Below, piece by piece: positions 1 through 64,000 of a DNA stretch of 64,000 nucleotides. A program made the translations under genes and the position numbers. The notes beneath the pieces are model-generated. The model was not told where the DNA came from. It was given only the letters and a program-made list of their open reading frames with translations, and did not search any database. Source of the stretch: Sminthopsis crassicaudata (lineage: Eukaryota); assembly GCF_048593235.1 (NCBI RefSeq), contig NC_133621.1, forward strand, positions 302,011,146-302,075,145, in the 5' to 3' direction. Positions within the stretch are counted from its first letter, which is position 1. Each line of letters begins with the position of its first letter.

Positions 1-3000
1 GTCTGAATTTTGTCCTTGAAGCAGGAGGTTTTATAATGGAAATGATATTTAGTCAGTCACACCTGCCCTTTAGGAAGATAAATTTAGAAACTAGAAGAGA
101 TGGAAAGTGAGGAAGACCAACCAGGGAAAGGCCTGAACTAAGATGGTAGTTCTTTGTGACTGAGGGGAGAGGGCAATATAAACTTCACTGAAATCGGTAA
201 CTGATTCGTTTACAGTGGGCAAAGGGGGGAGTGAGGTTCTGTCTTGTCAGCTTCTCTCTGCTGCCCAATCCTGCCAGTTATCTGTCTCACTGATATGGGC
301 CAAGGTGGCACAAGGGAGTCTAAGAGAATCTAGAAACGGATCAGGACTCCAAACACAACATGCTCAAGCGGCCAAGAATTTTATTTTACTCATGTGTCAA
401 AAGGATACATCATTAGTGTAATTTCAAGGGAAAACAGAAATTGCTGTGATAAAAGTGACAAAAATCTTTACAGATGTGTACTTCTTTATCAATACCACCG
501 TTTGTTTCTGGTTTTTTCCTGGTCAACCTTTATGAGAAGGAGCTATGAAAGAAGGGCAGGAACAGGGACTCTAAGGACTGACCTATGTCTGGAGTCCTAG
601 AGTGACCCAGGATGGAGGATTCTGGGGAAGCAAAGCCCTGACTAGTTGGCTGAGTCAGCCAGTTACCATCTCCCCATTTACTTCCCAATATACTTAATGT
701 TTGCTTTATGGAATGGAACCTGGAAAAGCAGCAGCATCAAAAACCTCTCAATATTCTGTCCCAGGCCAGATGATAAGGGGAAGGTCTCCTAGAGGGTGAG
801 TTATGACTTCAAAAAATGGGTCCTTGTTTCCTGCTCTGAGCCCACTGGCTAAAGGTGGCTGAGAAATGGGGATAGAGTGAAAGGAGTAATTCTTCAGCAG
901 AAACAATGAAGCAGATCAACTTTGGGCATAAGAAAGTATGGCATGAAATCAAAATGGCATCTTGGGGCTTATTTGAATTCCCATCTCCTAGATTAAGTGA
1001 TCCTGAACAAGTGACATAGCCTTAGTTCCCTCCTATGTAATGGCCTCTCCCAGCTTATAAAGGTAAAAAGCTTTATGCCACTTGCCACTTTAAAAACTCT
1101 GAAAGATACAGGTTTTTCCAGCAAAGGAATGAATTTTTCTTAATAAATAATCCACCAGTGAGTTCCTTCTCATAGTGCTTGAGGGGATTATATTATATCA
1201 GGATTGTTAGTGTCTGTTAATAATTTTTAATTAGGTTATCCCTTGCAGCAAATTGACCCAGAAAAGGAGGTGTGTTAATGTTATCTCCATTTTACAGATG
1301 AAGAAATTGCATTACAGTACACTTATATCAGGCTGCTTACTATCTTGGGTGTGGAGGAAAAAGGGGAGAGAGGGAGAAATTAATTTGGAACTCAAAACTT
1401 AAAAACAACAACTACAACAACAAAAACCCCAATGTTAAAAATTGTTTCTAAATGTATGGGGGGAAAATATTTAAAAAATTACTTTAGTGACATACATATC
1501 AAAACAGTCCAGACAATGAATCCAACACAGAATCTGAAAGATGGTTATTAAAGCATGAAAAAAAATCCAAACAGGTTTAACTGGATCATTATCTGCAAGG
1601 CCATGCTGGCCCAGTCTCTTATTGGCACTCATTGCTTTGAGCAAACAATCTTGAATTTTCTTATGAGCAGTCGTATAACTCGTGAATCATGTTTATAAAT
1701 CACAAAAGATTGCAAACTTCATGAAGGAAGGCTCTCTCTTTGGTATCATTCCCCCCCCCCCCCCCGAATCTACCTGGGACATAAGAGGATTATTTTTTAA
1801 AATTCAGCTGAGGCATAAAACATACAACCTAAGTCCCTATGTCCTTGGATCACAGGAATAATTTTGAGATGGGCTTGCCAAAAAAATCTGAAAGTAAATC
1901 CTGTATTGCAGCAGGCATGCATCTCAAATGGAGCAAAGGAGGGCAAAGTTTCCCTTGTCCTGAGAAGACTCTATTTTATGCCTTTTATGCCCCTTAACAC
2001 AGAAAGAAGTTACCAGATTCACAGAGCAGTACTAAAGGGAAGGACCAAAGGGCAATCAGAATAGTAGATTTTGTTTCGCTTATGGGAATTAGAGGGTGAC
2101 TTGACTTGTCAGGAAGAGGTGATCCCCAAGAGAAAAGGAAGCTAACACAGCATGACTGAGAACAAATGAAGCAAAAGTTAAGGTGATACATAAATGAAGA
2201 GTGACTTTCTTAACTGATATGTTCCTATACACAAATTTCCATTCCCTTTATGATTTTCAGTGGGTAGATGGTAGGTTAAGGATATTTTCTTTTTTATGGG
2301 GGATAGGTTGCTTGATTATGTAGTTCATGGAAGACTTTTATCACCAAAATGAACAATGAGTAAACCAACAAAAACAGAGTCCCATTGAAATAAAGCATAT
2401 TGGCTAAAAACAGCAGAGAATGTTAGTTAAAACCGAAAAATCTTAATAATGGAAACTTAGGTCTGAACGCCAATTTCCCCCTCTCCTTTATATAGGACAT
2501 GAAAAGCTGTGATGTTTATGTTCTTTGATAAATGTTAAAATTTGGACAAACTTTCATTAGCTTGGATATATGTTGGCAGAAAGCGAAAATTCAGTCTGAC
2601 CTCAATGAATATGAAATTTATACTTCAATGACCTCAAAAAACAAAACAACAACCAAAAAAACCCCAAACCCACAAACAAGAGGAGGGAGAGCAGTTTTAC
2701 TACGTGTTTTACACTTATGAGGAGTATAAGCACTAAGAAACAGCTCTTAAGGAGCATTTCTTCAGCCAGTGATGTACTGTGGGGAAGGGATGTCCTCTGA
2801 GAAAGCGGCTCCATGAACCTTAAAACTAAAGATATTAATAACATTGTCCAAAGGCTGTACCATGCTGGGAAGGAACAGGCAATAAGATAATGACCTCATT
2901 TATTGCAATTCTGATTTTATTCTGTAACGTTGATAGAGAAAAATCCAGGGAAGAAGCACTAAAATCCTTAGAGGGATGGGGGAGGAGAAGAGGATGGCTT

Positions 3001-5523
3001 TATGAGGGCAAACTAAAAATATCAGGACAACGCAAAATGGAAGAAAACTGGGAAGAAAATGATAGAAATCTAAAAAATTATGAATGACAAAGGTAATGTT
3101 AATGTAAATCCTCAAAGATTTATTTTCAGCTTGAACAATGGAGGCATTCATTTTCATCTCTGAACAACAATGGCTAACTTCACTGGCCCAAACAGCAGAA
3201 AAAGTACTGGCTCTAGAACCAGGGGACATGGTTCAAATTCTGTCTCAGATGCTCATTACCTATGACGTTGGGGGGCAAGCCATCGGCTTAGTTTCCCCCT
3301 CTGTAAAACGGAGGGGTTGGAAAGCAATGTTTGACTTGACAGCCCTGGAGGTCCCTTCCAGCCAAGCCTGGTCCCCTGTTTTTGAAAGGGAGACTGGACA
3401 AGCACAAGGTGGAAGAAGAGAACCCCCATTTATAAAACTAGCCCTCTGTGGCTGAGAAGTGCTTCCTCACAATAATCCTGGGAAATGAGTGGTAATGGTT
3501 TGGTTTTGCTTTTGCTTTGCCATTTAACAGATGAAAAAACTGAGATTTGTCCAGCTAATAAGTAGCAGGAGCAAGAATTTAAAACCCGTCTCCTGCCTTC
3601 AAAGAGCACTGGAATGACAACAGATAGAGAAGGCAATTGGCCAAATAAAAGGAAGTTGGCCCTGCTCCAAAGCACAGCAGATTCATTGCCCAGATAGACG
3701 TTTTTAAATGACAAAACCATTACTGAGGCCACGAAGAGAAAGTATCCGTGAAGAGGAGGGAGGGACAGACACACACTGTGGCTGGAAGTGAGAACTGCTT
3801 CTGATCTAAAATGGCTTTAAAGCTTGGGAGAAAACTCAAATAATATGTCTGGTCTTCAGTTCCAAAGGTTACTGTCCCAACGTTCAGGAGGCCTAGGGGA
3901 GAAGGAGAGGCCCCCTCAGAGCCACCCAGAGGCGATGAAGAAGTGGGCCCCGGTGGAAATCTCCCCAGTCTGGGAAGCACAGAGTTGTCCAAATTCCCTT
4001 TTCCGTGCATCTAGGAAACCTACCTAGCAATTTACTTTCTCATTATGAGCGGGCAAACCACACGGCTCCAATCCAAGAATTCTGTTTATTTTTTGTAACC
4101 AGACAGCAATCATAAGTGACTGGGGACACTGCTCCTTCCTCCATGACGCTTTTCAGTCTCAATGAAGTGACTGTCACACTTCCTGTATTTTTCTTTAGCA
4201 ATAGTCAAAATTATGTTCAACTCAAGTTAAAACTGGACAAGGATTAAGAACCCGTCTATAGGAGCAGCTTTTCAGCCCCGACTTTTGGGCCCCCAGCACA
4301 TGGAAAGCAAAAGTCCATGGGGGATGCTAGTGTGAGGGAGGGCGGCCCAGGAAGCACACGCAGCTCTAAGGGGATCTACTGTCTGGGGCGTTCTGCAAGG
4401 ACGGCTCCAAGGAAATGGAATTAGAAATTGTTTTACTCCACAGAATTCTGATGAATGCCATCACATCCCATTAGGTCTTGTCCATATAATTTATATTTTT
4501 CTTTTTAGAAACCAGGTAATTTCATGCATTTCCCAATCCCCTTCCAAGCTAATCTTATTTCTCCCCTAATTTGGCAGCAACTCCCCCCCTCCCAATCTCT
4601 GACCACAAATCACTTCCTCTCTTCCAAAACTTCGAGATCTTCCCGCAAGCCCAGCCCTCTTCTCTCCAGAGCCCGAGCTCCGCTTCCCGACTAGCCCCAA
4701 CTCTGCTCTAGGCGGGTCAAAAGCGGTGCAACCTCCCCTTGCTCCCCTCGCCCCCGTCCACCCCAGACGCAGAGCTCTTTTGGCGGGTCAAAGGCGGCGC
4801 ATCATCCCGTGCCCCCATCCCGGACTCAGACGGATCCAAGGCGGTGCATCCTTCCCCGCCCCCCCAGGCTTTTCTCGGAGGGTCACAGATGGCTCGCCCT
4901 CCCACCCCTCCTTCCCCCCACGCCCTGGGCTCAGATCTCTCGGCGGGTCACAGGCATCCTCTGGCACCCTCCACCCTGGGCCCAGCCTTTCTGGGCAGCT
5001 TACAGGCGGTTTATCCTCTCGTGCCTCCCATGCCCCCCACCCTGGGCCAGAGTTCTCTCGGTGCCCCTTCCAGCACTGAGGCTACAGGGTCCAGTCCAGT
5101 TTGTAAACGTTGCAGTTTGCTGATTGGTCCCCTGGCTGAGCCTGCATCCTGAAGTGCGAGAGAGCAGCACTGGGGGAGGGGAGCAGGGCGTCCCGGGGAG
5201 CTGCCCCTCCCCCCTCCCCAGCCCACGGGGGAGGGGCAACCCCTGCCCTGGACCCCAGGATACCCCCTCCCCCCACGCCTCTCCTCGCCTTACGAAGACA
5301 ACCACCGAGGACCACGCAGACCGGCAGTGACGAACCCAAGGTCACCAAAGCAGGGAGCTCGCACCGCCTCCCCAAAGTCTGGGCCTCCCGGGGCGGGGAC
5401 CGCAGGACACCCAAGTCTTGGGTCTTCGCCTCCCCTGCCTCCCCCTCCCCCGCAGCGGCCTCGGTCTCCGCTCGCCCGGGCAGCCAGCAGGCGCTCAATA
5501 AATGCAGATACGGGGGCGCTCAC

Positions 5524-5611
5524 CCAGCATGATGGGGCTCAGGCGCCGGGCCAGGCCCTTGGACAGGTCGTACACGTACAGCTTCACCGGGTACAGGTTC
5601 GTCGGCTCCAT
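5524..5611 (-). CDS. DESI1: Desumoylating isopeptidase 1, coding exon 1 (rest of gene is left of the window)
   Basis: Minus strand ATG at 5611 gives [30 protein letters not shown], matching the recalled human N-terminus [30 protein letters not shown]. 88 nt followed by a GTGAG donor at 5523. Head-to-head with XRCC6 as in human. Confidence 0.96.
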
Positions 5612-7409
5612 CGACGCCGGCTGCGACCCCAAGGGTAGCGGCGGCGAGTGCGGCGGCGGCGGCGTCGTCTTCTCCGTTTTAGTGCCGCACCGACCGGGGC
5701 GGTGGGCAGAGGCCCTGCGGCGTCGGGGGCTGGGAGACTCGGGCCGGCGCTGCGCTGCGCGGGCTGCTCAGCCGCACGGGGCCGCACGCGCCCCGGCAAC
5801 GCCGACTGTGAGGTGACAGAGGGCCGAGGGGCGGGATGCCGCCCGGGCCCGACTGCGCGTGCGCGACACTGCCCACGCCGTGGCGCTCCGCCCCCTGGTC
5901 CGCCCGGCGACGTCACGGCCCCGAACGAAAGGGGAAGGAGGCCGAGGACCTACTGCGCATGTGCACCGAGCCCTCCGCGCAGCCGGGGACGGGGAGAACC
6001 GAGGTCTGCCGCGCATGTCCACCGTAGCTACCTGTCCGTTTTCAGTTCGGATGATGGTGGGGTTTGGCAGGGCGCCTCCAAAAGAGGAACTGCCCTGCGA
6101 ATGTGCTATTAACAGGGCAGCTAGTGCCCGCCTGGAGACGCGTCTTCCCGAGTTCAACTCTGGCCTCTGACACACTAGTTTGTGATGCCGGGAAAGTCAC
6201 TTAACTCTGTTTTCCTCGATTTCCTCATCTCTAAAATGAGCTGAAGAAGGAAAAGGCGAGCCGCCGTAGCTCCTTCGCCAAGAAAATCCCAAGTGCGAGT
6301 CAGACAAGAGCGGAAAACTGGGGAACTACAACACTGGGCCACAACCAGGGGGCGGCGCCGCGAAGCGGAGGGGAGGGGAATGAGGGAACGAGGATCCTAT
6401 TGCGCAAGCGCGGCACCGCCCCAACCCAACCCGAAAACAACCGCCGGGGGCGGGGCCTTGTCGATTTTACCGCGGCGTGTGTGGCGTATGGGACTTTTGC
6501 GCATGTGTAAGACGAAACTTTTTCCCACGCCTACAAAGGGGTGGGGCTCCTCCCGGAAGAGAGTCGCCCAGGTAGTGGGAGAGTTGGAGGCGAAGGTGTT
6601 TTACGCGCTTGTGGTCTTCGCTTCTTTTGGCATTTCACCCATCGGGTAACTGAAACTGTGGCTCTGAGGGAAATGTAGACGGCGAGATTCTCACCCTCTT
6701 TCCCCACCAGCTATGTAGTACCTCCACTCCTTCCAGCCACTTTGTACTTATTTTGCATATGTGAAGCCACGTGCCACACCCATGCCTCCCTTCACTTAAG
6801 TTTTTGTGTCCTCGATGCGCAGGCGCGCTGCGAGTACTTTATTGTTCACGCTTCGAGACTGCTTCCCAGGCTGCCGCTGCGCCACTACCCGCCTCGTCAA
6901 TCGTGGGTACTTATAAGTGTTTGTCTTTCGGGTGCCGACTGGGTCGTGGTGCAAGTGCCTTCTGCGCCCGTCCGAACTACTCTCACTCTTTAATAGGCGG
7001 CTCATTCCAGGCTCTGGATTCAATATGAAGGCTGCCCCTGTCCTAGAGGAGGGATTTATTGTCAGGAAAATCAACATGCACACAGAAAAAGATACGGAGT
7101 GACTTTGTGGGTGGGAGGACTGACTGCTCCGGCCATCGGGATGAATTTCCTGCAAAAGGAACAAGTTTTACGGGAAGAGAGTGAGGGGCCGCAGAGGGAA
7201 AGGAGCCGGGCCTTACTCTCTGCGCATGTGCACCGCGCCACCGTGCACCCGACTCCCTCCCACCGACGCCCGTGAATGGGCGGGGCTTTGGCTCCCCTTC
7301 TGGCCGGGAGGGTGGATTGGTTGGTAGGATTAGAGATTGAGGAGGCGGGAAGGAGGGCTACACGTGCACTGAGGAGCTAGCGGATTGGACTGTGGGGCCG
7401 CGCGCGTGC

Positions 7410-7490
7410 GCGCTGCGAGAAATCTCTCCGGGTGTTTTCCTCTGCTTCCTTTTCGCGCTCAGCTCTGCATCCTCGGTCTCGGGGGATCAG
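7410..7490 (+). other. XRCC6: Candidate non-coding first exon of XRCC6
   Basis: Strong donor CAG|GTATGG at 7490/7491, directly after NRF1-like GCGCGTGCGC (~7402-7411) and a pyrimidine-rich CTTCCTTTT stretch. The TSS is not determinable from sequence, and other upstream donors exist (e.g. ~6646). Confidence 0.45.
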
Positions 7491-7904
7491 GTATGGATGG
7501 ACGTGCGCTACGACCCCCCACTGGGCACGCTCGTTTCCGAGCGTCTGCGAGCCGGCTGCCCCGGGAAGAGAGGCTGAGGGCGGGGGTGAGCCGGTTGGAG
7601 GGCTCCGTCCGCCTTGCGAGGGCAGCGATTGGAGCCATAGGGTGGGGGTGGGGCATGTGGGGGACCTGCCTCCGGAGGGTGGGAGCCTGCAGGGTATGCT
7701 GTGGTTCTTCTGCGAGGGAGGGATCCCGGCCCCGCAGCTCGCATGCCCTCCTGGACCCCCCTGCGCACGCGTGTTAGTGGGAGGTGTGTGTGAGAGAGGG
7801 AGGGATGGGGGGAGAGAATTGATCTAGGGGGAACCCTGGCTACCCCTCCTCCCCCCGGCCCTTCACCTGGGGCTCCCTTTTTCGTTTAAAGGCTCACCAC
7901 GATC

Positions 7905-23754
<15,850 letters not shown>

Positions 23755-24276
23755 GGGGCGCCAGGCCCCCGTCTTGCCCTACCACTCCTTTTTTTTTTAC
23801 TCTTCCTTCTCTTTGGGAATAGACTTTGTCCCGGTTCTTCTGCTCTTATAGATCATTTGGATTATAAGTGTCAGGCTACTACAGATTCAGGGATCTGGAC
23901 CTCACTCCTTTACAATCCACCCTGGCCTTCAAAAAGAAGTGGAGGGCAGGGCATCGGACAGAATTGCTCCTTTCTGCTTGGGAGGTTTCTCATTGGGAGC
24001 ACAGTTCCAGTCCCTAACCGTGCTCCTGCTGAAGCTTGAGGGTAGGGGTGATGATTCCCCTCCCCACCTTTGTCTTTTGTACCCTAGCCCGTACCCTAGC
24101 CCACACCACAGGCCCTGACTGACAGGGAGATCCTCCAAAAAAGCTGTAGCTTCTTAATGACGTGGATTGGGAATTTTAACTGGCAGTTTCTGAACTTTTG
24201 GGAAGATGATGTTCACATTTGCATTTCAATAATTAGTTGCCTTTGATCTTCTCCATTCTGTTTCATATGTTTAAAA

Positions 24277-24282
24277 AATAAA
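24277..24282 (+). terminator. Likely XRCC6 polyadenylation signal AATAAA
   Basis: First canonical AATAAA after the XRCC6 stop; further plus-strand copies at 24779 and 24810. Confidence 0.55.
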
Positions 24283-24956
24283 ATGATGCAGCATTATTTA
24301 AAAAACAAACTAACCAAGCATGAAAACTCTGATTTGTCCAAGAAAGTGGAATATGGAGCATTAGAAAAAATGAAGGGCCCCATACTCCTGAGGGACTATT
24401 AAGAAGTAGGAAGACTGGGTTTGGGTCCAGATGCTGGAAGGGGGATGGCTCCACAGCTACGGGAGACCATTAGGAAATTGGTCCAGGCTGCCAAGGACAA
24501 GTTGGCACCTTGGAAAACTGGGCAGGTTTCTGTGCATCCTGAGTAGTGGAGAAGGGGAATGGCAGCTGGGCTGAGTGCCTTCCGAAGGAGTGCCCAATTG
24601 GCTCCTGTTCCTGGCCGGAGGCTTAGGATTGTGTGGTGGCAGCTGAATGCTTGGTGTGTGGACAACTATGAATGGGGAGCTCTTTCCCCTCCCCCTCAAA
24701 AGCTCTCATGACCCAGTACCTACAGAAAATGAGTCCCACTAAATGGAAGTTTCAAAGGCAAGGAAAGGGAAAGAATGGAATAAAAAAAAAAGCAATTGCT
24801 TATAACAGTAATAAAAATTTTTTTTTTTAACATTGAAAGTCACCTGAGCACAGTCTCTGCCCCCCCCATCCTTTCACCACAATCCACATAAACACAGCCC
24901 TCCCAGTCGGATCCCCGGGGGAGCGCTACAAACACACCTGAGCCACAGGTGTCAGC

Positions 24957-25219
24957 TTAGACTAAGAGTCTCTCAATTGACTGCTGGACGGACTGAATCT
25001 GGGGTTTCAGCTGGGAGCCTTCTTTGATGGTGACGGAGCAGGCGATGACCGGCCTGGAGACGCCACAAGCCCGCCCCAGTGCCTGCTTGGAGCGCACGAA
25101 CACGTAGGGGACGTTCTTGTCTTCACACAACAGCGGGAGATGGAGGATGATCTCCAAGGGCTCGGCATCTGCGGCCATCACGATGAACTCAGAGATGCCT
25201 CTGTTGAGTGTCTTGGTGG
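24957..25219 (-). CDS. SNU13: SNU13 exon 3
   Basis: 263 nt, ATKTLNRG...IERLLV*; acceptor at 25220-25221. Confidence 0.97.
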
Positions 25220-28200
25220 CTGTGGAAAAGAAAAGTTTCAAGGACCAGCCTGTCCCCGCAGCTCTGTGGAGGGCTGGCTAGTAGGACCCCTCCCCCCCAT
25301 TTCTAGGGGAGCACCCCAACTTGTTTGGCCTGAGGTTTGAGGCTTCCTAAGGCAAGCACTAGGTGCCCCGGAGAAAACCCAAGCTCCCTGGGGGCATCTG
25401 GCCTGTGTTAGCCCAGCAAGTTTGCCAAGGGAATCCCCAGGGTGAGCATGAAAGGGAGGGACCGCCTGGTCCAGCCTGGCTGCTGAATGGACCCCAAGGC
25501 CACAAAATCGCATGGAGAAAAAACTTTTTTTCACTAAAGTCTCAATGGCATATCCTTCAGCTCTGTAAAAGGACTGACTCATCAGCTTCAACGGATCACC
25601 ACGGGGCCCAACACAAAAGGATGAAGTCTGTTAGATCAATGAACTCAGAAAAAGGGAGGCCCAGCAGCAGGGGACAGAACCGGAGGGGGAGAGCAGCCCG
25701 AGATCTAATCTCTGCCCCCCAATTACCGGGCTGACCTAAAACTCTGCATCAGGGGTTTCATCATCTATACAATGGGAGGGTTGAACTGGGTGAGCCAAGG
25801 TTCCTGCTAGCCTTCAATCTAGGACCCTCAGACTTGCCTGAGGTTCCCCAGAATAGTCAAGACCAAGCCGGGCTTTGAAGCCAGGATTCCACACCTCCTT
25901 TCCCTCACTTTGCCCAATTGGTCACCAGCACACACACCCCAGCCCCAGGAGAGGCTCTGGGGATCATGGGAATGGAATCAGAAGCCTTGGGCAGAGCTCA
26001 GTGCTCTTATAGGTGCTGTCCCCCCAGCTCTTAGAATGGAAGCTTCCTAAGAGCAGGCCCAAGGCTCTGCCCAAATGCTCCCGGCCCCACTCCAAGCAGG
26101 AAGATCAAGGACATATTCCTGCCAGGTGCCTCACCTTCGTTGGCGCCCTTCCGAAGCTGCTTGTAATTACAGGACTGCTGTACCAGGTCCAGAAGCTTTT
26201 TGGTGAGCTGGGCATCTGCCAGTGGGTAAGCTTTGGGGTTTACTTCAGCCTCAGTCTGGAAAAAGGGAGGAAGATTAGGATCAAGGCTTCATTAGTAACA
26301 GTTACAGTTCAAGGTCTGGGAGATCCCAAACCCAGAGCATCCTGTCAGGGAAGCAAGGTCATACCCTGTGCCCATTGATTCCCTCTCTGCCCATCAGGGC
26401 TCACTGTGAAATGCTAACAGCAGTTGGTATAACTAGGGAGCATTCAGGCTGGCAAAGTATTTTCTACATACATCCTTCTGCCATTCCAGCTCTGGAACAG
26501 CCTCCATCCTCCTCTCAGCTCCCTCCCTGCCACCTCCACCAAGAATGGCCCAGTGCTAATCCCAGCTTCTCTTTCAATAGGTAAAGAGTCAGTTCCTTGA
26601 AGCAGAGACTAATTCCCACTCCCCAGACTAAGACAAGACCAAGCCACTAATGAGTGGGAGAAGGGCCCACTCAGCAGCTGAAATCAGCAACACATGTCAC
26701 TTGACAGGGGAAGGGGACAAAGGACTAAGTCCTTCTCATAGGTTCAGGGGAATAATCATAGGAGCAATCATACTCTGAATACCCAAGTGCCCCTGGGTGA
26801 CCCAGGGGAGCAATCTGGACAACAGCACAAATCATACTCTGAATATCCAAGTGCCAAAGGGACCAAAACTCTCTGGGTGGCCTGTCCTGGAGGGGAGAGC
26901 CCTGGATTTGGCATCTGGAAGAGGGCAAGGAGCTCAGCGCCCAACTCCCATCAGGCTGGAATTCTGACACTTTGCATCATTGAATGCCTCACCCAGAGGG
27001 GCCAAGTTATGGGATTGGGTGCCTTCATCTTCTCCCAAGGGTGACTAACTCCTGCTTACAAGGTTCTCACTGGGGTCTTAATAAGGGCCCCCAATCAACA
27101 GGAAAACCAAGACAAAACCTTACATCCCCATCCTTAAGAAGGTCTATTTTACAGATGAGGAAACTAAGGCAGGGGGATGGGGAAAGTTTAGAATCATGAC
27201 CCAATTCCTTTTACATTTTGGAGTCGGGAAGTGCCATGTTCACTTGGACATGTTCACTTTACAAATGAAGAAACTGGGACCCAAAAAAAGGACAGGAATC
27301 TCCTCAGTCCCAGAGGCATCAGGCCCTTTCTAACCCCACCCCCCCAATCCCTTCAGATCAATTTCATTCCTAGCGCCCAAAGCCAAAATCTCCTTCCCTC
27401 CTCCCAGCAGCCAATGGGGGGAAGCTAAACAGCTACACTAACTCTCAGCTCGCTACTCCACTCCGGTCAAAACAATCTTTGTACAGCACAAGTCTGGCCT
27501 AGTACCTTTCCTACTCAAGCACCTGGGGGGGGATCCCTACTGCCCTTTGAACAAAAAGGCCTCCACTTGAGCTTAACAGCCCACACAATCCGCTTCCTTT
27601 CCTACCTGCCGTCCTCAGCCTCAAATCCAGGGGAGAAGGCAGGACTCAAGTCAAACCTCCCAGCGCCAAGAGATCTCCCAAACCCGGCAAACCCGGGCTC
27701 AAGTCCCACTCGACCAGCCCTGGGACCCGGGGCAAATCACGGAGGCTCAGCGGGGCAGCCACGCAGCCCTGGGAGGCAACAAAGGTGCCACGAGAGCCAA
27801 GCCTCGGCCTTCCAGGGCCCGCTTGCGGGAGGGTTTTGGGGGCGGGGGTGGGGGGGGAGCAGAAGAGATAGGACATGCTGCAAAGCCCAGAAGGCTGCCT
27901 GAGCCTCCGCAGTCTTAGGTCCCTTTATACTATGTATCCACTGGGGCCTCCCACGTGCCTCCCTCAGGCCCAGGGCTGACATAAGGAGGCAGTGCTAACG
28001 GGCCCCACAGGGCCGGGAAGGGACGTCGGGGGCTAGGCCTAACAGCTTACTCCGGGGTTTGTCCATCGCTTTCCCCCAGCGCGCCCGGTCGCTGATTAGC
28101 CGGGCGGGGATTCGAACCCGGGCGCCCAACCACAGCCTTCGTTTCACAAGAAGGCGGCCCACGGGCCACCAGCCCCAACGTGTAAGGGGAGGGCCATGCT

Positions 28201-28661
28201 TCTCCACGTGCGCGGGGGCCTCCGCGGTAAACGGGGCGAATGGAAGTAGGACGTCCCCGGCGCCGCGGCCGTTTTTCCCGCCTCGCTCCCACGTGGAGGC
28301 CCGGGAGGCTCGGCCTCCCCGAGCCTCCATCGCGGGGCGACTGCAGGAGGCGTCTCCCCGAATTCCACTGGGAGCCGGCGCCGCGGAGGCCCGGGGATAG
28401 AACGCAAAGTTTCCACTTTCTCCGCCGCGGCACCCCCCCGCCCCTTCCGCTTCCACAACGGCCCGAGAACCCGGCCGAGGATACAATGTTTCCACTTCCC
28501 GAGCCGCCCCGCCTCCGAACGCGGCCGGGCGCGCGGGCCGCCGGGCGGGACACAATGTTTCCGCTTCCTCAGCGTGTGGAGCCCCGGCCCGGGCCCCGCA
28601 GCCGCCGCCGGCCGGCCGCCCGCCGCGCCGCACACGCCGGCCCTCCCGCGCCACTCACCAT
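24957..28661 (-). CDS. SNU13: SNU13 / NHP2L1 (15.5K kink-turn binding protein), complete CDS: complement(join(24957-25219,26135-26255,28659-28661)) = 387 nt, 128 aa
   Basis: M|[40 protein letters not shown]|[90 protein letters not shown]-only first coding exon followed by GTGAGT; all introns GT-AG. Confidence 0.98.
26135..26255 (-). CDS. SNU13: SNU13 exon 2
   Basis: 121 nt, [14 protein letters not shown]...RKGANE; AG/GT. Confidence 0.97.
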
Positions 28662-29130
28662 CCTGGCGATCCTGCCTCCGACCCCCTCCTCGGAAGAGCG
28701 CTGGGACGGCGGGAACAGGACGAGTCCTCTCGGCTCGGAAGCTTCACGGAGGATGCCTGAAGTAGAAAAGGCCCCGTTCGGGGCACCGGCTAGGAGGCTG
28801 CTGGGAAAGAGGGCGGAGCCACACGCGGAGGCCTTTAGCCCGCCCCCTCTCTCCTCTCCCCTCCCCTCCCGCCCGCCCCCCTCCCTCGCCGGATGTCCCC
28901 GGCTGGGGGCCTAAACCTTCCGGGAAGAAGCCCGCGCCGGATACTTTCCCCCGGGTAATCCCTCCATCAGTCATTTACCTAATCCGCCCGGGCCTGCCGC
29001 GCTCGGGGCCCCACTCCTGCCCCGCGGAGCCGCACCTAAGCGTCCTTTCCCTGAGGCAGCCCTTCCCACACGTGGGATTCAAATTCGGGACCTAAGCACG
29101 GGCGCCCACCGACTCGTTTGCCTGGGTATG
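27990..29130. promoter_or_regulatory. CpG island / SNU13 promoter and 5' part of intron 1
   Basis: GC/CpG-rich; multiple ETS-type GGAAG cores; surrounds the SNU13 ATG. Confidence 0.8.
28659..28661 (-). CDS. SNU13: SNU13 exon 1 coding part (ATG only)
   Basis: Minus strand AGGATG|GTGAGTGG inside a CpG island. Confidence 0.9.
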
Positions 29131-29919
29131 GAGCCGCACACTTTTTTTGTTTTTGTTTTTTGGTTGAGGCAATTGGGGTTAAGGGCCGGACACTTATTTT
29201 AACAGCATCAGTCTCCTCGCCCCTGAGGTTCCTGGCCTCCAAATCCCGCCTCCGCTTTTTCATTGGCTGTTCCCGGTGCCTGGGGGGCTTTTCTCTCCCT
29301 CAAGCTGCCACGGCTCGAGTCTCAGTCAAAATCTGCTCTTGGGGAAGCCGGAAGGGCCCCCCTTAAAGCTCGTGCCTCCCCTGGGGATTAGCTCCAAGTG
29401 AGCCTGAATGAATGTGGGGGGGCGTTCCCAAAGTCCTCAAATTTGGGGGACACCTCTACGAAGTTCCCCACCAGCACTCTGGGAGGGCGGGGGTCACAAT
29501 TATTTTATTTTATCTTTTTTACGGGCATAGCACAAAGCCCGATTATATATTTTATAGTAGACCCTATAAAAATGCTTCTTGACTTGAATTATTTTCCTTT
29601 ATTATTTATTATTCCTTTATAATTTTAAATATTTTATTCGTGCATTTAAAAGCATGCTTCTGAGAGCAGTTAATGGCTGAGGAGTTTTAAGATTCATCGC
29701 GACCCCATTTGGGGCTACTGGAGTGGTTTTCCATCTTCTCCTCCAGCCTTTTTGACAGAGGAAACGAAGGCAAGCAGGGTGAGGCGACCTGATCATACAG
29801 CTAATAAGTGCCTGGGGTCGCATTTGAACTCAGGTCTTCCTGACTCCAGACCCGCTACTCGCATTCATTGTGCCACCCAGCTATTCTTACCTGGAGGAAA
29901 ACCATGATACAAAAAAGTC

Positions 29920-30064
29920 GGGGCAGCTAGGGGGCGCAGTGGATAGAGCACCGGGCCTGAAGTCAGGAGGACCCGAGTTCAAATCTGTCTCAGACACTTA
30001 ACACTTCTTAGCTGTGTGACCCTGGGCAAGTCACTTAACCCCGGCCTCAGGGGGAAAAAAAAAA
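29920..30064 (+). mobile_element. Marsupial tRNA-derived SINE (WSINE1-like), full length
   Basis: GGGGCAGCTAG...GCAGTGGATAGAGCACC (A box), GAGTTCAAATC (B box), A tail; TSD AAAAAAGTC at 29911-29919 and 30059-30067. Confidence 0.85.
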
Positions 30065-30537
30065 GTCTCAAAGAACCTCTGACCTAATCAGATCTCCCTC
30101 AGTGTACTGAAAGGGAAACTGAGGCTCAAAGAGGAGAAGAAGGACTGCCCAGGACCTCACCTGCTAATACCAACAGAGCCAGAACACCATAAATGGGGGC
30201 TCTAAATAAAGCAGGATACTCATTTTGCCCTAATGGTCACAGAAGCAGTTCTTTTTCCTTAAATCAGAGGAAGCCTCCTTTACAGGGGATTGGCCCTGGG
30301 GCCAAGTTCTAATTCTTTGTTGGAACAGAGGTTCAATCTCAAGGGGTGTTCAGGGGAGGACAGCAGTAGATCCTGAAATGCCTAACTTAAAAAAGAGCAA
30401 AAATATCACTAAAACCATTTTGGTTTTGATTTTTAAATAGAAAAAGAAAAAATGACAGAGGCATGAAATGGGTACTTCCTCCCCAGCCTCTGCTCCATAG
30501 CCTTGCCCAGGGCTCTGCAAGCAGCAAGTTGATTTTT

Positions 30538-31010
30538 TTTTCTTAATAGTAATTTATTTTTCCAATTACATATAAAGATAATTTTTAACATTCATTTGTG
30601 TAAGATTTTGAATTCCAGAATTTTTTTCCCTCTTTCCCCTTCCCTCCCCCTTCCGCAATATAGCAAGCAATCCAATCTAGGTTATATATATACAGTCATT
30701 TTAAATATATTTCCTCATTGGTAGTGTTGGATAGAAAAATCGGAACAAAAGGGAAAAATCACGAGAAAGAAAAAAGTAAACAATTTTTAAAAACAAAATT
30801 TTAGAAAACATTTTAAAATTGTAAAAAGTTTAAAAAAGTGAAAACACTATGCTTTGATCCTCATTCAGTCTCCATGGCTCTGTCTCTGGAGGCAGATGAC
30901 ATTTTCTATCCCAAGTCTATTGGAATTGCCTTGGATCACCACCTTGCCGAGAAGAGCCAAACCCATCAGTCAATTGTCTCACAATCAAGCAAGTTCTCAA
31001 TGAATATTGT
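30538..31010 (-). mobile_element. LINE-1 3' UTR-like fragment
   Basis: TTTATTTTTCCAATTACAT...TTTTAACATTCAT... Related copies at ~1330-1470, 17600-17800, 37560-37930, 47590-47870, 58950-59100 and 60150-60320. Confidence 0.6.
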
Positions 31011-32399
31011 TGGAAGAGAACAAACAACTCTTCTTTCTTACATATTGATTATGTGACCTTGGACAGATCACCTGGACTCTCCAGGTCTCTGTAAAAAGAG
31101 AATTGAGTGGTCTTTTTCTTTGCATACTTAGCATCTAGTATGGACCTCCACCCTTATCACCTTGTATTTCCCTCCTGCCTCCAGTGTTTTGGCACTTAGT
31201 AAAAGTACTTAATAAATACTCCTTGTTTGTTTGGTTCATTCATTCATAGGATAGGGGTTTAGATTCTGAGCTTGTCATATTTGCCAGGGCTGTTAACTCA
31301 GACTGGTGGAGAGGATGCTGAGTTTGCCTTAGTGACTCAGGGCCCTGATTGATTCAGGAGCTTTGGAAAAGACAGATTGTCTTTCTCAGTCTCTCTCCCC
31401 TCCATTTTGAGATGAATTACAGATACATAGAGACTTACACATTTTCAAACTTTGTCAATATATCATCAGTTGTGCTGTTTGTTTGTTTTTTTTTTTTCTT
31501 TAAAAAATACTATTTGTTATAAGACATGGCTCTCTAGGAGGGATCGCCCAGATACTATGGCGATGTGAAATAAGACAATTATAAACACTTTAAAAATAAA
31601 GATTGAAACTGAAAGACACTCAGGAAAGCTGATTTCCCAGGAGAGCCTTCACCAGAGAATTCTGGTCCCAGTGAAGGGCTTTTCTGATGTCATCTCAACT
31701 CCCATCCAAAAAGCTCATTCCCTCTTACGTGTTTTCTGTTACATTCAAACATATGCAACTGATTTCTGTTTGTGATGCTCTTTTGTGTATCATTATTATT
31801 GGTGGGGAGGTAGGTAAGCTGAGAACCAGCCACTATGAAAATGACTTGTGTTCTGAACGGAAAAACGGTTTCCCTCAACCAGCAGAATTTAGAGGAGCAA
31901 GCAGTTAAGACTCTTCTAGTCCAATCCCCTCTCAGAGCCTGCAATCCGTGGCCAGCTTCAAGGCTTTCTTCTCTCCTCAAGGCACAAGTCCCAGTATCCC
32001 TTGCAAGAGCAGTGGGCAAGATTCCAGAGATGCAGATCTCCCCCCAAGCAACATCTGGACGGTCTGTGAGGTCATTTGGCCAAGCAGCACAACCCATATA
32101 CAGACCAAATAAAGTTGTGGTTAGCTCACTTTTCAGTTATATCCTACTCTTCATGACCCCAGGGGGATTTTCTTGGCAGAGATACTGAAGTGGTTGGCCA
32201 TTTCCCTTTCCAGCTCATTTTACAGATGAGGAAACCGAGGCAAACAGGGTGAAGTAACTGACCCAGGGTCACTCAGCTAGGAAGTATCTGAAGCCAGATT
32301 CAAACTTATGAAGAGAAGCTTTGCTGATTTATCCAGTTGCCCAGACCAAATAACTAGGCTATATATAACCTTGTATAACATATAAATGTTTGCCAGTTA

Positions 32400-32482
32400 T
32401 AAGATTATATATTATATATATATAAAACTAGGTTTTATATATATAACCTTATATAACATATATATATATATATATATATAAA
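32400..32482. repeat. (TA)-rich low-complexity repeat
   Basis: Interrupted TA runs. Confidence 0.8.
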
Positions 32483-33754
32483 ACACCTTATCACTGGCAA
32501 ACATTTATAGAGCACTCTATAAAGATTATCTTGTTTGATCTTCACAACAATCTCATGAGGTAAGTGCTATTAATCTTCCCATTTTACGGATGAGAAAACT
32601 GAGGCAATTAAGTTACCATACAAGAATGAGTATCACACATCTGAAGTCCAATTTCTTGACTCCACACAGCTGTGGCTCTGTCCACCACAGCACCACTTAG
32701 TGCCCATAATACCCTAATAGCTAGGAAAGAGACCTTGGACGTAGCTTGGTGTCCAGAGGCCAAAGCAGAGCAGTCTGGACATGTTGCTGTTTGGTCCTGA
32801 GCTGTCCAGAAGCATCTATTAAGTGCTCTGGCAGCCTCCAGGGGATAGCAAAGTACCCTGAGAGCCAAGGGGATTATCATTCCCATCTAGATGGCAGGAA
32901 TGAATGTTTGCGCTCCCCTTGCTTGCCCCTCTCTCCCCCATTGAGGGGTCACATGTAGGAATTCTGCACAAGGCAGTATTTGTGGTTTTGGGAGTTGGAG
33001 GGACCCTAGAACTTGGAAAGTCAGTGTCAGGACCTTAGAACATGGACTATTAGGGTTGGGAACCACCCTGGGACATAGCAGGACAGCTGAGAGGGCCTTG
33101 AATAGCATTTAGGGCTGGGAGGAGCCATCTAGACTAGAATGCCAGAAGTGGGAGGAACATCAATGCTGCAGAGAACTTGAGACCGAGAAGCAGAAAGCAG
33201 TGGCTCTAAGATGTTAGGAGCCAATGTCAGCCTTCAAAATGGCAGAGATCAGGATGTCAGGGCTGGGAGGTCCGGTGCTCGGTTACTTCCCTACAGCCAA
33301 GAGGAAAGCTCAGCTTCTGGATAAATGCCGCCAGGTGCCCACGGGCACTCGGGAATAAAGGGCAGAGAATGGGTTTGGGCCTTAATGCTCTCTCCTGCCA
33401 CATTTCACTGCCTTTCATAATGGGCTGGGCCTCCACAGGCCCAGTATGGGTCCAGGGTCACCCTGCTGCCCTAGGCCTGTAGGAGCATTTGAAAACAGGG
33501 GTTCCACAGAAGATTTCTTTGCCCTCATTTGGGAAAACAGTCTCCAGGCTTTCCTGCTGAAACCTCCCAGCAGCTAGCCAGAGCCTGGGCTGGGCAGCCC
33601 CTTTGTGAGGTGGCTTTAGTCACCTGTGAGGCAGTGATGACCCCATGTCAAGGCTGAGGACCCAGGAACAAGCTGTTAACACCTCCTTTCTGCCCCCATC
33701 CTCTGCCACACCATCGCCCACCTCGGCTCAGGCCCTGGCCCTCGAAAGTGCCAG

Positions 33755-33967
33755 ATGTTGCTGCCACTATTGGGCATCTGTGCACTGTTTGGGCGCTTTT
33801 GGGGCAAGTCGTGGGAGCCTGTGCAGGGCCTCCTGACGGATGGCTGTGGCTGCGGAGACCCCCGCTGCTGCGGCAACCTCTTCATCCTGTGCCTCTTCCT
33901 GCTCTGGCAAATCCGGCAGAGGTTCAGGAACCCCAAGAACCCGGCCATCAAGAAGAAAGGCCTCGAG
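33755..33967 (+). CDS. C22orf46: C22orf46 exon 1 coding part (71 aa)
   Basis: WEPVQGLL and CCGNLFILCLFLLWQ motifs; GT donor at 33968. Confidence 0.88.
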
Positions 33968-36900
33968 GTGAGGAGCAGGGAAGGGCTGTGAACTTGGACC
34001 AGAGACAAGAGGGACACCTTTATTTCTCCACGGTTGATGTCCTTTGCAATCCTCAGTATGTTTTTTGATGCTGAGAACGGGTCCTGGTGGGGCAGTCCAG
34101 TCTGCAGGCTGACTAAAAGGTTAAGGGTTGGTCTGAGAAGGCGATCCCCCCAGGAGGAGGTCAGCTTCCAAGCAGGGAGATTCCAGGGGTTCAGGTGCTA
34201 GCCTTGGTCCTGACCACTGGCCATCACTTGGCTTTACTGGGCCTCAGGAGATCCTCTGTCTGTCTAATGTGAAGGCTGGGCTAGATTGAAGGCTCTGAGC
34301 CTCTTTCTGGCTCCTGATCTGCTATCCTGGACGGTATGCCCGCCAGCCACTTCTTTCCTGGGCCTCAGTCTCTCCTTCTTTCAAATGGGCAAGAGGATGG
34401 ACGAGATGGTCTCTTTGGTCCTTCCAGATTTAAAAAAAAAAATCCAGAATTTTTAGGATTCTACCTGCGTGAGTTAGAGCACGTCACCTCACATCTAAGG
34501 CCCCGTTTTCCTCACATAAAAACTGAGGGATTATCCTGGAATGGTTCCAGAAGTCTCTTCCAAATTGGGGGGACCAGGTTCTTGTTCCTCACTACGCCTT
34601 ACTTTCTCCAGCTGCAGAATTATGGGGATGGACTTGATAATGTCTAAAGTCCATCATAACCCAAAGCCCTGTGGTCTCATGAAATGTTTACTGAATCATG
34701 TGCCACTCCAGGCAGAGATACTGGAATGATGCTTCTTCAGCATGTCTCCATTTTACAGATGAGAATTTGAGGCAAATAGGGGTTAAATGACGGGCTCAGG
34801 GCCCCATAGCTAACTGGTCAGTGTCTGAGGCTGGATTTGAATTCAGGTCTTCCCAACTCCAGGCCTGTGCTCTGTGTATTGCACCACATAGCTGCCCTTT
34901 TATTAAGGAGACACAATACAATGAAAAATAACTCTGGAGGCACATGCTATGGAACAGGCTGTGTGGTACTAGAAAAAGAATCCTGACTTCCAGAGCTGCC
35001 ACTGACCAGCTGTGTGACTCTGGGCATGTCCTTTCCCTCTCTGGGCCATCCTTAGTTCCCCATCTGTCAAGTAAAGGCTTTAGACTGGCCCCTCCTGCCC
35101 GAGATCCCATGATCTTCTTGGATTGTTGTAAGGATAAAATCTGATAAAGCATCTTGAGTGGAGGCTGCCATCCTAGAGGCCAGTACTGTGCCAGTGAGAT
35201 GAAGCTAAAACATTATTTCCATTCTGGTCTTGAGTTGGGGTGGGGGCAAAGGAGGAGCCTAAGACAGATGAACCCTTGACTCTGTTTCCATGTGGCTACA
35301 GCAGCCATCCCTTAATCCCGGGCCTCCCACCCTCCTTCTCTCAAATTCCCCTGGAGAAGCCGTCCCTGTTGCTTCTTCTTCTGGCTTCCTGGGGGCTGCA
35401 CCCCTCCCTCCAGAGAAGCCAATAAGGCATTCTTCTTCAAGAACCAGATGTCCTAGGGTCTGCCCCTGGCTTTAGAGGACCTGGATTCAAATCCCACCTC
35501 TGCCCCTATCTGCCCCTTACAAGTCAGTGACCTTCCCGGGATGGGCTAAGTCCTTCCAGTCTTGGGTCCACAGGATCTTTGGATGCTCATTAGATTGCAA
35601 GCTCCTTGAGGGCTTTTCTGCCCTAGACATGACGCTATTCCAAATGAGTTGAAGAAGCTTGTTTCTAGAGGGACAAACCAGACAGGGCTCTCTGAATATC
35701 CTTGGGTGTCCGGGACTTCTCTGGGTCTTTGCCATTCTCCTCTGGCCAAGACTCAAGTGGCAAGATTGGGAGACTTTGATTTGGTGTGAACTGTGCTGGT
35801 TCTGGGACACCCCCTGGTCCTTTTTATTGGGGTTGTTGGGGTCCAACTCATTTTACAAATGTGGAAACTGAGGCCAAAAGGATGAAGTGACTTGCCCAGA
35901 GTCACACAGCTAGGAAGGGTCTGAAACCAGATTTAAACTCAGGTCCTACTGATTCCAGTCCTGGTGCTCTTAACTACCCCTTGTTCTTTTAACAACAAAT
36001 TTAAAAAGATTAATGTCTCTTAATAGGGTCTGAAATCCCCTGCTCTGATCATCCCCCTGTCCCCTTTAAACAGATCCTTAAGGAAGACTGGTTGATGACT
36101 TGTTACCCCTGGGAACTGAGTCTTGAAAAGAAGCTGGACAGAAACTAACTGCACAGGCAGGCTTAGTTCCTTGGAAGGAAGGCCTACAAACTCTCCAGAG
36201 AGAGTGGATCAGATTTTCATGGCTATAAGTAGGGGAGGGGCAAAGGTCACGTGCGAGTCCAAGCCAAGGGAACGCCAGCACAGACTTGGCTTTGGCTGGG
36301 ACTGCTGAATTATGTGGACTGTGCAGGCCGTGCTTGGTGCAATGGCTAGGCCAGCTCTCACTTAAACTCCTAGCATCAAAGGTCCGAAAACTGAGACTTG
36401 TGGCTCACTTGCCTGAGAGAGAACTGTCTTGACGGTAAATGGGTTGTAGTATTAGTCCTTTGTGTTTTCACTGAGGTAAATAAGAAAGCCTGTCAGGAGA
36501 TCTGAGTGTCTGTAAGAGAGCAGAGAGATCTCTCGCTTTTGTTGTGGAGAGCAATCCAGAAACATCAACTTTCCACTCCCAGGGCAAAACCCTTTTGGTT
36601 GGGATTGGTGCCAGAAGGTGACTTAAGTGAGAAATTTCCAAGGCAGGACCTGGTCTTTATAACCCAGAGCTTTATCCTAGGCTGTGCATACAAACAGAAA
36701 GGAGCTAGCTAATAATAATATAGATACTAAGTATTAATGGAAGGATCATCATTGGGTAGAGAAGGTATTTGGAAAATATGGAAAATACTGTGGCGTAATG
36801 TCCAGACTAGCTCTCTGGAGGATCTCGGGATCAGCCCAAGTCCTTGATCTTAGTGGAGGAGTGCAGGAGGCCTGAGGGCCACCAGGAGTATGGTCAAAGA

Positions 36901-39900
36901 TGGAATGTTGAATTTCCAGTCCTCTCAGCCCTTACATACTTCGGTGTGATTAAATCATTACAGCACACTAAGTACCTGTGAGCTAGAGAACCATTCCATC
37001 ACCACACTAAGTACTAAGTATCTGGGAAGTAGAGAACCATCATCTCATTAATCACACTGAGTTAACACCCTGTTGTAAGTGTTGTAAGTATTTTTGTTTC
37101 AAGTACACTTCTCCAGAGTTCCGGCCCTCTACACTGTGGTATTGAGAAAAGGACAATGGAAATGGGAAAAAATCCCAAACAATGAGCACAGTAGAGTGTG
37201 TTGGCAGCTAGGGCACAGGGCACTGGGCATGGAGTCAGCAAGGCCTGAGTTCAAAGTTGACTTAGCTACTTACAAGGTGTGTGACTCTTGGCAAGTCCCT
37301 TCACTTCTGCCTGCCTTAGTTTCCTTATTTGTAAATTGAGACTCACAGTAGCCTCATGAGTCTGTCCATACTTCAGTGTAGGGGCTGTACAACATAAAAC
37401 CTCAAAGGTACAATTCTTTAGCCTACACATCCTTAATCCCTCTAAACAATCCTCTAGGTCTAACCTTACTCAAGATGGTCCTATTCCATTATTTGACAAT
37501 CCCGACTACGTTAAAAAGTTATCTTGCTTAAGAAAACATCATCATGGACTTGGCTCTATTCAATAGCAAGGTGATTCAGAACAGTTCCAATAGATTTGTG
37601 ATGGAGAGCACCATCTGCATCCAGTGGGGACTGATTGTGGATCACAACATAATATTTTCATCTTTTTGTTGCTGTTTGCTTGCTTTTTCCCCCCTCTTTC
37701 TCAATTCCCCCTTTTTGATCTGATTTTTCTTACACAGCATGATAAATGTGGAAATATATATAGAAGAACTACATATGTTTAACTAAATACACTGGATTAT
37801 TTGGTGTCTTGAGGGAGGGAGAGAGGGAGGGAAGGGAGGGAGAAAAAATCTGAAACACAAGGTTTTGCAAGGGTGAATGTTGAAAACTATCGTTGCATCT
37901 TTGTATATATTTTGAAAATTAAAAAGAAAAAATATCATTAACTTATCAACTTTGTCACATATAAAAATTGTCTACGGATTCACAGATAGATAGTGATACC
38001 AATTGTACTTAGAGACAAGCAGAAATATTTTAACCAATTAATTATGTGCTCCGCACAGCTCCACAGGAGGTCCTGGGAAGCCCACTGCTGCTTATGTAGG
38101 TTTTAGCTTCATAGGTAAGATGTATACAATGGAATTTTACATAATTTAGAAGAGGGGAGATAAAGATTTAAACATCAAAGAACATATAGGAAAAGAGATA
38201 AACTTAAAAACTGGTTAGTAATCCCTGGGAATTTGCACACTAATCAATAACGCCAGAACTATCATTAGTTACTTGACAATGCTCATTTTAAGGGAATGAA
38301 AATAATAAGCTGAGCCAGATATTCTCTTTATCAATAACCAATTATTCACTGGATCTAAGCATCTCAGCTAAATTCTAGAGGCTTTAGCTGCTAAGAGAAC
38401 TTACTCTCAAAAATGATGGCAAGAGTCAAACCAGAAAAATTCTCTGATGATGTAAGGGAAGTAGCCTGACCTTTTTCTGAGCCTCAGTTTCTACATTTGT
38501 CTAATGAGAGATGTTAAACTCCCAAGTCCCTTGTTAATCTAGAACTAAATGCCAGATCATGTTGGATTTGCTTAATTGTTTTCAATATGACTAAAAAGAA
38601 TCAAGATGGGGGAGGGAGGAGGGAGGAGGGAACAGTTGTATAAAAACTAGAGCCAATAAAGCCAAAAAAAAAAAAAAAAAGAAAGAAAGGAAAAGGTAAG
38701 TCTTCACTGTGTGGCTAACTAGTCTCACATGCATGTCTCATAAACTTAACACATGGAGCCAAAGAGCTTTATTTAAGTCTTCTCATTATCCTTTAAAAAT
38801 ATTTTCCTCAATCACATGAAAAAAATCCAAATCTTAACATTCATCTTGAAGAATGTTGAGTTCCCAATTCTCTCCTTCCCTCTTCTACCCCCTCCTATTT
38901 TCGTCAATCTTATATTTTAAAATTAAAGTTTCTATTCAGCTCTGGTTTTTTCATCAAGAATACTTGACAGTCATCTATTTTGTTGATTCATCTCTTCCCT
39001 CCACCCAAGTATTATACTTTGTTTTGCTAGTAGGTGATTCTTGTTGTAATCCTAGCTCTTTTGCGCTTATATTCCAAGCCCTCTGATCCTGTATTGTAGA
39101 AGCTGCTAAATCTTGTGTTATTCTGACTGTCACTCTATAATATTTGAATTGTTTCTTTCTGGCTGCTTACATTTTCTGCTTGACCTGGGAACTCTGGAAT
39201 TTGGCTATAATATTCCTTAGAGTTTTTATTTAGGAATCTATTTTTGGAAATGATTGGCAGATTCTTTCCATTTCTATTTTACTCTCTGGTTCTAGATTAT
39301 CAGGGTAGTTTTCCTTGATAACTTCTTGAAAGATGATGCCTAGACTTTTTTAAACTATGGCTTTCAGGTAATTCTACAATTCTTAAATTATCTCTCTTGA
39401 AATTATTTTTCAGCTGTTTTTACAATGAGATTCTATTTTTCTAATCTTTCAATTTTGTTTGTTTCTTGATGAATCAAGGAATAATTAACTTCCATTGGTT
39501 CAATTTTAATTTTTTAAAGTGTTTTTNNNNNNNNNNNNNNNNNNNNNNNNNNNNNNNNNNNNNNNNNNNNNNNNNNNNNNNNNNNNNNNNNNNNNNNNNN
39601 NNNNNNNNNNNNNNNNNNNNNNNNNNNNNNNNNNNNNNNNNNNNNNNNNNNNNNNNNNNNNNNNNNNNNNNNNNNNNNGAGATCAGATTTGAACTCGGGT
39701 CCTCCTGAATTCAAGGCTGGTGCTCTACCCACTGCGCCACCTAGTTGCCCCCAAATCTATTTTCAAGGAGTTTTTTTCCTCAAAATTTTTGTATATCTTT
39801 TTTCAATGATCAAGTCTGCATTTTAAGGAGTTTTTCTCTTCAGTAGATTTTTTTTTAATGCCTCTTTTACTGTTTAGCCAATTCTGTTTTTTAAGGTATT

Positions 39901-42900
39901 ATTTTCTTCAGGATATTTTAGCATATATTTTATTAAGATGTTGAGTCTTTTTTCATGATTTTCTTGCATCACAATTTTCCCAATTTCTCCCACCGCTGTT
40001 ATTTGATTTTTAAAATACCTTTTTTGTTACCTTATAAATTGTCTTGCACTCTAAAACTGTTTCATTCTATCCTTTTGTTGGTTCTGCTGCTTCAGAATTT
40101 ATTTTGAGGTATTATTTTAAGGTTGTTTGGAGGGAAATTTGGGAGAGCTCAAAGGCCTGCCTTTTCTTCTCTATCCTTGGCTTTACACTGCATTACCAAC
40201 ATTACTATAACAACTTCCTAAATGGCTTTGTTGGGCTCTTTCCAGTCCATCCCCTGATACTGTAGTGATTTTCTAAGGCAAAGATCTGACCATGTCATTG
40301 CCCTACCCAATAAATCCCATGATTCCCTATTACCTCTAGGTTCAATTGATCCAGTACTGTTCTAGGCACTAGAAATCAAATACAAACTCCCTCACAACCT
40401 AGAATCAGGCCATATTTCTGGGACTCTGACACTTTACCCCACTTGGAGCATTCCAGGCATGCTCCAACCAAACAGGTTTTCCTGCTGCTCCTGGAGCCTT
40501 GCTGGAAAAAGGATGCACTCAACCATCATCTCCTTCCCTAGGCCTTTCCTGCTCTCTGCAGCTGCTAATATCTCTTTCGCCAAGCTGCCTCGTGTCGGTG
40601 GTGTTTACATTTATGTGTGTCCTTGTCTCCCACTAAGAAAGGAAAGCTCTTGGAGGACAGGAACTGTTTCTGTCTTAGCACAGGGCCCTCCTGGCACATG
40701 AAAAGTCCTTAATAAAAGCTTGTTGCTGCCCAATGATGCCACTGAGTCCAAAGATACTAAGAGCCCACTAGAGATAGGACTCTGTGGTGGAGTGGGGAGT
40801 GGAAGGGATTATAACATGAAAATAATGGAGACTTGGTGCCAGATAGGATGAATATGTGTGCTACAGAAGGATTTCCTCATCCGGAAAATGGGATGATATT
40901 TATCTGCAGCACAGGGTTGTTGCAAGGAAAGTGCTTTGCATACTGTGGAAATGCGAACTCTCATAGACCAGAGTAGACAGAGAGTGGAGAAGATCTGCAG
41001 TTAAGGCGGGTAATAATAAGGCTTAGAGGGGGATTGTGGGAACAGAAGAAGGCTGGCCCACATGCACATTACAGAGATGAGTCAGGGAGATTGTAGGATT
41101 TACAACTGGTGAAGACCTCGGGGCTCATTTTAGCTACTCCTTTGTTCTATAGTGCAGGAAACGGGCTCAGAGTGGGGAGAGGTTCCTGCAAAGTCACATA
41201 GCTAGTATGGGGGAGAGCCAGGTTGTCCCAAAGGCTTACACTGGACGTTAGGTTCTGTAGGAGCTAAGGGCATGGGGGGAGAGGCCGTGACAATGCCATT
41301 CTCCCTCCTGATGCTGTCTGCTTTCTCTCTTCCACAGGTGTCCCTGCTGAAGTGGGCAGTACCTCCCTGGTGCCGCTTAGCCATCCCCGTGCCATCTCCT
41401 AGACTCTCCATCTGCCCCTGTACCCAAAAGCGCCTGGAAATCCATGTCCAGAAGTTAGTGCACCGGCAAAAGTGGGGGCCACCCCAGAAGCTCCGGGAAT
41501 CTTGGGCCCAGTTCCTATTGTCCCAGCTGCCAGGACACACGGGCCTTGAGGAGTCTGGCCAGCCTGGTGCCTGCTCCCCACTCTTCCCAAGCACCTGCAG
41601 GTGTCTAGAGGAATACCACAAGGAGCTCCATCACCTGGGGGGCTGGCAGTTTGCCTGGGGCTTCTGCAACATCCAGGCTCATCTTCTCTGTAAGGTCCCC
41701 CTGTCTCAAGTTCTGGAGGGGCCGGGCTGGATGGAACAGGCCCAGGAGAGAACGTGCGTCCCAGCACCTCTCCCAATCTCCAGGGGAATCCCCCTTCTAA
41801 GTTCCCCCCAAGCTCCCGAGAGGACACCTGGCCGTGCTCTGCTGTCTATTGAAGGGCCATGCCCGCCTGCGGATCGGCACGGGGGAGCGCCGAAGGCCCA
41901 GGAACCGGAGAAGGCAGACCAGCAGCTGGTCAGGGATGAAGGCTCCCTGAGAGGCCAGGCCTTGCAGATGGAGGAGGAGCTGGAGGCAGGGAAAGATGTT
42001 TTAGAGGCTGCTTCTCAAACCGGCTGCTCGGGAGGGGAGAGTCACCCATATCAAGACACCAGCTTCCCGTGGGGCTCCGCTTTGGAGGATGCTGACTCAG
42101 AAGCTTCGGATCAGGAGCTGGAGGCTGCCGAGAGGGCTTCTGACACCACTCTTCTGACACAGCCCCTGCTCCAAATGGGAAAGGAGGAAGATCTTCAAGA
42201 CGTCTGCAAGGGGCTCCCTGAAAGGGGGCCCAGGACAGGGAGCGGCACTGGTCAGCACCAGCAGCGTGGCCAGACCGGGGGCATCGGCCCAGAGCTCAGT
42301 CCCCAGGATCCCCCTCAGCCGAGCTGGCAGCCAGAAAGCCAGACTCTGGCTCCTCCTCCCATTTTTGTTAGTCCCTCAGAAAACAGTGACTGCACCCCAA
42401 CAGCCTCAGATACTGATTCCAGGGCGGTCACGTCTACTCACGAAGTGCCCCCAAAGCGGCCGACCCTAAAGAAGAGCTCCCGGCTCCTCCTGGAGTCCCT
42501 CATGCGCCGGAAGATCGCCCACCTCAAGTGGGGTCTTCCCAGAAGGATCCAGGAGTCGGAGTGGCTGTTTCAGCTGATGGGACCCTCTTCACCTTCCAAT
42601 ACTGGCATGCAGAGTTCCAGCTCGGGAGAAGATGAGACCAGTAAGGAAGAGGGAAGGACCCAGGCCGGCGAGCCCAGCCTGGCTGAACTGGTGACCCAAA
42701 GCAGCTGTGCGGCAGGGGGCAACTCTGCCTGCCAGGCCCCAAGCCCTCCAAAGGCTGCCAGGGGTACCCCTGACCCTGTGCTACAGCCGTTTATCCAGTT
42801 CAAGGAAAGGCTCAAGTGCCAAGAGAAAGAGGCCCAGAAGCTGCCCTTGCCACCCAGAAAGAGGAAAGGGAAAAATGACCCCGATTGTGCAGACCTGAGG

Positions 42901-43920
42901 GCCTTCCCCATCAGCCTTGATGAAGTGAAGGGGCCCAAACAGTCCCCGAACCTCTGGGGGCTCCAAGACCTCTGCGACGAGGCTCTGTCTCGGGCCATGC
43001 TGCCAGTCCTCATGGACTGCACCAGGAAAGCCAGTCCCCAGGGAGCTGCCGCCAGGAAGCAGACAGGACCCTGTCCCAAAGACCCCCCGATCTCCATGGC
43101 CTGGGAGTGGAGGGTCAGCCAGGAGGCTGCAGAGGAGGCGTCTTCCAGGAGCAGGGAGAGCAGCTCAGAGCCAAGGCCAGGCCCTTCGAATGAAGCCCCC
43201 AGAGACTTTGAGAAGCCAGGGAACTCGGGGCCCAAGGCCAGCATCAAAGCCTGGTCTCCCAATCGCGTGAAAAAGGTGCTGAACCCGAAGGTCTTCCAAG
43301 ATAACCAAGCTCTGCCCTGGGCCATGGTGTGTCACTGGTCGATGCCTTCAGCCTCTCAGTCACAGAACACGAGCGATTCTTCGGGGGACACCCCCCAGAG
43401 CCACAGCTCAGAGGCTCACCTCCTGCCGACCGAACACAGAAAGTGGACTTTCCGATCTCAGGGAGGCAGGGCCGCCGAGCTGGGGGCTTCCTCCTATTCC
43501 TCAGGCAGGGCCAAAGGACCTTTCCGAAGCGTGGCTTTGAGGCTGGGCATGGCCTTCATGAACAAGATGCCCTGGGCCCCGAGGCGAGCCAGCTCGGCAA
43601 CCTCTGTCTCCAACCACAGCCAGTGCCAGGAGGATCCGGACCTCCTGAGGGGGGCCGAGAGCGCCGCCTTGTCCCAGGCCGGACTCTCTGAGAAATCCTG
43701 GAGCAGAGAAGAGGGCGAAGGGTCCGACCACAGAGCGCTTGCCAGGGGCTACACTTACCTGGACTTGGAGAGGGACTCTCAAGCCCCGGATCAGTCCTCC
43801 TGTGAAGATGGGACCGGGGAGTCCTCGGCGCAGGCTTCTCAGAGTGAACGCGTCTCTACCAAATCCAGCTGGACCAAGCGACTGAGGTATCTGCTGACCA
43901 GGCTCAGCCTCCACAAATAG
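33755..43920 (+). CDS. C22orf46: C22orf46 orthologue, two exons: join(33755-33967,41338-43920), 931 aa, uncharacterised, N-terminal hydrophobic segment
   Basis: Exon 1 MLLPLLGICALFGRFWGKSWEPVQGLLTDGCGCGDPRCCGNLFILCLFLLWQIR resembles the recalled human C22orf46 start (MLLSLLGACAV...WEPVQGLL...CRDPQCCGNLLVLCLFLVWQVR). Donor GAG|GTGAGG at 33967 splices in phase 0 to acceptor CCACAG|GTG at 41338, which opens an uninterrupted 860-codon frame. Syntenic position between SNU13 and MEI1. Confidence 0.88.
36780..37190 (-). mobile_element. Probable LTR fragment
   Basis: Minus strand ends ...GCTAGTCTGGACATTACGCCACA; internal short direct repeats CACACTAAGTAC; family not assignable by eye. Confidence 0.4.
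39527..39678. other. Assembly gap (152 N)
   Basis: Run of N. Confidence 1.
39679..39752 (-). mobile_element. WSINE1-like SINE 5' part, cut by the assembly gap
   Basis: Reverse complement of the GGGGCAACTAGGTGGCGCAGTGGGTAGAGCACC...GAGTTCAAATC head. Confidence 0.75.
41338..43920 (+). CDS. C22orf46: C22orf46 large terminal exon (860 aa + stop)
   Basis: Longest ORF in the window (41272-43920); polypyrimidine tract and CAG acceptor at 41335-41337; variant poly(A) signal AGTAAA at 43983-43988. Confidence 0.88.
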   Translation: MSLLKWAVPPWCRLAIPVPSPRLSICPCTQKRLEIHVQKLVHRQKWGPPQKLRESWAQFLLSQLPGHTGLEESGQPGACSPLFPSTCRCLEEYHKELHHLGGWQFAWGFCNIQAHLLCKVPLSQVLEGPGWMEQAQERTCVPAPLPISRGIPLLSSPQAPERTPGRALLSIEGPCPPADRHGGAPKAQEPEKADQQLVRDEGSLRGQALQMEEELEAGKDVLEAASQTGCSGGESHPYQDTSFPWGSALEDADSEASDQELEAAERASDTTLLTQPLLQMGKEEDLQDVCKGLPERGPRTGSGTGQHQQRGQTGGIGPELSPQDPPQPSWQPESQTLAPPPIFVSPSENSDCTPTASDTDSRAVTSTHEVPPKRPTLKKSSRLLLESLMRRKIAHLKWGLPRRIQESEWLFQLMGPSSPSNTGMQSSSSGEDETSKEEGRTQAGEPSLAELVTQSSCAAGGNSACQAPSPPKAARGTPDPVLQPFIQFKERLKCQEKEAQKLPLPPRKRKGKNDPDCADLRAFPISLDEVKGPKQSPNLWGLQDLCDEALSRAMLPVLMDCTRKASPQGAAARKQTGPCPKDPPISMAWEWRVSQEAAEEASSRSRESSSEPRPGPSNEAPRDFEKPGNSGPKASIKAWSPNRVKKVLNPKVFQDNQALPWAMVCHWSMPSASQSQNTSDSSGDTPQSHSSEAHLLPTEHRKWTFRSQGGRAAELGASSYSSGRAKGPFRSVALRLGMAFMNKMPWAPRRASSATSVSNHSQCQEDPDLLRGAESAALSQAGLSEKSWSREEGEGSDHRALARGYTYLDLERDSQAPDQSSCEDGTGESSAQASQSERVSTKSSWTKRLRYLLTRLSLHK

Positions 43921-44686
43921 GCCCCACCTTCTCATCCTGTGCCAGAGAACACCTGGTGTGCCCTGCTCTTTCCAAAGCCTCTAGTAAAAATTGCTTTTTC
44001 AGGCTTTTCTGAGTTGTGGGGGTTTTCCCCATTGGGATGCGCGACCCTTTGGGGTTCACTGACTTAGAGCCAGCGGTCATCCGAGCCAAGGCTCTCCTTT
44101 TACAGAGAGGTAAACCGTGAACTCCGCCCCTTCCCCAAGAAGTCAAGGTGGCAAAAAAGGTACAGGACGAGGCTTCGAATCCAGGTCTCCAGGCTCCAAA
44201 TCCAGTCTTGCTTCTCTGCTGAGAGCCCCACTTGTCAGGAACGCTAGTTAGCTGCAGAAGGTAATTTAGGGAAGAAGTTGGGGGGGCCCCAGAGCTAGGA
44301 AGACTAATCTTTTAGAAGAAAATGAGTGGGAGGTGGGGGGCTGAACCATCAGGTAAAAGAGGGGAGCTTTGGGTGGGGGACTGAAAAGCTCCAGGGAGAC
44401 TTCAAGGCAAGGAACATGTGAATCAGCCCTCTCAAACTGGGGCTGGGAAGCACACTGAACTGGAGTTTCTAAGCCTGGCATTCCTGCAAAGGCCTCCTGG
44501 CCTTCTGAATCATAAACAAACCACACCAGAGAAAGGAGGCACAGATTTACAAGCGCCCCACGGGGTCTAGTGGCCCGTGGTCCGTGGCTCCCCAAGCAAG
44601 GAGAAGCTCCTGGCTCAGATTCAGTCATTAGATCAGAAATTCTTAGCCTGGGAACCATGAACTTGTTTTTTAAAATACTGGGTAAA

Positions 44687-44833
44687 GGGGCAGCCAGGTG
44701 GCGCAGTGGATAGAGCACCAGCCCTGAAGTCAGATCGACCTGAGTTCAAATCCTGTCTCAGACACTTAGCACTTCCTGGCTGTGTGACCCTGGGCAAGTC
44801 ACTTAACCCCAATTGCCTCCAAAAAAAAAAAAA
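44687..44833 (+). mobile_element. Marsupial SINE (WSINE1-like), full length
   Basis: Same family as 29920; 14-bp TSD AAAATACTGGGTAA at 44672-44685 and 44830-44843. Confidence 0.88.
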
Positions 44834-46312
44834 TACTGGGTAATAATTTGCATATAATTGGTTTCCCTTCTAATCTGATGTACACATCTTATTTTATTCA
44901 ATTCTGAGGGCTCCAAAGGCTTCCCTAAACTGTCAGGAGGGTTCCATAATTTAAAAATAAAAAAGGCTTCCAGGTGGTACTCCCATAGAGCATCAGGCTT
45001 GGAGTCAGTAAGGCTTTAGTTCAAATCCAGCCTCTGACACTTACTGTGTGATAATCCCACAAGTCACTTCACTCCTGCTTGCCTCAGTTTCCTCCTCTGT
45101 AAAATAGAGATGACAATAATAGCGCCTCCCTCCCAGGGTGTTGACATAATGTATGCAAAGCACTTGGCAGACCTTAAAGGGCCAGATAAATGCTAGCTGG
45201 TTAGAGGAACTGATTTAGGACCAGAGGAGCTGGACCTCCAATCATGTCTAATCATCCGCCTCCCTCTCTCCAGACACTGAGCAGTTGCTTAGATTCATTC
45301 ATTCCTTGGTCTTTAGACTTCCATGCCCTCAGACTCTTCTCCATTCCAGTGATTCTGTTATGGGCCAGAACTCTGAAACAAGGATTCTTACCAGGTGTAA
45401 AGTCAGTGGAACTGATAAGACAATGGTTATCTGATTTAGCGTGGTGATTAATAGTTCTCTAGTTCAGTACGTGTACTTAGTGTAGTTCTACAAGATACAC
45501 ACTATGATGTAATCAAAATGGGACAAACTCAGCCAGAGCCAGAAGGTCTCAGAGAGAGACTCAGAAGGGCCAGACACAGACTCGGAAGGGATGAGACACA
45601 GATTCATTCCGTGGTCCACCTTTGTGGTGGCTGAAGCACGAGCCCTCGGACTCAGATTCATTCCATCTTCATCAGCCTCGTGGGGCTGGCCTGTGCTCCC
45701 GCTCCCCACACTGAGACCAAGGCCTGTCTGAAGGGCCTCAAGAAAGCTAATGGGGAGGGGGGGTTCAGGCAAGGAGATAATAAAGTAAAGGACTTTAACA
45801 CCTGGCTATTCTTGTGGTGATTAATCTACTGAAAGGAAGTTGGCCCAAAGGCCTCCAGAAAATCCAACAAGAACATTACAATTCTGGCTCCTCAAAGACC
45901 TGAGCACAAACGCCATTTCCCACCCCTCTCCCATGGCTTCCCTCTCTGCCCTAGCCATCCCACCATGTTCCATGTCTACCTGCCCTCTTGGGATGTCTTT
46001 CATGTTTCCCCTTCTCTTTCCTTCCATCTTCTGGCTCCTTTCCAATGCCCTGGCCTCCCAGGCAGCACCAGCTGTACTCAGGCCTCCCTACCCCACTCAC
46101 TTTGCTCCCCATGCCCACTTTCAGGGGCATCACTCAGTGAGGATCTTTCAATCCAATTTGGTCCCTCCATCCAGATTCTTTTCCACTTGTCCTCCGACCT
46201 GTCTGATCTTCCTGCTCTTCATTCAGGTCATGTCCACTATTTGTGGGTGTCCTCCATGGCTCTATCCTGAGGTCTTTCTGCTTTCTCACTTGGCTATCTC
46301 ATCACCAATCAC

Positions 46313-46377
46313 AATTAAATTAAATTAAATTAAATTAAATTAGATTAGATTAAATTAAATTTAAATTAAATTAAATT
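46313..46377. repeat. (TTAAA)n microsatellite
   Basis: About 13 pentamer units, a few variant. Confidence 0.9.
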
Positions 46378-46497
46378 GTCTCTTTGCAGATTCTTTCCCA
46401 GATAGATAACTAGATAACGATAATTATCTATCCAGCCCTAGTCTCTCTCTCGAACTCCAGTCCCACATCAATCTATCTCCTTTTAGACAATCTGAAC

Positions 46498-46700
46498 CAG
46501 GGCTGTGCTGATAAATGTTTGAAAAAAAATGTACTGGGCATTTTTAAGTTTAATTTGCATAACTCATATTTTCTCCACCACTTTCTGAAGACTAGACAAT
46601 AAAACAATAAATCACGACTTGTGGCGTCTGTTGTCTGAGATGTAAATGCTCACTCTGAAAATTTAACAGCCGGGTTTTTAGAAGCCAGTAGCACCAGCTA
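46498..46700. mobile_element. hAT-type non-autonomous DNA transposon fragment (MER63-like)
   Basis: CAGGGCTGTGCTGATAAATGTTT...GAAAATTTAACAGCCGG resembles the recalled MER63 consensus. Confidence 0.5.
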
Positions 46701-49700
46701 CCATTGAGAATTGCAGACATCTCAAATTCAATGTAACCAAAATAAAAATCGTTATCCTCCTATCAAATCCTCAAATTTTCCCACTAAAATTGGGGGCACC
46801 TCCATGCTCCCGGTCACCCAGGATTGAATTCTAGGTGTCACCTTAATATTTTATTTGGATTCATCTCATGTAGTCAACAAACTGTTTCCAAAAGTCTTGT
46901 TCCTTCCTCCATAGCATCTTTCACCTCTAGCCCCCCGCCAGGTTCTGGCCTTCATCTCCTCACACATTCTGGGTGAACACTCTGCCTCAAGGCCTCCTCT
47001 CCACTCCAGGCCACCCTTGAGCAGTTATCAAAGTGACTTTCCTCCAAGCCTCTATGCAGTACAGCCCAATGGCTCCCTACTAGCTTCAGGGTCTCCCAGC
47101 TCAGTAGCACACTGGACAGAGTGCCCAGCATGGAGTCAGGAAAACTACTGAGTTCAAATCTGGCCTCAGACACTTCCTAGTTGTGTGATTCTGTGTAAGT
47201 CACTTTACCCTGTTTGCCTCAGTTTCCTTATATGTAAAATGGGCTGGAGAAGGAAATACAAACTACTCTAGTATCTTTGCTGAGAAAATCATGACCAAAA
47301 CCACGAAGAGTTAGACACAACAGAACAATATAATCCTTCACAACCTGCCCCCTTCCTACTTCCTCCTTTTCTCCCCTCCATATAGTCCATATTCCAGCAA
47401 AATTATCTTTTTGGCGGCTCTTCTCACACGTGTCCCCTCTCCTAGCTTTCCTTGTGCCTGGAAGGCTTTCCTTTCTCTCTCTGATTTCTGGTTTTTAAAA
47501 AATCAGCTCAAGATTCAATCCAGTTCCAATTGTTCAGTGATGAAGAGAGCCATCTACACTCAGCTGTGTGGTTCACAACATAGCATTTCCAATCTGTTTG
47601 TTGTTGTTTGCTTGCATTTTATTTTGCTTCTCTTTTTTTTTTACTGGTTTAATTTAATTTTTCTTGTGCAGCATGATAATTGTATAAATATGCATGCATA
47701 TATTGGATTTAACATCTATTTCTACCATGTTTAACAAATATTGGACTACTTGCCATCTAGAGGAGAAGGTGGGAGAAAGGGGGAAATTGGAACACAAGGT
47801 TTTGCAAGGGCTAATGTGGAAGAATTGTCCATGTACATGTTTTGAAAAGCTTTAATAAAAACAAATTTAAAAAAATCAACTCAAACTCCACTTTCTGCAT
47901 GAGGCTTTCCCTAGTCTTTCCCCCATCTCCACCTCCAATGTCAATGGGCTTTCTCAGAGACCTGCCTTCCATTTACACTGTAGATGTACCTGGGATTTTT
48001 GTTTTCTTGCCTGTTATTTCTGTACTCAGGCCTCCCTACCCCACTCACTTTGCTCCCCATGCCCACTTTCAGGGGCATCACTCAGTGAGAATCTTTCAAT
48101 CCAATTTGGCCCCTCCAACCAGATTATTTTCCACTTGTCCTCCAACCTGTCTGATCTCCAACAGGTACTTTTTTCTTTTTTTGGTCTCTCTTTGTATCCC
48201 AAGCATACTGCCTTGCACAGAGGATGCATTTATTAAATATTTGGTGACTGATTGTAACTTTCCAGAATAAAACACTAACTGTGGCCCCTGGCCATTAGAA
48301 TATAATACCTCAGTATCAAAATGAAGTATTATGTGATACAGTGTCTCTTGTTAAATGGAAATAAAGGGTAATAAGATTTAAAGGATGTAAGCTGTATGAA
48401 TGCAGGGACTCCTTCTATTTTATATATACATCCTTAATGTTCAATCATTTTGTGGATATTGTTGAAGAGCTTTCTACACCACAAATTCTGGCCTTTCTGC
48501 TTCCCCTATGACCAACCTTGAGTTAAGATCATTATCACTAAAGACTTGTTTTATATTTTTTATATATTTTTTATTTATATTTATTTTACATATATATATT
48601 TTTTATTTTTTTATATATATTTATATTTATTTTGGCATGTTTGGCTTCACATTTTACTTGTTTCTTTCAGGGGGGGTAACAATTAGATAAACAGATAATT
48701 AATTCCAATATAACAACAACAACAAATGAAAAGGAACAGAAGCAAAATAACAGAAAGACATACTCAAATATCAGCAAAAATTTTAGAAATTAGCTAGAAT
48801 TTTCTCAGGATACAATAGGGAGATAATAAAAACACTGACGCACACAGAGGAAGAAAGAGAATTAGAAAGGGTGGAGTAGATGTAGTGTAAGAGAAAAACT
48901 AAAGTTAGGTTTGCATAGAACAGTTAAATTTAATTCCTCAGAAACCTTGTAAGATAATAAAAATCTCTGACCAATGAGCTTTTTGAAGGGACTCGTTTGG
49001 CCCCAACTTTTGATAAAGATGTCAAGGCTAGAAACTGGTTTGAACTGACCAAGTTCAAGGACCTGGCAAAGCTTTTCTTTATTGCTTAATAAGCTTCATG
49101 CATATCAGCTGACTCACCCCGTGCAGAACTAGAACCTCATTAACAGAACATGGGATGTGTGATGAGGGAGGGGGAACCATGTAAGAAATGATGAGACCCT
49201 AAGTGGAATGTGGTCTAGCACAATCCATAGCTCTGCAGGCCAGCAGCAGGTCTTAATTAACAAGGCGTTCCTCCCTGACTTCTCAACTCACTGATGGCAA
49301 AGGGGTGAAGGCTGCTGGTGGGTTTGCTGGCACAAGTCTCTCTCCCACTCTGTCCTCCATTTTGCCACTAAAGTGATTTTCCTAAAGTCCAACCACAGCT
49401 CCCCTTTCCTCTCCCAGTGGCTTCTCACCATCTCCAGGACCAAACAGAAAATCCCCTCTTTGGTATCCAAAGCCTTCCCCTCCTACCTTTCCAGTCTTCC
49501 TAAATCTTGATTAGGTACTCTTATAATCAATGACCCTGGCCTCTCCTCAAGCAGGACCCTTGTCACTGACTCTGGGCACTTTCTCTGGAATGCTTTCTCT
49601 CCTCTGCTGGACCTCCTGGCTGCCCTGGCTTTTTCCAAGTCCCAGCTAAAATCCCTCCCCTTTCCCCTGCCCTCTTGCTGCTGGTGCCTTTGCTCTGGTA

Positions 49701-50092
49701 GGATCTCCAACTTATCTTCTCTACGTTTTGTTACTTCAGGGCTGTCTGCACGTTGCCCCTTCTCCATGTTAAACTGGGAGCTCGAGGCCAAGGCCTTCTT
49801 TTTAACTTATTACTGTCCTACCGTCCCTGACTCTAATAAAAGTTTGTGGATTGACAGAAAATTTAGTCCTCAGCACTAAAGTGCTTGGCATTGTCAGAAA
49901 CTGATATGGTTTTATTGGCTGAAACTTTAAAGAGATAAAATCATGTTGTACCCCACGGTCAAAATGGGGTCTTTTCATATGTAGCAGCTGATACCTCCTC
50001 CATAGGTCTCTCTCCTCCCCCCCCCCATTAGAATGAGAATCCCTGAGATTTTCTTAGTTCCTCCACTTGTATCCCCTGAGTTTAGTGAGAGT

Positions 50093-50477
50093 AAGTGCTT
50101 AATAATGGATTCTTCATTCATTCAGACTGAGGGCAAGTGCTTAATAATTGCTTTTACATTCAGGCTCAGGAAAGTGCTTAATAATGGCTTCTTTATACAT
50201 TCAGACTGAGTGTAAGTGCTTAATAATGGCTTCTTCATTCATTCAGACTGAGGGCAAGTGCTTAATAATTGCTTTTACATTCAGGCTCAGGAAAGTGCTT
50301 AATAATTGCTTCTTTATACCATCAGACTGAGTGTAAGTGCTTAATAATGGCTTCTTCATACATTCAGGGGGAGGGCAAGTGCTTAATAATTGTTTTTACA
50401 TTCAGGCTCAGGAAAGTGCTTAATAATTGCTTCTTCATACATTCAGACTGAGTGTAAGTGCTTAATAATTGCTTTTA
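50093..50477 (+). repeat. Minisatellite, 37/42-bp units (AAGTGCTTAATAATTGCTT...), left arm
   Basis: Nine full units plus one interrupted unit; 121-bp (42+37+42) higher-order period; begins in an L2-like 3' tail. Confidence 0.92.
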
Positions 50478-52720
50478 GGCAAAGGTTCCTAACATGGCAG
50501 CCTTACACCTGGCATGTCAAAGGATCGCTGTCCACTGGAATCCTATTTCCAGTGCCCCTTTGTCTCTACTTCACCTTTTACTAGCTAGACTTTACTTCCA
50601 AACCCCATAATAAACCTCTTTTATCAATCTAGGTTTTCAGGCCTGTAAATTCCTTTACAGGGGACTCTGCACTGTCACTGGACTATTCTTGCACCAAACC
50701 AAAAGGGTTCCCCCTTTCCTAATTCTCATCAGTTTGGCTCGGGACGCTGAGTGCAAACGAATTCCTGTATATTGACAAATAGCTCTTATGGAAGAGAGCG
50801 TTTGTTGGATCTTCCTAAGAGACATCTAGTGAAGATTGAGCTATAGAATTGGGAAGTTTTCGGGCTTGTGGCAAAGATGGGTGAGCTTCCCTCCTCCATG
50901 CCTAGAGAGTCTCCTTTAAGCTGTCTCTTAATGCAGAGACACACTGGGCTTGAGAAAAATACCTCAATCTCAAACCTGAACTCCAAATAGATTAGCTGAA
51001 TCCCTCTCCACCCACCAACTCTCTGGCAAGTCCATTCTTAAAAGCCTTTCTTTTCTCTTTCAAAGCCTGGGACTGATATTTTACCTCTGCCCTCAGTCAA
51101 TAAGCAGCAAACCAAATCACCCAGCACACTTATCTCTCTTTTAAAGCAAAAAACGTCTTCCACTCCATTGCTAACAGCTGTTGGTTTCCCTTTAACTCTC
51201 TAACCTGAGACTCAGCTCTCCTTCTCAGGGCAACTTCTGTCTCCTGAAAGAAACACTCAGAGCGGATGTGTTTTTTAATACCAATTTCTCCCAGACTCAG
51301 GCCTGTAGGTGCTATGGAAACTGTCCGAGGAGACCCCAGTCTCTGTCCTGAGTTCGAGCAGGAGGAAAACTGGAAAAACTATGTCAGCAAACACCACAGG
51401 GGCTGAACTGGCCCCCAGCGTCCTGCTCCCTGGTAGGAAATTGGGCTCTGGCCCTGTTTCCCTTTTATCCCAGGACAGTCCGGACACCTCAGGGCCGGTA
51501 AGCTGGGTAGGCAATGCTGATGCTTGGCACCCCCTCTGACTCCTTCCACCCCTCCCCCATAGGAGTGGGGAAACTAGGAGGGAAGATTCGGGATCTTTGC
51601 TTCTTGAGGAACCAACTCTCTTCTCTTAAAGAAAAGCAGCACAGTTAAAAGATTTCTAAGAGCTTAAACTGCATTCTTATCTTGACTAGAGAGACAAATT
51701 ATCTTTTGCTCTCCACATTTTCTCCTACTTCTCTTTGATAGTTAGATGGGCCATTAGCATTCTACACGCAGCCCACAGAAGGGACCTGAGGCATTTCTAG
51801 CTAAATTCCCTCATTCCCCCAAATGTCGGCCATCTGCACCCTGGATGACACCCCGCTTCTAATCTGCTCCCGAGACCTGTTTTCTCTAGGCTTCAAACTT
51901 TGGATTCTCAGCCGCCCTTCAGCCTGGAGAACATGGGACAAGTGACTGGGGACGCCTGACCGGGATACCCCTCGAGGCCCTGCTGCCACCCCCCACACCT
52001 CACGCCTCGCCTCCTGGCATGAACCCCCAAATCTCTACGACCCTTGCCAGCTTGAAGCAGTTAAGAGGAGATTGCCGCCCCTTTTGCCACATGCATTTGG
52101 AGGTGACTGCTTGAGGGGGGAAGGAAGAGGGGACCCTGCTACTCTGAAGATCTTTGGAGAAAATCTTCAACCCTGCCTCAATAAGAGACTCTGCCTCAAG
52201 TTTTTTTTTTTGTTTGTTTGTTTTTTTTCTTAAATGAATTTAACTTTTAACTGCTTAAGGGGGGAATGATGTGAGTTGTGGTCTCTTTAAGACTAGTGCT
52301 TTCCGATTGATTTATTCCTTTGATTCACAAATCCTGGTCAAAAGCACCCTTTTGAATTCCAATAGGAGATATCTGGGCTCTCCCAGCCCCCATTGGATCT
52401 GAGCCAACTTGGGCTGTCCCAGCCCCCATTCTGATGATCTGTTCAGGTTTCCCAACCCACATCTAGCAAATTCTAGCCCTGGATGAAAGTCATCGAGAAA
52501 CCAACGTGGGACTTCACCCATAGGCCCCTTTTGCTAAATCTCTCCTTATAAAAGAGCCAAGCTGGAATCATCTCTTTGCAGAGGATAGAAACATGTCAAC
52601 TCTCTGCCCACTGGAACTTCTAGTTCTGGTGCCCTCCTCTCTTTACCTAACACCTTTTACTAACTAGACTTTACTTCCAAACCCCACAATAAACCTCTTT
52701 TATCAATCTAAAAAAAAAAA
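50478..52720 (+). mobile_element. Processed (LINE-retroposed) copy of a non-coding LTR/ERV element RNA: R-U5-PBS-internal-PPT-U3-R-poly(A)
   Basis: R 50479-50631 repeated at 52578-52710; U5 ends CATCA at 50731 followed by TGG at 50735; PPT AAGGGGGGAA then TGATG at 52267; TATAAAA 52547; AATAAA 52688; A11 tail 52710-52720; TSD AATTGCTTTTA. Confidence 0.88.
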
Positions 52721-52980
52721 TTGCTTTTACATCCAGGCTCAGGAAAGTGCTTAATAATTGCTTCTTCATACATTTAGGGAGAGGGTAAGTGCTTAATAAT
52801 TGCTTTTACATGCAGCTCAGGAAAGTGCTTAATAATTGCTTCTTCATACATTCAGGCTGAGGGTAAGTGCTTAATAATTGCTTCTTCATTCATTCAGGCA
52901 GAAGTTAAGGTGTTTAATAATTGCTTTTTCATTATTCAGGCTGAAGGTAAGTGCTTAATAATTGCTTGCTCATTCATTCA
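52721..52980 (+). repeat. Same minisatellite, right arm
   Basis: Remainder of the interrupted unit plus about six units, more degenerate toward 52980. Confidence 0.92.
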
Positions 52981-53039
52981 AGGCTGGATGAAAGCTTGCT
53001 GATTGACCGTATCCAGGTTGAACTATTGGCCTGTGATTC

Positions 53040-53950
53040 TGATCCGAGGCGCTCCGAGGGCACGTGACACCGAGGGCGCTTTAGAAATGTTTGCTGACAC
53101 ACAGGCGGCAGCCAAACAATGCATGCCAAAGCGGTACCACGTGACCCCGAGGCTCCGGTCTGCGCAGGCGCACTTCGCAGAGCCTCGTCTTGGTCCATTC
53201 TCGGCTAGTGCGCGTGCGCAGAGCGTGTTCGCCTGGCGCTCGAGGAGGTGTCGGATCGCGGGCTCGGAGTGGAGAGGATGGAGGCGAGGCCGGAGCTCGC
53301 AGATGATGAGGAGGCAACGGGAGCGGCGATGCTGTTCTACGACCGGTCCCATTTCCGGCACGACCCGCGCTGGCTGCTGCCCCAGCCACCGCGCCTCTGC
53401 CTGGCTTGCACCATGGAGCTGCTGCAGTCCACGAGCCGCGTCTCGGTGCGGCCCTACTGCGCGTGCGCCTTCCCGGACCCGCGCCGTTCTATCTTTCAAT
53501 GCGCCTGCGCCCCCTTCCCCCACCATGCTACCCCTCCCCCTTCCCCTTTCGCTTTAAGCTCCCCCACCCACTGCGTCTGTGCCTCCGCCAAAAGCCCCTG
53601 CCTCCCTGCCCCAGACTAGTTTTCCTCTCGTGTGCTCCGAGCTGACGTTTGTTCGGCGCTGGGGATGTATCGATTTTGCGGTGCAGCCAGATGTGTGTGT
53701 CCGCATGTGTAGACGTGCACGCGCACACAGAACTGCTTTTTGAAGCTCAGCCTCAGGACAGGGGGATTATTGGTTATCATGCCCGCTTTACAGGCAGAGA
53801 AACTGAGGCTCCCAGAGACCGAGTTGGAATTTGAGCCCAGATATTCCCGCTTCCGGCCCACCCGGAGCCCCCCTGGATAAGGCCGCCGCGCCTCCCTTCC
53901 CTAAGGAGCCTGTGTTTCTGTGGTTTAACGCGCCATCGATGTCCCCATTA
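53040..53950 (+). promoter_or_regulatory. MEI1 CpG-island promoter with E-boxes and NRF1-type sites
   Basis: CACGTGAC at 53061 and 53138; TGCGCAGGCGCA at 53161-53172; TGCGCGTGCGCA at 53209-53220; CpG-rich. Confidence 0.7.
53278..53445 (+). CDS. MEI1: MEI1 exon 1
   Basis: [56 protein letters not shown]; donor GTGCGG. Confidence 0.9.
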
Positions 53951-56900
53951 GTGGCTGGGGCGGGCTCGGCACCAAGGGCTTCCTAGTTTCGTTCGCTGTT
54001 GTCGGGTCATGTCTGACTTTTCAGGCCCCGTTGGGAATTTCCGTGGCAGAGAGCGTTTGCCAGGCCCTTCTGCGCCCATTACACAGATGGGGGACTGAGG
54101 CAGGCGGGGTTAAGTGACTCATCCGGGATCACTCGGGGGTGTGAGGCTGGATTAGAACTCGGGCCTCGGGCGGGCGGGGCTGCCCCGTGCGGGGGTGTTG
54201 GGGAGCTCGGCCTGACTTTTACGCTTGTGGCCACAAGGTGTTACTGCTGCTCCACGCTGTCCCGCCCGGCTGGGGCTTGCTTTTGTGCCGTGCCCTTGGG
54301 CTCTTGGAATTTAGAATCAGAGAAGCTGGCGCAGAAAAACTGGCAAGGGACTTTTCCCTGGGGGCCGGGGGTAGCTTCCGGGGAATTGGATGGAAAAAAG
54401 TTGTATCTGTCTGTTCGGTAGCGGTTGATTTCCTTTATGGTCTTGTGTGTTTTATGCATTTAACCACACGATTCTGAGCAGTCTCAGCCCGGGCTTCCCC
54501 AGGTGGAGGGCCATGGGGCCCAGGGCGGATTTCCGAGGGGGTCAGGCGGGCGGGAGCCGCCCCTGATCTGGGCTCTGGGCACCTCCCGTCACACCAAGAC
54601 GGGACGGCGGCTTTACATGCAGGCCCAGGAAAGAGCCTGATGATGGCCTAAAACGAGGCCTCGTCTCCTGGATGTCAGGCCCACGGATGGCTGCTTGTGC
54701 GTCCCCCAAAGGCCCCAGATAAGCCCTAAGTCAGCTCGCGCCTGCTACAAGACGCTGGGGCAGGGAGAGGCAGTGAGGTGAGGGGCCCTGCAGGAGGCCC
54801 CGGCCTCCCATACACGCCCAGAAGGCGCTTGGCCCCTCCTATCGAGTGTCTGAGAAGCACCAGGGCCTTTGGTGAGGGGAATCCCAGGGCGAAAGCTGCC
54901 CCTCAGTAGGGGCTGGTCCCGGGGCTGCCCCTCTGTGCCATCCGAGATGCGGCCGAGGAGCCGGCCAGGTGGGGCTGCTCGGCCAAAAAACGCTGTTTTC
55001 TTTTTCCTCTTCAAGCTGGTGCGCAAGAAGCACATGCTCGTCTGCTTCCACGATGCCCTCACGAAGCACGGCGCCTCGGTCACGCAGCTCTTGGCTCAGA
55101 ACGAGACCGTCTGCACCCGCCTCATAAGCATCCTTTTCGGTGAGCAGCGGCGTTTCCCCGGGAGAACTGGGGTCCTCAGGAATTGTGGTCGGTCACTGAA
55201 TTGACAGAGATCTGAAATCCTTCAGTTGTGTCTGTCTGTATGATGCTGTGATTATGTGAGTTGTTCTGCTCTGCTTAAGTCAGTCAGCAAGAGTTCATGC
55301 AGGTGCCACCAGATCTCTCCGAACCCTTCCCTTTCACCATTCCTTAAACTTTCCCCTTTATCAGAAGTCCTGTCTTGCCAAAACGAGATTACTCCTGTCA
55401 TCTGCTTCCCTCTCTCCTACTCCCGTGCAGCAGAACGGAGCTGGAGGAAGCCATGACACTAACGGATCCGTGCTGGCTGATCTCCCCATGGCTGCTGTTC
55501 CGAGAAGCCTGCTGCTCCCTGACGGGGTCTCCGAACCCCAGGGGGCGATTCCAGACTTCCTCTTCTCTGCTCCTCTTCTCACAGCGCTCTTACTCCCAAC
55601 TTGTCAGCTCGGGGCCTCGCGCTATATTTCAAAAAAGAATAAGGCCACTTGTTGGGAATGTCCTTTTGTGTTCATCTTGCATCTCTCTGACTGTGTCCTC
55701 CAGTCTTTGATAGAGGGGTAGTCCTCCTCCTGCTAAGGCTAACCCTCTACAAGAACTTTAGAGCCCGCTGTCCTCCCCACTCTCTAGTATCACCTACTCC
55801 CTGTGGCCTCCCCCTTCCTCCTTCCTGAAAACCTTCATTTAGACCCTCTCCACTCACTGCCATCCTCCCTTTCCTTTCCTTTCCTATCCGCGGAACTCCT
55901 CGAAAGGCTTTTAATTTGACTTCTGACTTTATTCTTCAACAATCTGGCCCCTCCAAATTTACCAACAATTTCTCAATTGCTCAGTCTCCCATTATTTTCC
56001 TGAATGTCGTCCTCGGTGACTTTTGGCTCCCTTTAACATTAAGTTAATTCCTCTCTCTCTCTAGATCTAATGTCTTTTATTCTTTGGCCCTCTTCCCCAC
56101 TGTCTCTGCCCTGGAACTTCCTCAGAGTCAAAGCTTGGTCACCTTGGAACATCCTTCTTTGCCTCCAGCCTGTGCACCATAGGATAGCCCTCTATCTTGA
56201 ATCCTCTGTATTGAAATGGGGTGGTGATGCCATTGACAGAAATAAGGAAATTTGGAGAATAATAAGTTTAGGGGTAAGATGGGTTATTTTTGGACATGTT
56301 GAGCATAGAATTACAGATGTGAGCCAGAAAAGGCCTTGGAGGCATCAAGACCAACCCCCTCCTTCCATAGATGAGGAAACTAGGGTAGAGAGGGTTTGGG
56401 ACCTGGCCACAGTCACACAGTAGGGAGCTTACTTTGACCTCTTTGTCCTTTTCCTGCTTAAACCCAGGAGAGCAAGGAGGGGGCTTAGCGACACTGTATG
56501 GCACTCCCCATGCCTGCTTTTCCCCCTTCCTGAGAATACGGGCTCTCTATTCGAGACGGGGCTTCGTTAAAAGGCTGGATCCGAGGTATTGAATGAGGAG
56601 TGAGCCTCTAGGGAGAGGTTTGAGTCCCTGTTGTGGACTCTTTGCTGAGGGTGCAGTTATTCTTGCCTTTCACAATGTGTCCTTGGGCTTTGTTCTCTCC
56701 CCAGGGCTTCTGCGTAACATAGAGAATGCCAACATACTGGAGCTCTCCATGGAAGGTGAGACCTCGTCTCGTACACATCTGTCTCCATCAAAGCCGTCAC
56801 TCACTGCCCGCCTCCCTTTGCTGGAACATAGTCAAGAACAAAAGCCAGGCACTAAAGTCTGTGCTCGTACTCTGCTGAGAAGATGGTCCCTTGGGCCTCT

Positions 56901-58589
56901 GCAGCGACTCTTTCCTAACATTACACACATTTTAATTGTTATTGACATCTTTTTTCTCAACATCTCCTTCGTCTCTACCGTGTCCTACCCCTTGGCGAGC
57001 CAGCCTTCGTAGAAAGGAAGGAAAGGTTGTTGAGCAAAGCTAACCAGTAGAGCCATTGAAGTGGACAGACAGTACAGCCATAGCCCATGATCTCTGCAGA
57101 CAAGGGAGGGAGGCGCATTTTCTCATCTCTTCCTCAGAGCCAAGCTGGATCATCAGATAGGGTTCCATTTAGAGTTTTTGTCATAGTCGCTTTTCTTTCC
57201 ATTTACATTTTTTGTGGCCCTTGTATGTTGTTTTACCATCTTTTCTTTGTATCAGTTCCTATAAAAGTCTCCTCGTGCTTCTCTGCTTTACTGCATTTAG
57301 CCCACCTGGTTCTGTGTTTTTTTAATCCCACCCCGGAGGCTTGAGCTGGAAGGGGCGGAGAGGGCATGCTCTGAGCAGGTACTGTGGCTTCATTCAGAAG
57401 GAACAACTGATAGTCTGAAAGTGAGGAGGAGACAGGAAAAGTATCAGAAGAATTCAGAACCTCTGGGGGAGCATGAATGCCACGTAGGTCGTGAGGGTAT
57501 CACTGCATTATTTTACTGCAGGATAACCAGTGTTCACAATGATGATCCCTTGCCATTGAGAAAAAAGTATAGCTGAAGGTTTACTCCCCTGCCTGAGTTG
57601 TTTAAGGGAAGGCCATAGAGCTTAGTAAAATTGGGAGTCCGGGATTGAACCTCCCCCTACCAGCTGCTATTCACTACTTGTGTGCACCTCAGATTCCCCA
57701 CCTGCCACATGGGGTGGGACCCCAGCTTAGACGAAAGTCATAATTTGACTAGAAATAAAAAGGTTGGTAGGTCCTGCCTCCCGCTAAGGGCCAGAACAGG
57801 GATGAGAGCTGCCTCTGGTGTTTCCTGTCACCTCACTCTTCTCAGACCTCATCTAGTGCATTCCTCTTTCACTCACTTGATTTGTTGAGATTTTCCCTAT
57901 TTCTCTCCCCAACCATTCTGTTCCCCCCTTCCCTCCATTAGAAGATAAGTTCCTTGAGGGAAAAGACCATGTCCCATGATCTATCTTTGTCTCTCCCCCA
58001 GTGAATGTATCAGGTGTTTGGTTAATTTAATTCTTTCTTCTTAGTCCTTATTCAGCTTATTGTGCAACTGAAGCTGAGACCGTTCGTCCACTGTTTGCTA
58101 GAAGAGTGCCAGAAAGAGGTCAGTGATATGCAATTTTCCTCCTCGCTTCAAGCAGCTGCTGAAAATCAGCTTCTAGATCACAGACACGGCTCAGCCTTTA
58201 TCTCCTGCCATCTGCCTGCTGGCCTCCTTCTCTCTTCTGGTACCACCTGTGGTGCCACCTTTTGCAGAAGGCCTACCTTGATGTGCTCACCTTTCTCACC
58301 TTTTCTCCAGCCTTCACACGCTCTAACTTGTGCTGCAATTCTCAGGGTTCCCATCTGCCCGACCCTGGCAGGTGAGATCTTTCACGTTAGGAATTGGGCT
58401 GGTTTCAATCTTGGTGTGCCTACGACCTGGCACTCTGCCCTTCCCATAGTGGATGCTTAACAAATGCTGGTTGAATTGAATGTAACTAAACTGTCAGTCC
58501 ATGGTTTTGTTGTATTACCCACATGAGCCCTGGACAGTTCTCTATGTTAGTCTTATTTGCATTAAATGCTTGACTGCTAAAAGATAGTG

Positions 58590-58642
<53 letters not shown>

Positions 58643-61600
58643 CGCTTAGTTCAATTAGGAATATAATAGGTGGGTGAGCTTCCTGGCCTTACAAGGTGAG
58701 CTAGGCAGGTCTCTATGGTCTTTTCATTTCCATCTTTCAGCTCATCAGGGCTTAAATCTGTGTACCTCCTCCAGGTGCAGTTTGCTTTCAGTGCAGCTGG
58801 TAGTACCTGTGAAATGTTCTTCTCACTGCTTGGGCAGGGTGTAAACCTGGCAATTTGGTACAGTTTCCTCCTTTGGGATTGGTTTTACTAATGGGATGGT
58901 TTATCTTTCTTAATTTCAGCTTTCTACTCTGTAAAGTGGAGATAAGGATCCTTTTTAAAATAGCATTTTATTTTTCCAAATACATGCAAAGATAGTTTTC
59001 AACTTTCATTTTTATAAAACTTTGTGTTCCAAATTTTTCTTCCTCCATCCCTTCCCTCTTCCCTCACTGAGTCAGTAAGCAATCTGATATGTGTTACAAA
59101 ATGTACAGTTCTTAAACATTTCCACATTTTTTGGTTTTTTAATATTTATATGTACACATATAGATATATACATACACACACATACACACAGACATCCCCT
59201 CCCATATAAACATATCCATTCATACCCACTCACAGACCCACACAATATACATATATCTATATACACAGAGCAACATATATACATATCTATATATACTCAG
59301 ACATGTATATATACACATTTGTATACATATGTAAACATGCATGTAAAACAATATTACTGTGGCTGTCGTATAATGTAGATTTCTCTCTTGATTGAATCTT
59401 AAGTTTGAGTTTGTCTAAAATCAGTGATTACCAAGCCCTATTTTTCCCTAGTAAATTTTACTCCAGATTTTTGTTGTAATGTTTGTGTATATCTCTTCTT
59501 TCCCATCCCTGCTAACTCTTCTGCTTTAATTCTGCTCCTTAACTTACCTAGCTATTGCTTAACCTCTCCCACCCATGGATCCCTCTCTTGTCTTCTTTTC
59601 TTACCCTTTACTTTCCCCTCTGCCTATCTCTTCCCCTCTTATTTCTTTATAGATATTTGGAGAGCGTTTTATCTTCCATTATATATAGTTACTTATTTAA
59701 CCTGTTCCCGATGTGATTAGGTTTTCAGAACTGAGCCCTCCTCCCCCCTCTAATTACTCTGTGTCTATTCTTCCTCTGTACTTCATTTGTATAATTACTA
59801 TTTTTAGCTTTTCCCAGGCGCTTTTCCTTTTTTAAAGTCAGATCATTTTGCAGCCAATCTTTCTTTTAAGCTACCCTGTTGCTAATGTCATTTGCCTTGT
59901 AAAAAATATAAATAATAATTTCCATTGACCAATAATATTCCATGACGATCACAAACCACAATTTATTTAGCCATTGTAGGGACTTTCTTGGATCTTCTTG
60001 GGTTGTGCCAGGAGGACCCCTGATCTGCCCCCAAGTCTTCTTGATTTTTCAATATCTCTGAGGCACAGTTTTGTTCTGTGGGGCATGTCTGGAGAGCCTG
60101 AAATTTTCTGACCTACTCTGCCATTTGCTCAGAAACTTCCTTCCATATTTCCATATTTATCATGTTATGCAAGAAAAATCATATCAAAAGGGGAAAAGAA
60201 CATGAGAAAAACAAAAAAAAAAAAATCAAGCAAACAAACAACAGTAACAACAAAAGTGAAAATACTCTGCTTTGAACCACATTCAGTCTCCATAATTCTC
60301 TATCTGGACACAGATGATATTTTCCAGAGGATAAGAGTCCTTGCCCACCCTCTGTCCTTTATAGGATTGTTGTGAGAAAAGTGTTTTTATCTAGCAATAA
60401 AGTACTAAAGAAAAGAGACTTTTTGCAATTACTTTCTTCACAGCTTTCTAACATGCCCACCATGAGGGACAGCCTGGCCACAATGACCCTCCTGGGCAAA
60501 ATGGTGGATGTCATCCCTTCCCTTGCTGAGATTCTCGTGACAGAACATGGTGAGTGCTGACCAGTCGGCTCCTCTCCCTGCTTTTCATGAAGCTTCTACT
60601 TCTCCATTATTTTCTGTTCCCACAGGACTCAATATGCCTTTATCTTCTGAACCTCAGTTATCTTATCTCTTAAATGGGTCATAAATCCTAAACTATTCAC
60701 TTTATTGGAATATTTATTGGAATATTGGAAGCCTGAAATGCATCAGAAATGGGAGCCTTTGTTCGCATTATTTTACTCTGGTTCCTGTTTGTATGGTTTT
60801 GACAAGTGGTTGTATGATTTTTACACGCCCCTTTCTTTTTTTCTTCTTCTTCATTAAACTGCAGACACCATGAAGGGAGGGGCAGACAGTGGTGGTAAAG
60901 TGGGAAATCTTCCAATAAGGGGCCTCAGAGTCAGTAAACATTGGTTAAAGTCTCCTCTCCGTTGCTTCCTGGCTCAGGCAAAATCATTGGTCTTCAGCCT
61001 CTCTTTCCTCCTCTCTAGAAATTGGGGGGTTGGGCCAGATTCAGGTAGCTCCTCTCTCTGAAGCTGGTTCTTCTACATCTTGACCCCAGGTCTTCTAACT
61101 CCCACCTCAGTGTTCTTTCCACCAATTTTCCTTCCGAGATTTTGAATAACAGTTGTTTCCTCATCTGTAAAATGGGAATAATAATAATATTCATCTTGCC
61201 TCCTTAGTAGGGCAGTTGTAAAAATAGAACTGGACAAATGTTAGATAAAAGAATGATGATGTGTTGGGTTTGGGGGTTCTGAATGACGATCACTCTTGCC
61301 AACATCCATGGTTCCTTTTGCTGTTTCCCTGGGTAGGTGGCCTCCTCGAGCATCAGCTGAAGGGTCTGATGTACCCCAATGAGGCAGTGAAGGCCTCAAT
61401 CTGCTACCTGTATGGGAAGCTGTATTCCTCTCCCAGTGTCGCAGAGAAACTGTCGGGCCATTTCAGGGAGAAGCTGTGTTCCCTCTTCCTTACTACATTG
61501 GACAACGCCCAGACAAAGGAGCTGCAGATTAACTGCATGGGTGAGAGGAAGAAGCAGAGGAGGCCTTTTTCTTTAGAACTTCTGTCAGCTGCACACAGGA

Positions 61601-62411
61601 CTTTGTAGGGCAAATTAATTGGCCCCAGAGGAGATTTCCTTGTATGCCATCCAGATTTCTTATCCTGTATTGGAGGTAATCTGGGCCTTTGAAGACAATG
61701 ACAGAGAAGTTTAAGCTCTGTGAGGTCCTTTTGAGGTAGAAAAGCTTCTTATAAGCCTGGTATCTGTCGCCGGGGACCATCCTTGCTTAGCTGGGAGAGA
61801 CTCACCATAAGACTGGGCATCAGCAGCTGCCCAAGAAACACCTTGTAAAGTTGAGGTGACTTCTTTTTAAGTGGTGGGGATGACCACAGTAATGAAATCT
61901 TGATGTACAAGAGGGGGTTCCAAAGAAGGAAAAGATCTGGAGTAACTACCACCTTTCTTACCTAATGGTCAGCTGTTAATTCCATTGGTGGGACATGGTG
62001 GCCCCTAGTTCTGTGCCTTGAACATGGTAGGCACTTTGTTGAATTGAACTGAGAGTGAGACGACCACTTGGGGATTTATTCTCATACTGAAGGCTAAGGG
62101 AGACTCATTCATCCATCCATTCATTCAGAAGTTTACGAAGCACTGTCCTGAGTGCCCTGGGATAGAAGGCCACACAAGTTTTCCTGTAGGGGAAGATTCT
62201 GGGGGTTTTGATAGCCAAACTCTGTGCTTATCTTCTCAAGCTGATGCTTGAGGAGGTTTTTTTCTTCTTTATTTTCACAGGTTTACTGAGACAACTACTG
62301 AAATACGACCTCTTTGTATCAATTTTAATGAGCAAATCAGGGGTGGCAGGGATTTCTGAAAATGCTGAAGTCCCACAAGAGGAAAGTACTCTGCCCTTAG
62401 TGCTTAAAAAG
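53278..62411 (+). CDS. MEI1: Meiotic double-strand break formation protein 1, exons 1-7 (partial): join(53278-53445,55016-55139,56705-56755,58045-58118,60444-60549,61337-61540,62281-62411)
   Basis: Translation matches recalled human MEI1: [79 protein letters not shown]. Phases are consistent. Start codon chosen for strong Kozak context (AGGATGG). Confidence 0.96.
55016..55139 (+). CDS. MEI1: MEI1 exon 2
   Basis: [41 protein letters not shown]; 124 nt; AAG acceptor. Confidence 0.95.
56705..56755 (+). CDS. MEI1: MEI1 exon 3
   Basis: [17 protein letters not shown]; 51 nt; AG/GT. Confidence 0.88.
58045..58118 (+). CDS. MEI1: MEI1 exon 4
   Basis: [25 protein letters not shown]; 74 nt; AG/GT. 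Confidence 0.92.
58592..58640. repeat. (GT)n microsatellite
   Basis: About 24 dinucleotide units. Confidence 0.95.
60444..60549 (+). CDS. MEI1: MEI1 exon 5
   Basis: [35 protein letters not shown]; 106 nt; AG/GT. Confidence 0.95.
61337..61540 (+). CDS. MEI1: MEI1 exon 6
   Basis: [32 protein letters not shown]...[11 protein letters not shown]; 204 nt; AG/GT. Confidence 0.96.
62281..62411 (+). CDS. MEI1: MEI1 exon 7
   Basis: [16 protein letters not shown]...STLPLVLKK; 131 nt; AG/GT. Confidence 0.96.

Positions 62412-64000: not shown

Follow-up and report, generated by a model that had tools for sequence, protein, structure and literature searches.

A processed copy of a dasyurid ERV1 RNA joining two LTR subfamilies, and a class of R-only copies of the same family, in Sminthopsis crassicaudata

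Results

The insert and its host minisatellite

The window, by which we mean the whole 64,000-nucleotide stretch of Sminthopsis crassicaudata DNA that was analysed (contig NC_133621.1), carries at 50086-52986 a minisatellite of 37-42 bp units with a higher-order period of 121 bp (42-37-42). The unit resembles what we take to be the 3' tail of L2/MIR repeats, and what is presumably an L2-like end precedes the array (50020-50092). Comparison of the repeat units divides the minisatellite into a left part (50086..50477) and a right part (52730..52986; these and all features below are given on the + strand), and between the two lies a 2.2-kb insert (50478..52720). The end of the insert is about 550 bp upstream of an ATG at 53278, which opens a GC-rich region and belongs to a gene that we take to be MEI1. 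Part of the stretch is contained in 20 sequencing runs from one organism, nine of which contain at least half of its words; no RNA run is listed among them.

The insert has the order R-U5, 1.5 kb of internal sequence, polypurine tract, U3-R, A-tail and 11-bp target duplication. An extra G (50478) is followed by a first R (50479..50631), whose own AATAAA at 50609 was read through and whose best relative stands at 94.7%, and by a short U5 of 100 bp (50632..50731), which ends in CATCA at 50731 and is of a type seen on tRNA-Ile-primed proviruses. The internal region (50732..52256), which corresponds to the 3' part of a long-U5, tRNA-Glu-primed element, is joined directly to the terminal CA of the LTR and contains neither a PBS nor a long ORF. 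A polypurine tract (52257..52266) lies immediately 5' of the LTR start, as is seen in solo LTRs, and is followed by U3 (52267..52577, with TGATG at 52267 and TATAAAA at 52547), which by eye is like the published type 2 LTR, and by a second R (52578..52710) of another subfamily than the first, with AATAAA at 52688 and cleavage about 17 nt beyond. Comparison with LTR copies showed that 8 nt of poly(A) (52711..52718) were added between the templated A and the duplication; the 11 A's at 52710-52720 thus consist of one templated, eight added and two that belong to the duplication. Neither a 5' U3 nor a 3' U5 was found when the insert was compared with itself by BLAST, and the order of a viral RNA that the sequence-only reading had assigned to this DNA was borne out feature by feature. 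The longest stop-to-stop frame overlapping the insert was 116 aa and a Pfam search with seven window frames gave no match, in agreement with the earlier description of an element without a long ORF.

Two copies of the 11-mer AATTGCTTTTA flank the insert (50467..50477 and 52719..52729). Because this 11-mer is a recurrent part of the minisatellite unit, the target site duplication needed separate testing. The interrupted unit has 22 bp before the insert and 15 bp after the second 11-mer, which together restore the 37 bp of an intact unit; therefore the flanking duplication proposed earlier is genuine by unit phase, although the 11-mer recurs in the array, and the minisatellite serves as its own empty site for the insertion. 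The cut site is AT/AATT, so that the proposed likeness to TT/AAAA is a loose one, and it is a weak L1 site. Among the tailed loci of the family (described below) for which a duplication was called automatically (54/76, some of them spurious), a pyrimidine precedes the cut in 48, and at least three of the first four bases are A in 33.

The parent ERV family

Genome searches with the R-U5 of the insert and with its 3' internal sequence gave 3897 and 1564 candidates, respectively, of which 40 were scored in each case. The exact R-end pattern continues into U5 at 1810 sites and into A's at 28 sites. None of the best 29 internal matches is tail-terminated, and the readable ones continue into U5. 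The tail of the insert begins at the very base where LTR copies run on into U5, and LTR copies have no A-run at that position.

The family had been proposed as possibly undescribed, but its LTR is that of the dasyurid ERV1 element published by Gallus et al. 2015, dated to 40-30 Ma in Dasyuridae in the available text of that paper (PMC4408412). By eye, the LTR and the types given there have the same ends (TGATG/CATCA) and the same TATA-R and AATAAA-cleavage sequences, and the LTR of the copy L174 is about 709 bp long, compared with the published 711 bp. A complete parent copy, L184, is about 5.4 kb long, and its longest frame is 146 aa. No coding remnants were found in the window or in L184 by inspection of open frames and by a Pfam search, in which nine L184 frames and the seven window frames had no match; the assignment to class ERV1 comes from Gallus et al. 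(PMC4408412). From its internal region on, the insert aligns to positions 2945-5254 of the 5.45-kb L184 copy, and the PBS and the 2.3 kb after it are therefore absent. The idea of a short, non-autonomous 2.2-kb element thus holds in that the sequence is non-coding and fails in that the parent is about 5.4 kb long and has a tRNA-Glu PBS. A large internal deletion is seen in the 3.7-kb L174, and an integrase-type 4-bp duplication was seen at a nested LTR in L114 (one case checked).

A TGG at 50735 had been taken to mark the PBS. In relatives, the counterpart of the insert sequence 3' of 50731 lies within the internal region, behind GGATCG and at least 900 bp from any LTR, and the true PBS adjoins U5 directly. 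After tRNA-Glu and tRNA-Ile genes had been confirmed in the genome, the window site was found to match tRNA-Glu at 7/18 and tRNA-Ile at 6/18 positions, compared with 13-14/18 for long-U5 copies against the genome tRNA-Glu (n=3 scored) and 13-15/18 for short-U5 proviruses against tRNA-Ile (n=5 scored). The supposed PBS is internal DNA, and priming by an unrecognised tRNA was rejected on that ground; the relatives use tRNA-Glu or tRNA-Ile. As the source RNA of the insert had no PBS, retroviral copying of it was impossible.

Other copies of the family showed features of their own. The short-U5 proviruses L245-L248, L251, L254 and L256 are about 5-6.5 kb long, have a tRNA-Ile-type PBS, yet their 3' internal DNA is one that the tRNA-Glu lineage also has. 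In L191, L192 and L193 (near position 1497), the LTR end is followed by a perfect 18-base tRNA-Glu PBS that continues into more antisense tRNA, and L191 contains a whole tRNA-Glu(CTC) copy, after which the LTR end is repeated; reverse transcription seems to have run on into the primer in these copies. Near-identical sets (L032/L041/L185 on contig C2 at 40.7-41.1 Mb, L034/L035, L071/L072 and L145/L146) look like segmental duplicates and not separate insertions. The ERV internal region of L090 (590-915, minus strand as read) harbours a short processed pseudogene that ends in poly(A), has a small cysteine-rich frame and resembles what is presumably a ribosomal protein gene.

Two LTR subfamilies in one insert

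In the insert, the terminal CA of a short-U5 LTR abuts the last 2.3 kb of a long-U5 element. When LTRs with the second R type were analysed (n=20), 18 had a long U5, none had a short U5 and two were unscored. The two R's of the insert fall in different starred clades of the R tree, and their placement as sisters was rejected (p-AU 0.001; 158 columns, 63/163 rows), whereas control pairs from other two-R copies were rejected in 0/5 cases. The raw identity between the two R's (97% over the last 60 bp, 85% overall) was considered as proof of chimerism and found insufficient, since 85% lies inside the 83-89% range of the other two-R copies; the case for a chimera is therefore carried solely by the tree test and the U5 type.

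The junction retains the LTR terminal CA and the internal G, as an integrase join would leave them. A splicing origin was rejected, because there is no AG at the would-be acceptor. A genome search for the U5-internal junction with up to 3 mismatches returned one match, the window itself, and found neither a source locus nor a sibling. The window copy is thus a one-off, contrary to the suggestion that it belongs to a composite retroposon family. Nested LTRs are found elsewhere in the genome: L114 contains at 2100-2570 a short-U5 solo LTR nested in the same internal region with a 4-bp duplication, and L171 contains at 6000-6430 a solo LTR nested in a sister element with a similar LTR-to-internal join.

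Tailed copies and the R-only class

A looser tail pattern gave 75 sites, and its reversed control gave none. The union of the exact and looser searches contains 76 loci, or 75 after the duplicate L072 is dropped. A script placed the start of 44 of the 76 at R, recognised U3 in 11 and put the remaining 21 in a class "other". By hand correction, L080, L235 and L217 were taken out of the 44 for their U3 remnants, as was the duplicate L072; the 40 R-only copies that remain measure 138-188 bp. Eight rows of the class "other" also start at R (L065, L195, L197, L198, L213, L219, L223 and L225). At least 48 of the 75 tailed loci are R-only copies of about 155 bp, which are found among L061-L088, L138, L141, L144, L195-L240, L263, L264 and L277 and belong to at least three LTR subfamilies. 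Their layout, a duplication, usually a G, about 155 bp of R, poly(A) and the second duplication, is the commonest processed form, and the script called a duplication in 39/44 R-start loci, a few of these calls being doubtful. The R-only copies are full-length promoter-to-poly(A) transcripts, not truncations.

R-only copies occur in every LTR subfamily clade. Their labels require 36 changes on the tree for 47 rows, compared with a shuffled mean of 41, and 15/500 shuffles were as low; in a careful tree with noisier labels, at least 13 changes are forced by starred branches. The best R-only pair is 97% alike, compared with 98% for R-only to LTR. The R-only copies have many sources, with slight clustering and no SINE-like clade, and are therefore not a SINE.

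Longer copies that run from R to the tail and have a normal PBS are L183 (4.73 kb) and L181+L199 (an 11 kb span, the middle of which was partly read). L182 begins with G and R and has no U3, yet it has a complete LTR at its end, and no tail or duplication was found downstream of it. L203, L207, L230 and L235 are tailed copies whose first base lies at the TATA or shortly upstream of it, 25-55 bp before R; they may be either truncations or products of upstream starts.

The extra G

When a capped RNA is reverse-transcribed, the cap can be copied into an additional G. R is preceded by G in 33/44 R-start tailed loci (31/40 after hand correction), compared with 9 of the first 100 of 1386 LTR sites (Fisher p 4e-15 with the uncorrected counts), and by T in 11/11 U3-bearing tailed copies. 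Of the 29 closest LTR matches, none has G before R. When 46 of 122 G-first sites were examined, 31 were LTRs, nine were R-only and six were G+R+U5 without U3 (four rows were moved by hand). A templated G does occur in LTRs, for instance in both LTRs of L184, and the cap origin of the G is therefore not certain for this one copy; the G at 50478 very probably comes from the cap. The sequence-only reading had described this G as untemplated and cap-derived, and had named a G or A-run templated in the source as evidence to the contrary. The ratio of 31/40 to 9/100 makes the cap origin probable and the templated G of some LTRs keeps it from being certain; LTRs have no A-run at the site and a templated G in 9/100.

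Discussion

The results support the view that the insert arose when an RNA with cap and poly(A), derived from an already described marsupial ERV family, was copied by L1-type machinery. L1-type retrotransposition of an LTR-element RNA had been proposed from the first, and the tail at the poly(A) site, the duplication and the extra G all agree with it. The copying enzyme was very probably L1, to judge from the pure A-tail, the length of the duplication and the extra G. Alternatively, an RTE element may have done the copying, as RTE LINEs also occur in marsupials (PMC4408412); the cut site AT/AATT is a weak one for L1.

The RNA probably came from a solo LTR that lay within a sister element. A short-U5 solo LTR would have integrated, in the same orientation, into an older non-coding ERV1 of the long-U5, tRNA-Glu-primed kind, inside its internal region. 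In the germ line, RNA polymerase II would have started at the R of the nested LTR and read through its own poly(A) signal at 50609, and the transcript would have crossed U5 and the last 1.5 kb of the host internal region before being cleaved and polyadenylated at the host 3' LTR. L1-type target-primed reverse transcription would then have proceeded to the cap, giving the extra G, and inserted the copy into the minisatellite with an 11-bp duplication. LTRs of the family would more often have stopped at their own poly(A) signal, yielding RNAs of about 155 nt that were copied in the same way and gave rise to the R-only class, so that the read-through and R-only forms may be two outcomes of one promoter. 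We give the whole of this model, nested-LTR read-through followed by L1 retrotransposition, a probability of about 0.63.

It is also conceivable, though on the whole unlikely, that L1 copied the RNA of a provirus that was itself recombinant or deleted, through a template switch between co-packaged short-U5 and long-U5 RNAs or a deletion of the PBS and leader at TGG microhomology. The start of the PBS and the internal site have (T)TGG in common, the 3' internal DNA is common to both lineages, and large internal deletions exist, as in the 3.7-kb L174. However, the junction has the terminal CA and an internal G with no PBS spacer, and the closest U5 type has the spacer TG, which mismatches the junction. 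Retroviral copying would moreover have equalised the two LTRs, yet the sisterhood of the two R's was rejected. Less probable by far is a chimera made during L1 reverse transcription itself, in which the enzyme left its U3-R-poly(A) RNA template and continued on another molecule, either an R-U5 RNA or strong-stop DNA. The uniqueness of the junction, the failure to find its source and the aberrant reverse-transcription products of the family, such as the antisense tRNA-Glu after the LTR in L191-L193, speak in its favour, but such a switch would have had no reason to land on the last base of the LTR, and nested LTRs of the kind that the read-through model needs do occur in the genome.

That the insert is a member of a self-propagating composite retroposon family is very improbable. 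The 75 distinct tailed loci, the mild clustering of R-only labels (15/500 shuffles as low) and an R-only nearest neighbour for 15/37, compared with 28% expected with these noisy labels, could be seen as signs of one. On the other side, the junction was found once, the 36 changes for 47 R-only rows are spread over every LTR subfamily clade, the best R-only pair (97%) is no better than R-only to LTR (98%), processed copies have no U3 promoter, and tailed sites number 28, compared with 1810 that continue into U5. An ordinary provirus from which deletions removed the 5' U3 and the 3' U5, with a false duplication lent by the recurrence of the 11-mer in the array, can hardly be entertained, because both ends fall on the same bases as those of dozens of independent copies with tails, no A-run is present at the tail site of LTRs and the unit phase indicates a true duplication.

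The insert brings an intact U3 with its TATA, which points toward the downstream gene from about 700 bp upstream of the gene start, with AATAAA and the A-run intervening. The local interest of the window copy would be limited to this candidate promoter. Taken jointly, the observations allow a wider but tentative reading, which we consider doubtful as a whole. Solo LTRs of the family might have acted as stand-alone germ-line units producing capped, polyadenylated RNAs of about 155 nt, and their copying by L1 might have made a distinct, unnamed R-only class, likely with hundreds of members genome-wide if diverged tails are included, which would be a fossil record of where the transcripts of an extinct ERV started and were polyadenylated. 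Such copies might be expected to have gone unnoticed, labelled as LTR fragments, in other mammals, and the window copy, as their read-through counterpart, may have supplied an LTR promoter to the meiosis gene downstream.

We found no account of the R-only class in the literature, and the available text of two papers (PMC11334065, PMC11359688) contains nothing on it; an earlier description is possible, as Dfam and Repbase lay outside the scope of the search. With single-base precision, the R-only copies locate where transcription from an old LTR began and where its RNA was polyadenylated, and they provide a within-genome test of cap copying (31/40 compared with 9/100). Dasyurid phylogeny gains from them a set of clean presence/absence markers.

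SVA and LAVA composite retroposons are mobilised by L1, are transcribed by polymerase II, contain pieces of ERVs and form self-renewing clades with a shared structure. In contrast to these clades, the junction of the present insert is single-copy and the R-only copies are polyphyletic.

Closer to our findings are the five L1-mobilised short copies from the Tasmanian devil, listed as 169-335 nt, that were reported by Gallus et al. 2015 (PMC4408412; this and the following statements refer to the available text). Those copies, like the present ones, have the same end site and duplications, and their copy 1 starts at the same base of R. Gallus et al. read them as 5'-truncated copies primed on an A-run inside the ERV RNA. 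LTRs have no A-run at the site and the R-only copies described here start at R, and this reading is therefore corrected here. The set of Gallus et al. consists of LTRs and short copies; ours also includes the internal region with two PBS types and, beyond that, three R-to-tail copies with two R's, a chimera that lacks a PBS, and 48 or more R-only copies beginning at the transcription start. Since L1 mobilisation of short copies of this family was already known (PMC4408412), it is the R-only census that is new.

The processed pseudogenes of HERV-W resemble the insert in beginning with R-U5, in ending with U3-R and poly(A), and in having a duplication of 5-15 bp (Grandi et al. 2016, PMC5016936, and the review PMC5537654, as far as the available text of both goes). 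The insert agrees with HERV-W copies in its ends, tail and duplication and departs from them in not being collinear with one provirus: those of HERV-W follow a coding proviral RNA collinearly (PMC5016936), whereas the insert is non-coding, PBS-less and derived from two LTR subfamilies. Processed copies account for 135/213 internal-bearing HERV-W loci (PMC5016936), and the available text of the two papers mentions no R-only class (PMC5016936, PMC5537654), whereas R alone is the commonest processed form here. L1 copying of ERV RNA has been described as peculiar to HERV-W among human groups, its determinants being unknown (PMC5537654). The marsupial family is a second system of L1-copied ERV RNA, in which the substrate is short and non-coding and R alone suffices.
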